From: an uncultured Eubacteriales bacterium
GTDB lineage: Bacteria; Bacillota; Clostridia; Oscillospirales; Oscillospiraceae
Length of the DNA: 64,000 bases
Assembly: GCA_900549475.1 (NCBI GenBank)
Contig: UROF01000004.1
Location: 55,884 to 119,883, forward strand
Direction of reading: 5' to 3'
The notes under the pieces are model-generated. The model did no database searches, was not told where the DNA came from, and worked only from the letters and a program-made list of their open reading frames with translations. Of this stretch, positions 1 to 64,000 are shown piece by piece. The position numbers and the translations under genes were made by a program. Each line of letters begins with the position of its first letter. Positions within the stretch are counted from its first letter, which is position 1.

Positions 1-525
1 ATCGACGGTGTTATCGCACAGACCAACCGCTTGTCCGGACTGGTACAAGAGCTGCTGGAGCTGACCAATCTCGACGGTGTCACAGAGCGGGAACGTATCC
101 CTCTGCATGAGCTTTTGGAACAAATCGCCGCAGATCTTGCCCCGCTAGCGGAGGATAAACAGGTCAGTATCTCTCTCAGGGGAGGCGAAATATACACCGT
201 TGGGAACAAGTTGCTGCTGAACAGAGTGTTCTTCAATTTGGTGGAAAACGCCATCAAATACAACCGTCCCGGCGGCAGTGTGTACATCACCTTGTCTCCA
301 GGTCCTGTCGTAACCGTGTCAGATACGGGGATCGGCATCCCCAAGGAAGCATTGGAATTGATTTTTGAGCCCTTCTACCGGGTAGACAAATCTCGTTCCC
401 GCCAGATGGGAGGAGCGGGACTGGGACTCGCTACGGCGAGGGCCATTGTGGAGCAGCACGGAGGGACAATTGAGGCAGGCCCAGTGCCGGAAGGCGGAAG
501 CCGCTTTACCGTCCACCTGCCCTGA
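1..525 (+). CDS. sensor histidine kinase, C-terminal HATPase_c fragment (5' end lies outside the window)
   Basis: Frame 1 is open from base 1. N/G1/G2 ATP-lid motifs are present (NLVENAIKYNRPGG, DTGIGIP, GGAGLGLATARAIV). Stop at 525 is followed by a hairpin. Confidence 0.8.
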   Translation: MDGVIAQTNRLSGLVQELLELTNLDGVTERERIPLHELLEQIAADLAPLAEDKQVSISLRGGEIYTVGNKLLLNRVFFNLVENAIKYNRPGGSVYITLSPGPVVTVSDTGIGIPKEALELIFEPFYRVDKSRSRQMGGAGLGLATARAIVEQHGGTIEAGPVPEGGSRFTVHLP

Positions 526-531
526 AGGAAA

Positions 532-577
532 AGAGCCAGATTATTCTGTGAAATAATCTGGCTCTTTCTTTTTTTGC
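532..577 (+). terminator. rho-independent terminator after the histidine kinase
   Basis: AGAGCCAGATTATT-CTGTGA-AATAATCTGGCTCT followed by a T-run (TTTCTTTTTTT). Confidence 0.7.
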
Positions 578-645
578 TTAACAGGGATTTTATATCCGTT
601 TTGATAGAGTAGGGCTATCCCGAAAGAGCGATAAGGAGACAACAA

Positions 646-2589
646 ATGTTTGAGATTCAGCATGTATCTAAGCAGTTTCACGGTGAGTACGCACTGCGCG
701 ATGTGTCGCTCCGTATAGGCAGCGGACTGAATTTTTTGGTCGGCGCATCAGGCAGCGGTAAGACCACTTTGCTCAAAATCCTGACCGGCATGGATCAGGA
801 GTACGACGGAGGCGCATTTTACCGGGGACAGGATTTAAAAAAGCTGACAGAGGAAGAAAAAAGCCGCTGCTATAACGAACTGTTTGGCTTTATCTGGCAG
901 GATTTTAATCTTCTGGAGGATCATACCGTTTTGGAAAATGTGATGCTGCCTCAGCATCTGAAAAGGCAGCCGGATAAGCAGGCAGCTTTAAAAGTCCTGC
1001 GGGAACTCCACATTGCAGAGCTGGCCAATCAGAAAGCCGGTAAATTATCCGGCGGCCAAAAGCAGCGGGTAGCCATTGCGCGGGAACTGGTCAAAAATCC
1101 CCAAGTCATCTTGGCCGATGAGCCCACCAGCGCTCTGGATGAAAGGTCCGCCAAAGCCATTATGGACCTTCTGCGAGTGATCGCAAAAAAGAGGACGGTC
1201 ATTGTCGTCACCCACGACACATCGCTCATCCATACGGGTGACAAGGTGTATGAACTGGATAAAGGGGAACTGATCTCCGCTCCCCAGGCGCCGGCCCCTG
1301 TTTCCGGCGGCATGGAGACACTGAAGTCCCGCCGGATCTCCCCCATAAGTTCCTTGTCCCTGGCCTGGAGCAGTTTGAAAAGCAATGCAGGACGTACGGT
1401 ATCATCCGTCCTGGCACTGATCGTCTCTGCTACGCTGCTTCTGGTGACAGTAAGCGGCGCCATTACCGGCAGCGGACAAGAAGCGTTTCAAAAATTGTTT
1501 GACACCTACGGGGAAAGTATTTTAGATGTCAGCGTGGTCGGAAGTTTTACCAGCGCAGGCGGGACCGACGGTCAAAGCAGCGACGAGCCTTCTGCTGATG
1601 TGGACCAGGACATCAATGGCCTCTATGACCGGTATCTGAACGACAGCCGCGTTTCCCACATCGTATTCACACAGGCCTATCAGGACATTGCACTCACCGT
1701 GGATGGTCAGACCTATACGGTAGAGAGCAGCGGCTCCGTTCCCCATGCGGACAAGTTGACAGCCGGTGTTATGCCCATGGGGGAAGGGTATGAAATCGTG
1801 ATCCCCAAAAGCTTTGCCGATCAGCTGGGTCTTTCTCCCGAAGATACACTGGGAAAAACAGTAGACTTTTCAGGCAGCATCTATAACTGGGACAGTGGAC
1901 AGCCGGTGGCCATGCCGGTATCTGTTCAAGCAAAAATTGTAGGAGTGATGGATACCACGGTCCGATACGACTATGGCGATCAGGTCCTGTCCTATACCGT
2001 GGATGACGCTTTCTTTTTCAGTAAAAGCGCCCTGGATGAAATGCGCAGCCAAGCGGAAATCACCAGCGGAGAAAGCAATTTCGTGATCCGGGCCAAGACA
2101 CCTGCGGATATGATCGCCATCAAAGATGAACTCAATGCGGAAGGCATTGTCCCTCTGGGCCGGTTTGAACTGGTGGAGGATATGGTTCGTCTGAATCAGC
2201 AAACCACCCAGCAGTCCGGCTCCGCCGTCATGGTCATCAGTGTTCTGGCTGTCGTGGTGGACCTGGCAGTGGCCCTGGTAACCGCTCTGAGCCGCCGCAG
2301 AGAATTTGCCATCTTCCAGATCAGCGGATACGGAAAGTCTCATCTTATGAGCATAGCGTCCGCAGAATATTTGATGCTGGGCATCGGTTCCGCTGTCATT
2401 TTTCTTGGTATCTCACCGCTGCTGAATCTGGGCACCACTGCTTTTTGGAACGTCAATATCATGAATGGAAAGATGCTTGGTATCGGCGCCGCCCTCACCT
2501 TTTTGGCAGCACTGTTCGGTTGGGTGCTCACAGCGGCGGTTACCGCAAATAACAAGGCTTCGGCTGTTTTGAAAACAGGAGAACATTAA
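646..2589 (+). CDS. ABC transporter, fused ATP-binding/FtsX-type permease (MacB-like)
   Basis: Walker A GASGSGKTT, signature LSGGQKQRVAIAREL, Walker B ILADEPTSALD. A central TM plus extracytoplasmic domain precede C-terminal FtsX-like TM helices. Confidence 0.8.
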   Translation: MFEIQHVSKQFHGEYALRDVSLRIGSGLNFLVGASGSGKTTLLKILTGMDQEYDGGAFYRGQDLKKLTEEEKSRCYNELFGFIWQDFNLLEDHTVLENVMLPQHLKRQPDKQAALKVLRELHIAELANQKAGKLSGGQKQRVAIARELVKNPQVILADEPTSALDERSAKAIMDLLRVIAKKRTVIVVTHDTSLIHTGDKVYELDKGELISAPQAPAPVSGGMETLKSRRISPISSLSLAWSSLKSNAGRTVSSVLALIVSATLLLVTVSGAITGSGQEAFQKLFDTYGESILDVSVVGSFTSAGGTDGQSSDEPSADVDQDINGLYDRYLNDSRVSHIVFTQAYQDIALTVDGQTYTVESSGSVPHADKLTAGVMPMGEGYEIVIPKSFADQLGLSPEDTLGKTVDFSGSIYNWDSGQPVAMPVSVQAKIVGVMDTTVRYDYGDQVLSYTVDDAFFFSKSALDEMRSQAEITSGESNFVIRAKTPADMIAIKDELNAEGIVPLGRFELVEDMVRLNQQTTQQSGSAVMVISVLAVVVDLAVALVTALSRRREFAIFQISGYGKSHLMSIASAEYLMLGIGSAVIFLGISPLLNLGTTAFWNVNIMNGKMLGIGAALTFLAALFGWVLTAAVTANNKASAVLKTGEH

Positions 2590-2591
2590 GC

Positions 2592-4382
2592 ATGATTGAA
2601 CTTCGTGATGTAACAAAACGATATGGCAATACCGTGATCCTGGAGAAAGCCAATTACACCTTTCCGGCGCGCGGTGTGGTGTGCCTGATGGGTCCATCCG
2701 GCGGCGGCAAAACCACCTTCCTCAATCTGCTGGCAGGATTTGACACCGATTATTCCGGTGGAATTACAGTAGGCGGCGTCCCACTGCACCAAATGGACGC
2801 TACTGCCTTATGCCGCTATCGCCGGGATAATGTTGGGTTTGTATTTCAAAATTACCACCTGCTCTCCGGATATACCGTGCTGGAAAATATCTGTCTGGCC
2901 GCCCCTGGTGATATGGCTCTGCCTGCAAAGAAACAAAAGGCAGTTTCCCTTTTAGAGCGGCTGGGACTGGCTTCCAAACAGGATCAGAAAGTTGAGACTC
3001 TGTCCGGAGGACAGAAACAGCGGGTAGCCATCGCACGGGCGCTAATGGGCGATCCTCAAATCATTCTGGCAGATGAACCTACCGGAGCGCTGGATCGGAC
3101 CACATCTACTGAGATCATGGAACTTCTGCGGGAATTGTCTGCGGACAGGCTGGTAGTGGTCATTACCCACGACGCAAAAATCTGCACTTTTGCAGATGAG
3201 ATCATCCATATTCAGGACCAGAGGATCGTATCGGAAGGTCCGACCCCCCAACGTACGGACCAAGGAACCCTTCGCATCGGCACAGCGAAGGAAGGTTCTC
3301 TTTCCCATCAGGCCAGGCGCAACCTTCGGGTGCACTTCGGGCAATATTTCGTGGCAGCACTTGCTGTTTCCATAGGATTGTTGTCGTTCTTATTTTCCTT
3401 GTCCTTCGACCATGTGATGGAGCGCTCTATCACACAATTCAAGGAAAAAAATACTGCCTTCAACAACGGATATATCAAGGGTTCTGACGACGGCGTCCTT
3501 CTGGAGTATTTACGCAGCGACGAACGGATCGTATCTTCCTATCGCCAGTACAAGCTGGAAGATATTACGCTGACGATCGAAGGCAAAGCGGAACACATGC
3601 AGGAGAAATATCCCATGCCCAAAGCCACCGAGAGTCTTTCCTATGGCGTAATGCCGCGCGACAGTCAAAACGAGATCACGCTAAGTCCCAGCCTTGCCAA
3701 GAAGTTTGATCCCCATATTCAAAATCTGCTGGGCAAAACTGCCACGCTGGAAGTAGGCGGGGTTTCCTGCACACTGACTGTCAGCGGAATCTGCAACGCC
3801 GGGTATGATGACTTTTTTGTGAGTTCCGACGTAGAGCAGCAGCTCTATCAAAACATACCCGAGGGAGAACCCAGCTATTCCCTCAGCTATGATGTCGGTG
3901 AATTCAGTGACGTTGTCGCTGTGAGCAATAGCCTGAAGCTGCGGGGAGTCGACGCGGAAACCGCAGCGGAAGAAGTAGCTGCTTTGCAAAGTACTTTTCA
4001 GCGTCTGAATCAACTGTTTTTTATCATTTCTGTTTTGGTACTAGCCATCGCCCTGTTTCTGGCAGCGGTACTTCTATTCAAGCTGCAGTCCTCCCGTTAC
4101 CGGGAGGTCGGTCTGCTGTCCGCACTGGGCTATGGCCGCAGGCAGATCAGCAACATGCTCCGTATGGAAAATCTTTTGCTGGCAGCACTGGCCGCTGTAC
4201 TTGACGCTGTCCTAGTACTTGTCAGCTTACTGGCAGCATCTGTTCTGGATTTTTCCCTCCTCTTCTCTCCAGGGTCTACCGTCATATCTCTGGCAGCAGC
4301 CTTTGCAGTCGTACTTTTCCTCAGCAGCTGCGCTAGTTATCGTTTGGTCCGCGCAGAACCTGCCGCCGCCCTAAGAAAATAG
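2592..4382 (+). CDS. ABC transporter, fused ATP-binding/FtsX-type permease (MacB-like), second tandem paralog
   Basis: Walker A GPSGGGKTT, LSGGQKQRVAIARAL, ILADEPTGALD. C-terminal TM helices. Starts 2 bp after the previous stop, so probably co-transcribed. Confidence 0.8.
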   Translation: MIELRDVTKRYGNTVILEKANYTFPARGVVCLMGPSGGGKTTFLNLLAGFDTDYSGGITVGGVPLHQMDATALCRYRRDNVGFVFQNYHLLSGYTVLENICLAAPGDMALPAKKQKAVSLLERLGLASKQDQKVETLSGGQKQRVAIARALMGDPQIILADEPTGALDRTTSTEIMELLRELSADRLVVVITHDAKICTFADEIIHIQDQRIVSEGPTPQRTDQGTLRIGTAKEGSLSHQARRNLRVHFGQYFVAALAVSIGLLSFLFSLSFDHVMERSITQFKEKNTAFNNGYIKGSDDGVLLEYLRSDERIVSSYRQYKLEDITLTIEGKAEHMQEKYPMPKATESLSYGVMPRDSQNEITLSPSLAKKFDPHIQNLLGKTATLEVGGVSCTLTVSGICNAGYDDFFVSSDVEQQLYQNIPEGEPSYSLSYDVGEFSDVVAVSNSLKLRGVDAETAAEEVAALQSTFQRLNQLFFIISVLVLAIALFLAAVLLFKLQSSRYREVGLLSALGYGRRQISNMLRMENLLLAALAAVLDAVLVLVSLLAASVLDFSLLFSPGSTVISLAAAFAVVLFLSSCASYRLVRAEPAAALRK

Positions 4383-4661
4383 TGTCGTGACGGTCTGGCA
4401 CGCCACGTTCCTGTCCCCTGCTGCCGGAGCGATTTTCTTCTGCACATTACCCACTGTGCAGCGGCAAAAACCACAGACCCCCGCAAAAGGAACAGCGGGC
4501 AGTGAAGAAATCTCCCTTCACTGCCCGCTATTTATTTTTCGCCGGTGTCTGGACCGGTCAGCGTCACCAAAAATGCCTGAGCGCTATGTCTGACCATCCA
4601 TAATGAGTATTCGACATTTCTCATTCTTTGGTTTAAGATGAGGATATCTCACAGGATATCT

Positions 4662-5558
4662 TCATCTTCGCTCCTCACACGAGGGAATCAGCTGCTCCTG
4701 CAGCCGCTCCAGGAATAGCTCCGCCGCCTTAGAGAAAATCTGCGACTTTTTCCACACCAGGTACATCCCCAGTTCCAGCCTCGGCTGCAGGGGCCGGAAA
4801 CAGAGGTCACTGCCGGTGGTATTCACCAGTTTGTCCAGGGTAAAGGCGTAGCCCATCCCCTCATCCACCATCAGCGAGGCATTATAAATGAGATTATAGG
4901 TGGCCACGGTGTGCAGCTCTGCGGACTCCTTTCGGAGCCACCGATACAGACCGCTTTTGTTGTCCACCTGTCGTGAGAGGATCAGCGGCTTGTCCCACAG
5001 ATCCCGTGGTGAGACAGCGTCCTGCCCCGCCAGAGGACTGTCCCGCCGCATCAGGACTCCCCAGGTATCTTTCATAGGCAGTTCCAAGTAGTGGTACTTT
5101 GCTTTATCCATATCTCCCAGCAGTACACCGAAGTCTAAAAGGCCTTTGTCCAGGCGCTCGCACACATCCACCGCATCGCCGCTGACAATGTGAAAGTGGA
5201 TGCCCGGATAACTCTGCTGGAGCTGATGGGCCGTCCTGGCGATCTGACGCACACCGTCAGTCTCGCCGGTCCCGATATAGATATCTCCGCTGACCGTATC
5301 GGCAGATTGCATGATCTCCTTTTCTGTCCGGTCTGCCAGCTCCAGGATCTCCTCCGCCCGCTTCCGCAGCAGCATTCCCTCCTCGGTGAGGGTGATCTTC
5401 CGGTTGCCCCGGATCATCAGCTGCTTGCCCAGCGCCTCCTCCAGCTCCCTGAGCTGCCGGGAGAGGGTAGGCTGGGTAAGATGCAGGGACTGGGCAGCCG
5501 CCGAGATATTTTGCTCCCGTGCCACTGCCAGAAAATATTGCAGCACTCTCAATTCCAT
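4662..5558 (-). CDS. LysR family transcriptional regulator
   Basis: N-terminal HTH (LRVLQYFLAVAREQNISAAAQSLHLTQPTLSRQLRELE) and a LysR substrate-binding domain. Divergent from the downstream enzyme cluster. Confidence 0.85.
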   Translation of the reverse strand: MELRVLQYFLAVAREQNISAAAQSLHLTQPTLSRQLRELEEALGKQLMIRGNRKITLTEEGMLLRKRAEEILELADRTEKEIMQSADTVSGDIYIGTGETDGVRQIARTAHQLQQSYPGIHFHIVSGDAVDVCERLDKGLLDFGVLLGDMDKAKYHYLELPMKDTWGVLMRRDSPLAGQDAVSPRDLWDKPLILSRQVDNKSGLYRWLRKESAELHTVATYNLIYNASLMVDEGMGYAFTLDKLVNTTGSDLCFRPLQPRLELGMYLVWKKSQIFSKAAELFLERLQEQLIPSCEERR

Positions 5559-5701
5559 AGGATCTCACCTCCGGATGATCTGATGATAGCACAAACCAAA
5601 TATAGTTTTCAAGCATAGGAAAGTATTCTATATAGGTATTTGTTATCCTTCTTACTGAGTGCTACAATAGAAGTGGAAACTATATGTATCAGGAGTAGAC
5701 A

Positions 5702-6283
5702 ATGGATTTAGAAACATTTTTGGAGCATCTCAACAGCGGAAAGCCGGTGCGCGGAGGCAGCGAAGCTCATTTGTTCATGCACGGTGTCAGCCAGGAAGCC
5801 CTGCATCTCACAGCAGAAATCAACGGCAGCTACCACCCACCGGAGGAGCTGCGCGCCCTTTTCTCCCAACTGATCGGCAGGCCGGTGGATGAGTCCTTCG
5901 GGCTGTTCCCGCCATTTTACACCGACTGCGGAAAGAATATCCACATCGGTAAGAATGTCTTTATCAACATGGGCTGCAAGTTCCAGGACCAGGGCGGCAT
6001 TTTTATCGGGGACGGCGCCCTGATCGGCCACAACGTGGTACTGGCCACCCTTAACCACGCCAAGTCCCCTCAGGATCGCAGCAGTATGCTCCCCGCCCCC
6101 ATCCACATCGGCAAAAATGTCTGGATCGGCGCCAACGCTACTGTTCTGCCCGGCGTGACCATCGGCGACGGCGCTATTGTGGCAGCCGGGGCGGTCGTAA
6201 CCAGGGACATCCCGGAAAACACCATTGTGGGCGGCGTGCCTGCAAAAGTTATACGAACCATCAGTGAGGAGGATATATTATGA
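5702..6283 (+). CDS. sugar O-acetyltransferase, hexapeptide-repeat (Maa/LacA family)
   Basis: Left-handed beta-helix hexapeptide repeats ([54 protein letters not shown]). Confidence 0.8.
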
Positions 6284-6816
6284 GTAAAAATGTACTGGTT
6301 ATCTCCACCAGCCTGCGCCCCAACAGCAATTCCCATATGCTGGCACAGCACTTCGCCCAGGGGGCCAGAGACGCTGGACACCAGGTTGAATGCATCTCCC
6401 TGCGGGGAAAGGACCTGCGCTTTTGCAACGGCTGCATGGCCTGCCTCAAGGCCCCCCGCTGTGTGATCCAGGACGATGCCAACGATATTGTGGAGAAAAT
6501 GGGAACAGCAGACGTGATCTGTTTCGCCACTCCCGTCTATTACTACGAAATGTCCGGACAGATGAAAGTCTTGTTGGATCGAGCCAATCCGCTCTACTCC
6601 GCCGACTACCGGTTCCGGGACATCTATCTGCTCACTGCCTCCGCCGAGAGTGAGGACAGCGCGTCAGACGGCCCGGTGAACGGCCTCGGTGGATGGATCG
6701 CCTGTTTTGAAAAAGCCCGTTTGGCCGGTGTGGTCCGAGGCGGCGGTGCCAACGCTCCCGGTGAGATGCAGTCTGAAAAGCTCACAGAGGCCTATGAGAT
6801 GGGCCGCAACATCTAA
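6280..6816 (+). CDS. NAD(P)H-dependent FMN reductase / flavodoxin-like fold protein
   Basis: [19 protein letters not shown]...CNGCMAC is typical of the NADPH-dependent FMN reductase family. Overlaps the upstream gene by 4 bp. Confidence 0.7.
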
Positions 6817-6830
6817 GGAGGGCAAAACAT

Positions 6831-7805
6831 ATGAATTCCAAATATAACGGATACTCCTTCCCCCTGCGGGACACCGTCAAGCGGGAAGCCGTACGCTTTC
6901 ACAACCGCTATGGCATTGAGCTGGCGGGAGATCTGTACCTGCCCAGAGAGGTGGAGGGGAAACTTGCCGCTGTGGCGGTAGCCGGTCCCTTCGGAGCCGT
7001 GAAGGAGCAGTGCGCCGGGCTTTATGCCGAGGAACTGGCCAGCCGGGGCTTTGCCGCCCTGGCCTTTGATCCCTCTTTTATCGGGGAGAGCGGCGGCGAA
7101 GTGCGGAATGTGGCTTCCCCCGATATCAACACCGAGGACTTTTCCGCCGCGGTGGACTTCCTCTCCACCCGGGACTTTATTGATCCCGAGAAAGTGGGCA
7201 TCCTGGGCATCTGCGGTTGGGGCGGCATGGCTCTCAACGCCGCCGCTATGGACACCCGCATCAAAGCCACTGTCACCGCCACCATGTACGACATGACCCG
7301 GGTGAACGCCAAGGGCTACTTTGACGCCGCTGACAGCGCCGACGCCCGGTATGAGACCAAAAAAGCCCTTAACGCCCAGCGGACGAAGGACTACCAAAGC
7401 GGCACCTACGCCCGGGCAGGCGGTGTAGTGGACCCGCTGCCGGAGGATGCTCCCTTCTTCGTAAAGGACTACTACGACTATTACAAGACTGAGCGGGGCT
7501 ACACAGAGCGGTCCCTCAACTCCAATGACGGCTGGAACACCACCTCTTCCCTGTCCTTCCTCAATATGCCCATCCTGCGCTACAGCAATGAGATCCGCAG
7601 TGCTGTGCTGGTGATCCACGGGGAGAAGGCTCACTCCTGCTATTTCAGCCGCGATGCCTTTGCCGATATGGTGAAGGACAACCCTTACGCTGGCAACAAG
7701 GAGCTGCTTATTATTCCCGGTGCGGTCCACACCGATCTCTATGACCGGAAGGACATAATTCCCTTTGACAAGATCCAGCAGTTCTTCCAGTCCCATTTGA
7801 AGTAA
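6831..7805 (+). CDS. alpha/beta hydrolase family protein
   Basis: 324 aa with a nucleophile-elbow-like GICGWGGMA motif. Sits in the same + strand cluster. Confidence 0.6.
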   Translation: MNSKYNGYSFPLRDTVKREAVRFHNRYGIELAGDLYLPREVEGKLAAVAVAGPFGAVKEQCAGLYAEELASRGFAALAFDPSFIGESGGEVRNVASPDINTEDFSAAVDFLSTRDFIDPEKVGILGICGWGGMALNAAAMDTRIKATVTATMYDMTRVNAKGYFDAADSADARYETKKALNAQRTKDYQSGTYARAGGVVDPLPEDAPFFVKDYYDYYKTERGYTERSLNSNDGWNTTSSLSFLNMPILRYSNEIRSAVLVIHGEKAHSCYFSRDAFADMVKDNPYAGNKELLIIPGAVHTDLYDRKDIIPFDKIQQFFQSHLK

Positions 7806-7831
7806 GAAAACTGCGGGGAGGAGGGATATTT

Positions 7832-8341
7832 TTGAAATGGTTTTGCGTACTGCTCGCCATTCTGAGCCTTTCGGCCTGTGGGAGCAGCGAAGCTCTGACA
7901 GACTCCAGCCATTCTTCGTCCAAGCCGGTGATCTCGGAGCAGGAGCCTTCCCACCCCCAGCAGGACAACGGATCTGAGAACAGCCAGGAGGGATCTGCAT
8001 TGAAAATCACTGTGGGAAACTATGAACTGCAGGCCACCTTTGCGGACAACAGCTCTGCCGAGGAATGGAAAGAACTGCTTTCCCAAGGTCCTATTACCGT
8101 GGAAATGGAGGACTACGGCGGCTTTGAGAAGGTGGGACCTCTGGGTACGACCCTGACACGGAATGACCAGCAGATCACCACGGAGCCCGGCGACGTGATC
8201 CTATATCAAGGCAACCAAATCACCATCTACTATGGCACCAACTCCTGGAGCTTTACCCGGCTGGCCAAGATCGATGATCCCACCGACTTGCAGGCAAAGC
8301 TTGGCGATGGTACGGTACAGGTAACATTTTCTCTTGCATAG
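7832..8341 (+). CDS. hypothetical lipoprotein
   Basis: Signal peptide with lipobox (LSLSAC). 169 aa, no recognisable catalytic motifs. Confidence 0.5.
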   Translation: MKWFCVLLAILSLSACGSSEALTDSSHSSSKPVISEQEPSHPQQDNGSENSQEGSALKITVGNYELQATFADNSSAEEWKELLSQGPITVEMEDYGGFEKVGPLGTTLTRNDQQITTEPGDVILYQGNQITIYYGTNSWSFTRLAKIDDPTDLQAKLGDGTVQVTFSLA

Positions 8342-8353
8342 GAGGTATTCGAT

Positions 8354-9106
8354 ATGGCAGTAAAACAGACAGCGGGCAGAGATGCTCTGGGGGAGTTTGC
8401 CCCCAAATTTGCCCAGCTCAATGACGATGTATTGTTCGGCGAGGTATGGAGCCGGGAGGACAAACTCTCTCTGCGTGACCGTTCCCTGGTGACAGTGGTG
8501 GCTCTGATGGCCCAGGGTCTGGTAGACAGCTCCTTCCAGTACCATCTTTCCACCGCCCGGCAAAACGGCATCACACGGCAGGAGATCGCTGAGATCCTGA
8601 CCCACGCGGCCTTTTACGCCGGCTGGCCCAAGGCGTGGGCAGCTTTCCGCATGGCCAAGGAGGTATGGGCCGAGGACACCGCCCAGGACGGCAAAGCGCA
8701 GCATCAGCAGGAAATGGTTTTTCCCATCGGCGCTCCCAACGACGCTTTTGCCCAGTATTTTGTGGGGCAGAGCTATCTGCAGCCCCTTTCCACCAGCCAG
8801 GTAGGGGTATACAATGTGACCTTTGAGCCGGGCTGCCGCAACAACTGGCATATCCACCACGCCGATAAAGGCGGTGGTCAGATCCTGATCTGCGTAGCCG
8901 GACGGGGGTACTATCAGGAGTGGGGCAAGGAGGCTCAGGAGCTGCATCCGGGAGATGTTGTCAACATCCCCACTGGTGTAAAGCATTGGCATGGCGCCGC
9001 TCAGGACAGCTGGTTCTCCCACCTGGCTCTGGAGGTCCCCGGTGAAAATTGCGCCAATGAGTGGCTGGAGGCTGTCTCCGCGGAAACATATGGCAAGCTG
9101 GGTTAA
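8354..9106 (+). CDS. carboxymuconolactone decarboxylase (AhpD-like) family protein fused to a C-terminal cupin domain
   Basis: N-terminal CMD-like segment (LTHAAFYAGWPKAWAA). C-terminal cupin segment (HIHHADKGGGQILICVAGRGYY...HPGDVVNIPTGVKHWHG). Confidence 0.7.
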   Translation: MAVKQTAGRDALGEFAPKFAQLNDDVLFGEVWSREDKLSLRDRSLVTVVALMAQGLVDSSFQYHLSTARQNGITRQEIAEILTHAAFYAGWPKAWAAFRMAKEVWAEDTAQDGKAQHQQEMVFPIGAPNDAFAQYFVGQSYLQPLSTSQVGVYNVTFEPGCRNNWHIHHADKGGGQILICVAGRGYYQEWGKEAQELHPGDVVNIPTGVKHWHGAAQDSWFSHLALEVPGENCANEWLEAVSAETYGKLG

Positions 9107-9162
9107 TTGCAGGGAAGGGCTGCAGCAGTACCGACATCTGTGCCTATAATAACCAATAGCAT

Positions 9163-9210
9163 AAAAAAGCTCCCTGATGCGTTTTGTATACGCATCAGGG
9201 AGCTTTTTTC
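9163..9210. terminator. bidirectional rho-independent terminator between convergent genes
   Basis: AAAAAAGCTCCCTGATGCG-TTTTGTATA-CGCATCAGGGAGCTTTTTTC. Confidence 0.7.
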
Positions 9211-9233
9211 TTTCAAACTGATCTTCTTTTGTC

Positions 9234-10310
9234 TTAGAAGCTTTCGATCAGATCGCTGTCCATCCGCTGCAGGATCTCACAGGCCAGCTTGACGGCATTG
9301 TCAAAGTCAGCATAGGCGGACACACCATAGTGGGTGTGGGCATAGCGGACCGGTACGCCGATAACAATGGTAGGCACCCCTCTGCCAGTGAGGTGGATGG
9401 CGGCGCCATTGGTGGAACCTGCCGCACGCACAGCGTCCTGAACAGGAATGTTCAGCTTCTCCGCCAGATCCAGCGCGTAGCGCTGGTAGCGGGGATTGGT
9501 GATCATACGGGAGTCGATATGGCGCAGCATGGGACCTCTCTTAATAGCAGTCTGCACCATGTAGGGCTCCACGCAGGTATCGTCCGCCGGGCAGCCTTCA
9601 AATACGATGGCAATGTCAGGCTGGATCACCTGAGCCGTTACTGTGGCACCACGAACGCCCACTTCCTCCTGGGAGGCACAGGCACCCACGATATCCACTG
9701 CCAGTTCCTTTCCGGCCAGCTCATGCATGGTCTTGAGGATCGCCGCACAGCCCAGCCGGCAGTCGAAGCTCTTACCCACCATGAGGTCGGTGTCCTCAGC
9801 ATAAGTGAACGTAACGTCAGGGGCCACCGGCTCGCCAATCCGGATACCGTAGACCTCAATGGCTTCCTCACGGGACACAGCACCCACATCCACGGTGATA
9901 TCCTTGATATCCAGCGGAGCCTTGCGCTCCTGCTCCGTCATGAAGTGAGGGGGCTTGCTTGCCGTCAGGCCGGGGATATACTTGCCGTACCGGTTACGGA
10001 CCCAGACCTTATGAGCGGGGATATTGTGGCTGACCCAACCGCCGATGGGGATGATCCGCAGGGTACCATTGGGGCAAATGGCCTGGACCATAAAGCCCAC
10101 CTCGTCGCTGTGGGCGTCCAGCTGCACTACAGGCCGGCTGCCGGTATTCTCGTTACGGCGGATAAAGACGTTGCGCATCCGATCCACCTTTGTCTCGCCT
10201 ACTTTTTCCGCATAGGGCACGATCGCCGCCACTACATCATCTTCAAAGCCGGATACACCGTTGGCATTGGAGATCTCAGCGATCATCTGCAGTGTGGTTT
10301 TCTTATCCAT
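9234..10310 (-). CDS. M42 family glutamyl aminopeptidase (FrvX/endoglucanase-like)
   Basis: 358 aa with the M42 layout and conserved metal-ligand segments (QLDAHSDEVGF, VFEGCPADD). Confidence 0.8.
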   Translation of the reverse strand: MDKKTTLQMIAEISNANGVSGFEDDVVAAIVPYAEKVGETKVDRMRNVFIRRNENTGSRPVVQLDAHSDEVGFMVQAICPNGTLRIIPIGGWVSHNIPAHKVWVRNRYGKYIPGLTASKPPHFMTEQERKAPLDIKDITVDVGAVSREEAIEVYGIRIGEPVAPDVTFTYAEDTDLMVGKSFDCRLGCAAILKTMHELAGKELAVDIVGACASQEEVGVRGATVTAQVIQPDIAIVFEGCPADDTCVEPYMVQTAIKRGPMLRHIDSRMITNPRYQRYALDLAEKLNIPVQDAVRAAGSTNGAAIHLTGRGVPTIVIGVPVRYAHTHYGVSAYADFDNAVKLACEILQRMDSDLIESF

Positions 10311-10328
10311 CAGACAGGCTCTCCTTTC

Positions 10329-11111
10329 TTAGTCCAGGGATACCTTCTTGAACTCTTCGATAAAGTCAACGATATAATCAGCAGTGGTCTGGAGCATCTC
10401 ACGGCCCCACTCCTCCGTGGCGGTGTTGGGATGGTCCGGCCCGATCCAGCCGCTGTCGGTAACATGAGTAATGCTTCTGGGGATCTCAACAGTAACACCC
10501 TTAAATTCCACAGAACGGAAGCCCGTGGCCTTCAGGTTGTCGGTGAAGTGATAGAACTTCAGATCGCCGCCGATCTCGCTCTTGTCCACCAGAGAGGGAT
10601 CGATACCCAGAATGGCCGCCGTCTCCTCGCCGCCGCCATGGCCGCCCTTCCACGCAGGATTCATATCCCAGGCCATCAGCCACCAGTTCAGCATAGCAAC
10701 CAGGCAGCCCTTCTTCTCATACTCAAGGGCCAGGCGCTCGATCATCTTCATGTTGCCGCCGTGGCCGTTCAGGAACACGAATTTCCGGGCACCGTGGTGA
10801 TACAGGCTCTCAAATATCTGCTTGCAGAACAGATAGAGCACTTCGTTATCGATATCAATGGTGCCGGGGAAGTCAGCCAGGCTCTGGCAGGCGCCGTAGG
10901 GGATGGTGGGAGCGATGAGGATGTCGCTCTTCTGCTCGATCTTTTCGATCAGGAAATCAGGAATCAGGGTGTCTGTACCCAAAGGCATATGGCGGCCATG
11001 GCACTCGATGCTGCCGATGCTGATAAGCACCATGTCATTCTTGGCAAAATACTCCTGCACTTTGGGCCAGGTCATATTAGAAAGTTTCATGATAAAAGCC
11101 TCCTCGTTCAA
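10329..11111 (-). CDS. creatininase (creatinine amidohydrolase) family protein
   Basis: 260 aa. IGSIECHGRHMPLGTDTL matches the creatininase-family metal site. Confidence 0.8.
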   Translation of the reverse strand: MNEEAFIMKLSNMTWPKVQEYFAKNDMVLISIGSIECHGRHMPLGTDTLIPDFLIEKIEQKSDILIAPTIPYGACQSLADFPGTIDIDNEVLYLFCKQIFESLYHHGARKFVFLNGHGGNMKMIERLALEYEKKGCLVAMLNWWLMAWDMNPAWKGGHGGGEETAAILGIDPSLVDKSEIGGDLKFYHFTDNLKATGFRSVEFKGVTVEIPRSITHVTDSGWIGPDHPNTATEEWGREMLQTTADYIVDFIEEFKKVSLD

Positions 11112-11174
11112 TTAATTATATCATTATTTCATCAATTTGGGCCGCCAACACAGAGCTGACGGCCCAAAAGTCAC

Positions 11175-12755
11175 TTACTGAGCAACCTTTACGGTATCCA
11201 GATTATGATAGCCATTGGCGTCCATCACAAAACCTTCCACCTTCTGGCTGGCTCCCACGTTAATGGAGCTGTAGAAGACAGGAATGTTGTTGTTGATCTC
11301 GTCCAGCTTGATGGCTAACTCCTTGTAAAGCTCCGTCCGGGTCGCCTCGTCACTATTCGTCCGTGCCTCTTCGATCAGCGCATCCACCTCAGGATCAGCA
11401 ATGAAGCTGCGGTTACCGGCAGCACCCTGCTGGGTGGAGTGCTCAAGGGAGTAATAGGAATAGTCAGCATCCGCACTGGAGGTAGTCCAGCCAAAATATG
11501 CCATATCGTGCTCACCATTGGTAGTTCTGGAGATATAGCTACCGAACTCCAGCACTTCCACAGCACACTCTACACCAATCTGCTGGAACATATTCTGAAT
11601 AGCCTGGCACATTTCGATACGGGACTGGTTGTCGTTGACCCAGAGGGAAGTCTCAAAACCATCGGGATAACCAGCCTCAGCCAGGAGTTCCTTGGCCTTC
11701 TCAGGATCATACTCACGTACGCCGGTGGAATAGTAGCCAAATACGCCCGGAGCAATAATGGCATCAGCGGGCTGGCCGCTGCCGGCGTTGATGGTATCGA
11801 TAATGAGCTGACGATCAATAGCGTAGCTCAGAGCCTCACGGACCAGGGGGTTGTTGAAGGGCTCCTTGTTCATGTTCATGGAGATGTACCAGCAGGTCAG
11901 AGAGGGGATCTCATACACGGTGAGCTCAGTAGAATCTTTCAGCTTAGCAACATCGTTTACCGCCATATCGTAGGCCAGGTCGATCTCGCCGGTCTCCAGA
12001 GCAATGGAGCGCTGGGAGGTCTCAGGAATGACCTTCATGATCAGATTCTCAGTGGCAGGCTTGCCGGCATAGTAGTCGTCAAAAGCCTTCAGGGTGACGT
12101 GGTCATTCTGCTTCCACTCCACAAACTGATAGGGGCCGGAACCTACGGGGTTCAGAATAAAGGCAGCCTCATCAGCCTCCACCACAGCCTTGGGAACGAT
12201 GGCTGCGAAGGGGATGGCCAGGTTACGCAGAGCGGGGGCGTAAGGAGCCTTGGTCTTGACGGTCACCGTGTACTCATCATCAACCGTGACGGTATCGATA
12301 AAGTCAACGATGTAGGACACAGCCGCAGAATTGATGGCCCGATCCAGGGAGAACTTGACATCCTCAGCGGTCAGATCACTGCCGTCGTGGAACTTGATCC
12401 CCTGACGGATCTTGAAAACATAGGTCAGTTCATCCACCTGCTCCCAGCTCTCAGCGATCTGGGGCTCGATCTCGTTGGTCTCAGGATTGACCACGACCAG
12501 TGTATCAAAGATCTGGCAGGTAACTTCAACAGCGGGGGTCTCCTTGCCCTGGTGAGGGTCAAGAGAAGTGACGTCTGCGCCCTGGGCCCAAATCAGGGTG
12601 TCCTTATAGCCGGTGGCAGCACCGTCGCCGCTGCCAGCATCACTATTGCCGCTGTTGCTGCTGCCACCATTATTGGTGCCGCCGCAGGCCACCAGCGCGA
12701 GGATGGAAGTCATCGCAAGAACTGTCGCAAGAATACGCAAAAGACGCTTTTTCAT
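11175..12755 (-). CDS. peptide/nickel ABC transporter substrate-binding lipoprotein (SBP family 5)
   Basis: Lipobox LVACGG. 526 aa with SBP_bac_5 architecture. Confidence 0.85.
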   Translation of the reverse strand: MKKRLLRILATVLAMTSILALVACGGTNNGGSSNSGNSDAGSGDGAATGYKDTLIWAQGADVTSLDPHQGKETPAVEVTCQIFDTLVVVNPETNEIEPQIAESWEQVDELTYVFKIRQGIKFHDGSDLTAEDVKFSLDRAINSAAVSYIVDFIDTVTVDDEYTVTVKTKAPYAPALRNLAIPFAAIVPKAVVEADEAAFILNPVGSGPYQFVEWKQNDHVTLKAFDDYYAGKPATENLIMKVIPETSQRSIALETGEIDLAYDMAVNDVAKLKDSTELTVYEIPSLTCWYISMNMNKEPFNNPLVREALSYAIDRQLIIDTINAGSGQPADAIIAPGVFGYYSTGVREYDPEKAKELLAEAGYPDGFETSLWVNDNQSRIEMCQAIQNMFQQIGVECAVEVLEFGSYISRTTNGEHDMAYFGWTTSSADADYSYYSLEHSTQQGAAGNRSFIADPEVDALIEEARTNSDEATRTELYKELAIKLDEINNNIPVFYSSINVGASQKVEGFVMDANGYHNLDTVKVAQ

Positions 12756-12861
12756 GTTCTTTCCTCCTAAGTGTTGATATGGTGCTGGGTCACTTGGTAC
12801 TTATTATTCAAAACCCTGGGTCCGCAGTTTGCAGGCACCCTGGTTATGAATCCGCGCAACA

Positions 12862-13845
12862 TCAAATCTCGCCGTTTTGCACCCGACGGCAAGTCACGAA
12901 ATGATCCGGCTCCTCCTCAGTAAGGACCATATCCGTACCCATGCACGCCTCTGTCGCATAGGGGCAGCGCTTGGCAAAACGGCAGCCCTTCTCCGGGTTG
13001 ACCGGGGAGGTGAGCTCACCCTTCATAGTGATCCGCTGCATGGGCAGATCCGGATCGGGAATGGGGATGGCGGAGAGCAAGGCCTGGGTATAGGGATGCA
13101 TGGGCTTTTTAAACAGCTTGTCCGCCGGTGCCTTCTCTACCATTTGTCCCAGGTACATGACAAGAATGTCATTGGAAACATACTTCACCACGCTCAGGTC
13201 GTGGGTGATGAAGAGATAGGTCAGATCCAGGTTATCCTGCAGATCCTGCATCAGGTTCAGGATCTGAGCCTGGATCGACACATCCAGAGCAGAGACCGGC
13301 TCATCGCAGACGATGAACTTGGGATTGAGGGCCAGAGCCCGGGCGATACCAATTCGCTGGCGACGGCCGCCGTCCAGCTCATGGGGATAGGTGTTGACCA
13401 GACGGTTGGCAAGGCCCACCATATCCATGATCTCGTGAACCTTCTTGTCAATGCCTGCCTTGTCCCTGCGGTCAAAGATCTTCTGCACCAGCAGGGGAGC
13501 TGCAATGGCCTCGCTGACCGTCATACGGGGGTTCAGAGAGGCAAAGGGGTCCTGAAAGACGATCTGCATATCCCGGCGCATGTGCTTCATTTTCTTCTTG
13601 TCGAAGGTGAGCACATCTTCACCCTGGAAATATACATGTCCGGACGTAGGCTCATGCAGGCGGAGGATGGCACGGCCCATAGTGGATTTTCCGCATCCGG
13701 ATTCGCCTACCACGCCCAGGGTCTTGCCTGCATCAATGGAAAAACTGATGTCATCCACCGCGTGGAGCATGCCGTTAGGCACAGGGAAATATTTTTTCAG
13801 GTGTTCTACCCGCAGGATCTCAGCCATTATGCTGCACCTCCTCAC
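12862..13845 (-). CDS. oligopeptide/dipeptide ABC transporter ATP-binding protein (OppF/DppF-like)
   Basis: Walker A GESGCGKST and an oligopeptide-ABC C-terminal domain. Confidence 0.85.
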   Translation of the reverse strand: MRRCSIMAEILRVEHLKKYFPVPNGMLHAVDDISFSIDAGKTLGVVGESGCGKSTMGRAILRLHEPTSGHVYFQGEDVLTFDKKKMKHMRRDMQIVFQDPFASLNPRMTVSEAIAAPLLVQKIFDRRDKAGIDKKVHEIMDMVGLANRLVNTYPHELDGGRRQRIGIARALALNPKFIVCDEPVSALDVSIQAQILNLMQDLQDNLDLTYLFITHDLSVVKYVSNDILVMYLGQMVEKAPADKLFKKPMHPYTQALLSAIPIPDPDLPMQRITMKGELTSPVNPEKGCRFAKRCPYATEACMGTDMVLTEEEPDHFVTCRRVQNGEI

Positions 13846-14806
13846 TGTACCGGAAGCAGCGGACCTTGTGTCCGTCGCTCATCTCCACCAGTGCCGGCTC
13901 CTCTTTGCGGCAGCGCTCCGTGGCATATTTGCAGCGATCGGCAAACTTACAGCCTTCCGGCAGGGCGGTGGGGTCAGGCATCATACCGTCGATGGCCGCC
14001 AGCCGTTTGGCCGTAGTCTCCAGGCTGGGCACAGAATTGAACAATCCTTCGGTATACGGATGCAGGATCTGCTTGTAGACCTGCCGCAGTGTGCCGTACT
14101 CCACCACTTCGCCGGCATAGATGATCGCCACAGTGTCGCAGTTCTGGGCAACCACGCCCAGGTCATGGGTGATCAGCAGCATTGCCGTGTTGTTCTTCCG
14201 CTTCAGGCCGTGGATCATCTCCAGGACCTGAGCCTGGATGGTAACATCCAGAGCAGTGGTAGGCTCATCAGCGATCAGCATCTGAGGATTGCAGGCCAGA
14301 GCGATAGCGATGACCACACGCTGCTTCATACCACCGGAAAACTGGTGAGGATAATCATCGTAACGAGAGGCAGAGATACCTACCATCTCCAGCATCTCCT
14401 CTGCCTGCTTACGGGCTTCATCCTTGGAGAACTCCGGATGGTGAGTAACGATAACCTCCTGGATCTGATGGCCAACTGTCATGACCGGGTTGAGGGAAGT
14501 CATGGGGTCCTGGAAGATCATGGAGATCTGACGTCCGCGGAGCTGACGCATCTCCTTTTCCTGAAGCTTCAGCAGATCGGTCCCATCGTAGACCACCTCA
14601 CCGGAAGTGATCTTTCCCGGCGGCTGGGGGATCAGCCGCATGATGCCGCGGGCCAGGGTAGTCTTACCTGCACCCGTTTCACCTACCAGGCCCAGCGTCT
14701 CGCCTCTGTGAAGCTGCAGGCAGGCCTTGTTCAGCGCCCGGACAACGCCGTCTTCTGTTTCATAGACAACGCTCAGGTCGCGAATATCCAATAAGATGTC
14801 AGACAT
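13820..14806 (-). CDS. oligopeptide/dipeptide ABC transporter ATP-binding protein (OppD/DppD-like)
   Basis: Walker A GETGAGKTT and signature FSGGMKQRVVIAIAL. Confidence 0.85.
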   Translation of the reverse strand: MSDILLDIRDLSVVYETEDGVVRALNKACLQLHRGETLGLVGETGAGKTTLARGIMRLIPQPPGKITSGEVVYDGTDLLKLQEKEMRQLRGRQISMIFQDPMTSLNPVMTVGHQIQEVIVTHHPEFSKDEARKQAEEMLEMVGISASRYDDYPHQFSGGMKQRVVIAIALACNPQMLIADEPTTALDVTIQAQVLEMIHGLKRKNNTAMLLITHDLGVVAQNCDTVAIIYAGEVVEYGTLRQVYKQILHPYTEGLFNSVPSLETTAKRLAAIDGMMPDPTALPEGCKFADRCKYATERCRKEEPALVEMSDGHKVRCFRYSEEVQHNG

Positions 14807-14843
14807 ATCTGTACTTGTCCCTCCTTTGTGACGCAGCGTATGA

Positions 14844-15752
14844 TCAGTTCTTCAGACGGGGGTCGAGGGCATCCCGCAGGCCGTCGCCCATCAGGTTCAG
14901 GGAGAGGATCGTCAGCATGATCCCCAGGCCCGGGATAACCGTTACATGCCATGCATCGCGGATATACACGCGGGCATTGGACAGCATGGCGCCCCACTCC
15001 GGCGTGGGCGGCTGAATGCCCAGGCCCAGGAAGGACAATCCGGCGATGGAAAGGATGGCTCCCGCAAGACCGAGGGTCGCCTGTACGATGATAGGCGCCA
15101 TGGCGTTGGGGATGATGTACTTGAAGATGATCTCCCGGTCATTACAGCCGATGGAGCGGGCTGCCTCGATATAGTCCTGATCCTTAACTGTCAGGACGGA
15201 AGCACGCACAGTCCGGGCGAATGTGGGGATATAAGCGATACCGATAGCGATCAGAACATTGACCAGGCTGGTACCCAGTGCAGCCACGATAGCGGTAGCC
15301 AGCAGCATGGAGGGGATTGCCAGCAGGATGTCCATAAAGCGCATGATAATGGAGTCGGTCAGCTTTCCATAGAATCCGGATATCGCGCCCAAAACACCGC
15401 CGATGCACAGAGAGAAGATAATAGCCAGGCTGCCCATGAACAGGGAGTAGCGGGTACCCCAGAGCATACGCAGAAGCATGTCTCTTCCGAATTCATCCTG
15501 TCCGAAGGGATGCTCCAGGCTGGGCCCTTTCAGGCGGTTGACCAGATCCTGGTTGATGACATAGTTGTTGTAAATCCCGTTCTGGGTGACAAGGTCAATC
15601 ACCATCGTGCCGACGGCAATGATGACCAGGATGGACAGGAACACAAGGCCAACCATTGCCATACGGTTCTTACGGAACCGTCTCCACGCTTCCTGCCAAA
15701 GCGAACGCTGCTTCTTGTTGGCAACAACAGCTTTTCCTTCCAAGTTTCTCAC
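14844..15752 (-). CDS. ABC transporter permease (OppC/DppC-like)
   Basis: Multi-TM BPD_transp_1 permease with an EAA-like loop. Confidence 0.85.
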   Translation of the reverse strand: MRNLEGKAVVANKKQRSLWQEAWRRFRKNRMAMVGLVFLSILVIIAVGTMVIDLVTQNGIYNNYVINQDLVNRLKGPSLEHPFGQDEFGRDMLLRMLWGTRYSLFMGSLAIIFSLCIGGVLGAISGFYGKLTDSIIMRFMDILLAIPSMLLATAIVAALGTSLVNVLIAIGIAYIPTFARTVRASVLTVKDQDYIEAARSIGCNDREIIFKYIIPNAMAPIIVQATLGLAGAILSIAGLSFLGLGIQPPTPEWGAMLSNARVYIRDAWHVTVIPGLGIMLTILSLNLMGDGLRDALDPRLKN

Positions 15753-16699
15753 CGACCCTTCTTGTAAAGAGATTTGATTCTGGGATCAACAAAGGCGTAA
15801 ACAATATCCACCAGCAGGTTCACAATGGTAAACATGGTCGCCATAAAGATCACGCAGCCAAGGACCATGGGGATATCCTTTGACTTGATGGATTCCACCA
15901 TCATACGGCCCAGACCAGGCCAGGAGAACACGGTCTCCGCCAGCATGGCGCCGCCCAGCAGGTTTCCGAACTGGAGGCCCACAGCAGTAATGATGGGGAT
16001 GAGGGCATTGCGCAGCATGTGCTGGAAGGTGACCACCCGTTCACTGACGCCCTTAGCCCGGGCGGTGGATATGTAATCCTGCCGGATGACCTCCAGCATA
16101 GAGGAGCGGGTCATACGGGCCACCATGGCGGCAGAGTTGATACCCAGCGTCAGCGACGGAAGGACCAGACTCTTCAGCATGGGGATAAAGCCCGTTCCCA
16201 TGCCTTGGGAGGGGAGAATTCCCAGCGTCAGGGAGAAAAGCATAACCAGCAGAAGGCCGGACCAGAAGTTCGGCATAGACACGCCGATCAGCGCCAGCAC
16301 CATGCTGATATTGTCCAGCAGCGAATACTGTTTCTTTGCCGAGATGATACCGATGGGGATACCAATGATCAGTGCCACCAAAATACCGGCCACTGCCAGG
16401 ATCGCCGTATTCGGGAATCGATCGATCACCTGATCCCATACCGGGATGCTGTTCTTATAGGACACACCCAGATCGCCCTGGAGCAGTCCGCCCATATAGC
16501 GCACATAGCGCACCAGAATGGGATCATTCAGTCCCAGTTCTTCCCGCTTCATGGCCAGAGCCTCTTCTGTGGCCTGGTCACCCAGAATGATTGCTGCGGG
16601 ATCACCGGGCGACAGATTCAGGATGAAAAACACGATAAATGTTACACCCACAATGACCGGGATCAGCATCAGCAACCGCTTTAAGATGTACTTGTACAT
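15749..16699 (-). CDS. ABC transporter permease (OppB/DppB-like)
   Basis: Multi-TM permease. Overlaps the downstream permease by 4 bp. First gene of the minus-strand operon 16699 to 9234. Confidence 0.85.
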   Translation of the reverse strand: MYKYILKRLLMLIPVIVGVTFIVFFILNLSPGDPAAIILGDQATEEALAMKREELGLNDPILVRYVRYMGGLLQGDLGVSYKNSIPVWDQVIDRFPNTAILAVAGILVALIIGIPIGIISAKKQYSLLDNISMVLALIGVSMPNFWSGLLLVMLFSLTLGILPSQGMGTGFIPMLKSLVLPSLTLGINSAAMVARMTRSSMLEVIRQDYISTARAKGVSERVVTFQHMLRNALIPIITAVGLQFGNLLGGAMLAETVFSWPGLGRMMVESIKSKDIPMVLGCVIFMATMFTIVNLLVDIVYAFVDPRIKSLYKKGR

Positions 16700-16780
16700 G
16701 TGGATTACCCCCGTTCCTCCTTGGTAAATATTTGCCGTGGATCGTCATCGCGCAGAGCTCTTTTTCTTGGAACGTAAAAA

Positions 16781-16810
16781 TTATAATATGCAACGCATTA
16801 AATTGTCAAC
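16781..16810 (-). promoter_or_regulatory. sigma-A type promoter for the minus-strand peptide ABC operon (-35 TTGACA / 18-bp spacer / -10 TATAAT)
   Basis: Minus-strand reading gives TTGACAATTTAATGCGTTGCATATTATAAT, located about 75 nt upstream of the 16699 start. Confidence 0.5.
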
Positions 16811-16892
16811 AATTTTTAAACAATCTAAATAATATAAAAACTATTTGAAATTTTGTTTACATTGCACTATAGCATTATACATATATTTTGTA

Positions 16893-16921
16893 TTGACCTA
16901 CATATTGCTATTATGTATAAT
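16893..16921 (+). promoter_or_regulatory. sigma-A type promoter (-35 TTGACC / 17-bp spacer / -10 TATAAT) for the DegT-like/GntR pair
   Basis: TTGACCTACATATTGCTATTATGTATAAT, followed by RBS AAGGAGG and the ATG at 16954. Confidence 0.5.
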
Positions 16922-16953
16922 AGATATCAAGATTGTTAAGGAGGTAATGCTTT

Positions 16954-17994
16954 ATGAGCGTCATTGGCGGTATGTTTCCTTTTGAAACTGCACTTTCTGT
17001 AGATAATGGATATTTTCAGCAGATATGTCCTTCTGACGGCGACATTTCCTTTATGATGTCAGGCAGATGCGGTATTTTCCGCTGTCTCCAGGATATCTGT
17101 CAACACGATAACCGGAAAGTCGCTTATGTCCCGATCTATACTTGCGAAACCGTCTTGGCCCCTTTTGAAAAAGCAGGATATCAGCTGAAATTTTACGAGC
17201 TGGATGAAAACCTCCACAGCATTTTTGACGAGCGTGTCCTCGACGAGATCAGCGTTCTCTCCCTGTGTGGATACTATGGCTTCTGTTCCTATGACCACGA
17301 CTTTGTCCGTGCGTGCAAAGACCGGGGGATCGTCATCTTTGAAGATGTGACCCACTCTCTCCTCTCCTCCGACGGGATCGATCCGCTGTGCGACTACGCA
17401 GCAGGAAGTTTCCGCAAGTGGATGGGTGTATCCTGCGGCGGCTTTGCCATGAAGCGGAAGGGAAAGTTCACGGCACCACTGCTTCCTGTGGACGCCCACC
17501 ATCTGGAACTGCGGGATAAGGCCATCTCTCAGTCCAGCGGCGATGTATTCTGGGAGGGAGAACTGCTGCTGCGGAAAATGTTTGACAGTTTTGGCAGCGA
17601 TGACCGGTCGGAGTTCATTCTCCGGCATGCCGACCTGAAAACCATCTGTTCCCGGCGGCGAGAAAACTTTGCCGCTATTCTTCAGGGGCTTCCTGGCAAT
17701 CTGTCCGGCTTCCGGCCGGTGTTTCCCGTGCTAACCCCGGAGGCTGTTCCCAGTCACTTCACATTGTACGCAGATGACCGGGACGGCTTCCGTCAGTACC
17801 TGGACGAGAGAGGTGTACACTCCACTGTGTACTGGCCCGTAGGTCCGCTGGTGGATCTGACCGGCCACGACACAGCCAAGTACATCTACGACCACATTGT
17901 CGCTCTCCCCTGTGACCAGCGATACACTGCCAGCGACATGGCCCGTATCGCGGAGGTGCTGACAGACTATTCCGAACATAGGAGGAATGTATGA
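16954..17994 (+). CDS. DegT/DnrJ/EryC1/StrS-like PLP-dependent aminotransferase-fold enzyme
   Basis: Motif layout matches the DegT fold: SGR...VPIYTC.TV..F..AG....FYELDEN, then a candidate catalytic-Lys motif SFRKWMGVSCGG. Confidence 0.5.
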   Translation: MSVIGGMFPFETALSVDNGYFQQICPSDGDISFMMSGRCGIFRCLQDICQHDNRKVAYVPIYTCETVLAPFEKAGYQLKFYELDENLHSIFDERVLDEISVLSLCGYYGFCSYDHDFVRACKDRGIVIFEDVTHSLLSSDGIDPLCDYAAGSFRKWMGVSCGGFAMKRKGKFTAPLLPVDAHHLELRDKAISQSSGDVFWEGELLLRKMFDSFGSDDRSEFILRHADLKTICSRRRENFAAILQGLPGNLSGFRPVFPVLTPEAVPSHFTLYADDRDGFRQYLDERGVHSTVYWPVGPLVDLTGHDTAKYIYDHIVALPCDQRYTASDMARIAEVLTDYSEHRRNV

Positions 17995-18746
17995 AAAAAG
18001 ATTCAGCCGTTAACCGAAACAGTTACTCTGAAAAAGCGCTTTTATATTTAAGAGAGCAGATCATCAACGGGAACCTGCATCCCCAGGAAAAGCTCATCGA
18101 AAGTGATATTGCCCAAGCTTTGGGCATAAGCCGCGGTCCTGTCCGCGATGCACTGAAGCAGTTGGCTGTAGAGGGTCTGGTAGATTATCAGCCCAACAAA
18201 GGCTGTACCGTGGCGCTGATCTCTCCCCGGGACGCCTACGAGGTCTTTTTCCTCCGAGGCAATCTGGAAAAACTGGCCCTGGAAAAAAGCGGATGCCATA
18301 TTAGTGATTATGGGATCTTTGTTATGGAAACGGCCCTGGATGAAATGCGGGCTGTCTCCGGAACAGAAAATACGATGGCGGAAGTCAATGCCGACGAGAA
18401 ATTCCACCGCCAGATCGTCCTGGCCAGCCAGATGGACCGTCTCGTAAAGATGTGGGAGCTGCTCAGTCCTTTGAACGGCGCCATGTTCCTTTCCCTCAAA
18501 AACGCCAACAACTCCCCTCTTGCCAAGGTTTTGGAGCCTACACGCCGCAGAGATCTGGTAACTCCTCATGAGATGATCCTCAATGCCATTAAAAAGGGTG
18601 ATCTGGCAGAGGCTTACAACCAGCTGGATACCCACTATACCAAAAACGGCGAACGGGTATACCGTTTGTCTCTGATGAGCGAGTCCAGTACACTGGACCC
18701 CACCACAGGAGAAGTTCTCTCTTCCTCCGGCAAGGCTGGAGCCTGA
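17991..18746 (+). CDS. GntR family transcriptional regulator (FadR/FCD C-terminal domain type)
   Basis: wHTH segment (KLIESDIAQALGISRGPVRDALKQLAVEGLV) plus a C-terminal FCD-like helical domain. 4-bp overlap with the upstream gene. Confidence 0.8.
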   Translation: MKKDSAVNRNSYSEKALLYLREQIINGNLHPQEKLIESDIAQALGISRGPVRDALKQLAVEGLVDYQPNKGCTVALISPRDAYEVFFLRGNLEKLALEKSGCHISDYGIFVMETALDEMRAVSGTENTMAEVNADEKFHRQIVLASQMDRLVKMWELLSPLNGAMFLSLKNANNSPLAKVLEPTRRRDLVTPHEMILNAIKKGDLAEAYNQLDTHYTKNGERVYRLSLMSESSTLDPTTGEVLSSSGKAGA

Positions 18747-18797
18747 CCCTTCTTCTTACTCATCACCGAAGGCAAAAGGTGATTCCCCCTATTTTCA

Positions 18798-18840
18798 CAA
18801 AAAAGGAGCGCAGACACATGATCTCTGCGCTCCTTTTATT
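18798..18840. terminator. bidirectional terminator
   Basis: AAAAAAGGAGCGCAGA-CACATGAT-CTCTGCGCTCCTTTTATT, with an A-run before and a T-run after. Confidence 0.6.
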
Positions 18841-18872
18841 GCCAAAAGCTAAGCGTTCCATATACCGCCCAT

Positions 18873-19619
18873 TCAGATCTGCGGTGCCTGGGCAAAGCAG
18901 TGCATATGCAGCGGCCCCAGAACCTTCAGGCCCTCCCCTAATGCAAATCCCTTATCCTTTGCCAGCTGCTGACCCTGCATGGTAAAGTAGACCCGATACA
19001 GCCCCAACAGCTCCTCGCTCATCTGGGTCCGGTGCAGCGCCATTGCGGCAAATTTAGCCTCAAAGGTGTCCGTGATATCCACCACCGTATTGGGTGCCTG
19101 TGTGAAATAAAAACCAATAGCGGGGCATTGCCACGGAGTGGTGTCCGTGTCCCGCGGATACTTGGCTAGGGAGGATGAGATAAATGCCTGAGCGGCAGCG
19201 CGACCGGTGACCACGTGATCCTGGTGGGCCTCGTATAGAGCCCAGGGGTCCGGACAGAACATCACATCAGGCTGGATCGTCCGCACCAGCTCCGCGATCT
19301 TCCCTGCCAGGGCCGGCACATCCGACAGGGAGCCGTCAGGCTCATCAAAAAAGTGGAACACCTTCGCTCCCAGGGCTTCTCCGGCAGCAACGGTCTCCTG
19401 CCGGCGCAGCACTGCCAGCTCTGCCGGATCGATGGGGCCTCCCTGGGCACCAAGGTCGCCGTTGGTCACGGTGAGATAGTGGATCTCGCAGCCCTTTGCA
19501 GCCAGGGCCGCCACGATCCCTCCCATACCGATCTCATTGTCATCGGGGTGGGGCTGGATGCACAGTGCACGTCTGGCGGACATGATCTCCGGCGGGGTCA
19601 GAAAAGCAGAAATATCCAT
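18873..19619 (-). CDS. PIG-L/LmbE family N-acetylglucosaminyl deacetylase
   Basis: HPDDNEIGMGG zinc-binding motif typical of LmbE/PIG-L deacetylases. Confidence 0.75.
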   Translation of the reverse strand: MDISAFLTPPEIMSARRALCIQPHPDDNEIGMGGIVAALAAKGCEIHYLTVTNGDLGAQGGPIDPAELAVLRRQETVAAGEALGAKVFHFFDEPDGSLSDVPALAGKIAELVRTIQPDVMFCPDPWALYEAHQDHVVTGRAAAQAFISSSLAKYPRDTDTTPWQCPAIGFYFTQAPNTVVDITDTFEAKFAAMALHRTQMSEELLGLYRVYFTMQGQQLAKDKGFALGEGLKVLGPLHMHCFAQAPQI

Positions 19620-19632
19620 GGTCAGTCTCCTC

Positions 19633-20970
19633 TCATTTCTCCGCCGGACGGCGGGCAGCTAATTCGGTACGGATGGCAGCGATCTGTGCCGGTCTCAGCC
19701 GGTAGAACAGCAGCGGCACAATAGCCAGCAGGAAACACAAGGCGGGCACTACATATACAACTGCACTGAACCCTATACGCACCGTGTCGTTGGGCGCCAT
19801 GTTTTCCACATAGTTCATAGCACCCAGCGCCAGGCCCAACAGGCCCTTGGAGATGGTGGCGCTGAGCTTATTAAGGAAGGTATTCATGGAGAACACCACT
19901 CCCTCTCCCCGAAAGCCCAGCTTATGCTCTGCATAGTCAATGGCGTCCATCAGCATGGAGGTGCTGGTAATGGTAGTCACACCGGTGAAGGCAAAGCTGA
20001 TCCCCAACAGGATCAGGCTGAACACCACACCGCCATCCACCACAAAGGGGATCACACTGGCGACAGCGCCGGCGGCACAGGAGATGATAAACATATATTT
20101 CTTGTCAAACCGGCTGATCAGTGCCGGAGATACCGCCATACCCAAAACCATGCCCACCACCAGGCTCAGCCCGATATAGGTGACATATCCCGAATCGCCC
20201 CACACATACACGGCAAAATACATCTGGGCCACCTGCCGGATATTGTTTACCATATTCACGATCAGCAGGGATACCATCAGGGCTTTCAGAGGGCCGTTAT
20301 CCAGAATCGTATGGATGTTGCGGCGGAAGGGCACGCCCTTAGGCGGCGGCTCGATCCGTTCCCGGAGGAAAAATCCGCTCAGCAGCATCAGCGCCGCACC
20401 GATCCCCGCCACTACACAGGCCGCCGCCGTATAGGCGCCGGCGCTGCGCTCGCCGCCAAAGGCATTGAGCAGGGACACGCTGCCCACAGAGATGATCACC
20501 GTACCCAGAGTGCCGCCGATCTTGCCAAGGGTCACCATACGGTTTTTCTCGTTGGCATCCTGGGAGGCCACCGAGGAGATGGCCCAGATGGGGATATCAT
20601 ACACGGTGTAGGACATCCCCCACAGCACATAGCACACCGCAGCCACAGCTACTGTCCCGGCGGCAGAGCCGCCGAAGCTGACAAAACATAATACGGTAGC
20701 CACCGCAATGACGAAGGGCCCTGCCAACAGATAGGGACGGAACTTGCCCCAGCGGGTCTTGGTCCGGTCCGCCAGCATCCCCATAAGGATGTCGTTGACC
20801 GCGTCCCACAAACTGGCCGCTACCATAATAATAGTAACGCTCTGGTAGGGGATCTTCAAAAGGTCTGTAAAAAAGAACATGACATACATGGACACAAAGC
20901 TGTAGATCATGTTCTGACCCAAAAGGCTCCCGGTATATGTCAGCTTTTCACCGGCAGATATCTTCTGCAT
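19633..20970 (-). CDS. MFS transporter, glycoside-pentoside-hexuronide (GPH) cation symporter family
   Basis: 445 aa with 12 predicted TM helices and GPH-like N-terminal conservation (DLLKIPYQSVTIIMV...DAVND). Confidence 0.8.
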   Translation of the reverse strand: MQKISAGEKLTYTGSLLGQNMIYSFVSMYVMFFFTDLLKIPYQSVTIIMVAASLWDAVNDILMGMLADRTKTRWGKFRPYLLAGPFVIAVATVLCFVSFGGSAAGTVAVAAVCYVLWGMSYTVYDIPIWAISSVASQDANEKNRMVTLGKIGGTLGTVIISVGSVSLLNAFGGERSAGAYTAAACVVAGIGAALMLLSGFFLRERIEPPPKGVPFRRNIHTILDNGPLKALMVSLLIVNMVNNIRQVAQMYFAVYVWGDSGYVTYIGLSLVVGMVLGMAVSPALISRFDKKYMFIISCAAGAVASVIPFVVDGGVVFSLILLGISFAFTGVTTITSTSMLMDAIDYAEHKLGFRGEGVVFSMNTFLNKLSATISKGLLGLALGAMNYVENMAPNDTVRIGFSAVVYVVPALCFLLAIVPLLFYRLRPAQIAAIRTELAARRPAEK

Positions 20971-20992
20971 AGACTTCTCTCCTCCTTATCTC

Positions 20993-21928
20993 TCACCGTG
21001 CAGCGGTTTTCTCCGCAGCCCGCTTTGCCAGGCGGATACCCCCCTGGACAGGCTCACACACCTCCGCCGTCAGGCCATCCCGCAGCCGGGCAGGCAGGCG
21101 GCGGGTCACCATATCGGCATAGCGGGCACTGCCCATACAACCGCCAGCCAGCACCAGATGGGGCGTCCCCCCCGGCATATGAGCCATTTTCTGATCGCAG
21201 GCCACCAAAAGCTCTGCCAGAAAACGGCTGCCCTGCTCCAATATGTCATTCCCCAGGGAATCCGGCTCCGGCCATGTCAAAAGTACCTTTGCCAAAGCCG
21301 CCACCTGATCACATTGGTTGATATCGGCAGCTGCTTCTGTCAGGCGGTCAAGGCTCTCCGCCCCCAGCACTTTCGCCACCTCCGGAAACCAGGGTGCCCA
21401 GGGACCACAGCCATCACAGTACCGTAAAGCCTCCTGCAAAGCCCGGCAGCCCAGCCAGTAGCCGCTGCCCAGATCGCTGAAGCCATACCCCCAGCCGCCG
21501 GCTCGGGTAAAGTTCCCCCTGCTGTCCACTCCCACTACAATAGAGCCGGTCCCGGCAATGAGCACCATCCCCGGCGGCTCCGCAGCGGCATAAAACGCCA
21601 ATACCGCGTCATTGCATAGGGTATACTGTCCTGCCGGAAATCCCAGCGTTTCGATCACATTGGCAAGTGTCCTCTCATCATTGACACTGTCACAGCCGGA
21701 TAGCCCGAATACACTGTGGGCCACCCCCTCCGGACCAAAGCCCGCCTGCCGCCAAAGCTCCTCAAGGCCTGCTGCCAGATTTTCCCGGGCAGCAGTTTCC
21801 CCCACAGATTTTATGCTGGCCGGACCGCTCCTTGCCCGGATCGTCCGGGTACCGTCTCCGCTCTGCAGCAGGAAGGCAGTCTTTGTCCCGCCGCCGTCCA
21901 CCGACAGATAATACTCTGGCATATTCAC
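20993..21928 (-). CDS. BadF/BadG/BcrA/BcrD-type ATPase, N-acetylglucosamine kinase-like
   Basis: N-terminal YLSVDGGGTKTAF phosphate-1 motif of the ASKHA/NAGK family. Confidence 0.7.
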   Translation of the reverse strand: MNMPEYYLSVDGGGTKTAFLLQSGDGTRTIRARSGPASIKSVGETAARENLAAGLEELWRQAGFGPEGVAHSVFGLSGCDSVNDERTLANVIETLGFPAGQYTLCNDAVLAFYAAAEPPGMVLIAGTGSIVVGVDSRGNFTRAGGWGYGFSDLGSGYWLGCRALQEALRYCDGCGPWAPWFPEVAKVLGAESLDRLTEAAADINQCDQVAALAKVLLTWPEPDSLGNDILEQGSRFLAELLVACDQKMAHMPGGTPHLVLAGGCMGSARYADMVTRRLPARLRDGLTAEVCEPVQGGIRLAKRAAEKTAAR

Positions 21929-22199
21929 CCCTTCTCCTTCTCTCCACGTTTCTTATTACCATTACCATACACAGGCACACCGCCCCTGTCAATATGTTCC
22001 GCTTTTTTCTCTCTGGAGACAAAGGTCACATATTATAACCTGCTTCTCCTTGGTACTTGTCCGTCTGAGGAAAACATTTTATCGATGGAACCCTTCCAAT
22101 ATTTATAGATTTCTCTTGCCTTTTGATAGGCGACCATGTAGAATCTTGCATACGGTATCTTACACACCACACCCTTTTACTGATTCGGAGTGATCACTG

Positions 22200-23558
22200 A
22201 TGCGTATATCTCGTCAAGCCGGCGACATTACCCAGGGCGTGATTTGGAAGCAGCTGCTGGCCTTCTTCTTCCCCCTGTGGTTCGGCACGTTTTTTCAACA
22301 ACTCTATAATACAGTAGATACCATCGTGGTGGGCCGCTACGTGGGTACCACTGCCTTAGCCGCCGTGGGTTCTACCGGCGTTGTCGTCAACCTGACCGTG
22401 GGTATTTTTACAGGCCTTTCCAGCGGCGCCGTGGTGGCGATCGCCCAACGGTACGGCGCACGGATGGATGAGGACGTCCGTAAAAGCGTCCACACCGCCA
22501 TGCTTCTCTCCGTGATCATCGGCGCATTCTTCACGGTGGTGGGCTATTTCCTCACCCCTTGGGCTCTGCAGGCCATGGACACCACAGAGGACGCCCTTCC
22601 CGGCGCTATTTTGTATCTGCAGATCTATTTCCTGGGCATGATCCCCAACGTGATTTACAACATGGGCACCGGCGTGCTCCGCGCTGTGGGAGATGCCAAG
22701 CGTCCGCTGTATTTCCTGATCGCTGCCTCTCTGTGCAATATCGTACTGGATCTTCTGCTGGTGGTGGTTTTCCACCTGGGCATCCTGGGCGTGGCTATCG
22801 CTACCGTCTGCTCCCAGATCCTCTCTGCTGTTCTGGTGGTGTTGTCCCTGATGTCTGTGAAGGGCGAGTGCTTCCGTCTGGTGCCTCGCCAGCTTCGTTT
22901 CCACTTTGAGCCCTTCAAAGCCATTATGATCATCGGAATTCCCACCGCCCTCCAATCCGTGATGTACAGCTTTTCCAATATCGTGATCCAGGCCGCTATC
23001 AACTCCTTTGGTACCAATGCTGTGGCCGCCTGGACCGCTTACGGCAAGATGGATATCCTCTTCTGGATGACCCTCACCGCCATGTCCCAGGCCCTCACCA
23101 CCTTTACCGGCCAAAACTACGGCGCCGGAAAATATGACCGGCTCAAGCAGGGCGTACGGGTATCCATGGCTATGACAGCCGGATTCACAGTGGTTATCTC
23201 CGCGGTCATGGTACTGCTGGCACGGCCCATCCTCTCCTTCTTTACCCCGGACCCGGACGTTCTGGAGATCGGTGTAGGGATGGTACAGTTTCTGGCGCCC
23301 TGCTACATAACCTACATCCTGGTGGAACTGCTGCCCGGCGCTATCCGAGGCGCAGGAAAGTCTATGGTACCTATGCTGATCTCTGTATTCGGCGTATGCG
23401 GCCTGCGTCTGCTGTGGCTCTTTACGGCGGTACCTGCTTACCACACCATTGAAATGGTGGAAGCCAGCTATCCCATCACCTGGGTGGTCACATCCGTGTC
23501 TATTTTTATTTACTACCGCTTTGGTCACTGGCTGAAACCTGCACAGGAACGCTCATAA
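22200..23558 (+). CDS. MATE family efflux transporter
   Basis: 452 aa, 12 TM helices, duplicated MatE halves. Confidence 0.85.
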   Translation: MRISRQAGDITQGVIWKQLLAFFFPLWFGTFFQQLYNTVDTIVVGRYVGTTALAAVGSTGVVVNLTVGIFTGLSSGAVVAIAQRYGARMDEDVRKSVHTAMLLSVIIGAFFTVVGYFLTPWALQAMDTTEDALPGAILYLQIYFLGMIPNVIYNMGTGVLRAVGDAKRPLYFLIAASLCNIVLDLLLVVVFHLGILGVAIATVCSQILSAVLVVLSLMSVKGECFRLVPRQLRFHFEPFKAIMIIGIPTALQSVMYSFSNIVIQAAINSFGTNAVAAWTAYGKMDILFWMTLTAMSQALTTFTGQNYGAGKYDRLKQGVRVSMAMTAGFTVVISAVMVLLARPILSFFTPDPDVLEIGVGMVQFLAPCYITYILVELLPGAIRGAGKSMVPMLISVFGVCGLRLLWLFTAVPAYHTIEMVEASYPITWVVTSVSIFIYYRFGHWLKPAQERS

Positions 23559-23568
23559 TCACTACAAA

Positions 23569-23598
23569 AGAAAGCACCCCCGTCGGGGTGCTTTCTCT
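23569..23598 (+). terminator. terminator after the MATE gene
   Basis: AAAGCACCCCCGTCGGGGTGCTTTCTCTT hairpin. Confidence 0.55.
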
Positions 23599-23657
23599 TA
23601 TCGATACGGCATCACATGCCAAACGCCTTTCTGCTATACGATTGGTGCCTGAATGTG

Positions 23658-23686
23658 TTGACAATCCTCGAAAAAGCCGCTATACT
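23658..23686 (+). promoter_or_regulatory. sigma-A type promoter driving the cobalamin riboswitch (-35 TTGACA / 17 bp / -10 TATACT)
   Basis: TTGACAATCCTCGAAAAAGCCGCTATACT, about 90 nt upstream of the riboswitch core. Confidence 0.5.
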
Positions 23687-23769
23687 TGCGCTGTACAGGA
23701 TGCTCCGGCTGCAACTGCGTTCCAGTCGCCAGCATCCGATAGCTCTGTTTTCCTATACAAATAACACCT

Positions 23770-24063
23770 CAGTGCTTACTCCTCCCGGGGAGCAAGGTAA
23801 AAGGGAATTCGGGTGAAACTCCCGGGCGATCCGGTCACTGTAACTGGGGAGCAAACCGCAACGCCATTGCGTAAGTGAGAAGGCGCGGCAAGCTATGATC
23901 CACAAGTCAGGAAACCTGCTGAGGCGTTCAGCTGCGATAGCTGCTTCCGAAGAAAGCTGCCTGTTGCTATGCGCAAGGAGCCGTCTGCCCCTAAAAGGGT
24001 GGCTGCTCCCTGTTCCCGTGCGTATGCAGCACCCCGCTTTCAAAAAAGCGGGGTGTTTTTTTA
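23770..24063 (+). promoter_or_regulatory. cobalamin (AdoCbl/B12) riboswitch with intrinsic terminator expression platform
   Basis: Conserved core elements on the + strand: AAGGGAA...GGTGAAACTCC at about 23801-23822, CACTGTAACTGGGGAGC, and B12-box AGTCAGGAAACCTGC at about 23905-23919. Terminator GCACCCCGC...GCGGGGTG plus T7 at about 24029-24063. Confidence 0.7.
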
Positions 24064-25185
24064 CAGAGGTTCCTCAGTGGGATACAGGCGCCTCTGCTCC
24101 CGCAGATGCCCCTTCAACACCTCTGCCAGGAATGTCTCCAGTGCCTCCACGGGGTCATCCATCTGTGCCGCACCAATGGGATACTGATAATGCTCGGCGG
24201 CAAGTGTCAGGAGGCGGGCATACCAATCTCCCGTCTCTCCGCGGGTGAGCATACCGCTGCGCTCCTGATCCAGGAGATGCACATACAGCGCCGCGGCAGA
24301 CACCAGGAAACCGTCCTGATCAATGTGCTCTATCGCCCGCCGGATAGCAGATTCCCCATTGGGAAATTCAGAAAGGCATTGCTCCAACAGGCTCCGCTCT
24401 GTAATGCCAAAGCGCTTGAGCCGCCGCAGCGTCCGGTGCTGGCCCTGCGGGCAAAGCCCCGTCTGACGGAACAGTGCTTCCGCCGCTGCCGCCTTCACCG
24501 CTGAGGCGATCAGCTCCCCCAGTTTGAAATGCTTGCCTGCATTATACAGGCACTCTCCGTCACTCCCATCGCAGATCAGGATCGCCCCATCAGTACCTGT
24601 TCCGGTGGCCAGCTCCGCGGAGACACTGCTGCCCTGCATCAGATCCCGCAGCAGCGCTGTTTTGGCCTCTGTTGCGGTGAGAAGCGCCTCTGTGAGCGCT
24701 CCCGGCGACAGCCGGGCACCGATCACCAGAAGAATATTGATCGTACCGGCAGGCACCAGGCAGGGCTCGCCCAGCCGCTCTGTCAGGTGGGCCGGGTCTC
24801 CCGCGCACAGGGCATTGACGTCCGCCCCGCCGGAAACAATGGCTGTTACCCACAGCTCTTCCCATTCCCGTGTCACCACAGCCAGATTATCCAAATTCGC
24901 TGCGGTATCCAACCCCGCTGTGTGGCAGGGGTCCAGTCCCAGCCGCTTTGCCACAGCCACCTGATGCTCTCTCAGGTCATGCCCCTCCATAGGCTGACAC
25001 ACACCGGCTCTCCCACAGTCGCTGTAGTTGAATACCGCCGTCAGATCCCGGCGCAAGCCGCCTCCATTGGCACTGGTGGCCAGCACATTTCTCGGGGCGG
25101 CGAAACGGATCACGGCACTCTTCTCTGAACAGACAAGAGTATCCCCGTTCCGCAGTATGATCCTTCGTTCCATAGCGCCCTCCAC
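24061..25185 (-). CDS. cbiZ: putative adenosylcobinamide amidohydrolase (CbiZ-like) with a C-terminal extension
   Basis: 374-aa protein with unbiased composition. Lies between a B12 riboswitch and a corrinoid-type ABC transporter. Family assignment rests on memory and genomic context, not a computed alignment. Confidence 0.4.
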   Translation of the reverse strand: MEGAMERRIILRNGDTLVCSEKSAVIRFAAPRNVLATSANGGGLRRDLTAVFNYSDCGRAGVCQPMEGHDLREHQVAVAKRLGLDPCHTAGLDTAANLDNLAVVTREWEELWVTAIVSGGADVNALCAGDPAHLTERLGEPCLVPAGTINILLVIGARLSPGALTEALLTATEAKTALLRDLMQGSSVSAELATGTGTDGAILICDGSDGECLYNAGKHFKLGELIASAVKAAAAEALFRQTGLCPQGQHRTLRRLKRFGITERSLLEQCLSEFPNGESAIRRAIEHIDQDGFLVSAAALYVHLLDQERSGMLTRGETGDWYARLLTLAAEHYQYPIGAAQMDDPVEALETFLAEVLKGHLREQRRLYPTEEPL

Positions 25186-25293
25186 ATCGTTGTCCTAGCT
25201 GCCGCAGCTCCCTGCGGCAGGCATTTATTATACCACGCTCTCCCAGTCACTGGCAATCACCATCACTTCAGAATACCAGAAAGGAAAAAGAAC

Positions 25294-26304
25294 ATGAAAA
25301 AGACCATTCTTGCTCTGGGCCTGTCCCTGATCCTTCTGCTGTCCGCAGGCTGCGGCAGCCAAAACAGCAGCGCAGGCAACCAGTCCGGCGCCAACGATAC
25401 CCCCTCCAACAATGTCTCTTCCAATCAGGATACGCAGCAGGATACACGTCCCACGGAAGACCGCAGTGGTAATCCTATCACCCTCCCCGATGAGATCAAT
25501 GCCATCATCTCCATGGCCCCCTCCGCTACCCAGACCCTTCTGGATCTGGGGATGAAAGACAAGCTGGTAGCGGTAGACACCTATTCCGCCATGTATTTTG
25601 GTCTGGACTCCCTGCCCACCTTTGACATGATGGAGCCGGATACTGAGCAGATCGCCGTGCTGGAGCCCGACCTGATGTTCACCACCGGCATGAGCTCCTC
25701 CGGCGGTACGGACCCCTACAAGCCCCTGCGTGATGTTGGTGTATGCGTGGCCGATATTCCCTCCTCCTCCAGCATCGAGGCCGTAAAGGAGGACACCCGC
25801 TTTATCGCCGCCTGTGTAGGACAGGAGGAAAAGTGTGAGGAGCTGATCGCCGCCATGGAAGCAGAGCTGGAGGAGATCGCCGCCATCGGCAGCACCATTA
25901 CCGAGCCCAAGACTGTGCTCTATGAAATCTCCTGCGCTCCCGATATATACACTGCTGGCCAGGGCACCTTTATTCAGGAGATGCTGGATATCGTCGGTGC
26001 TGAAAATATCTTTGCCGACCAGGAGAACTATATCTCCGTCACAGAGGAAGCCGCCGTCAGCGCCAACCCCGATGTGATCCTTACCTCTGTCAACTACATT
26101 GACGACCCTGTGGGTGAGATCATGGGCCGCAGCGGCTGGCAAAATGTCACCGCCATTGTCAACGGCGACGTCTACCAGGTGGATGCCAACGCCGTTTCCC
26201 TGCCCAACCTCCATGTGATCGATGGCATCAAGCAGATCGCCGTTCTGGTCTACCCGGAGGCCTATGCAGATATTGAGAACCCCTTTGCTGACAACGCCGC
26301 ATGA
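25294..26304 (+). CDS. btuF: corrinoid/iron-siderophore-type ABC transporter periplasmic binding lipoprotein (BtuF/FecB class)
   Basis: Lipobox LSAGCGS. TroA-like class III SBP architecture. Located in the riboswitch locus. Confidence 0.75.
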   Translation: MKKTILALGLSLILLLSAGCGSQNSSAGNQSGANDTPSNNVSSNQDTQQDTRPTEDRSGNPITLPDEINAIISMAPSATQTLLDLGMKDKLVAVDTYSAMYFGLDSLPTFDMMEPDTEQIAVLEPDLMFTTGMSSSGGTDPYKPLRDVGVCVADIPSSSSIEAVKEDTRFIAACVGQEEKCEELIAAMEAELEEIAAIGSTITEPKTVLYEISCAPDIYTAGQGTFIQEMLDIVGAENIFADQENYISVTEEAAVSANPDVILTSVNYIDDPVGEIMGRSGWQNVTAIVNGDVYQVDANAVSLPNLHVIDGIKQIAVLVYPEAYADIENPFADNAA

Positions 26305-27323
26305 AAACAGGTCTGAAGATCCTGCTGACCATTCTGGCGGCCATTGCCGTTCTGGTACTCAGTATCGGCGTCGGCTCCGTCTATGTGCCCCCGGATCAGG
26401 TGGTCAGCATTCTGCTCAGCAAGCTGCCCGGCGGTACACTGCCCGACAGTATTGACCCCAATCTGGTCTCCATCGTCTGGGGGATGCGGTTTCCCAGAGC
26501 GATCCTGGCCTTCCTGGCCGGAGGCGCCCTGGCGGTCAGCGGTACCGTGATGCAGTCCATTCTGAAAAATCCCCTGGCCTCCTCCTACACCCTGGGTGTA
26601 TCCTCCGGCGCCAGCCTGGGCGCGGCTATGGTGATGGTCAGCGGCCTCACCATTCCCTTCCTGGGGATCTTTACCCTCCCGGTGGCCGGATTTATCGGAG
26701 GCCTTGCCACCGTATTTCTGGCCATGGCCTTCGCAGCCCGCATTGACCGCAAAATGGAAAATCAGACCGTGATCCTGGTGGGCATGGTGTTCTCCCTCTT
26801 CGTCAACGCCGTGCTCACCCTGGTGACAGCCCTCTCCCGGGAACACCTGCAGCAGATGGTATTCTGGCAGATGGGCGGTTTTTCCGGTCGGGATTGGTCC
26901 CATGTGGCGGCCCTGTTTCCTGTAACAGCCATCGGTATTTTTGTATTGATGCTCTACACCCACGAAATGGATATCATGAGCTTCGGCGAGGACCAAGCCC
27001 AGGCCATCGGCGTGGATATCAAAAAGACCAAGATCATCCTCATCGGCATCTCCGCCCTGCTCACCGGCACCACCGTCTCCTTTGTAGGAGTGATCGGCTT
27101 TGTGGATCTGATCGCTCCCCATGTGGTGCGGCGGATCTTCGGCGCCTCCCACCGGTATGTACTGCCCCTGTCGGCGGTATTCGGCGGGACCTTCATGGCT
27201 CTGGCGGAGCTGGTAAGCCGGACGGTACTGGCCCCCACTATTATCCCCGTAGGTGCCGTAACCGCCCTGGTGGGCGCCCCCTTCTTCGCCGTGGTATTCT
27301 TCCGCGGCCGAAAGACGGCGTAA
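26301..27323 (+). CDS. btuC: FecCD-family ABC permease (BtuC-like)
   Basis: 340 aa, about 9 TM helices, FecCD signature region. 4-bp overlap with the SBP gene. Confidence 0.8.
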   Translation: MKTGLKILLTILAAIAVLVLSIGVGSVYVPPDQVVSILLSKLPGGTLPDSIDPNLVSIVWGMRFPRAILAFLAGGALAVSGTVMQSILKNPLASSYTLGVSSGASLGAAMVMVSGLTIPFLGIFTLPVAGFIGGLATVFLAMAFAARIDRKMENQTVILVGMVFSLFVNAVLTLVTALSREHLQQMVFWQMGGFSGRDWSHVAALFPVTAIGIFVLMLYTHEMDIMSFGEDQAQAIGVDIKKTKIILIGISALLTGTTVSFVGVIGFVDLIAPHVVRRIFGASHRYVLPLSAVFGGTFMALAELVSRTVLAPTIIPVGAVTALVGAPFFAVVFFRGRKTA

Positions 27324-27338
27324 GAAAGGAGGAACACT

Positions 27339-28109
27339 ATGCTGCATCTTGATCATCTGTGTGCCGGCTATGGAGGCACGGAGGTCCTCCATCAGCTGAG
27401 CTTTGACCTTCCCGTAGGGGAAAACCTGTGTATCCTGGGGCCCAACGGCTGTGGAAAAAGTACCCTCCTCAAAGCCATTGCCGCCCTCATTGACAGTACC
27501 GGAGAGCTGACCCTCCGAGGAGAACCCATCCGTGCCATGAAGCGGCCTGAGGTGGCCTCCCATATCGCCGTCATGAGCCAGATGAGCACGGTCTATTTTT
27601 CCTTTACCGTCTATGAGACGGTGATGATGGGCCGCTATCAGAAAATGAAGCGGGGAATCTTTACCTCCCCCTCCTCCGAGGATCGGAAGTACGTGGACCG
27701 CTATCTGGCTGTAACTGGACTGGACAGCCTGCGGGACCGGCAGATCTCCCAGCTCTCCGGCGGACAGCTTCAGCGGGTATTCCTGGCACGGACGCTGGTC
27801 CAGGAACCGGACATCATCCTGCTGGACGAGCCTACCAACCATTTGGATCTCAAGCACCAGGCGGAGCTGGTGACCTACCTCAAGCAGTGGTCCATTGAAA
27901 ACCAGCGGACTGTCATCGGTGTGCTTCATGACATCAATCTCTCCCTGATTCTGTCAGAAAAGCTGCTGTTTCTCAAGGATGGCAATATTGCGGGCTTTGG
28001 CTCTGCCTCGCAGCTTCTCAGCCGGGAATTTCTCAAAGATGTATACGACATGGATGTTGCCCAGTTCATGCTGGATTCCCTGAAAAAGTGGGAAAACATC
28101 AAAGAATAA
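27339..28109 (+). CDS. btuD: ABC transporter ATP-binding protein (BtuD/FecE-like)
   Basis: Walker A GPNGCGKST, signature LSGGQLQRVFLARTL, Walker B ILLDEPTNHLD. Confidence 0.85.
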   Translation: MLHLDHLCAGYGGTEVLHQLSFDLPVGENLCILGPNGCGKSTLLKAIAALIDSTGELTLRGEPIRAMKRPEVASHIAVMSQMSTVYFSFTVYETVMMGRYQKMKRGIFTSPSSEDRKYVDRYLAVTGLDSLRDRQISQLSGGQLQRVFLARTLVQEPDIILLDEPTNHLDLKHQAELVTYLKQWSIENQRTVIGVLHDINLSLILSEKLLFLKDGNIAGFGSASQLLSREFLKDVYDMDVAQFMLDSLKKWENIKE

Positions 28110-28115
28110 CAACGC

Positions 28116-28166
28116 AAAAAAGCCCGCGGGGTACGGAATGATTTCCGTACCCCGCGGGCTTTTTAC
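28116..28166. terminator. strong bidirectional rho-independent terminator
   Basis: AAAAAAGCCCGCGGGGTACGGAA-TGATT-TCCGTACCCCGCGGGCTTTTT. Confidence 0.75.
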
Positions 28167-28176
28167 TGTCTGCCGC

Positions 28177-28752
28177 TTACTGCTGCGGCAGGACGGCCTG
28201 ATACTCGATGGAAGAGATATAACCATCCTCAAAGAGGACCACCAGCTGGCTGTCGCCACGGGTGTAGGTGTACTGGTCGTACTCCTCCGTATAATCCTCG
28301 CCATAGGCGGCGATCATGTCGTCTTTGGTACCGCCGATCTCCAGGCCCTCAGGGGTAGACACCGCATCACTGGTAAACACCACAGAGGACACATAGTTCA
28401 CATCGTTCAGGGGATAGGTGTTCAGCTGGAAGCCGTCATAGGTATAGATATAATCCGTACCCTGGAAGGCGCAGCTGGGGGCGTCAAAGGTGGAAATAGG
28501 CTCTCCCAGCGCTTCCACGATGGGATCCGCCTCCGCGTTCATCTTCACCTCAACACCGTTGCTGGTAAAGACAAAGAGGTCGGCTGCCTGATTTTCGCCG
28601 CTGTCGGTATCCCCGCTGTTCTGGCTCTGATTGCCAGCGGCATTTCCATTATTCCCGGTCTGGCTGCTGTTATTGCCGCCGCAGCCTGCCAGCAGAGCAA
28701 GGCACAGGGCCAGGGCCAGCAGCAGTGAAAACAGCTTATGGTTGTGTTTCAT
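28177..28752 (-). CDS. hypothetical secreted lipoprotein, last gene of the dlt-like operon
   Basis: Lipobox LLAGCGG. N/Q/G/S-rich linker followed by a small globular domain. Confidence 0.5.
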   Translation of the reverse strand: MKHNHKLFSLLLALALCLALLAGCGGNNSSQTGNNGNAAGNQSQNSGDTDSGENQAADLFVFTSNGVEVKMNAEADPIVEALGEPISTFDAPSCAFQGTDYIYTYDGFQLNTYPLNDVNYVSSVVFTSDAVSTPEGLEIGGTKDDMIAAYGEDYTEEYDQYTYTRGDSQLVVLFEDGYISSIEYQAVLPQQ

Positions 28753-28790
28753 GGTTGATTCTCCTTTACTCGGTCGCTTTTGGGTTGCTT

Positions 28791-29870
28791 TTATTCTTCA
28801 ACAGGTACCTGACTGCCAGGTGTGGTGGCACGGGTCAGATATCCCTTCTCCGCCAGTTCCGCATACTGCGCCTCCGCCTGGGCATGGTAGGCTTCGCTCT
28901 TCTCCGCCCATACAGCAGAGAGCTCCGCATCATCCCGACGGTCGGGAACCCCGGCATCCCGAAGAATCTGGCCAAAGTAATCGGACAGCTTCTCCGCTCC
29001 GCTGAGATTCAGGTGCAGGCCCTGATCGTAGGTATCGGTGGAAAAATCCAGCCCGATCTCATCGATGTAGTCCAGGAAGTTGATATAGGTGAGGTCATAC
29101 TGGGCTGCGTAGTCCTCCATCTGCTGATCCCACTCATCGTACCAGTGGGGATAGAGGCTGGGGGCCTTGATGAGGATCAGCTGTACTCCCTTCTCCTCGC
29201 AGAGAAGACGGATCTTGTCCAGATATTCATAGCAGATGTCGGAAAATTGGTAATTGGCCAGCTTCTTGGGTTCAGGAAGGGTCTCTACAGGCCGCACGTC
29301 TGCCCGCATAAGGAATCCGTTGTGGCTGAGAGTGTCCTGGTGGAACAGGTAACGGAAATCCGATGCCGTCAGCTCGCTCCAGCGGCTGTGATAGCGAAAG
29401 AAGGGGAAAATATAGCTGAGGAGGGTCTCGTCCTCCATCTTGGAGGCCATCACCGCCTGGATCTTGTTCACCGACAGGGGCAGATCGTCCAAAGCCATAC
29501 GGTTATAGGCCTCGCTCTGGGGCTTGTCATACTGCATGGACAGTACGTTGAACACCACTACCTGAGGCGTTTCCCGCTCCAGAGTGTCCTTGAGGGTGTA
29601 GTAGGAGTGCCAGATCAGCTGTTGAGGGCTTCCCCGGATATAGCTGGTGACACCGTAGTTCTCCCAAAGGGTGATGGGAGAGAAATTCTCGTATACCTCA
29701 CAGTCCCCCACAAAAATCACATCGTGATCTGTGGTCTCCCGGTAGTACTCCCGCACCAGGGCTCCATCGGGGATGCCGTCCATGTATTTTGGCACCAGCA
29801 GCGCCTGGAGGAGGAAAAAGGCCCCGATCCAGATCAGGGCGATCCCACCCCATTTGCAGATACGTTTCAT
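28791..29870 (-). CDS. dltD: DltD-like / SGNH-hydrolase-fold membrane-anchored protein (MBOAT partner)
   Basis: N-terminal TM helix. Block-I-like VIFVGDCEV and C-terminal DQGLHLNLSGAEKLS (SGNH block V-like). Immediately downstream of the MBOAT gene. Confidence 0.5.
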   Translation of the reverse strand: MKRICKWGGIALIWIGAFFLLQALLVPKYMDGIPDGALVREYYRETTDHDVIFVGDCEVYENFSPITLWENYGVTSYIRGSPQQLIWHSYYTLKDTLERETPQVVVFNVLSMQYDKPQSEAYNRMALDDLPLSVNKIQAVMASKMEDETLLSYIFPFFRYHSRWSELTASDFRYLFHQDTLSHNGFLMRADVRPVETLPEPKKLANYQFSDICYEYLDKIRLLCEEKGVQLILIKAPSLYPHWYDEWDQQMEDYAAQYDLTYINFLDYIDEIGLDFSTDTYDQGLHLNLSGAEKLSDYFGQILRDAGVPDRRDDAELSAVWAEKSEAYHAQAEAQYAELAEKGYLTRATTPGSQVPVEE

Positions 29871-29882
29871 GGATGCTCCTTG

Positions 29883-31475
29883 TCAGAATTGATTATAGAT
29901 GAACTGGCTGGCATCATAGCCCACACCGTAGGCGCCAAACACCAGCACTGCAAAGGTGAGGCCAAAAGCCACCGCGTACCGTGCCGCCTCCGGAGCTCGC
30001 TCCAGCTGCTCCCGGACACTGCCCCGCCGCTGCCGAAGGCTCACGCCCAGCATCAGCAGGCACCCAAGGCCCGCCACGATCCAGTCACCCACGCCTAGGC
30101 CCAGCTCCAGCAGGGAGCCGTCCCACAGAGGCGTGAGAGAGAAGCGGGTAAAGATGGTCCCCACCATGGAGAAAGTGAGAGGCACATCCCGGTAGCAGTC
30201 CAGGGATCTAAGGGCGCTCATGAGCCAGAAGGTCCGTACCACCTGGAACAGCCGCCATCCAAAGGTTGCTCCCACCTTGGGGAAGCGCTCATGGAAGCGG
30301 TGATACAGCGGGGCACACTCCTGGGAGATAATGATGACCACACCATTGAGAAGGCCCCAGACGATGAAGTTCCAGCTGGCACCGTGCCAGATACCGGTGG
30401 CAAACCAGGTAAGCAGCGTGGCCAGATACACCGGCACCCTTTTACCAAGCTCCGGCCCCAGGAGAGCCCGGGACTTCTTGGAGATAGAGAGCATGGGCTT
30501 TGACACAGACACCGGGTAGAAGATATAATCCCGGAACCAGGTGCCCATGGTGATGTGCCAGCGCCGCCAGTATTCCTCAATGTTCTTGGAGAAGTATGGA
30601 CGGATGAAGTTCTCCTTCACCGGCACCCCCAGGGTATTGGCAATACCGATGGTGATGTCGATACCACCGGTGAAATCGGCATACAGCTCCAGAGCGTAGA
30701 GGAACATACCGATGAGGACAAAAATGCCGTCATAGGTCTCCGGCGCGCCGATGATAGCCGTAACAGCGGTGAGAAGCCGGTCGGCCACCACCATTTTCTT
30801 GAAGTAGCCCCACAGGACCCGCTGGAGGCCAAAGGACACCGTCCGGCGGTCAAAGGGATGCTCCTCCAACAGATGGGGGGCCAGGTCATCATAGCGGCTG
30901 ATAGGGCCCTGGACCAGCTGGGGGAAGAAGGATACGAACAGGGCGAACCGGGGCAGGCTCTCCTGGGGAGGATACTTACCCCGGTAGACATCGATCAGAT
31001 AGCCGATGGTCTGGAAGGTGTAGAAGGAAATGCCCATGGGCAGCAGCAGATCCACCAGTTGGAGCTGTCCGCCGCCAAAGAGGGCGGAGATGGCGTTGAT
31101 ATTGACGATGGCAAAGTTGGTGTACTTGAGCACCGCCAGGATGCCGAAGTTCAAAAGCAGCGCCGCCAGGAACCATCCCAGCTTCTTCTTTTTCACCCGG
31201 GCCTTGTAGGCCTTCTTATCCTCAGAGGTGAGGGCTTCCTTCCGGGCCTTCAGATAGGTGCTCTGCCGTTTCTGGAGACGGTCCATCCGCAGGGACGCAT
31301 ACCAGCAGGTCACCGTGGTGACAGCGATAAAGATGAGACATCCCCATCCGGCAAAAGCATAGAAAATGTAACTGGCCGCCAGCAGCAGCATCCACTGGAA
31401 CCGTTTGGGTACCAGGTAGTACAGCGGAAACAGGATGGCCAGAAACAGGATAAATCCAAATGAGGTAAACAGCAT
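29883..31475 (-). CDS. dltB: MBOAT family membrane-bound O-acyltransferase (DltB/AlgI-like)
   Basis: 530 aa, many TM helices, MBOAT conserved region containing the invariant His (WRRWHITMGTWFRDYIF). Confidence 0.75.
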   Translation of the reverse strand: MLFTSFGFILFLAILFPLYYLVPKRFQWMLLLAASYIFYAFAGWGCLIFIAVTTVTCWYASLRMDRLQKRQSTYLKARKEALTSEDKKAYKARVKKKKLGWFLAALLLNFGILAVLKYTNFAIVNINAISALFGGGQLQLVDLLLPMGISFYTFQTIGYLIDVYRGKYPPQESLPRFALFVSFFPQLVQGPISRYDDLAPHLLEEHPFDRRTVSFGLQRVLWGYFKKMVVADRLLTAVTAIIGAPETYDGIFVLIGMFLYALELYADFTGGIDITIGIANTLGVPVKENFIRPYFSKNIEEYWRRWHITMGTWFRDYIFYPVSVSKPMLSISKKSRALLGPELGKRVPVYLATLLTWFATGIWHGASWNFIVWGLLNGVVIIISQECAPLYHRFHERFPKVGATFGWRLFQVVRTFWLMSALRSLDCYRDVPLTFSMVGTIFTRFSLTPLWDGSLLELGLGVGDWIVAGLGCLLMLGVSLRQRRGSVREQLERAPEAARYAVAFGLTFAVLVFGAYGVGYDASQFIYNQF

Positions 31476-31522
31476 GTCGTTTCAGCAGTCCTTGTCAAGA
31501 ATTCCGCCTCTCAGGCAGGGAT

Positions 31523-31759
31523 TCAGTCCTCATCGGACAGGCGCTCCACCAGCTCAAAGAGAGCCTGGGCAGAGTTGAAATTCTCCGGAACGATCTCTCC
31601 GGCAGGGATGGATACGTCAAAATTGGCACTGATCTCAGTGACGATGCTGACAATATCGAAGGAATCCAGTACCTTGTTGTCGATCAGGCCCGTCTCAGAG
31701 GTAAAATCCACCTCGGGATGCAGATCATTCAGGATCTCCAGCAGCTCATCAAAAGTCAT
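31523..31759 (-). CDS. dltC: D-alanyl carrier protein-like (DltC) phosphopantetheine-binding protein
   Basis: 78 aa. LDSFDIVSIVTEI aligns to the DltC attachment-Ser motif LLDSFGTVELL. Size is typical of DltC. Confidence 0.7.
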   Translation of the reverse strand: MTFDELLEILNDLHPEVDFTSETGLIDNKVLDSFDIVSIVTEISANFDVSIPAGEIVPENFNSAQALFELVERLSDED

Positions 31760-31778
31760 GGCGTTGCTCCTTTCTCAT

Positions 31779-33317
31779 TCAGCGGGCAAGGGCCTGTTCC
31801 TTCAGGCTCTTGCGGTCAATTTTTCCGTTGGGGGTCTGAGGCAGCCGCTCCAGGCGGCGCACACTGTTGGGTACCATATACCGGGGCAGCTTCTCCTTGG
31901 TGTAGGCCACCACCTCCGCCGCCTCGGCCTCACCCACATAAAAGAGGGTGATCTTCTTTTTCACGTCGTCAAAGACGCAGCAGGACTGGCTCACTTTGGG
32001 CATCATGTTGGCGATCAGCTCGATCTCTCCCAGCTCGATGCGGTGGCCCATGTGCTTGATCTGGTAGTCTTTCCGGGAGAGGAAAATAAGCTCCCCTTCC
32101 TCGTTGTACCGGGCCAGATCCCCGGTGCGGTAGATGATCTCCGGGTAGGCCTTGTTCAGGGGGTTCTGAACAAATGCCTCCGCCGTCCGCTTGGGATCAT
32201 TGTAGTAGCCAAGGGTCACGCCGGTACCCCGGATGCAGATCTCTCCCACTTCTCCGGGAGCTGCCTGCCGGTCATTCTCATCCAAAAGGAGGATCTCCGT
32301 ATTCCGGAAGGGCCGGCCGATGGGAATGGCCTCATCCAGAGCAAAATCCCGCTTGACCTCGTAGTAGCAGCTCATGCCGGTGGCCTCAGTGGGGCCATAG
32401 AGATTGATAAAACGGGCATTGGGCAGCACCTCACGCCAGAGGCGGAACTGCTTGATGGGGAACACCTCGCTGCCGAAGGCCACCGTGTGCAGGTACTTGG
32501 GCTGCACCTGCTGGAAAGCCCCCAGGCCGGAAACGATGGTCATGGCGGACACTACCCAGCAGATGGTGTTGATCTGGTGGTCGTTGAGGTACTCCACCAG
32601 CTTCACCGGCAGCATAAACAGCTGCTTTGGCACCAGATAGGCTGTAGCGCCGAATTTCAGCGTGGGATAGATCTCCTTGAGGCAGGCGTCAAAGTACAGG
32701 GGCGTCTGATTGCCGAACACGGTGTTCTCATGAAAGCCCAGCACCTCTGAGAGATTTTCGATGTAGTCGATCACAGAGCGGTGGCAGGCCGCCACGCCCT
32801 TGGGCACTCCGGTGGAACCGGAGGTAAAAACGATATAGGCGGGATCGATGTCCAGTGCCTTGTCCCGGATCGAGGTCAGCGCCGCCTCGTCGATCTCCCC
32901 GGCGGCAGCCTCATCGTAGAGGAACACCTGGCCTGACCAGCCGAAGCCCTTCAGAAGCTCCGCCGTCTTGGCGTCACATACCGCGCAGCGGGGATTCAGG
33001 CTCTGGAAGATCAGCTCAATGCGGTGAGCCGGCATCTCCTCGTCCAGAGGGACATAGTGGCATCCGGCGTACAGAACGCCCAGAAATGCTGTTACCGTCT
33101 TGGGGTGGCGGCCCATAAACACCACCACCGGTTCCCGGTAATATCCTGCCCGGCTGAGGGCCGTGCCCAAAGCCCGGGCCTGGTCATACACCTGGCGGAA
33201 GGTCAAAGCGTCAGTACCGTCGGCATAGGCCACCTTGTCCGGCAGACGGACGACCGTATTTTCCAGGTAAGTGAGCAGATTTGTCATCATAGGCGGAGCC
33301 TCCTTCACATTCAGCAT
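31779..33317 (-). CDS. dltA: AMP-dependent adenylating enzyme, D-alanine--carrier protein ligase-like (DltA)
   Basis: 512 aa. AMP-binding motifs (FTSGSTGVPKGV; YGPTE; YRTGDLAR). Length matches DltA. Confidence 0.75.
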   Translation of the reverse strand: MLNVKEAPPMMTNLLTYLENTVVRLPDKVAYADGTDALTFRQVYDQARALGTALSRAGYYREPVVVFMGRHPKTVTAFLGVLYAGCHYVPLDEEMPAHRIELIFQSLNPRCAVCDAKTAELLKGFGWSGQVFLYDEAAAGEIDEAALTSIRDKALDIDPAYIVFTSGSTGVPKGVAACHRSVIDYIENLSEVLGFHENTVFGNQTPLYFDACLKEIYPTLKFGATAYLVPKQLFMLPVKLVEYLNDHQINTICWVVSAMTIVSGLGAFQQVQPKYLHTVAFGSEVFPIKQFRLWREVLPNARFINLYGPTEATGMSCYYEVKRDFALDEAIPIGRPFRNTEILLLDENDRQAAPGEVGEICIRGTGVTLGYYNDPKRTAEAFVQNPLNKAYPEIIYRTGDLARYNEEGELIFLSRKDYQIKHMGHRIELGEIELIANMMPKVSQSCCVFDDVKKKITLFYVGEAEAAEVVAYTKEKLPRYMVPNSVRRLERLPQTPNGKIDRKSLKEQALAR

Positions 33318-33336
33318 ACCTATTTTAAATTACTTA

Positions 33337-34551
33337 TCATTCTTCCGGTGTGGCCGGATAGAGGGAATGGTCAAACTCATGGCTGTTATTGTGGGCCTGG
33401 GAGTAGGCCTCCAGGAAGGCGTCGGTGACCATGAAGAAGTCGTCTCCCTCTCCTACCCGGGGCGTGGCATCAAAGTGATACCAGCCGCTGCCGCAGTCGA
33501 TCAGGCTCCAGTAGTGCATGGCCCTTCCTTCCACATAAGTCTTTTCCACATCAATATTGGGGATGCCCGCCGCTTCAAACATGGCCTTGGCAGTGGCAAA
33601 GTAGACGTAGCAATCTCCGCTGCGCTGGGTAAAGCCCTGGACAGCTGCCTTCTGCCAATCTCCCTTGTCGGAATGGGCCGTATAGCTGATATTGGCACGG
33701 CACCAGTCGTAAATGGCCCTGGCTACCTCTGTCTGGGTCATATCATCAGTGGTGATCTTGTCCAGCACTTTCTGGGCCTCTTCCAAAGCCAGGTCCGTAT
33801 ACTCAGAGGGCTGCGTAAAAGAGAAGTAGGCGGTGGCTTCCGCCGTATTGCCGGAGCGATCCGTGGCCCGGTAGGTCACCAGATAGTCCCCGGCCACCGT
33901 GGGGTTGACCTGGCTGGAATCCACCTCCAGCTCCACATCCTCGTCGTAATCGTCCGTAACGGTCACGCCCTTTTTATATGCCACCGTCTCCCCCAACAGG
34001 ACCTCCTGATCTGTAACGCCGGAGATCACCGGGGGCGTGGTATCCTGGATCACCGTCAAACCAGCTTTGATCTCCGTCTGGCTGCCGCTTTCATCTGTGA
34101 GGATAATGGTCACTTCCTGTGTGCCGGGGGAAGTAAAATCCGGCTCCTGGCCAAACGACACCGTCACCTGAGAGCTTCCGGTTATATTCGTCACAAATGA
34201 CTCCGGAGAGAGGGTATCTACCGTCAGGCAGATCTGGTCCACCGGCGTACCGGAGGGCGGCACCGCAGGGACTTCCTCCCGTGAGGCCTCCCACAGGCGC
34301 GGCAGCATGATCCCCGCCGAAAAACCCAGGACCAGGCAAAAAACGATCAGCAGGAACGTCCTCCCGCCTCCCCGTTTTTTCCGGCGTCTGCGCTTTCCTC
34401 CCCCGGCTACACGACGGCCGCCAGAACGGGACACATACGTCTCTTCGTCATCTATATTTCTGTATACATGATTGGGCACAGAAATCACCGCCCTTTTCTT
34501 TTTATCATCGCGGCGGCTTCCGTCCGCGTACAGAGGCATTCTGTTACCCAA
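33337..34551 (-). CDS. membrane-anchored transglutaminase-like protein with Ig-like (DUF5011-type) domains
   Basis: Basic cytoplasmic N-terminus, one TM helix, tandem Ig-like segments. C-terminal Cys-His-Asp core (GDCYVYFATA; HYWSLID; WYHFDAT). Sits 19 bp upstream of dltA. Confidence 0.65.
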   Translation of the reverse strand: MGNRMPLYADGSRRDDKKKRAVISVPNHVYRNIDDEETYVSRSGGRRVAGGGKRRRRKKRGGGRTFLLIVFCLVLGFSAGIMLPRLWEASREEVPAVPPSGTPVDQICLTVDTLSPESFVTNITGSSQVTVSFGQEPDFTSPGTQEVTIILTDESGSQTEIKAGLTVIQDTTPPVISGVTDQEVLLGETVAYKKGVTVTDDYDEDVELEVDSSQVNPTVAGDYLVTYRATDRSGNTAEATAYFSFTQPSEYTDLALEEAQKVLDKITTDDMTQTEVARAIYDWCRANISYTAHSDKGDWQKAAVQGFTQRSGDCYVYFATAKAMFEAAGIPNIDVEKTYVEGRAMHYWSLIDCGSGWYHFDATPRVGEGDDFFMVTDAFLEAYSQAHNNSHEFDHSLYPATPEE

Positions 34552-34798
34552 ATTGCCTCCCCTGCGACATTTTCAGCACGTAGTATTATAGGCGCAAAAT
34601 AGAAGAAAGTAAAGGTATATTCTGATTACAATTTAAACATTTCGGTTACAGGGATTAGACGTTTCTGGTCGTATTTTTGTTTCCATTTCTAAACATTTTG
34701 GAACTTTTATTCTCATGGTCATCAAATGCCGCATTTATGCATGCTCCCCTTGATTTTTCCCAAATACGAGATATAATTTACTAAAACAGCTCTGGCAG

Positions 34799-35860
34799 GT
34801 GATCCATACAATGGCCACATTGAAAGATATCGCGGCAGCCACAGGCGTATCCATTTCAACCATTTCCCGTATTCTTAACCGGGATGAAACCCTCAGCGTC
34901 CCTCCGCAGACCCAGCAGAAGGTTTTTGACGCGGCCCGGGAACTGGGCTATGTCGCCACTCGCAGCCGCAGTAAAAGCGACAGCAGCCGGTCCGGAGGAC
35001 AGCGGATGGGCATCGCCCAGATGTTCGAGATGGAGCAGGTTCTCCAGGACCCCTACTATCTCTATATGAAAACTGCTCTGGAGCAGGTCTGCTTTTCCCG
35101 CGGTCTGGAGACGATCAGCATGTTTCGGGACAGCCAGGGAGATTTCGCTGTACAGGGAGAAAAAACACTGGACGGCATCTTCGCCATCGGCAGTTTTACG
35201 TCCCAGGAGATCCGCAGCTTCGAGCGGTATACCCACCAGATCGTGTTTGTGGATTCTACCCCTGATGATGAGCGCTACTTTGCCACCGTCCCCAACTTTC
35301 ATTTGGGACTGCGGCAGGCCCTTACCCGGTTTCTGCAGGAGGGCCACCAGCGGATCGGCTTCATCGGCAGCCACTATACCCTTCAGGAGACGCGGGATCT
35401 GAAGCTGGACTCCCGCCTGTATTATTTCCGCAATTTCCTTCAGGATCGCGGGTTATACCAGGAAAAATATGTCCTGGACAGCCCTATGGATTCCCCCTCC
35501 GCCTTTCAGGTCCTTTCTCAGGCACTGGAGCAGTGGGACGCACCTCCTACCGCCCTGTTTATCTCCTCCGACGCCATGGCCAACGGCGTGATGCGGGCAC
35601 TGTCCCAGGCCGGCCTGTCCGTCCCGAAGGATATCAGCCTTATTGCCTTCAACGACACGCCGCTCTCCCAGAACACCACGCCGCCCCTGTCCTCTATCCG
35701 TGTCCTTCAGCATGAGCTGGCGGTAGCCGCACTGGGAGCTATGGATCTGTGCCGTTCCGGTGTAGAGTATCCCTTCAAAACTGTGGTCCCCTGCGTCTAT
35801 GTGGAGCGCGGCAGCGTTGCTGCTCCTTCCGCGGCAAACCAGCAAGTTCCTGTTTTGTAA
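34799..35860 (+). CDS. LacI family transcriptional regulator
   Basis: N-terminal HTH (TLKDIAAATGVSISTISRILN) plus a periplasmic-binding-protein-like sugar-binding domain. Confidence 0.85.
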   Translation: MIHTMATLKDIAAATGVSISTISRILNRDETLSVPPQTQQKVFDAARELGYVATRSRSKSDSSRSGGQRMGIAQMFEMEQVLQDPYYLYMKTALEQVCFSRGLETISMFRDSQGDFAVQGEKTLDGIFAIGSFTSQEIRSFERYTHQIVFVDSTPDDERYFATVPNFHLGLRQALTRFLQEGHQRIGFIGSHYTLQETRDLKLDSRLYYFRNFLQDRGLYQEKYVLDSPMDSPSAFQVLSQALEQWDAPPTALFISSDAMANGVMRALSQAGLSVPKDISLIAFNDTPLSQNTTPPLSSIRVLQHELAVAALGAMDLCRSGVEYPFKTVVPCVYVERGSVAAPSAANQQVPVL

Positions 35861-35884
35861 CCTCATGCCATTCTCTTCCCATTG

Positions 35885-35918
35885 CCTCCGGTATCTTTCC
35901 AGATACCGGAGGTTTTTT
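35885..35918 (+). terminator. terminator after the lacI-family gene
   Basis: CCTCCGGTATCT-TTCC-AGATACCGGAGG followed by TTTTTT. Confidence 0.6.
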
Positions 35919-35993
35919 CGTAAAATCACACAAAAATTATTCGTAAAATTTTACTATATAATTTAGTAAAATTTCTTGTATTTTTGTAAAACA
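35917..35993 (+). repeat. four direct repeats TTNGTAAAA(T) spaced 21-23 bp in the promoter region of the GPH/GH42 operon
   Basis: Copies ttcgtaaaat (35917), ttcgtaaaat (35940), ttagtaaaat (35963), ttgtaaaaca (35984). A -10-like TATATAAT sits among them. Confidence 0.5.
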
Positions 35994-36051
35994 AATGGTA
36001 CCATGAATCTGCAACCAGGCTGGCGGTAAAAATACATGAGGAGGAGAGATC

Positions 36052-37410
36052 ATGAATCAAGCATTGACCTGGAAAACAAAACTCAGCTTCGGCATGGGTG
36101 CCTTCGGTAAAGATCTGGTTTACGCCATTGTCGGCACCTACTTTATGAAATACCTGACCGATGTACGCATGGTGGACCCGCTGTTTGTGGGCGTTCTGTT
36201 TATGGCAGCCCGGATCTGGGACGCCTTCAACGACCCCTTTATGGGTATGGTGGTGGACAATACCCGTTCCCGTTGGGGCAAATTCCGTCCCTGGATTTTG
36301 ATCGGTACCATTCTCAACGCCATCGTCCTCGTCCTGCTGTATCTGGATGTGGATCTGCCTGCCTCGCAATATGCAATCTACATCGCCGTTATGTACATTC
36401 TCTGGGGAATGACGTATACTGTCATGGACATCCCTTACTGGAGCATGGTGCCTGCCCTCACTGACAATGAACAGGAGCGGGGCCAGATCAGCGCCATCCC
36501 CCGGTTCTTTGCCAGCACAGCCTGGCTGGTCGTTGGCAGCGGCGGACTGTATATCGTCAAATATCTGGGTAATGGGGATCAGATCCTGGGCTTCTCCCGC
36601 TTTTCCATTGCCATCGCCGTAGTGTTTGTGGGCACGATCCTTCTCACCGTGTGCAACGCCAAAGAAAAAGTGGTGGCTACCGCCGGCACCGGGGAAAAAA
36701 CCAGCGTCAAGGGAATGATCCGGGTCCTCTTCAAAAATGATCAGGTTCTGGTCGTCCTCGGCATCGCTCTGTTCTTCAATATGGCCTATCAGCTCTCAAA
36801 CAGTTTTGCACTCTATTATTTTGAGTATGTCTGCGGCGTAAAGGAAGCTCTTTTTGCCACCTATACCAGCATTGCCGGATTTGCTCAAATGGGCGCTCTG
36901 ATCGGCTACCCCATCCTGTCCCGGAAGATCAGTAAAAAATATATCTTTATCGCGGCCAGCCTTCTGCCTGTAGCAGGCTTCGCCGCCCTGCTGGTGGTGG
37001 GTTATGCTGCACCTACCAGTATCCTTCTGGTTGGTCTGTGCAGCGCCATCGTCAACATCGGTATTGGCTTTATGCTGGTATTGGTAACTGTGATCCTCTC
37101 TGAGGCGGTGGACTACGGCGAGTTCAAATTGGGGACCCGCAATGAGAGCATCATCTTCTCCACCCAGACCTTTGTCGTAAAATTTGCCGGCGCTTTCAGC
37201 GGCTTCATTTCCGGCGCCGGACTCAAGCTGATCGGCTGGGAAGCCAACCAGGCCGCCTCTGAGGGGACCATTATGGGAATGCGTGTGATCATGATCGTGC
37301 TCCCCGCCATTCTCTCCCTGTTGTGCCTGGTGGTATACAAAAAGGGCTACAAGCTCAACGATCAGTTCTATAAGCACGTCCTCTCTGTCCTCCGGGGAGA
37401 GGAAAACTGA
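36052..37410 (+). CDS. MFS transporter, GPH family (galactoside/oligosaccharide:cation symporter)
   Basis: 452 aa, 12 TM helices, GPH-type N-terminus (DPLFVGVLFMAARIWDAFNDPFMG). Confidence 0.8.
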   Translation: MNQALTWKTKLSFGMGAFGKDLVYAIVGTYFMKYLTDVRMVDPLFVGVLFMAARIWDAFNDPFMGMVVDNTRSRWGKFRPWILIGTILNAIVLVLLYLDVDLPASQYAIYIAVMYILWGMTYTVMDIPYWSMVPALTDNEQERGQISAIPRFFASTAWLVVGSGGLYIVKYLGNGDQILGFSRFSIAIAVVFVGTILLTVCNAKEKVVATAGTGEKTSVKGMIRVLFKNDQVLVVLGIALFFNMAYQLSNSFALYYFEYVCGVKEALFATYTSIAGFAQMGALIGYPILSRKISKKYIFIAASLLPVAGFAALLVVGYAAPTSILLVGLCSAIVNIGIGFMLVLVTVILSEAVDYGEFKLGTRNESIIFSTQTFVVKFAGAFSGFISGAGLKLIGWEANQAASEGTIMGMRVIMIVLPAILSLLCLVVYKKGYKLNDQFYKHVLSVLRGEEN

Positions 37411-37454
37411 ACCTTACATTTCCTATACCTGGCTTCTGAAAGGAGTAATATAGT

Positions 37455-39392
37455 ATGCTGTTAGGTGTTGACTACTACCCCGAGCAATGGGACGCTTCCC
37501 TGATGGATGCGGATATGGACCGTATTCTGGAGCTGGGCGGCAATGTGATCCGCATCGGTGAGTTTGCCTGGCACCGGATGGAAAAAGCAGAGGGGGTCTA
37601 TGACTTTTCTTTCTTTGACGGTGTTATTGCCAAAGCAAAAGAAAAGGGCCTCCGGGTGATCTTCGGCACTCCCACCGCCACGCCTCCCGCCTGGCTTATC
37701 AAAAAACACCCCGACATTCTCTCTCAGCATCCCGACGGCTCCCCCCGCTCCTACGGCGGCCGCCACGTCTACTGCTTCAGCAGCACCGTGTACCGCCAGT
37801 ACTGCGAGAAGATCGTCACCGCTCTGGCCCGTCACTACAAGCATGAGGACGCTATCATCGCCTGGCAGGTGGACAACGAGCTGGGCCATGAGGGCAGCGA
37901 CCTGTGTTGGTGCCCCCGGTGCAGGGCCGCATTCCAGCGATATCTCCATGAGATCTTCCACGGGGATATCGAAAAGCTGAATCAGGACTGGGGCACCGCC
38001 TTCTGGAGTCAGGAGTATAACGACTTTGATGAGATCCCTCTCCCCGCCCCCACCATCACCACCCACAATCCCGCCCTGCGGATGGATTGGGAACGGTTCT
38101 GCAGCCGCAACATCGAATCCTTTGCCGCCTTCCAGGCGGACATCCTCCGCCGTGAGATCCCCGGTGCGGTGGTGATGCACGACTTTCCCGGCGGAGGGCT
38201 GGACAAGCATGTGGACTACTCTTCCCTGGCCTCCTGTCTGGACAAGGTGGCCTACAACAACTACCCTGTCTGGGGCGGTCAGAAAGCCCCCCTCTCCGCC
38301 AGTGAGATCGCCTTTGGCCTGGATTACATACGGGGGCTGAAGCAGGAGAACTTCTGGATCACCGAGGCCATCATGGGGGCCCAGGGCCATGATATCACCG
38401 GCTTTCTCCCCCGGCCCAATCAGGCCAAAATGTGGAGCTGGCAAGGCGTGGCCCGGGGATGCGACGGTCTCCTCTACTTCCGCTACCGGGGCGCCACCAA
38501 GGGAGCCGAGCAGTTCTGCTACGGCATCCTGGATGCGGACAATACTCCTCGCCGCCGGTTCTATGAGGTCCAGGATTTCTTCCGCACAGTAAAGGACTAC
38601 AAGGACTTCCTCGCCGCCCCGGTACAGAGCGACGTGGCCATTCTCTACGACTACGACGCCCTGGCCTCCTTCCGCATCCAACAGCAGAGCATCCTTTTGG
38701 ACTGCGAAGCGGAGATGAAGCGTCTCCACAAGGTGTTCTTCCAGGCTGGGCAGATGGTGGACGTGATCCCCTCCCGGGCGGATTTCTCCCACTATAAGCT
38801 GGTGCTGGTGCCCAACATGATCGTTACGGATCAGGACTTTCTCCAGCGGCTCAAGGATTTTACCGCACAGGGCGGCATAGCCGTCGTCACCTACCGCACC
38901 GCAGTGAAAGACCGACAGAACAACCTTGTCTTCGGCAAGACGCTGCCGGTGGACTGCGGCGATCTGCTGGGCCTTACCGTGGAGGAGACCGAGAGCGTTC
39001 AGGAATACAACTGTATCCCCCTGGCAGGGCAGGGCCGAACAGCCCGTGCCGGGATCTTCCGGGATATGACCGCTCCTACCACTGCCGAGGTTCTCTACCG
39101 CTATGATGATCCCTTCTACCGCCAGTACGCCGCCATTACCCGCAACGCCTGGGGAAAGGGCTGGGCCTATTACCTGGGTACCACCCCCGACGGGGATACT
39201 TTGAAGGAGATTCTCGTCTCCGCCATGATCCAGGCTGGCCTTACCCCTCTGGAGCTGCCTGACGAGGTGGAGTCTGTGGTCCGCCGGAGCGGCAGCCGTA
39301 CCCTCCGTTTCCTGATCAATCACAATGATTCTCCTATGGAAGCCCTGGGCGTGTCCCTGGAGCCCTTCGGCGTCAAAGTTCTTCCCCTGTAA
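37455..39392 (+). CDS. beta-galactosidase, glycoside hydrolase family 42
   Basis: Starts MLLGVDYYPEQWD, typical of GH42. 645 aa. A Cys-cluster (CWCPRC) lies in the catalytic domain. Confidence 0.85.
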   Translation: MLLGVDYYPEQWDASLMDADMDRILELGGNVIRIGEFAWHRMEKAEGVYDFSFFDGVIAKAKEKGLRVIFGTPTATPPAWLIKKHPDILSQHPDGSPRSYGGRHVYCFSSTVYRQYCEKIVTALARHYKHEDAIIAWQVDNELGHEGSDLCWCPRCRAAFQRYLHEIFHGDIEKLNQDWGTAFWSQEYNDFDEIPLPAPTITTHNPALRMDWERFCSRNIESFAAFQADILRREIPGAVVMHDFPGGGLDKHVDYSSLASCLDKVAYNNYPVWGGQKAPLSASEIAFGLDYIRGLKQENFWITEAIMGAQGHDITGFLPRPNQAKMWSWQGVARGCDGLLYFRYRGATKGAEQFCYGILDADNTPRRRFYEVQDFFRTVKDYKDFLAAPVQSDVAILYDYDALASFRIQQQSILLDCEAEMKRLHKVFFQAGQMVDVIPSRADFSHYKLVLVPNMIVTDQDFLQRLKDFTAQGGIAVVTYRTAVKDRQNNLVFGKTLPVDCGDLLGLTVEETESVQEYNCIPLAGQGRTARAGIFRDMTAPTTAEVLYRYDDPFYRQYAAITRNAWGKGWAYYLGTTPDGDTLKEILVSAMIQAGLTPLELPDEVESVVRRSGSRTLRFLINHNDSPMEALGVSLEPFGVKVLPL

Positions 39393-39408
39393 ATTCCCCC
39401 TGTATGCC

Positions 39409-39452
39409 AAAAAGATCACCCGGAAACAGGATTGTTTCCGGGTGATCTTTTT
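39409..39452. terminator. bidirectional rho-independent terminator
   Basis: AAAAGATCACCCGGAAACA-GGATTG-TTTCCGGGTGATCTTTTT. Confidence 0.75.
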
Positions 39453-39483
39453 ATCACACAACACACACTACCACAGTCAGCGC

Positions 39484-40853
39484 TTATTTCCCCATCAAAG
39501 GGCGGATCTCCCGACGGTAAACATAGCGGTGGAAGAAGATACAGAGGGTAAGGGAGAACAACTCCGCAAAGGGGAAGGCCCACCAGACGAGAGCCAGCTG
39601 CCCGCTCAGGGACAACAGCCATGCCACAGGCAGAAGAACCACCAGCTGACGCACCAGAGATATGATCAGGCTCAGCACACCGTGACCCAGCGCCTGGAAA
39701 AAGGACGAAGAAATAATACAGAAACCAGCCAGCAGGAAGCTGATGCTGATGATCCGCAGAGCCGGTACACCGATTTCCAGCATGTAGTCCGACGCCTCAA
39801 AGAAGCCCAGCAGTGTGGCAGCACCCACCTGGAAGATGGCAAATCCCAGAGCCATGATAGCCGTGGCATACAACACCCCCAGCTTCATGGCCCGCATCAT
39901 CCGGTCCGGCTTTCTGGCGCCAAAGTTGTAGGCAACAATGGGCACCATACCGTTATTCAGACCGAATACCGGCATAAAGATGAAGCTCTGGAGCTTGAAA
40001 TACACACCCAGTACGGCAGTAGCCGTGGTGGTAAAGCCAATCAGGATCTGATTCATACCGAAAGTCATCACGGAACTGATAGCCGCCATAATGATAGAAG
40101 GCACACCGACGGCATAAATCACACCAATGATAGCTCCGCTGGGCCGGAAACCACGGAAACGCAGGGAGATCTCATGGTTCTTTCTGCTGTTGAGGATGAT
40201 CGCCAGAATCGCCGCCACGATCTGTCCCATGACGGTAGCCACCGCGGCACCGGCCACACCCATATCCAGCACAAAAATGAAGATGGGGTCGAAAATGATA
40301 TTGATCACTGCACCCAATCCCTGGGTAAACATGGTATAGATGGTTTTACCCGTAGACTGCAGCAGGCGCTCGTAGGTGATCTGGAAGAACATACCGAAAG
40401 AACAGATGGTGCAGATGGCCACATACTGGGTACCACCCTCCACGATCTCCGCTACATCGGTCTGTACAGTGAAGAAAGTGCGGGAGAAAAAGACGCCCAG
40501 CAGGGCAAATACGATGTAGCTGCATGCCGCCAGAAATACACCGTTGGCCGCTGCCAGATTGGCCCGTTTAAAGTTTTTCTCTCCCAGACTCTTGGACAGC
40601 AGGGCGTTGATACCAACACCGGTACGGTAGCCACTGCGATCATCAGGTTCTGTACCGGAAAAGCCAGAGATACCGCATTGAGTGCGTTCTCACTGAGTTT
40701 GGCTACGAAAATGCTGTCCACCACATTGTACAATGCCTGGACCAGCATGGATACCATGATGGGCACCGACATAGAGATCAGCAGCCGGTTTACCGGCCAT
40801 ACACCCATCTTATTCTCCTGAACTTGTGTTTCCTGAACGTTTCTCTCTTCCAT
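39484..40853 (-). pseudogene. MATE family efflux transporter disrupted by a 1-bp deletion frameshift
   Basis: The N-terminal 75 aa (40853 down to about 40630) and the C-terminal 319 aa (40443-39484) are both MATE-like but lie in different frames. Restoring one G in gctaccGTACCGGTG to gctaccGGTACCGGTG (plus coordinates about 40621-40629) gives the conserved ...AVATGTGVGINALLSKSLGEKNFKRA... and a continuous ORF of about 455 aa. Confidence 0.65.
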
Positions 40854-41043
40854 TCGTGCTCCTTATCCGGGTTCAACTTCCCTGTCTCATCATTCATGCT
40901 ATCTATCACACAGCACACTCACCAAAACTCAAAAACGCCGTTTGCAGACCGGATATCCTTCCGGTCCACAAACGGACGGCTTATATGGTAACACAACGAA
41001 AAAATATTGTCAACTGCTATGTAAGCGCTTTTTTCAAAGTTTT

Positions 41044-41718
41044 TTACATTTCTTCCTTCGTTTCTTCTGAATCCGGCAGCGGGATCATCGTCCCCACACA
41101 GCGGTTGATGGGCAATCCTTCCGCATAGAACTTCGCCTCGTAGTCGGTCATAACACCCTGCGGGCCGTTTTCATGCAGATGATGGGTCACCTCGCTGAGC
41201 GTATAGCCCGCAGCAGGGAATTCCTCCAGAGAGAACTGGAACAGAGGACCATTGTCTGTCTTGAAATGGATCTCTCCACCCATTTTCAACACCTTCCGGT
41301 AGGTGGTCAGGAATCCCCGGTGGGTCAGACGCCGCTTGGCCTGTCCCTTGGGAGGCCAGGGGTCACAGAAATTGATATAGATCAGGTCCACCTCTCCGTG
41401 GGCAAAGTAATCCGGCATCAGTGCCGCATCCCCTACCACAAAAAACACGTTCTTCAGCTCCAATGCCGCAGCCCGCTCCATAGCGATGACCATGGCATCA
41501 GGCACCTTCTCAATGGCAATAAACAGGATCTCCGGATTCTGCCGGGCCGTCTCCACAGTAAAGCGCCCCTTACCGCAGCCCAGCTCTACCCGAAGCTCCG
41601 CTGCCTCCGGCATCAGGGTCTCCCGCCACTTTCCTTTCAGTGCAAAACCGTCACGCACATGGACACAAGCACATTTTTCCATCCGGGGGATCAGATTTTT
41701 CTTCTTCCGCATCCGCAT
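41044..41718 (-). CDS. trmB: tRNA (guanine46-N7)-methyltransferase
   Basis: SAM-binding motif ELGCGKGRF and TrmB family conservation (PDPWPK, HRGFL). Confidence 0.8.
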   Translation of the reverse strand: MRMRKKKNLIPRMEKCACVHVRDGFALKGKWRETLMPEAAELRVELGCGKGRFTVETARQNPEILFIAIEKVPDAMVIAMERAAALELKNVFFVVGDAALMPDYFAHGEVDLIYINFCDPWPPKGQAKRRLTHRGFLTTYRKVLKMGGEIHFKTDNGPLFQFSLEEFPAAGYTLSEVTHHLHENGPQGVMTDYEAKFYAEGLPINRCVGTMIPLPDSEETKEEM

Positions 41719-41842
41719 AAATAAGGATACCTCCCGATTTTTCTCGGCACATCATATCATACCGGGGCCAAAAAGGCAAGGGTACGGCATGCCGCACCCT
41801 TGCCTTCCGCAGGTTCTCATTCCATGCAGCCCTCCGATAGGC

Positions 41843-43066
41843 TCAGACCGGACGATCATAAACAGCCTTCACATCCGCCCGGCCCCGCCACATGACCCAC
41901 CAGCACACCGCTACCAGTACCAGATTCAGAATGGTCATCGCCGCCCGGTAATCCACTACCTCCCCCAGAGCGCCCACTCCCAGGGAAAATACCAGGGAGG
42001 ATAGCGACATCAGGGCGTTGAACACAGCGTTGACCTTTGCCCGCATATTGTCCGGAAGGTAATTTTGAACGCTGCTCTCCCGCAAGGTAGCACTGTTGAT
42101 CCCCAGAAAGCCGCACAGCGCCCGGTTGGCCAGCATCAGAGGATAGGGCAGCCACAGCAGCAGCGCATCCATAACGCTGTAGATCTGGTAAACCAGATAG
42201 GCCAGGGAGAACCGCCGCTTTGGGGGGATGGTGAAACGGTAGTGGACCAGTCCCCCCAGGGTCCGGCCAATGAATTCCACCGTGGTGAAAAAGGCGTACA
42301 TGGTCATATCCAGCCCCGGAGTGGTACGGAAATAGGCAGTGACCAAGTTGGAGGTGCCGGTGGACAGGCCCTGAGTCAGCGGCATATAGGTATAAATCCG
42401 GAGAAGGCCCTTTTCCCGGCTCAGGTAGTGGAATCCCTCCCGGAAATCCGCCAGATAATCCCGAAAAGAGAAGCGTCCGCCCCGGCCCACCGTCTCTTCC
42501 ACCCGGATCTGTGTCTCCACCGTGGCCGCCAGCAGGAGCAATACCCCCTCTCCCATACAGATCACCGGCAGTCCCACGCCGGTGTACAGCACACTGGCCA
42601 CCGGCGTCATCACCATGATGACCGTAGGATAGAGCATACCGGAAACTGTATAGCCCTTTTGTGCAAATCCCGGAGGGATCAAATTGGGGTAAAGACTGTT
42701 GTACGCCAGCTGGTAAATGGCTCCGGTGGTATTGACCAACAGGGAAAAAGCCAGATACAATCCCATCTGGAAGCTGTGAGACAGCAGGTAGACGCCCATC
42801 AGGAGATAGACGCAGCCATTGAAATAATCCAGCCCCACGATCACCGGCTTACGCCGGAAGTTATCCAGATAAGGGGCCGCCAACACCGGGATCAGGGTGT
42901 GGGGCAGCAGGGACACAGCGCTGAATATTCCCATCAGCAGGGTACTGCCGGTATTGTCAAAGACCACAAAACTCAGAGCAAAGCTCATGGCCACACCGCC
43001 GATGGCGCTGATGACCGTTCCCAGTGTGATGATCGTAAAATTTCTTGTCCATAGTGTGCGGGGCAT
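41843..43066 (-). CDS. MFS transporter
   Basis: 407 aa, 12 TM helices. Confidence 0.75.
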   Translation of the reverse strand: MPRTLWTRNFTIITLGTVISAIGGVAMSFALSFVVFDNTGSTLLMGIFSAVSLLPHTLIPVLAAPYLDNFRRKPVIVGLDYFNGCVYLLMGVYLLSHSFQMGLYLAFSLLVNTTGAIYQLAYNSLYPNLIPPGFAQKGYTVSGMLYPTVIMVMTPVASVLYTGVGLPVICMGEGVLLLLAATVETQIRVEETVGRGGRFSFRDYLADFREGFHYLSREKGLLRIYTYMPLTQGLSTGTSNLVTAYFRTTPGLDMTMYAFFTTVEFIGRTLGGLVHYRFTIPPKRRFSLAYLVYQIYSVMDALLLWLPYPLMLANRALCGFLGINSATLRESSVQNYLPDNMRAKVNAVFNALMSLSSLVFSLGVGALGEVVDYRAAMTILNLVLVAVCWWVMWRGRADVKAVYDRPV

Positions 43067-43170
43067 GGTTTTTCCTCCTTTTTTCTCTGCCCCACCAGTA
43101 TAGCACTAACCATTTAATATTCACAATTCGGTTGTTTTGAGAAAATTTCTCCAGACTCTATTGCTTAAAG

Positions 43171-44361
43171 CTATATTTTACGTTCCTTGTAGGAAAACTC
43201 CTTCATCAACAGGTAGGCCTCCTTGTACCGGCGCTGTGCCTCCAGCGCCTCTAACAAAAACGGCAGATGGAACCTGGCATAGCCCTCCCCCAGCTCTTTC
43301 TCCGCCTGGGTATAGATCTCACGCGCCATAGCGGCATAGCTCTCCTGTCTGACATAGTCCGGATGATCCAGACGGTACGCTACCAGATCCAGGATCGTTC
43401 CCACCGCCGGGCTGCTGTCACGATCTTCGTTGCTTCCATACGCTTTATCCAAAGCTTTCCTGGCTTCCTCCAGCCGGCCCGCCCGCTCCAGGGCAATGGC
43501 CAGCTTATGCCAATACCACAGGTCCTCCCGGGGAGAGGCCTCCAGCAATGCCAGGGCCTCCTGGTCCATCCCCCACTCCAGATAGGTGGCGGCAATGTTG
43601 TAGTCGATGGTAGCCAGCAGCTCCGTCTGGCCCAACTCTTTCCCCAAACGCCTGGCGATCTGGTAGCTCTCCTCCATCAAACGTGGATGGCCAATGGCAC
43701 TGTAGCTGTTCCCCAGAAACAGCTGGGCCAGCAGCATGAGATTGGGCCGCCCTTCCTCAGCGGCCTGGTCATACCCCCGCTGCAGCACCGCAATAGCCTC
43801 TGTGTACCGCCCCCGCTGGATATAGTGGCTGCCTACCGCCACGGTGTAGAAGGCACCTGCCCCCAGCCGCAGGAGAGGCTGCGCATCCTGGTCACGGCCG
43901 CAGGCCAGACGGCAAAGGAGGTAAAGAGGGTACTGCCGCCGGTCCATTACCGCAGAAAAGGGCTCCACCTGCTCCAGCAGTTCCGCCTTGACTTCCTCCC
44001 CAGTCCCCGCTTTCAGCAGCAGAAGATCCAGCATCCAAGGGGAGCGCAGGCACCGCTCCTCCTTCTCTTCCAGCTCCGCCAGGGTCTGTCGGAACAGCTC
44101 CTCTCTCTCCCGGCCTGCCAGCAGCTCCTGATAGAGAACGTCTATCCGGGCCCCGGCCCAAGCGAGAAAAGCCTCATCTATCTCAAAATCCACGCCCAGC
44201 CGATGCAGCAGGGGAAGCACCACATCCTCCCCTGCCTCAGCCTTGCCCTGTTCGATCTTACTGAGGTAGCTCACCGCACAGATCCCCCGGCACAGCCCCT
44301 CCTGGGAGTAGTTCTGCCGCAGCCGTTCCCTGCGGATCAATACGCCAACAAACGCCTCCAT
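43171..44361 (-). CDS. XRE-family HTH transcriptional regulator with a C-terminal TPR-like domain (RRNPP/PlcR-NprR-Rgg-like architecture)
   Basis: N-terminal HTH_XRE (LIRRERLRQNYSQEGLCRGICAVSYLSKIEQGK). The following roughly 330 aa are helical and repeat-rich, consistent with TPR. Confidence 0.6.
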   Translation of the reverse strand: MEAFVGVLIRRERLRQNYSQEGLCRGICAVSYLSKIEQGKAEAGEDVVLPLLHRLGVDFEIDEAFLAWAGARIDVLYQELLAGREREELFRQTLAELEEKEERCLRSPWMLDLLLLKAGTGEEVKAELLEQVEPFSAVMDRRQYPLYLLCRLACGRDQDAQPLLRLGAGAFYTVAVGSHYIQRGRYTEAIAVLQRGYDQAAEEGRPNLMLLAQLFLGNSYSAIGHPRLMEESYQIARRLGKELGQTELLATIDYNIAATYLEWGMDQEALALLEASPREDLWYWHKLAIALERAGRLEEARKALDKAYGSNEDRDSSPAVGTILDLVAYRLDHPDYVRQESYAAMAREIYTQAEKELGEGYARFHLPFLLEALEAQRRYKEAYLLMKEFSYKERKI

Positions 44362-44554
44362 ACGCTCTCCCCTCCTTTTTCCTTATTGTACCGCCGGGAA
44401 AGACGCAAGACAAGAGCGCTCCCCAGTCCTCCCGGTCGTCTGTTATAAAATTTCTTTACCAACCACAAGTTTTGTGTTACAATTCGTCTATCTATACAAC
44501 AGCGCGAATATTGTTAATCGAATACCACAGCGCGTAAGAAAAGGAGGATAAGCT

Positions 44555-45175
44555 ATGGCGAACTGTATCATCACCATCGGCCGCCAGTGCGGCAGCGGCG
44601 GCCACACCATCGGCAAACTGGTAGCCCAGCGGTTGGAACTGGCTTTTTACGACAAGGAGATCGTAGAGCTGGTGGCAGCCAAAACCAAGCTGTCGCCAGA
44701 GTTTATCCGTTCCCATGGCGAGTACTTTAATGGCGGCGCTCTGGGCCACATTATCGGCTATGGCACCCGGTTCGATTCCAACGCCAAAACCGGCAGCTCC
44801 CTGACCGACCATCTTCACAATGTACAATCGGAGATCATTCTGGAAGAGGCGGCCAAAGGGCCCTGCGTCATTGTAGGCCGCTGCGCTGACCATGTGCTGG
44901 CAGGTAAATTCCCTACCCTGAATATTTTTATCCACTCTGACATGCCCTACAAGGTAGAGCGCTCCATTGCAGAGCACGGCCTGGACCGGGAAAAAGCCGC
45001 CGCGATCCTCACCCGCCGGGACAAGGCCAGAGCCCATCACTACCGGTTCTATACCGACCAGAAGTGGGGCGATGTCCGCAATTACGATCTGTGTCTGGAC
45101 AGCGGCAAACTGGGAGTGGAGACCTGTGTCTCCATCATTGTTGACACCTACCGCCTGCTCCAACATAAAGCATAA
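44555..45175 (+). CDS. cytidylate kinase-like family protein
   Basis: ITIGRQCGSGGHTIGKLVAQRL, a P-loop-like motif characteristic of the Cytidylate_kin2 family. Confidence 0.6.
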   Translation: MANCIITIGRQCGSGGHTIGKLVAQRLELAFYDKEIVELVAAKTKLSPEFIRSHGEYFNGGALGHIIGYGTRFDSNAKTGSSLTDHLHNVQSEIILEEAAKGPCVIVGRCADHVLAGKFPTLNIFIHSDMPYKVERSIAEHGLDREKAAAILTRRDKARAHHYRFYTDQKWGDVRNYDLCLDSGKLGVETCVSIIVDTYRLLQHKA

Positions 45176-45176
45176 C

Positions 45177-45222
45177 AAAACCACCCCGCCGGAATTTCAC
45201 GTTTCCGGCGGGGTGGTTCTTA
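45177..45222. terminator. terminator hairpin between convergent genes
   Basis: AAAACCACCCCGCCGGAA-TTTCACGT-TTCCGGCGGGGTGGTT. Confidence 0.6.
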
Positions 45223-45253
45223 ATTTACCAATAGCAAATATGGGATCGGAACA

Positions 45254-46663
45254 TCAGCGTGCGGACAGCTCCTCCTCCGCCAGCTTGCGGCCCATGAGCA
45301 CACCCATGACGGAAGCCATCATCAGGCCACGGGTCCAGCCGCTGGAATCGCCCAGGCAGTGGAGTCCCTTCACATTGGTGTTGAAATCTTCATCCATCTT
45401 CACCCGGTTGGAGTAGAACTTCAGCTCCGGGGAGTAGAGCAGGGTCTCCGTGGCGGCAAAGCCGGGGACTACCTGGTCCATAGCCTGGATGAAATTGATG
45501 ATGTTGATCATGGCTCGATAGGGCATAGCAGCGGTGATATCTCCCGCCACCGCATCGGGCAGGGTGGGCCGCAGATTGGAAAACGCCAGCTCCTTGGGCC
45601 ATGTCCGCTTGCCGTCCAAGATATCGCCGAAGCGCTGGACGAGAATATGACCGGCTCCCAGCATGTTGGTCAGCTCTCCCACCTTCTGCGCATAGGCAAT
45701 AGGCTGATTGAAGGGATAGGAGAAGTTGTGGCTGCAGAGGATGGCCAGGTTGGTGTTGTCGCTCTTGAGCTCTTTATAGCTGTGGCCGTTGACCACTGCC
45801 AGATCGTTGTCATAGTTCTCCTGGCTGACAAAGCCGCCGGGATTCTGGCAGAAAGTGCGGACCTTGTTCTTGAAGGGCTTGGGATAACCCACCAGCTTGG
45901 ACTCGTAGAGCACCCGGTTCACCGTCTCCATGACCTCGTTGCGGACCTCCACCCGGACACCGATATCCACCGTGCCGGGCTGATGGGCGATGTTGTGCTC
46001 GGCGCAGAGACTCTCCAGCCAATCCGCTCCGCGGCGGCCGGTGGCAATGATGGTGTGCTCCGCCAGGATCTCCTGTTCCTCCCTGCCATTGGTGATGCAT
46101 ACGCCCTTGCAGACATCCCCATCCAAAATCAGATTGGTGCACTCATAGCCGAACATCAGCTCCACACCATTGCGGATAAGGTACTGCTCGATGGCGTAGT
46201 ACAGATCCTGAGCCTTCTCTGTCCCCAAGTGGCGAATGGGGCAGTCCACCAGTTTCAGTCCTGCCTGAATGGCCCGCTTGCGAATGGCCTTGACCTCCTC
46301 GGTATTGCCCAGGCCTTCCACATGGGTATCCGCGCCGAACTCCAGGTAGATCTGATCGGTATAGTCGATGGTCTCCTGGGCCAGGTCCGCACCGATCAGC
46401 GTGGGCAGATCGCCGCCCACCTCATAGCTCAGGGACAGCTTGCCGTCGGAAAAGGCACCAGCACCGGAAAAACCAGTGGTGATATGGCAGTAGGGCTTGC
46501 AGTTGACACACTGCTTGGTCTTGCTCTTGGGGCAGTGGCGATCCTCCACCGCCTTTCCCTTCTCTACGATCAGGATGTTCTGCTTGCTGCCCTTTTTCAG
46601 CATCTCAATGGCGGTAAAAATACCGGCAGGACCGGCACCGATGATGACAATGTCCTTCTTCAT
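45254..46663 (-). CDS. FAD-dependent oxidoreductase (uncharacterised FAD-dependent dehydrogenase family)
   Basis: N-terminal Rossmann motif IVIIGAGPAGIFTA. 469 aa. Confidence 0.7.
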   Translation of the reverse strand: MKKDIVIIGAGPAGIFTAIEMLKKGSKQNILIVEKGKAVEDRHCPKSKTKQCVNCKPYCHITTGFSGAGAFSDGKLSLSYEVGGDLPTLIGADLAQETIDYTDQIYLEFGADTHVEGLGNTEEVKAIRKRAIQAGLKLVDCPIRHLGTEKAQDLYYAIEQYLIRNGVELMFGYECTNLILDGDVCKGVCITNGREEQEILAEHTIIATGRRGADWLESLCAEHNIAHQPGTVDIGVRVEVRNEVMETVNRVLYESKLVGYPKPFKNKVRTFCQNPGGFVSQENYDNDLAVVNGHSYKELKSDNTNLAILCSHNFSYPFNQPIAYAQKVGELTNMLGAGHILVQRFGDILDGKRTWPKELAFSNLRPTLPDAVAGDITAAMPYRAMINIINFIQAMDQVVPGFAATETLLYSPELKFYSNRVKMDEDFNTNVKGLHCLGDSSGWTRGLMMASVMGVLMGRKLAEEELSAR

Positions 46664-46875
46664 AGTGGAACCTCCTCATAGTCTGTTGGGTAAGGCTGGA
46701 TTCAGACCGCAAAAAAACCACCCAGCACAATCTGCGGCAGACATCCTCACAGGATAAAAACTGCCGCGGGGTCAGGCGGTCGGTGGATCATCTCCTCTTA
46801 TCATGTCATATCTCATGGCAGATTGACACATTCTGTAGTATATCTGTTTTCCTTTCCGTTGTCAAGTCTTTACGC

Positions 46876-46913
46876 AAAAAAACCTGCCGCAAATAGATTG
46901 CGGCAGGTTTTTC
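46876..46913 (-). terminator. terminator of the second peptide ABC operon
   Basis: AAAAAAACCTGCCGCAA-ATAGA-TTGCGGCAGGTTTTTC, 7 bp beyond the last gene's stop. The T-run reads on the minus strand. Confidence 0.65.
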
Positions 46914-46919
46914 ATTCTT

Positions 46920-47228
46920 TCAGGTCCACAGAGCCAGCATGGCCACGATCAGCAGCACAGCAGCCAGGATATAGATTCCGCCAATCAACAGGCCAGCCCG
47001 CAGGGCGGCAAAAATATAAACTTTCCGGTCCTCAGAGGACATCTCATCCCTTGAAGGTTCCCAGGGACGGGACACAGGCTCCTCCTGTTCCGGCTCCGGA
47101 GACGGAGTGACAGCCGGTTTATGAACCGTATCCCAGTGCCGGGGCAGGATCAGGCGCGGCCGCTCCAGACCGCTCATGTCGGCGATGGTACGTCCATCGT
47201 CGTCGTCATAGACACGTTTGCGCCCCAT
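46920..47228 (-). CDS. small hypothetical membrane protein (acidic/Pro-rich N-terminus, one C-terminal TM helix)
   Basis: 102 aa. 3-bp gap to the upstream ATPase gene. C-terminus is hydrophobic (IFAALRAGLLIGGIYILAAVLLIVAMLALW). Confidence 0.45.
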   Translation of the reverse strand: MGRKRVYDDDDGRTIADMSGLERPRLILPRHWDTVHKPAVTPSPEPEQEEPVSRPWEPSRDEMSSEDRKVYIFAALRAGLLIGGIYILAAVLLIVAMLALWT

Positions 47229-47231
47229 AGC

Positions 47232-48290
47232 TTACTTGTCGTAGAGGTGGCAGACCACATAGTGGCCCGGCTCGATCTCCTTCTGCTCCGGCGCCTCCAC
47301 CTTGCAGCGCTCCATGCAGTTGGCGCAGCGGGTGTGGAACTTACAGCCGGAGGGCGGATTTGCCGGGGAAGGAATGGAGCCTTCCAGCACGATGCGGTTC
47401 ATCTTCGCATCAGGATCGGGGATGGGAATGGCGGAGAACAGGGCCTTGGTATAGGGGTGGAGAGGATTGCGGAAGATGTCTGCCGTAGCACCGTACTCCA
47501 CCAGGTTGCCCAGGTACATAACACCCACTGTGTCGGAGATGTGCTCCACCACGCTCAGGTCGTGGGAGATGAAGAGATAGGTCAGGTTGTATTTCTCCTG
47601 GAGCTCCCGGAGAAGGTTGATGATCTGGGCCTGGATAGATACATCCAGAGCGGACACAGGTTCATCGCAGACCACGAACTCGGGGTTCAGGGCCAGAGCC
47701 CGGGCAATACAGATACGCTGACGCTGGCCGCCGGAGAACTCATGGGGATAGCGGTCCTTGTGGAAAGGCTGGAGGCCGCAGTTGTCCATGACCTGGTCGA
47801 TATAGTCATTGAACTCCTCCTTGGGCACCAGATTGTGCTCCCGGACCGCCTCGCCGATGATCTCGCCTACCGGCAGACGGGGAGACAAAGAGGAGAAGGG
47901 GTCCTGGAAGATGATCTGCATCTTGGTCCGCAGGGAGCGCATCTCCTTGGGGCTGAGGTCATAGACCTCCTGCCCGTTGAACAGCACCTGACCGCCGGTC
48001 TTGTCACCGGACAGGCGCAGGATGGTCCGTCCAGCAGTGGTCTTGCCGCAGCCGGACTCACCTACCAGACCCATCGTGGTACCCCGCTTGAGGTTGAAGG
48101 TGATACCGTCAACAGCCCGGACATAGCCCACTGTCTTGGACACCATGCCGCCCTTGATGGGGAAGTACTTCTTCAGCTTGTTGACCATGAGGATATACTG
48201 GGGATCATAGGTCACCGGGGTAAAGGTGTTATCAATTACCAGATTTCCGGTTTTCTTTTCCTCGGATACCTTATTTCCTGCCTTCGCCAT
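47232..48290 (-). CDS. oligopeptide ABC transporter ATP-binding protein (OppF-like)
   Basis: Walker [10 protein letters not shown], signature [16 protein letters not shown]-terminal oligopeptide-ABC domain. Confidence 0.85.
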
Positions 48291-49453
48291 TAACGCTCAC
48301 CTCCCTTGTCGGTCATATTCTTGTCATAGTAGCGGTAGCAGCTCACCTTGTGGGTGGGGCTGAGACTGATCTCATGGGGATATTCCCCTTCGCAGCCCGC
48401 CACGCACATCTCGCAGCGGTCTTTGAAATAGCAGTAGTTAGGCATATTGATGGGGTTAGGCACCTTGCCGGGGATAGAGTAGAGCTTATCCACCTGCTTG
48501 CCCACCACAGGCTTGGAGGCCATCAAGCCAATGGTGTAGGGGTGAGAGGGGTTGTGGAAGATCTCCTCCACGGTACCCTTCTCCACCACGCGGCCAGCGT
48601 ACATGACCACCACGTAGTCAGCCATCTCCGCAATAACGCCCAGGTCGTGGGTGATGAACATAATGGAGGAGTTGATCTTATCCTTCAGGCTCCGCAGCAG
48701 ATCCAGCACCTGGGCCTGGATGGTCACATCCAGAGCGGTGGTAGGTTCGTCAGCAATGATCAGGCGGGGACTGCAGGCCAGAGCCATAGCGATCATGACA
48801 CGCTGGCGCATACCACCGGAGAGCTCATGGGGATACATTCTGTAGACGCCCTCACTGTTCGCGATGCCCACCATCTCCAAAAGCTCAATGGTGCGCTCCT
48901 TGATCTGCTCCTTGGTCTTTCCCTCGCCGTGGTGGAGCTCAATCACCTCGTCCACCTGGTCACCGATGCGGAACACCGGGTTCAGGCTGGTCATAGGCTC
49001 CTGGAAAATCATGGACATAAAATTGCCCCGGAGATGCTGCATCTTCTCGTTGGGCATCTTGGTGACGTCGTAGGCCTTATCGCCCAGATTCAGACGAATC
49101 GCGCCCTCCACCACCTGACCCTGAGGCCGCTGGAGCAGCTGCATCAGAGAGAGGCTGGTGACGGACTTTCCACATCCGGACTCGCCCACCACGCCCACGG
49201 TCTTGCCAATAGGTACGTCGAAGGACACACCGTCCACCGCCTTTACCGTACCGGCATCGGTGAAAAAGTAGGTGTGGAGATTATCAAACTCCACCGCGTT
49301 GTTGGGGTCCCGCATCTCGGTAAGATACTCGGACTCCGGAACATTCTTACGCTTGCGCTGTTTTTCAAATTCATTGGTGATCTTGCGGTTCTCCTTAGAG
49401 ATCCGCCGCGCCTCCCGGCCAGAGAGGTAGCCTTCCGCTTTTTTCTTTGCCAT
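48290..49453 (-). CDS. oligopeptide ABC transporter ATP-binding protein (OppD-like)
   Basis: Walker A GESGCGKSV, LSGGMRQRVMIAMAL. Confidence 0.85.
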   Translation of the reverse strand: MAKKKAEGYLSGREARRISKENRKITNEFEKQRKRKNVPESEYLTEMRDPNNAVEFDNLHTYFFTDAGTVKAVDGVSFDVPIGKTVGVVGESGCGKSVTSLSLMQLLQRPQGQVVEGAIRLNLGDKAYDVTKMPNEKMQHLRGNFMSMIFQEPMTSLNPVFRIGDQVDEVIELHHGEGKTKEQIKERTIELLEMVGIANSEGVYRMYPHELSGGMRQRVMIAMALACSPRLIIADEPTTALDVTIQAQVLDLLRSLKDKINSSIMFITHDLGVIAEMADYVVVMYAGRVVEKGTVEEIFHNPSHPYTIGLMASKPVVGKQVDKLYSIPGKVPNPINMPNYCYFKDRCEMCVAGCEGEYPHEISLSPTHKVSCYRYYDKNMTDKGGER

Positions 49454-49469
49454 ATGTCTCTCTCCTCCC

Positions 49470-51023
49470 TTAGCGCTTCATCTTCGGGTCAAAGGCATCC
49501 CGGAGACCGTCGCCCACGAAGTTGAATCCCAGGACCGCCACCAACAGGCAGATACCGGCGGGGATCCACACATACCAGTAGGTCGTCATAACATAGGAGT
49601 TGTTTACATCGCTGATGATATTACCCCAGGAAGCGAAGGGGAACTTAACGCCCAGGCCCAGGAAGGACAAGGTCGCCTCTGTAATAATGGTAGAACCAAG
49701 TCCCATGGTGCACAGCACGATCATCTGAGGGATCACGTTGGGGATCAGGTGGCGGAAAATACGGCGGGATACACTGATGCCGCAGGCCTCTGTGGCAGTC
49801 ATAAACTCCTGCTCACGGAGAGACAGGATCTGACCGCGGATCATACGGGCAAAGCCAGGCCATCCCAGGAAGCCAAGTATCAGCATCAGATACATCATTC
49901 GAATCTGTGGGTCTACCTGCATGCCGTCCATAGCGGAACCGATGATAATGATGATGGGCATGGAGGGGATGCAGTAGAACACATCTACGATACGCATAAT
50001 GAGGTTATCCACCCACTTGCCAAAGTAACCAGCAATACCGCCCAGGACAATACCGATAGCTGTCTCAATAAACACGACCACAAAGCCGATCACCAGGGAC
50101 ACACGGCCGCCGTACATCAGACGGGTGAGCATGTCCATACCGTTGGTGTCACAGCCCAAGGGATGTGCCAGGGAGGGTCTTGCGTAGGAGTCATAGACAT
50201 AGGTCAGGGTCTCCTGCTTGACGGACCATACTTTGGCAGCAGCATCATAGACGATCTCATAGGTGTGCTCCTCACCGTCCTCGCCGGTATAGACGAACTC
50301 GGACACGTCATCATTGATGGCAGCTTCCAGTTCCTCCTTGAAATCCCGGGTGATGGTGGTGCCGCTGACCTTGGACTGAACCACGAAGCGGCTGATATAA
50401 CCCACGATCTCGCCGCCCAGCAGGATGTTTCCATCCTCATCCAGCTCATAGCTCTGGCCGTCGGCAGTAAAGCTGCTCTCGCCGTTGCTGTACGCCTTCA
50501 GCGCCGCATACTTCACCGCAAAGGTGGGTTCCGCACCGTTATCGGCGGGGTTGACAATATCCTTGTAGGCAATAGCCAGCAGGGTACCGCCAGAGGAGAT
50601 GGAGTAGAAGTCCTCCCCTTCCTCTGTAAGGGTGTAGGAGACATCTTTATAGTCGAATTCCGTTTTGCCGGTCATCTGGGCCAGCAGGAACTGAGCCTGA
50701 GCGGCAGTACCGAACTCCTGGCCATCCGCCACAGCGTAACGGAAATCTCCATTCTGCGTCACAGCCACATATTCCTTGGCCATATAGGTATAGGTATAGA
50801 ACTGCTCATCCTGTCCATAGGGGGAGATCAGTCCGCCCACAAAGGAGAAGATAAACATGACAGCCAGCATGATCAATCCCAAAACTGCCAGCCGGTTGCG
50901 GAAAAACCGCTTGGCTACCAGTGCACCGGGAGAAAGAACCTTAACACGGCGGTCATCGTTCAGAGAGAGGTGCTCCTGAGAGCCGCCCTCCTGCTGAGGA
51001 TTCATCTTTTTTTCTTCAGACAT
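49470..51023 (-). CDS. ABC permease (OppC-like) with a roughly 230-aa N-terminal extracytoplasmic extension
   Basis: 517 aa. One TM helix, then a long soluble segment, then the BPD_transp_1 core. Confidence 0.8.
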   Translation of the reverse strand: MSEEKKMNPQQEGGSQEHLSLNDDRRVKVLSPGALVAKRFFRNRLAVLGLIMLAVMFIFSFVGGLISPYGQDEQFYTYTYMAKEYVAVTQNGDFRYAVADGQEFGTAAQAQFLLAQMTGKTEFDYKDVSYTLTEEGEDFYSISSGGTLLAIAYKDIVNPADNGAEPTFAVKYAALKAYSNGESSFTADGQSYELDEDGNILLGGEIVGYISRFVVQSKVSGTTITRDFKEELEAAINDDVSEFVYTGEDGEEHTYEIVYDAAAKVWSVKQETLTYVYDSYARPSLAHPLGCDTNGMDMLTRLMYGGRVSLVIGFVVVFIETAIGIVLGGIAGYFGKWVDNLIMRIVDVFYCIPSMPIIIIIGSAMDGMQVDPQIRMMYLMLILGFLGWPGFARMIRGQILSLREQEFMTATEACGISVSRRIFRHLIPNVIPQMIVLCTMGLGSTIITEATLSFLGLGVKFPFASWGNIISDVNNSYVMTTYWYVWIPAGICLLVAVLGFNFVGDGLRDAFDPKMKR

Positions 51024-51037
51024 GAAAGCACCTCCTC

Positions 51038-52024
51038 TTACGCGATACGTACGCGGGGATCAACCACCGCATACAGAATATCCGAGATCAAATTGCCCAG
51101 CAGCGTCAGGATTGCCAGGAAGGACAGATAAAACATGGAGAAGGGGATATCGCCTGCGGTCATGGCCTGGTAAGACGTCCAGCCGATACCGGGGATGGCG
51201 AACAGGGTCTCTGTAATCAGGGCACCGGAAAAGAGTCCCGGCAGAGAACCGCCCACGATGGTCACCAGAGGGATCAGGGTGTTGCGGAAAGCGTGATGAT
51301 AAATGACCTTCTTCTCACTCAGGCCCTTGGCCCGGGCAGTGCGGATATAGTCAGCGTTGAGGACTTCCAGCATATTGGTGCGGGTATAACGCATGAGGGA
51401 ACCCACGGAGACGATGGTCAGCGTGACAATGGGCAGAACCAGGTGGTGCGCCATGTCCAGTACCTTCCCCATCGCATCCAGCTGGGCATAGTTGCGGCCC
51501 ATGAGGCCGGAAACGTCAAACCACTTCAGCTGCACCGCAAAGATCAGCTTCAGAATGGTAGCGAAAAAGAAGGTAGGCAGAGAAATACCCACCAGAGCGC
51601 TGGCCGTGATGGCATAGTCCGCCTTGGAGTACTGCTTGGTAGCAGCCACGATACCCAGAGGGATCGCAATGATCAGCTGCAGGATCAGGGAGATGCCGCC
51701 CATGATCACAGAGATCCAGATGACCTCGCTGAACTTCTCAAGCACCGGCACCGTGAAGCGCCAGCTGTCGCCGAAATTGCCGGTGAGCATATTCTTCATC
51801 TGCACCAGATAGCCAGGGATGATACCCATATCCAGGGCGTACTGGGCGTTGAGCTGAGCCACCCACTCCTCATAGGGCTTTGAACCCGGGGCCGTGGACA
51901 GCTTCATGGCCATGGTCTCCACGTAGGAGGCCGGCAGGCACCGCAGCAGCGCGTAGATGATAAACGTCACGCAAAACAGGATCAGCACGGAAAGCAAAAG
52001 ACGCTTGATGATAAAATTTCGCAA
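51038..52024 (-). CDS. ABC permease (OppB-like)
   Basis: 328 aa, 6 TM helices, BPD_transp_1. Confidence 0.85.
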   Translation of the reverse strand: MRNFIIKRLLLSVLILFCVTFIIYALLRCLPASYVETMAMKLSTAPGSKPYEEWVAQLNAQYALDMGIIPGYLVQMKNMLTGNFGDSWRFTVPVLEKFSEVIWISVIMGGISLILQLIIAIPLGIVAATKQYSKADYAITASALVGISLPTFFFATILKLIFAVQLKWFDVSGLMGRNYAQLDAMGKVLDMAHHLVLPIVTLTIVSVGSLMRYTRTNMLEVLNADYIRTARAKGLSEKKVIYHHAFRNTLIPLVTIVGGSLPGLFSGALITETLFAIPGIGWTSYQAMTAGDIPFSMFYLSFLAILTLLGNLISDILYAVVDPRVRIA

Positions 52025-52149
52025 AACGATCCCTCCAGTTTTCTAGTTTCTCAAGAGTAAACGTACGGGCATGGAAACACCCGCTGTGCATCAAGCAGCC
52101 GCCCCTCCCCCCTGGCGGGAAGCTCCTTGACACCCATCGAAAAAGGAAC

Positions 52150-52190
52150 GGGGTTCCCCTGCCCCCTCCAGGAGGGCAGGGGAACCGATT
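52150..52190 (-). promoter_or_regulatory. intercistronic near-perfect palindrome/hairpin between the SBP and permease genes
   Basis: GGTTCCCCTGCCCCCTCC-A-GGAGGGCAGGGGAACC. On the transcribed minus strand a short T5 tract follows. Confidence 0.5.
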
Positions 52191-52236
52191 TTACTCTGTT
52201 TTCATGCCGCACAGCATCCTTTTCAGGACACAAGCA

Positions 52237-54522
52237 TTACTTCAGGGCCAGCTTCTCGATCTCGTTGAGAGCGTTCCAGTAAGGCGTCATGTCGGTGGGC
52301 AGCGTGGAGATATCCACGTGCTCAGTGGAGAACAGGTAGCACTCGGAACGCTGATAGATGGGGATCTCAACGCCCCAGTCCATGATGATCTCCATGGCAG
52401 CCTTGTACAGGCCCTTGCGGTAGGTCTGATCGGTGGACATACGGCCAGCCTCGATCAGCTCATCCAGCTCGGGATCAGAGATCTGATAGTAGTTGGTGGA
52501 ACCCTCGGAGTGATAGAGCTGGAACATATCGGGGTCAGTAGCAGCACCCCAGGCAGCGCACCACATCTCGGAAGCGCCGGTCTGGTAAGCAGCGTACAGG
52601 TCGTTGGCGTTAGCAAAGTCGTTGACGTACAGCTCCATGCCGATCTCAGCGAAGGCAGCAGCGGCGTTCTTCAGGATCAGGAAGGTGGGGTGGTCACCAT
52701 TGCCGTTACCGCCGATATCGACCTGGTACTTCAGCTTGGCACCCTCGGGAGCAGCGGTCACCTTGCCGTTCTCCACAGTGTAGCCGGCAGCTTCCAGATA
52801 ACCCAGAGCGGCCTCCTTGGCAGCGGCATACTTCTCATCGGTGCTCATGCCCTCGGTGTAGATGGGCTCGCCGTTGACATCAACGGAATAGGCAACCTGA
52901 TAGCCGTCGTCAGTGACCTGAGGAGCAGCCCAGGAGGTGTTGGAGATGGGGTAGTTGATGACGGAAGCGGTCTCGCCGTAGTAGGAGTCAATGCCCTCGT
53001 CACGATAGACGGAGATGATGGTGCCCAGGGCCTTACGCAGGTTCCGGGAAGCCTCGGAAGCAGGATCATCGCCCACCTTCACGTTGTTGGGGTTGATACC
53101 CACATAGCCGTAGCCCAGGAAGTCATACATACGGGTGGTGATCACAGGACCATCCAGAGAATCGTCGCCGCCGTTGATGTCAGTGACCTGGTTGGCCACA
53201 TCGGTGCTGTAGCTGGGCTCGGCGATATCCAGAGTACCGGCCTGGAGACCGGTGATCATGTTGGCCTCAGAGGTCTCCATGTAGTTGAAGTACTTGATCT
53301 TGGGGGCGCCCAGGTAGTAGCCGTCATAGGACTCGTAGTACACAACGCCGTTGGTGTACTCCTTGAACTGGTAGGGGCCGGCGCCCATGGGGGTGCTGGT
53401 CTTCTCCTTCACGATGGACAGATCGCCCTTGGGGAAGCCGAAGGAGTTGTTCTCATAGTCGTACAGGGACTCATCGCCGTAGTAGTGCATGGGGGCGATG
53501 GGCAGCTGCAGCTTATAGATCATGGTAGCGTCGACCTTAGTGGTGGTGATCCGCATGGAGTAGTCGCCGGTACGCTCGATACCGGAGATGTTGGGAGCGG
53601 AATCGCCAGTGGTGATACCGACGGTGTAAGCGGGATCCAGATAGCTCCACAGAGAGCCGCTGGCAATCTCAGTGCTGGAAGCGAGGTCATAGTCACCCTC
53701 GTATTTGGCCACCATGGCGTTGAAGAAGTCGGTCAGAGTAGCGTCCTCAGCCAGCTCATAGCCCCAGTTGGCAGCTTTGGCGGCAACGGAGTCGTCCTCG
53801 GCGTTGTAGCCGGCGTTCACCACGTAGTCACAGATGGACTGGGCAAAAGCCTCGCCGGCGGCGGGCAGACCCTCGGTCCAGAAAGCGGTCTGAGTGGCCT
53901 CATCCCAGTTGGTGAAGTCGGTGTTGTCCTGACCGGCGGCCATCAGCAGCTTGTAGAGGGGCTCCATACCGGAACGGTACTCCTTCAGGCCCTTGATAGG
54001 CAGGGAGTACATGGTGGCGTTACCGTCATAAGTAGGATCCAGGTAGACATACAGGCCGAAGATCACGTCGTCGATGTTGGCGGTCTCACCGTCGGAGAAG
54101 ACGATGTCGTCCCGCATGGTCACATCGTAAGTAACGGTGCCATCCTCATTCTTGGTGACAACGATGTCGGCAGGTCCATAATAGGTATAGTCGGTGCCGT
54201 TGTAGGAACGAGTCTCACCCTCGATGCCGTTGAGAACGGGGTTGCCCACACGGTCGATGGTCAGCAGAGACACCTGGGTCAGGCTGACGATCTTGTTATC
54301 GGCGTTGCTCAGGTAGAAGTAGGGGGAGAACTTACCCTCCAGGCCCTGCTCAACAGAAACCACCAGCGGGGTGGTATTGGTATCCTCCGCAGTATCGTCA
54401 GTGGTGTCGTTGGCGCTGTTATTGGCCGTATTGTTCCCGCCGCAGCCGGCCAGAACGCCAATGCACATCACCAGTGCCAGAAACAGTGCAAGTGCTTTTT
54501 TGCTTCTTTTCATGGTTTGCAT
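52237..54522 (-). CDS. large (761 aa) ABC substrate-binding lipoprotein, SBP family 5
   Basis: Lipobox LAGCGG with an N/T/D-rich linker. SBP_bac_5-like core with extra insertions. Confidence 0.8.
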
Positions 54523-54649
54523 TCCTCCTTAAAGATTTTGAACTATATCAATGGGTATTGCCCATAGTCCAACAGAAATATTCCTTCTTGCCATGGCAAG
54601 AAGGGCAAAAAGGGACCCCTTTTTGCCGCGTGATTCAGAATAACCTTAT

Positions 54650-55249
54650 TCAGTTGTTCCCGGCCCAGCCGGCGCCGTCGAAGCGCTCCCAGGACATCTC
54701 CCGGCCCAAAGGCCTCCACAAGAGAGCACAGACAAGCATAGCTGCCTGAGAAACGAGAAAAACGATCATTCCAACAAGCAGGCCCTGGACCCCATTGAGG
54801 ATCACATAGATCAGTTCGCCCAGGATCGCTCCGCCGCCGCCGACAGCCGTAAGGATCGTACGCAGCGGAAAGTGAGGCACCGTGGCCTCATACACATAGG
54901 CCCGCAGCGGGTCTCCGCCCTTTGCCATACGGGCATATCCCCAGAGCACAGAAAAAGCCGCCAGGATCCCCACCGCATAGGGGATGAGCACATAGGCACA
55001 GTTCACTGTACCCGGAGCCCGGATACATCCGCCTACAATCGCACAGGCAACCATCCCCACCGCCAGGATCCCCCAGCGGAGCAGCCCCCGTTTGCGGGTG
55101 CTCTGTTCGCCCTGAAAGGCATAGGTCGCACCAATGTAAATATATTCACCATCCACCGTCCGGCGGAAGTCATCCAAATAGGCACGGCGGCCTTTTCGTT
55201 CCTTCTTTTCCATCTGATAAATTCTCCGGCAAACGCATGCGTTTGTCAT
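54650..55249 (-). CDS. hypothetical integral membrane protein
   Basis: 199 aa, 4-5 TM helices, no recognisable family. Confidence 0.5.
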   Translation of the reverse strand: MTNACVCRRIYQMEKKERKGRRAYLDDFRRTVDGEYIYIGATYAFQGEQSTRKRGLLRWGILAVGMVACAIVGGCIRAPGTVNCAYVLIPYAVGILAAFSVLWGYARMAKGGDPLRAYVYEATVPHFPLRTILTAVGGGGAILGELIYVILNGVQGLLVGMIVFLVSQAAMLVCALLWRPLGREMSWERFDGAGWAGNN

Positions 55250-55711
55250 AAAAAATTTTTCTATGTGAAAATCCTGTCAAAGTCAAATATGCAAGATTTG
55301 CACTACAGCGTCTTCATTATTATATTCTATCACCAGGCAATTTTCAAGTAAAACAGGCCTCACACAAATGTAAAATTCTATTTTTTTAATAACTGACAAA
55401 GTATGCCGTGGATACAACCCAAAAAATTGTTTTTTTAGGCAAAACTTTTTGGATATTTGGTAATAATGACCAAACATCCCCGGAGCAAATGACACAATAT
55501 AGCCAAATCCCTCCTGTCGAAAAAACGAGAGATCCCCTCCCCATCTCCCCCCTCTTCAGAAGGTGATATCCAGTGGTATCCAGGAACCCCATTTTGCTCC
55601 GCCTACTCCGCCCCGGTTTCATTTTTCAGAAAATGGTACAAAATCGTTAAAATGTGAAAATGAAACTCCTTGGCGCATATACTGCATAATCTTCAAAAAA
55701 TTTTTTTATTT

Positions 55712-55755
55712 AAAAACGCCATGGAGCCGGACATGCCGACTCCATGGCGTAAAAA
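55712..55755 (-). terminator. rho-independent terminator after pepF
   Basis: Minus strand: GCCATGGAGTCGGCATGTCCGGCTCCATGGC then GTTTTTAAATAAAAAAATTTTTT. Confidence 0.65.
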
Positions 55756-55767
55756 TCGGGATAAAGC

Positions 55768-57456
55768 TTACAGGGGGTTGGCGACGATCCAATTGGAGAT
55801 GGCCTCACCGATCTCCCGAATGCAGCCGGGTGCGTAGGGAACCTTCAGGCCTGCTTCCTCTACCAAGCCCTCAAAAGTCCTGGTACCGCCGGCATCAGCA
55901 AAGCACAGATACCGTGCCCACGCATCGGCCCGATCCTTCATGGAGGCGATCCAGAACTGGAAGGCCACCGTCTGAGCCATGCAGTAGTCGATATAGTAGA
56001 GGGGATAGAGATAGATGTGGAGCTGCCGCTGCCAACCGGCACCCCGGCTGTAGAAGGGCAGGTCCTCAAAGTCGATCCAGGGACGGTACTTCTTCTCCAG
56101 ATCCAGCCACAGCTGGTTGCGCTGGGCAGGCGTCAGTTCCGGATTTTCGTACATCCGGTGCTGGAACTCATCCACCATGCAGCCGTAAGGGATAAAGATA
56201 AGGGCATCCTCACAGTGACCAAGCTCATATTTCTGGGTCAGGGGCCCAAAGAACTTCTCATGCCAGGGGGCGGTGAGGAACTCCATGGACATGGAGTGGA
56301 CCTCGCAGGCCTCGATGGTGGGGCTGGTCATGTTGCCCAGGTATCCCTTGCGCATGGCACGGAAACCGGCAAAGGCGTGGCCCGCCTCGTGGGTCAGCAC
56401 ATCCACGTCGCCGCTGGTACCGTTGAAGTTGGAGAAAATGAAGGGTGCCTTATAGCTGCGGAATTCCGTGCAGTACCCGCCAGGGGCCTTGCCCTCCTTG
56501 CTGAGAACGTCCAGCAGCTCATTGCCCCACAGGAAATCAGCAAACTCCGCCGTCTCCGGGCTCAGCTCGTGGTACATCTGCTTGCCGGCCGCCAGGATCT
56601 CGTCGGCGGTGCCCTGGGGATCGGCGTTGCCGTCGGGGAACAGCAGCACATCGTCCCAGAACTTCAGCTTCTCCACCCCCAGGCGCTTCTCCTGGTCCTT
56701 CTTCACCTTGGCCACGATGGGCACCATATCCTGGGCAATCTGATCCCGGAAGGCCGCCACCTGGGCAGGCCCGTAGCAGTTGCGGCCCAGGCGGTCATAG
56801 CCCAGCTTCAGGTAGTTGTCATAGCCCATGTTCTTCGCCTGGGCGGTACGGTTCTTCACCAGCTTGTCGTAGAGCTCGTCCAGCTCAGCCTGATGGCTGT
56901 CAAACCACTTGCCCTCCGCCTCATAGGCCGCCTTGCGGACAGCACGATCCGGGCTCTGCTTATAGGGGCCCAGCTTGGGGAGAGGCAGCTTCTCTCCGTT
57001 CCACTCCACCAGAGCGGAGGCGTAGAGCTTCTGATACTCGCTTTGGAGCTTGTTCTCCTCCTGCATCAGCGCCATGTTCTTGGGGTCAAAGGTGCGCACA
57101 GCGATCTCCAGATTGGTGAACAGCAGCTTTCCAAAGCGATCCTCCAGCTCAGCGCGGAAGGGGGATGCCAGAAGGGCCTTCGTCACCTTCTGCTCCGCCT
57201 CCTGAACCGCCGGGGCGATCTCATCGGCGTAGTCGTTCTCCTTATCATAGAACGCATCCCGGGTATCGATGGTGTGGCGGACATAAGCGAGGCTGGTAGC
57301 CGTACTCATCTCCGCCTGGACCTGGTCAAAGGCCAAAACAGCATCGATCTGCTCCTGGGCAGAAGCCGCCCCGGCGATCTTTTGGGCGATCTCCTCTGCC
57401 TTGGCCTGAAAAGCGGCCAGATCAGGGCGCACATAAGGCATCTCACTGAATTTCAT
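55768..57456 (-). CDS. pepF: oligoendopeptidase F (M3B family)
   Basis: HEXXH zinc motif (LTHEAGHAF) in the M3 context. 562 aa. Confidence 0.85.
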   Translation of the reverse strand: MKFSEMPYVRPDLAAFQAKAEEIAQKIAGAASAQEQIDAVLAFDQVQAEMSTATSLAYVRHTIDTRDAFYDKENDYADEIAPAVQEAEQKVTKALLASPFRAELEDRFGKLLFTNLEIAVRTFDPKNMALMQEENKLQSEYQKLYASALVEWNGEKLPLPKLGPYKQSPDRAVRKAAYEAEGKWFDSHQAELDELYDKLVKNRTAQAKNMGYDNYLKLGYDRLGRNCYGPAQVAAFRDQIAQDMVPIVAKVKKDQEKRLGVEKLKFWDDVLLFPDGNADPQGTADEILAAGKQMYHELSPETAEFADFLWGNELLDVLSKEGKAPGGYCTEFRSYKAPFIFSNFNGTSGDVDVLTHEAGHAFAGFRAMRKGYLGNMTSPTIEACEVHSMSMEFLTAPWHEKFFGPLTQKYELGHCEDALIFIPYGCMVDEFQHRMYENPELTPAQRNQLWLDLEKKYRPWIDFEDLPFYSRGAGWQRQLHIYLYPLYYIDYCMAQTVAFQFWIASMKDRADAWARYLCFADAGGTRTFEGLVEEAGLKVPYAPGCIREIGEAISNWIVANPL

Positions 57457-57583
57457 ACCGTAACTCCTTTATGCAAAGCTTTCAGGGATTCACAGGGCTA
57501 TAGGGTGCCCTGTCCTCCCCTTCTTATAGCCCGCGCCCGGCCCAAAAGGGTCGGGCGCGGCAAACACAATGGGATTTTTATAA

Positions 57584-59020
57584 TCACAGAGCAGCCAGCA
57601 CGCCCAGCAGGAAACGCCAGGTGCGCTCCACGGAAGCAATGCTCATACGCTCCCGGGTGCTGTGGATCTCTACCAGGTCAGGACCAAAGGACACAGCGTC
57701 CAGACCGGGGACCTTGTCCGTCAGGATGCCGCACTCCAGGCCGGCGTGGACCGTCTCCACCACCGGGTCCTCCCCGTACTGCTCCTTGAACACCCGGACC
57801 ATGATATCCCGCAGCTGGGACTCCTTGCGGTACTCCCAGGGGGGATAGCTGCTCTCCACAGCAAAGGCGGCGCCGAACTCCGTAGCAACGCCCTGTACCT
57901 TCTGCTCCAGCTGGGCCAGCTCAGCAGCCACAGAGCTGCGCAGCAGGAACGCCATACGGAACTTGCCCTCCTCCAGGCGCAGAATGCCCAGATTCAGAGA
58001 GGTCTGCACCTGGCCGGGAAGATCCGGGTTCATGGCCTGGATGCCGTTGGGAACAGCCAGAATCAGGTCCACAGCCTTGCGGCTGTCCTCTGCGGAGAGG
58101 GCAACAGCGGCGCCAGCCTTGTCGGACCAGGTGAAGGTGAAGTTGGGGTCATTGGGACAAGCGGCCTTGGCCTCGGCGGCCCAAGCCTCAGCAGCGGCCT
58201 TCACCGCTGCCGCCTGATCGGCAGGTACTACGAACTCTGCCTTAGCGGCATTGGGAATAGCATTGTCCTGAAGGCCACCGAAAAGAGACACCAGACGGGG
58301 ATAACCGATCTTGGCTAACCCCTCCGCCAACAGCTTGTCGGCATTGGCAAAGCCCATATGGATAGCAGTGCCGGAGTGGCCGCCGCTGAGATTCTCCAGG
58401 CTGATGGCGCACACCACGCCCTCCATCTTCTCGCCGGCCATAGCAGCATCAATGTGGCAGGCAGTGCCGCCGGCGCAGCCCACAGTCAGCACCTTCTCCA
58501 CCTCGGAGTCAATGTTCAGAAGGTACCGGCTCTTGAGATCAGAGCCGTCCAGGCCGATAGCACCGGGCATACCTACCTCCTCATCCACGGTGAATACCGC
58601 CTCAATGGGGGGATGGGGGATCGCGTCGTCATCCAGCACTGCCATAGCCATAGCCACAGCAATACCGTCGTCGCTGCCCAGGGAGGTGCCCCGGGCCTTG
58701 ACCCAGTCACCGTCAATGTAGAGATCCAGAGGCTCCTTCTCAAAGTCGTGCTCCACGCCGTTGTCCTTTACACACACCATGTCCAGATGGCCCTGGAGCA
58801 TAGCGGTGGGATGATCCTCGTAGCCGGGAGAAGCGGCCTTCCAGATCACCACATTGCCCATGGCATCCTGCCGGTAAGCAAGGCCCCGCTCCTTGGCAAA
58901 ATTTGCCGCCCAGTCACTGGCAGCCTTGGTGTTTCCAGAGCCGTGGGGAATGCGGCACAGCTCCTCAAAAAAGCGGTACACACTCTTGGGCTCCAGATCC
59001 TTCAGTACGCGGTTATCCAT
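57584..59020 (-). CDS. pepD: aminoacyl-histidine (Xaa-His) dipeptidase, M20 family
   Basis: N-terminus FFEELCRIPHGSGNTKAASDW...LQGHLDMV matches PepD. 478 aa. Confidence 0.8.
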   Translation of the reverse strand: MDNRVLKDLEPKSVYRFFEELCRIPHGSGNTKAASDWAANFAKERGLAYRQDAMGNVVIWKAASPGYEDHPTAMLQGHLDMVCVKDNGVEHDFEKEPLDLYIDGDWVKARGTSLGSDDGIAVAMAMAVLDDDAIPHPPIEAVFTVDEEVGMPGAIGLDGSDLKSRYLLNIDSEVEKVLTVGCAGGTACHIDAAMAGEKMEGVVCAISLENLSGGHSGTAIHMGFANADKLLAEGLAKIGYPRLVSLFGGLQDNAIPNAAKAEFVVPADQAAAVKAAAEAWAAEAKAACPNDPNFTFTWSDKAGAAVALSAEDSRKAVDLILAVPNGIQAMNPDLPGQVQTSLNLGILRLEEGKFRMAFLLRSSVAAELAQLEQKVQGVATEFGAAFAVESSYPPWEYRKESQLRDIMVRVFKEQYGEDPVVETVHAGLECGILTDKVPGLDAVSFGPDLVEIHSTRERMSIASVERTWRFLLGVLAAL

Positions 59021-59064
59021 AGCAAAACACTCCTTTTCTATATATTTTTACTTTTAACTGCCTG

Positions 59065-60075
59065 TTACAGCAGATGGATGCCGGCTTCCTCACAGGTTTC
59101 CACGGTGGCCTGATCCCACAGGCTCACCTGGACCTCGCCGATATGGCAGCAGCCGATCATCAGCATACACAGCCGGCTCTGGCCGATACCGCCGCCGATG
59201 GTCAGGGGCAGCTGCCCCTTGAGGAGCATCTGGTGGTAGGGCAGCTCCCGACGGTCCTCACAGCCGGAGAGCTTCAGCTGCCGGTCCAGGCTCTCCTCAT
59301 CCACTCGGATACCCATGGAGGAGATCTCAAAGGCCCGGCCCAGCACATCGTTCCACATGAGGATGTCGCCGTTGAGGAACCAATCGTCGTAGTCCGGGGC
59401 CCGGCCGTCATGGGGCTTGCCGGAGCGGAGCTTTCCGCCGATCTGCATGAGGAACACGGTCTTATGGAGCTTCAAAAACTCCGTCTCCCGCTGGGAGGCC
59501 GTCAGCTCCGGGTACAGATCCTCCAGCTCCTGGGTGGTGATAAAGGTCACCTCCCGCTGGAGCTTCACGTTCAGCTGGGGGAAAGCCCGGCGCAGGGCAT
59601 CACAGGTATCGCACACTGCCCCCACAATGGAACGGACCGTATACTTGAGATAGTCCACATTCCGGTCCTCCCGGGTGATGACCTTCTCCCAGTCCCACTG
59701 GTCCACGTAGATGGAGTGGATGTTGTCCAGCTGCTCATCCCGGCGGATAGCGTTCATGTCGGTATACAGGCCGTTGCCGGGGTAGAAACCATACCGCTTG
59801 AGGGCCAGCCGCTTCCACTTGGCCAAGGAGTGGACCACCTCGCCTACAGCGCCTTCCACCGCGGGAATATCAAAGGATACAGGCCGCTCCACGCCGTTGA
59901 GGTTGTCGTTCAGGCCGGAGTTCCGGTCTACAAAGAGGGGTGCGGATACCCGCCGGAGATTCAGCGCCAGCTTCAGGTTCTCCTGGAAGCTGCTCTTGAC
60001 GAATTCAATGGCTCGCTGCATATCGTAGCCGTACAGCGGGCAGCGGTAGCCCGCGGGGATGTAGCAGTTGCTCAT
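59065..60075 (-). CDS. asnA: aspartate--ammonia ligase (asparagine synthetase A)
   Basis: Co-linear with E. coli AsnA (VVHSLAKWKR, YVDQWDWEKV, GGGIGQSRLCMLM). Confidence 0.85.
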   Translation of the reverse strand: MSNCYIPAGYRCPLYGYDMQRAIEFVKSSFQENLKLALNLRRVSAPLFVDRNSGLNDNLNGVERPVSFDIPAVEGAVGEVVHSLAKWKRLALKRYGFYPGNGLYTDMNAIRRDEQLDNIHSIYVDQWDWEKVITREDRNVDYLKYTVRSIVGAVCDTCDALRRAFPQLNVKLQREVTFITTQELEDLYPELTASQRETEFLKLHKTVFLMQIGGKLRSGKPHDGRAPDYDDWFLNGDILMWNDVLGRAFEISSMGIRVDEESLDRQLKLSGCEDRRELPYHQMLLKGQLPLTIGGGIGQSRLCMLMIGCCHIGEVQVSLWDQATVETCEEAGIHLL

Positions 60076-60208
60076 AGGGTACCTCCTCGGTAGTTTGTAG
60101 TCTCGTGGTCTTTATCATACACCAAGCGGTAAAAAATTGCACTAGGAAAATGGGAAATACTGCAACAAAATTGCAGGGAGCGCCCAAAGGCGCCCCCTGC
60201 GGTATCTG

Positions 60209-61393
60209 CTAACGGTCTTCACTGCCTTCATGGGCCCAGCATTCCGCCAGGGCCTGCAGGGCCAGCTCCAGGGTCTCCTCTGTCTCCTGACCCGAGCCCA
60301 GCACCGTTACATAGGCGGCAAGGTCCCCCTTTACTGCGATACACTCCAGACCGCCGGAGGCCCAGGCCCCCTCCAGGCCCTCCACAGCCACCTCGTGGTA
60401 GCTTTCCACACTGCGGGCAAAGGTGGAGTTCTCCATGAGGCTGCGGACAAACATCTCCCGGTCCACCCGTGGGCTCAGGCGGTAGACATCCTGATACATC
60501 CAGTTGGTACCGCCCTCTCCCACCACCTCAAAGACGTCGTAGTGGGTGGCCAGAAGGGAGCGCTCCACAGTGATCTTGCTGGTCCGGTCATCGTAAAAGA
60601 GGGCGCTCCGCTCTCCTTCTATCCCCAGGTCCGAAAGGAGCACATAGGGTCCGTCTGCCGCCTCCGGCAGATCCCGGGTGTCCTTACTCACCCACTGCCA
60701 GAAGGTGAGCAGCCCGAACACCGCCACAAAGCCCAGCAGCACGCCGCTGACGATCCGGTGGGGGAGCATCCGGCCCTTGGGACTGTGATCCAGGGGGATC
60801 CCCTTTTTCATTCGCCGGTAGAGCCGGCCCATCCGCCAGGCGGCGTGGAAAAACATATAAAAGGCCCACACCAGCAGCGCCCCAGCAAACAGGAAAAGCG
60901 CCGTTGCAGCTACCCAGCCCAGCCGACACTCCGCCCCCCACTTGCTCAGGAGTTTCCCTGTCCCGCCGGACATAGCCGCGGCCATGAAAAAGTTGAACAA
61001 GAGCATCACCGTTACCGGCACCCAGGCCCAGATGTAACCCCGCCGGAGGGCCCGAAGGGTAGCGGCCTGCTGGGCGGGATCAGCGTAGAACTCCGGGGCG
61101 TCGCTGCCCGCTGGGGAGGAGAACACATGGATCATTCCCCGGCTGGTCACGTACTTCCAGCCGCAATCCTCATACACTGCCACCTGTTCCTCGGGAAGGT
61201 CCGTCTCCTCCAGAAATCCAGGGGCAGATACCTCGATACGGTAGCGCATATCCGCCGGCTCGCCCTGGCGGAAGCGGCTGAGATAGGCTCCTCGCTTCTC
61301 CAGAAACCACCCCCGGGCGGCCATATCGCTGTATAGCTTCTCATTCTCGCCAATGGCGTAGTCGTCATAGTGCCGCCGATAGCGCCGTTTCAT
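60209..61393 (-). CDS. DUF2812-like membrane protein (PadR-associated)
   Basis: N-terminus ENEKLYSDMAARGWFLEKRGAYLSRF resembles DUF2812. 3-4 TM helices. 4-bp overlap with the upstream PadR gene. Confidence 0.55.
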   Translation of the reverse strand: MKRRYRRHYDDYAIGENEKLYSDMAARGWFLEKRGAYLSRFRQGEPADMRYRIEVSAPGFLEETDLPEEQVAVYEDCGWKYVTSRGMIHVFSSPAGSDAPEFYADPAQQAATLRALRRGYIWAWVPVTVMLLFNFFMAAAMSGGTGKLLSKWGAECRLGWVAATALFLFAGALLVWAFYMFFHAAWRMGRLYRRMKKGIPLDHSPKGRMLPHRIVSGVLLGFVAVFGLLTFWQWVSKDTRDLPEAADGPYVLLSDLGIEGERSALFYDDRTSKITVERSLLATHYDVFEVVGEGGTNWMYQDVYRLSPRVDREMFVRSLMENSTFARSVESYHEVAVEGLEGAWASGGLECIAVKGDLAAYVTVLGSGQETEETLELALQALAECWAHEGSEDR

Positions 61394-61701
61394 GTTTCCC
61401 CCTCCTCCATGATCTTCCCGTCCTCCACCATGTGCCGCAGCCGGTCGTATTCCCGACGAAGAGCCTCCCGGCCCTGGTCGGTGATGGCATAGGTCTTGCG
61501 CCGGTCCGCCTCCCCGGTAAGGACAATGAGGCCCTCCCGGCTCATGCGGCTGAGGACGCCGTAAAGGGTACCGGGGCCCATGACCAGCCGCCCGCCGGAC
61601 AGTTCCCGGATGCGCTGCATCATACCGTAGCCGTGGCCCGGGTGCAGCAGGGACAACAAAATATAATAGGCCGCCTCCGTCATGGGCTGCTGCTCCGCCA
61701 T
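61390..61701 (-). CDS. PadR family transcriptional regulator
   Basis: wHTH segment (YYILLSLLHPGHGYGMMQRIRELSGGRLVMGPGTLYGVLSRMSREGLI). Start chosen at the ATG with RBS GAGGGGGAGGA (MAEQQ...) rather than the longer listed ORF. Confidence 0.7.
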   Translation of the reverse strand: MAEQQPMTEAAYYILLSLLHPGHGYGMMQRIRELSGGRLVMGPGTLYGVLSRMSREGLIVLTGEADRRKTYAITDQGREALRREYDRLRHMVEDGKIMEEGET

Positions 61702-61954
61702 GGTCCTCCCCCTCTCACTATTATGTGTCTCGATATATCGCGTGGCATAATAGTAGCACAGGCCACATCGGCTGTCAAGTTCTCCCTTCTCTTGCATCCC
61801 CGGCCAAAACCGGGTAAAATGAAAAAAATATCCGTTTTTCTCTGGAGGAACCGGCCGTTGCCCAAAAGCAACCAGCCGTTGACAAAGCGACTACCAGAGG
61901 CGGTAGCCTGTTGCGCAGGAGGCGTGGTACGCTGGGAGCGAGGAGGGAAGGTCC

Positions 61955-62416
61955 ATGACACTGGCAGAAAAGATCTATCAGGCCCGGAAGAAGGCAGGGC
62001 TCTCCCAGGAGGCTCTGGCGGACGCCCTGGGCGTCACCCGGCAGGCGGTGAGCAAGTGGGAGACCGGAAAATCCGTACCGGACACGGAGAACATCCGGCG
62101 GATGGCCCTGATCCTGGCCGTATCGGCGGACTATTTTCTGGGAGACACCGCCGAACCCCCGGCAGATACCCCTTCCGGGGCGGTCCCGCTGGAAAAGCCG
62201 GACACTTTGCCGGAGAAGCTGGGACTGCTTTTGTTCCTGGCCGGGGTGGCAGCCATCGCCCTTTGCAGCGTGGTGTTCCTGGTCCGGTCCCTGATGGGAG
62301 AGAGCCATGTCTATGCCACCATCCAGGTGACGGATTTCACCATCGCCGCCGTCATGTTCCTGTTGTCCCTCATCGGCGGGTGCAGCGCCTTCCTCCTCAC
62401 AAGAAAACAAAAGTGA
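61955..62416 (+). CDS. membrane-anchored XRE-family (HTH_3) transcriptional regulator
   Basis: HTH segment (SQEALADALGVTRQAVSKWETGKSVP) followed by two TM helices. Confidence 0.65.
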   Translation: MTLAEKIYQARKKAGLSQEALADALGVTRQAVSKWETGKSVPDTENIRRMALILAVSADYFLGDTAEPPADTPSGAVPLEKPDTLPEKLGLLLFLAGVAAIALCSVVFLVRSLMGESHVYATIQVTDFTIAAVMFLLSLIGGCSAFLLTRKQK

Positions 62417-62427
62417 GGTGGATCACC

Positions 62428-62829
62428 ATGAAAAGAAGGACACATTGGTTATTTGCCCTGGCCTTCCCGGTGTGTGCGGGACTGCCGGGCCTGGTGCTGG
62501 CCTGGGCCTTTCTCTATTTCCAGATGGGCCGCTGGGATCTGCTGGGAGAGATCACCGGTATCTTCTGGTTTGTCCTGGCTCTGCAGCTGCTCTATGAACT
62601 GGCGGGGCAGCGGCAGGGCAGGCTCTTCTCCTTTGCCCGGTATTTCACCCTGGCCCTGAAGCTGCTGACAGCTCTGCTGGGCCATGTCTTTTTCTTCTTC
62701 AGCGTGGCATTTTCCCAAATGCAGGGCCCCAAAGCGGTCCTCTGCATCACCGTACTGGTCCTGTGCGCGTTGGGAAATCTGGCGCTGGCTGTCCGGGAAC
62801 TGAAGCTGAGCCGACATCCCACCGCCTGA
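62428..62829 (+). CDS. small hypothetical membrane protein (4 TM helices)
   Basis: ATG at 62428 with RBS GTGAGGTGG. Only the 3' part of the listed 465-aa ORF is plausible, because its 5' part is antisense to padR. Confidence 0.5.
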   Translation: MKRRTHWLFALAFPVCAGLPGLVLAWAFLYFQMGRWDLLGEITGIFWFVLALQLLYELAGQRQGRLFSFARYFTLALKLLTALLGHVFFFFSVAFSQMQGPKAVLCITVLVLCALGNLALAVRELKLSRHPTA

Positions 62830-63042
62830 CCACAACATTCTCCGCCGGGCGGCTGATTGCCGCCCGGTAAAATTTTTTGTTGCTGCCGTCAACACTTGCC
62901 GCATGCCATTCGTTCTATAGATGAACACAGCGGAAAGGAGGCGCAGCTATGGCAGCGAGAGATCCCTATACGGAAATCCTGTATGAGTTGGCCTGGAGAG
63001 GCCGGTGGGACCGTTGAACACTGATGAGAGGAGGGGCCGGCG

Positions 63043-63516
63043 GTGATCGAAGCGCTCTATACAAAATTCCACAGCCAGCTCCTGGCCCGCTGCACCGCCA
63101 TGTGCCGGGACACTGCGATGGCAGAGGACCTGGTCCAGGAAACCTTTCTGCGGGCTCTGACGCACATAGGAGACATACAGGATCTGAACCGTAAGCAGTG
63201 TCAGGCCTGGCTGTACAAAACCGCCCAGCGGCTGTATATCGATCATGTCCGCAAGGCGGCCCGGGAGACTGCCGCAGACCCGGCGGATCTGGAATCTGCC
63301 GCCTTCCAGGAGGACTTTTCCGCCCCGGCAGTAGGCCAGCTGGTAGGCCGTCTGCCGCCGGAGGAGCAAGCCATTTTTATCCTGCGGTACTTTGAAGGCT
63401 ACAACGCCACGGAGCTGGGGGAGGTCTTTTCCCTCCCCCCTGCCACCATCCGCTCCCGACTGGCTGCCGCCCGGCGGCGGCTGCGGATCTGGCTGGCAGA
63501 AGAAAGTGCCGAATGA
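63043..63516 (+). CDS. RNA polymerase sigma-70 family ECF sigma factor
   Basis: GTG start with RBS GAGAGGAGGGG. Region 2 (EDLVQETFLRAL...WLYKTAQRLYIDHVRK) and region 4 (EQAIFILRYFEGYNATELGEVFSLPPATIRSRL). Confidence 0.7.
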   Translation: MIEALYTKFHSQLLARCTAMCRDTAMAEDLVQETFLRALTHIGDIQDLNRKQCQAWLYKTAQRLYIDHVRKAARETAADPADLESAAFQEDFSAPAVGQLVGRLPPEEQAIFILRYFEGYNATELGEVFSLPPATIRSRLAAARRRLRIWLAEESAE

Positions 63517-63556
63517 TTTGTATCGGCACAGGAAACAAAAACAGGAGGTAACCACT

Positions 63557-64000
63557 ATGGAACATACCAATACCGCTAAAACACTGAAGATCAACACCGC
63601 CGTGTGTGATGCCCGTCATGTAAAAGAGAGTACTCTGGCCGCCTATGACGCCATTGAGATCAACGCCGCCTTCTTATTGGCCGATTCCGCCAGTCAGGAA
63701 CTGCTGCACAAATATCCGGTGACTTGCAACGCTGTCCAGACCCTGGACATTTCCGGTGACGTGCAGGTCTCTCAGATCAACGGCCGCAAGGAGCTGGGAC
63801 CCGGTACCCCCGCCCCCCAATCTCCCACCTTCCTGATAGTCAACGGCGTATTGGACATCGCCCCCGGAGCGGAGGAAGCTCTGTCGGCATACGTTGGCAT
63901 ACAGGTCAACGGCCAGATCATCTGCCCGGAGAGCCTCAGCGGCCTGCTGTCTGCCGTCTCCGTCAATGGTCAGATTGAGACTTACCCCGACGACTGCATT
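63557..64000 (+). CDS. hypothetical protein, 3' end outside the window (possible sigma-factor partner)
   Basis: RBS AACAGGAGGT plus ATG at 63557. Open to the end of the window. Contains repeated VNG(Q/V) motifs. Confidence 0.5.
   Translation, partial: MEHTNTAKTLKINTAVCDARHVKESTLAAYDAIEINAAFLLADSASQELLHKYPVTCNAVQTLDISGDVQVSQINGRKELGPGTPAPQSPTFLIVNGVLDIAPGAEEALSAYVGIQVNGQIICPESLSGLLSAVSVNGQIETYPDDCI

What the first reader, a model, noticed from the sequence alone, without database searches (positions are those of the whole stretch)
23640..25293. Cobalamin riboswitch aimed across an oppositely oriented gene toward btuFCD
A textbook B12 riboswitch (GGTGAAACTCC and AGTCAGGAAACCTGC B12-box) has its own -35/-10 promoter and an intrinsic terminator on the + strand at about 23658-24063. 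The next + strand genes are the btuFCD-like transporter starting at 25294. In between lies a 1.1-kb minus-strand gene (CbiZ-like) whose stop codon abuts the riboswitch terminator. The 108-bp region directly upstream of btuF is too short for a riboswitch of its own. So B12 control of btuFCD would need read-through of a leader longer than 1.2 kb that is antisense to cbiZ. Alternatively the riboswitch controls an antisense RNA against cbiZ.
Basis: partly seen in the sequence, partly recalled or inferred. Interest (0 to 1): 0.6.

Follow-up and report, generated by a model that had tools for sequence, protein, structure and literature searches.

The report
B12 riboswitch reading backwards through cbiZ
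A genuine vitamin-B12 riboswitch sits tail-to-tail with the corrinoid-salvage gene cbiZ, and comparison with related gut bacteria suggests its read-through RNA is both the messenger for the B12-type transporter beyond cbiZ and an antisense RNA to cbiZ, a combination I did not find described.

Summary
There is a full-length cobalamin riboswitch (RF00174, 94 bits) at 23753-23937 on the + strand. It has a near-consensus promoter at 23658-23686. Its strong terminator has a U-tract that overlaps the stop codon of a minus-strand cbiZ (24061-25173). btuFCD-like genes follow on the + strand from 25294.

The layout is not a one-off. Riboswitch, then reversed cbiZ, then btuFCD recurs in at least five lineages whose cbiZ synonymous sites are near saturation. 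Aptamers within the L011/L014/L022/L101 group stay 84-90% identical.

No + strand promoter is detectable in front of btuF in riboswitch-bearing loci. The only conserved intergenic element is cbiZ's own extended -10. One relative without the riboswitch unit has a consensus promoter directly upstream of btuF. Another lost the aptamer but kept the promoter behind cbiZ. cbiZ genes not next to btuFCD never carry the riboswitch.

Best reading (about 0.5): at low B12 the riboswitch lets a transcript run about 1.2 kb antisense through cbiZ and become the btuFCD mRNA, probably damping cbiZ. This would be a riboswitch-gated excludon. No expression data exist. Caveats are an apparently constitutive second terminator in some relatives and a long untranslated leader. 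It is a new variant of known kinds.

The parts
23658..23686 (+). Promoter of the riboswitch unit (TTGACA-17-TATACT)
   Evidence: 11 of 12 matches. Near-consensus promoters sit at the equivalent place in L011, L014, L022, L023/L101 and L096.
23753..23937 (+). Cobalamin riboswitch aptamer (RF00174)
   Evidence: 94.2 bits, full-length model, B12 box present.
23934..24027 (+). Expression platform. Hairpin A (23934-23967) is a predicted anti-antiterminator and hairpin B spans 23968-24026. An alternative antiterminator helix pairs about 23952-23975 with about 24018-24041.
   Evidence: ViennaRNA. The antiterminator is the minimum-energy fold until the 3' arm of the terminator is present. The mechanism is inferred.
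24028..24062 (+). Intrinsic terminator (13-bp stem plus U7). Its U-tract overlaps the cbiZ stop codon.
24063..25293 (+). Inferred read-through leader, antisense to all of cbiZ and its promoter. It is non-coding.
   Evidence: No + strand promoter lies inside it. No antisense ORF is conserved across lineages. The transcript itself is not shown.
24061..25173 (-). cbiZ (adenosylcobinamide amidohydrolase family, 370-aa long form)
   Evidence: PF01955, 1.9e-47. (474 homologues, many about 370 aa).
25227..25256 (-). cbiZ promoter (TTGCCA-18-TGgTATAAT). Its -35 lies next to the btuF ribosome-binding region.
   Evidence: The extended -10 (TGnTATAAT) is the conserved element of the intergenic region in nearly all module loci examined; the scan did not call a cbiZ promoter in L096, L015 has TACAAT, and L002 carries a variant -10.
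25199..25220 (.). 9-bp GC-rich hairpin. On the minus strand it is the 5' end of the cbiZ mRNA. On the + strand it is a weak terminator-like site in front of btuF.
   Evidence: It is not conserved in the other lineages.
25294..26304 (+). btuF-like substrate-binding lipoprotein
   Evidence: Peripla_BP_2; below the NCBIfam BtuF cut-off.
26301..27323 (+). btuC-like permease
   Evidence: FecCD; best NCBIfam hits are BtuC models, below cut-off.
27339..28109 (+). btuD-like ATPase
28119..28162 (.). 20-bp palindromic bidirectional terminator that ends the + strand unit
   Evidence: Convergent minus-strand genes follow it.

Best explanation
This is a riboswitch-gated long transcript that is at once the btuFCD mRNA and an antisense RNA to cbiZ, that is, an excludon controlled by B12.

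Transcription starts at the 23658-23686 promoter. With corrinoid bound, the aptamer lets hairpin A and the 24028-24062 terminator form, and only a short RNA of about 370 nt is made. cbiZ is then transcribed unhindered from its own extended -10 promoter. Without corrinoid, an antiterminator sequesters the 5' arm of the terminator. RNA polymerase then runs about 1.2 kb antisense through cbiZ and over the cbiZ promoter, and continues into btuF-btuC-btuD as far as the terminator at 28119-28162.

The transporter would therefore be on when B12 is scarce. cbiZ would at the same time be damped by head-on transcription, promoter occlusion or RNA duplex formation.

Shown: the parts, their conservation and the selection on the aptamer. 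Inferred: the antiterminator, the read-through, btuFCD's dependence on the distal promoter and any effect on cbiZ.
For: - All parts are present and intact.
- The same order, promoter-riboswitch-terminator then reversed cbiZ then btuFCD, occurs in L011, L014, L022 and L023/L101, as well as in the window and its same-species contigs L006 and L017.
- CbiZ of the window is only 57-63% identical to those relatives.
- The riboswitch is under purifying selection. Aptamers are 84-90% identical among L011, L014, L022 and L101, while 4-fold sites of the adjacent cbiZ are 42-60% identical.
- In the window, no sigma-70-like + strand promoter of at least 9 of 12 matches lies between 23687 and 28900. At a threshold of 8 of 12, none lies within 250 nt upstream of btuF in the window, L012, L022, L023 or L101. 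The conserved intergenic element is the minus-strand TGnTATAAT.
- Natural variants point the same way. L015 lacks the riboswitch unit and has TTGACA-17-TG-TATAGT 71 nt upstream of btuF, in an enlarged 180-nt spacer. L096-L098 lack the aptamer but keep a TTGACT-16-TATAAT promoter and a terminator behind an intact cbiZ.
- cbiZ genes of the same clade that are not next to btuFCD never carry the riboswitch (L001-L005, L007-L010, L016, L018-L021). In an NJ tree they are nested among module-type genes.
- Outgroups have the canonical forms. In L099/L100 the riboswitch sits directly upstream of btuF. In L042/L044 the riboswitch precedes btuFCD-cbiZ.
- A mutually exclusive antiterminator is predicted for the window's terminator.
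Against: - There are no expression data of any kind.
- The window's terminator is strong (-23 kcal/mol, U7).
- In the L011/L014/L022 type there are two successive terminator-like hairpins. I found an alternative pairing only for the first, so the second looks constitutive.
- The leader is 1.2 kb, untranslated and C-rich in the window (C/G 1.37). Such RNAs are typical targets of Rho and RNases.
- A hairpin with a T-rich tail lies on the + strand at 25199-25220, just before btuF.
- Transcription would be head-on with cbiZ.
- Consensus scans can miss real promoters, for example activator-dependent ones.
- Only one riboswitch-less lineage with its own btuF promoter was sampled.
- In the canonical arrangement, CbiZ is induced by corrinoid starvation (58-80-fold in Dehalobacter restrictus, PMC4285132). 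The opposite regulation implied here needs a rationale.
Confidence: 0.5

Rival explanations
1. Antisense-only, like AspocR. The riboswitch gates an antisense RNA, or transcriptional interference, that acts only on cbiZ. btuFCD is transcribed from an unrecognised promoter of its own in the 120-nt spacer or inside the 5' end of cbiZ.
For: - The riboswitch is convergent and abuts the cbiZ 3' end in at least five lineages.
- This geometry matches the two experimentally characterised antisense-acting riboswitches (PMC7154746, PMC9943018).
- A + strand hairpin with a T-rich tail at 25199-25220 could stop the antisense RNA before btuF.
- Promoter scans are insensitive.
Against: - The riboswitch is absent from every same-clade cbiZ that is not next to btuFCD.
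- L096 lost the aptamer but kept the promoter, yet its cbiZ is intact. Constitutive antisense repression would make cbiZ useless.
- L015 gained a consensus btuF promoter exactly where the riboswitch unit is missing.
- No + strand promoter is detectable near btuF in riboswitch-bearing loci.
- The btuFCD-like transporter would be left with no riboswitch or other detectable B12-responsive element of its own, whereas the relatives sampled here place a riboswitch on the transporter's strand (L042, L044, L099/L100).
Confidence: 0.2
2. Leader-only. The riboswitch controls btuFCD through the long leader, but antisense transcription has no meaningful effect on cbiZ. The reversed cbiZ is a tolerated passenger from an old insertion or inversion between the riboswitch and its operon.
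For: - It shares all the evidence that links the riboswitch to btuFCD.
- Canonical outgroups have the riboswitch directly upstream of btuF.
- Serrano-Gutierrez and Merino describe insertions between riboswitches and their targets (PMC9943018).
Against: - The transcript must cross the cbiZ promoter and the whole gene head-on. Transcriptional interference is generally expected in such geometries (PMC7154746).
- The arrangement has persisted through saturation of synonymous sites without being resolved.
Confidence: 0.17
3. Stand-alone riboswitch RNA. The unit mostly terminates and makes a small RNA that acts in trans, like the EutX/Rli55 B12-riboswitch sRNAs, or that pairs with the overlapping 3' end of the cbiZ mRNA. 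It does not feed btuFCD.
For: - Terminators are strong and, in the L014 type, doubled.
- L096 keeps a promoter followed almost at once by a terminator.
- The terminated RNA and the cbiZ 3' UTR overlap at the terminator.
Against: - No conserved sequence beyond the aptamer and platform suggests a trans-acting target site.
- The platform is only 63-65% identical between L101 and the L014 type.
- This reading does not explain the link to btuFCD adjacency or the L015 promoter.
Confidence: 0.08
4. Non-functional relic. The riboswitch was orphaned by a rearrangement and now does nothing.
For: The aptamer was lost in L096. The whole unit was lost in L015 and L002.
Against: - The window's aptamer is full-length and high-scoring.
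- Aptamers are 84-90% identical where neutral sites are near saturation.
- Promoters are near-consensus in all lineages.
Confidence: 0.03

Closest known systems
AspocR, the B12-riboswitch-regulated antisense RNA of Listeria monocytogenes (Mellin et al. 2013; reviewed in PMC7154746)
   Same: A cobalamin riboswitch with its own promoter lies downstream of, and convergent with, a B12-related gene. B12 binding terminates transcription, and without B12 a long antisense RNA covers the gene.
   Different: - AspocR is described as acting on pocR. It is not described as the mRNA of a downstream operon.
- Here the antisense transcript would continue into a co-directional transporter operon that has no detectable promoter of its own.
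- The target is an enzyme (CbiZ), not a transcription factor.
- Nothing here has been tested experimentally.
S-box riboswitch antisense control of the ubiG-mccBA operon in Clostridium acetobutylicum (Andre et al. 2008; PMC7154746, PMC9943018)
   Same: A convergent, riboswitch-gated promoter at the 3' end of the target. The proposed action is in cis, by transcriptional interference.
   Different: The ligand is different, and the target has its own T-box. The antisense transcript has no coding role for a neighbouring operon.
Excludons of Listeria (Sesto et al. 2013; PMC7154746)
   Same: One long transcript is antisense to one gene and serves as mRNA for the divergently oriented neighbour with a related function. 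The two are therefore expressed reciprocally.
   Different: Known excludons are driven by alternative promoters or sigma factors. I found no description of one gated by a riboswitch.
Canonical B12-riboswitch-controlled btuFCD(-cbiZ) operons (L042, L044 and L099/L100 here; Dehalobacter restrictus operons, PMC4285132)
   Same: The same riboswitch family, transporter type and cbiZ association. The transporter is repressed by B12.
   Different: There the riboswitch is directly upstream, and cbiZ, where present, is co-directional and co-induced by starvation. Here cbiZ is inverted inside the leader and has its own promoter.
Computationally predicted antisense-acting riboswitches (Serrano-Gutierrez and Merino 2023, PMC9943018)
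   Same: The selection criterion is the same: a riboswitch at the 3' end of a gene, on the opposite strand. Cobalamin is one of the families they found enriched.
   Different: - cbiZ (COG1865) is absent from the main text and from the supplementary tables held as text.
- Their cases where the true target is the next sense gene involve spurious ORFs under 300 nt. This case involves a conserved 370-aa gene.

Membership tests
Cobalamin riboswitch (Rfam RF00174) | Covariance-model score at or above the gathering threshold over the full model | tested here: met
   94.2 bits against 31.5, model positions 1-189 of 189.
Cobalamin riboswitch (Rfam RF00174) | Conserved B12 box and the GGUGnAAnnCC core | tested here: met
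   AGTCAGGAAACCTGC at 23906-23920 and GGGTGAAACTCCC at 23811-23823.
Cobalamin riboswitch (Rfam RF00174) | Binds a corrinoid and changes conformation | not testable with these tools
   Needs in-line probing, ITC or a reporter assay.
Transcription-terminating (OFF) riboswitch expression platform | Intrinsic terminator directly after the aptamer | tested here: met
   13-bp stem plus U7 at 24028-24062, -23 kcal/mol.
Transcription-terminating (OFF) riboswitch expression platform | Mutually exclusive antiterminator linked to the aptamer state | tested here: inconclusive
   Folding predicts a helix between about 23952-23975 and about 24018-24041 that competes with both hairpin A and the terminator. 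The link to ligand binding is inferred. No covariation test was possible for the window-type platform, because only same-species copies exist.
Antisense-acting riboswitch (AspocR / ubiG S-box type) | Riboswitch with its own promoter at the 3' end of a gene, transcribed convergently | tested here: met
   Conserved in L011, L014, L022 and L023/L101.
Antisense-acting riboswitch (AspocR / ubiG S-box type) | Ligand-dependent long antisense transcript that lowers expression of the overlapped gene | not testable with these tools
   Needs strand-specific RNA-seq or Northern blots with and without B12, and cbiZ reporters.
Excludon | Divergent neighbouring genes or operons of related function | tested here: met
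   cbiZ (-) and btuFCD-like (+) diverge from a 120-nt spacer. The arrangement is conserved in every module-type locus (L011, L012, L014, L015, L022, L023, L096, L101; also L103, where only the start of cbiZ is on the contig).
Excludon | One long transcript is antisense to one gene and mRNA for the other, which lacks a proximal promoter under that condition | tested here: inconclusive
   No + strand promoter is detected near btuF, and the L015 and L096 variants agree with this. The transcript itself has not been observed.
CbiZ (PF01955, adenosylcobinamide amidohydrolase) | Match to the family profile above its cut-off | tested here: met
   162 bits against 27, residues 27-233. Enzymatic activity is not testable here. 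The C-terminal 135 aa or so match no family.
BtuFCD vitamin B12 ABC importer | Peripla_BP_2, FecCD and ABC_tran gene trio (type II importer) | tested here: met
BtuFCD vitamin B12 ABC importer | Match to the NCBIfam BtuF, BtuC and BtuD equivalog models above their cut-offs | tested here: not met
   BtuF 40.5 bits against 234. BtuC 217.7 against 461 and 200.9 against 334. BtuD 132 against 281. It is therefore called btuFCD-like. Corrinoid specificity is inferred from the link with cbiZ and with RF00174 in relatives.

The most novel reading that the evidence does not exclude
One B12 riboswitch sets two opposite outputs from a single promoter. At low corrinoid, read-through makes the transporter mRNA and simultaneously silences the corrinoid-remodelling enzyme CbiZ by antisense transcription. 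At high corrinoid, termination shuts the transporter off and releases cbiZ. This would be a riboswitch-gated excludon, conserved across a clade of gut Oscillospiraceae-like bacteria. It would invert the usual starvation-induced regulation of cbiZ.
Probability: 0.3. Interest if true: 0.7.

Novelty: new variant of a known kind. Interest (0 to 1): 0.55.

Why it matters
Only two antisense-acting riboswitches have been characterised experimentally, and I found no excludon described as ligand-gated. If this reading is correct, three things follow.

- A conserved, functionally related gene can sit inverted inside a riboswitch leader. That lets one aptamer give reciprocal control of uptake and of corrinoid remodelling.
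- Riboswitch regulons should not be assigned only to the nearest co-directional gene, and convergent hits should not be discarded.
- It gives a testable idea of how gut anaerobes separate "acquire corrinoid" from "process corrinoid".

The natural variants offer ready-made controls: L096 (aptamer deleted) and L015 (riboswitch unit replaced by a proximal promoter).

Tried and rejected
- **B12-box regex.** A hand-written B12-box regex over all loci found almost nothing because the pattern was one base too long. I replaced it with Rfam scans.
- **Species-representative genome scan.** None had the riboswitch and none showed the window's arrangement.
- **Second regulatory RNA in front of btuF.** Rejected: nothing credible in 23500-25400 at E up to 1.
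- **Conserved protein-coding ORF on the + strand opposite cbiZ**, which would make the leader translated. Rejected: stop-codon patterns differ between lineages, with 1-10 stops in the best frame.
- **Orthology of the window's riboswitch with the L014 type.** The alignment is too diverged to decide between common descent and independent capture.
- **The 25199-25220 hairpin as a conserved + strand terminator.** It is not conserved in other lineages. It is better explained as the 5' stem-loop of the cbiZ mRNA next to the AT-rich -10.
- **Antiterminator for the second hairpin of the L014-type platform.** None found.
- **PDB and Pfam for the CbiZ C-terminal extension.** No hits.
- **Last contig look-up.** Spent on P0143 in the hope that it was Pseudoflavonifractor capillosus. 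It was a different 1.3-kb MAG contig, too short to test for the riboswitch.
Full report
**1.

Rfam finds a single family above threshold in the 64-kb window. It is a full-length cobalamin riboswitch aptamer at 23753-23937 (+), scoring 94.2 bits against a gathering score of 31.5. A permissive rescan of 23500-25400 adds nothing credible, so there is no second regulatory RNA in front of btuF.

Upstream lies TTGACA-17-TATACT at 23658-23686. Downstream is a 13-bp hairpin at 24028-24057 followed by seven T.

The minus-strand ORF 24061-25185 is a CbiZ (PF01955, 1.9e-47). Its likely ATG is at 25173, giving 370 aa. Its TAA stop overlaps the last bases of the terminator's T-run.

On the + strand follow three genes:
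- Peripla_BP_2 at 25294-26304;
- FecCD at 26301-27323;
- ABC_tran at 27339-28109.

A 20-bp palindromic terminator at 28119-28162 closes this unit, and convergent minus-strand genes lie beyond it.

The transporter proteins do not reach NCBIfam's BtuF, BtuC or BtuD equivalog cut-offs. "btuFCD-like" is therefore the correct label. Corrinoid specificity is inferred from context.

**2. The expression platform**

Folding 23930-24066 gives hairpin A (23934-23967), hairpin B (23968-24026) and the terminator. If the 3' arm of the terminator is left out, as during transcription, the minimum-energy structure changes. It becomes a long helix pairing about 23952-23975 with about 24018-24041. That helix consumes the 3' arm of hairpin A and the 5' arm of the terminator.

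This is the classic three-stem logic: anti-antiterminator, antiterminator, terminator. It suggests an OFF switch in which bound corrinoid leads to termination. This is a prediction from folding, not a demonstration.

**3. The layout is conserved and selected**

BtuF and CbiZ homologues from public assemblies brought in related loci.

The divergent cbiZ/btuFCD pair is found in L011, L012, L014, L015, L022, L023, L096-L098, L101 and L103. A cobalamin riboswitch on the btuF strand, pointing into the 3' end of cbiZ and 67-89 nt from its stop, is present in:
- L011 (4519-4709);
- L014 (3804-4046);
- L022 (5062-4802, minus strand in locus coordinates);
- L023 (2456-2173);
- L101 (2450-2733);
- the same-species contigs L006 and L017.

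Each has a near-consensus promoter in front of it.

The window's CbiZ is only 57-63% identical to these. The others are 66-83% identical to each other. Among L011, L014, L022 and L101 the aptamer is 84-90% identical in nucleotides, whereas 4-fold degenerate sites of the adjacent cbiZ are 42-60% identical. Synonymous sites between the window and the rest are at 34-40%. The riboswitch is therefore under purifying selection and is not a relic.

**4. What does it control?**

Four lines of comparative evidence tie the riboswitch unit to btuFCD.

(a) *Promoters.* In the window, no sigma-70-like + strand site of at least 9 of 12 matches lies anywhere between the riboswitch promoter and the end of btuD. 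With a laxer threshold of 8 of 12, nothing lies within 250 nt of btuF in the window, L012, L022, L023 or L101. Only weak intragenic matches appear in L011, L014 and L096. The one conserved block of the 77-120-nt spacer is ATTATAGCA. On the minus strand this reads TGCTATAAT, an extended -10 for cbiZ.

(b) *L015.* This locus has the divergent pair but no riboswitch unit. Another minus-strand gene follows cbiZ after 114 nt. Its spacer is enlarged to 180 nt and carries TTGACA-17-TG-TATAGT 71 nt upstream of btuF.

(c) *L096-L098.* These lack the aptamer. They keep TTGACT-16-TATAAT at 2682-2709 and a terminator hairpin abutting the stop of an intact 370-aa cbiZ. A promoter behind cbiZ has thus been kept even without the sensor.

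(d) *cbiZ without btuFCD.* cbiZ genes of the same clade that are not adjacent to btuFCD never have the riboswitch. These include the Gemmiger-type loci L001, L003, L004, L007, L016, L018 and L020, and also L005, L008-L010, L019 and L021. In a rough NJ tree they nest among module-type genes. The riboswitch therefore travels with btuFCD adjacency, not with cbiZ.

Outgroups show the canonical forms. In L099/L100 the riboswitch is 114 nt upstream of btuF with no cbiZ. In L042 and L044 the riboswitch precedes a co-directional btuF-btuC-btuD-cbiZ.

**5. Best explanation**

Together these points favour one reading. The transcript that escapes the riboswitch terminator is the btuFCD mRNA. It must therefore cross cbiZ and the cbiZ promoter in antisense.

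The expected consequences are head-on collision, promoter occlusion and duplex formation. These would make cbiZ and btuFCD reciprocal: transporter on and cbiZ damped at low corrinoid, and the reverse at high corrinoid.

This is the architecture of an excludon (PMC7154746) with a riboswitch as the gate. It also combines features of the two experimentally known antisense-acting riboswitches, AspocR and the ubiG S-box (PMC7154746, PMC9943018).

A possible rationale rests on my own knowledge of CbiZ biochemistry (Woodson and Escalante-Semerena 2004; Gray and Escalante-Semerena 2009). CbiZ acts on intracellular corrinoids, so it is needed only once corrinoid is inside the cell. This rationale is speculative. 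It runs opposite to the starvation induction of CbiZ seen in canonical operons (PMC4285132).

**6. Evidence against, and rivals**

There are no transcript data. The other obstacles are as follows.
- The window's terminator is strong.
- In the L011/L014/L022 type there are two consecutive terminator-like hairpins. The 5' arm of the first can alternatively pair with the 3' part of the aptamer. I found no competitor for the second, which looks constitutive.
- The leader is 1.2 kb and has no conserved ORF. In the window it is C-rich (C/G 1.37), which would favour Rho-dependent termination or decay.
- A + strand hairpin with a T-rich tail sits at 25199-25220. It is not conserved elsewhere, and it is also explained as the 5' stem-loop of the cbiZ mRNA next to the -10 box.
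- Consensus promoter scans can miss real promoters.

The rivals and my rough weights are:
- antisense-only (AspocR-like), 0.2;
- leader-only with no effect on cbiZ, 0.17;
- a stand-alone small RNA, 0.08;
- a relic, 0.03, contradicted.

**7. Comparison with the literature**

A computational survey lists 292 candidate antisense-acting riboswitches and finds cobalamin enriched among them (PMC9943018). cbiZ (COG1865) does not appear in its text or in the supplementary tables held. Its cases of "true target is the next sense gene" concern spurious ORFs shorter than 300 nt.

Searches for cbiZ with riboswitch and antisense, and for excludon with riboswitch, turned up no description of this arrangement. 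These searches cover only open-access full text.

**8. Verdict**

Control of btuFCD by read-through across an inverted cbiZ is the best-supported reading, at about 0.5. The reciprocal-regulation (excludon) corollary is plausible but untested.

It is a new variant of known kinds (riboswitch-regulated antisense RNA, excludon). It is not categorically new. It is of moderate interest and directly testable, and the natural variants L015 and L096 serve as controls.

Noticed in passing
window 24064-24470 (minus strand; CbiZ residues about 235-370): This CbiZ is a 370-aa long form. The C-terminal 135 residues or so are conserved across homologues, with invariant positions such as L300, D302 and Q303. 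They match no Pfam family and no PDB sequence.
   Followed up: partly
L096 2682-2770 (also L097, L098): A natural aptamer-deletion variant. A TTGACT-16-TATAAT promoter is followed within about 30 nt by a terminator hairpin that abuts the cbiZ stop. There is no RF00174 hit, and cbiZ and btuFCD are intact.
   Followed up: yes
L015 4585-4699 and 5821-6000: A relative with the divergent cbiZ/btuFCD pair but no riboswitch unit. The spacer is enlarged to 180 nt and carries a consensus extended -10 promoter, TTGACA-17-TG-TATAGT, for btuF.
   Followed up: yes
L014 9455-9715 and 9904-12308: A second cobalamin riboswitch precedes a very large (>2444 aa) SLH-anchored surface protein with Big_3, aBig_2 and DUF4430 domains. 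It may be a surface corrinoid-binding protein.
   Followed up: no
L011 8822-9054, 9508-9703 and 4519-4709: Three cobalamin riboswitches within 5.2 kb. Two lie downstream of btuD, next to a small zf-like (PF04071) gene and an SBP_bac_5 ABC system. The left flank carries conjugation genes (MobL, TraG-like), so the module may sit on a mobile element.
   Followed up: no
L008 6001-13119 (also L009, L010): Here a same-clade cbiZ is followed, co-directionally, by a NifH-like gene, two Oxidored_nitro genes and a Peripla_BP_2/FecCD/ABC_tran transporter. No riboswitch is detected.
   Followed up: no
L002 1-75 and 1180-1330 (Pseudoflavonifractor capillosus ATCC 29799): The riboswitch unit is replaced by a convergent HTH-like gene with its own terminator. 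The 66 nt upstream of cbiZ are homologous to the module's spacer, but the contig ends there, so btuF adjacency is unknown.
   Followed up: partly
window 28119-28162: A perfect 20-bp palindrome (AAAGCCCGCGGGGTACGGAA...) flanked by A and T runs. It is a bidirectional terminator between btuD and convergent minus-strand genes (an unknown 191-aa protein, a GDSL-like protein and an MBOAT protein).
   Followed up: partly
L101 1361-1476 (minus strand): A NiCo riboswitch (RF02683, 43 bits) lies near a FUR-family gene, about 1 kb from the cobalamin riboswitch of the module.
   Followed up: no
L001 11433-11490 (minus strand): A pemK RNA motif (RF02913, 71 bits) in Gemmiger sp. An50. It is unrelated to the finding.
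   Followed up: no
window 23566-23600: A hairpin (AAAGCACCCC-GTC-GGGGTGCTTT) lies just after the MATE gene (22200-23558) and upstream of the riboswitch promoter. It is probably the MATE terminator, which would insulate the riboswitch unit. The terminator scan did not flag it because the tail is not T-rich.
   Followed up: no
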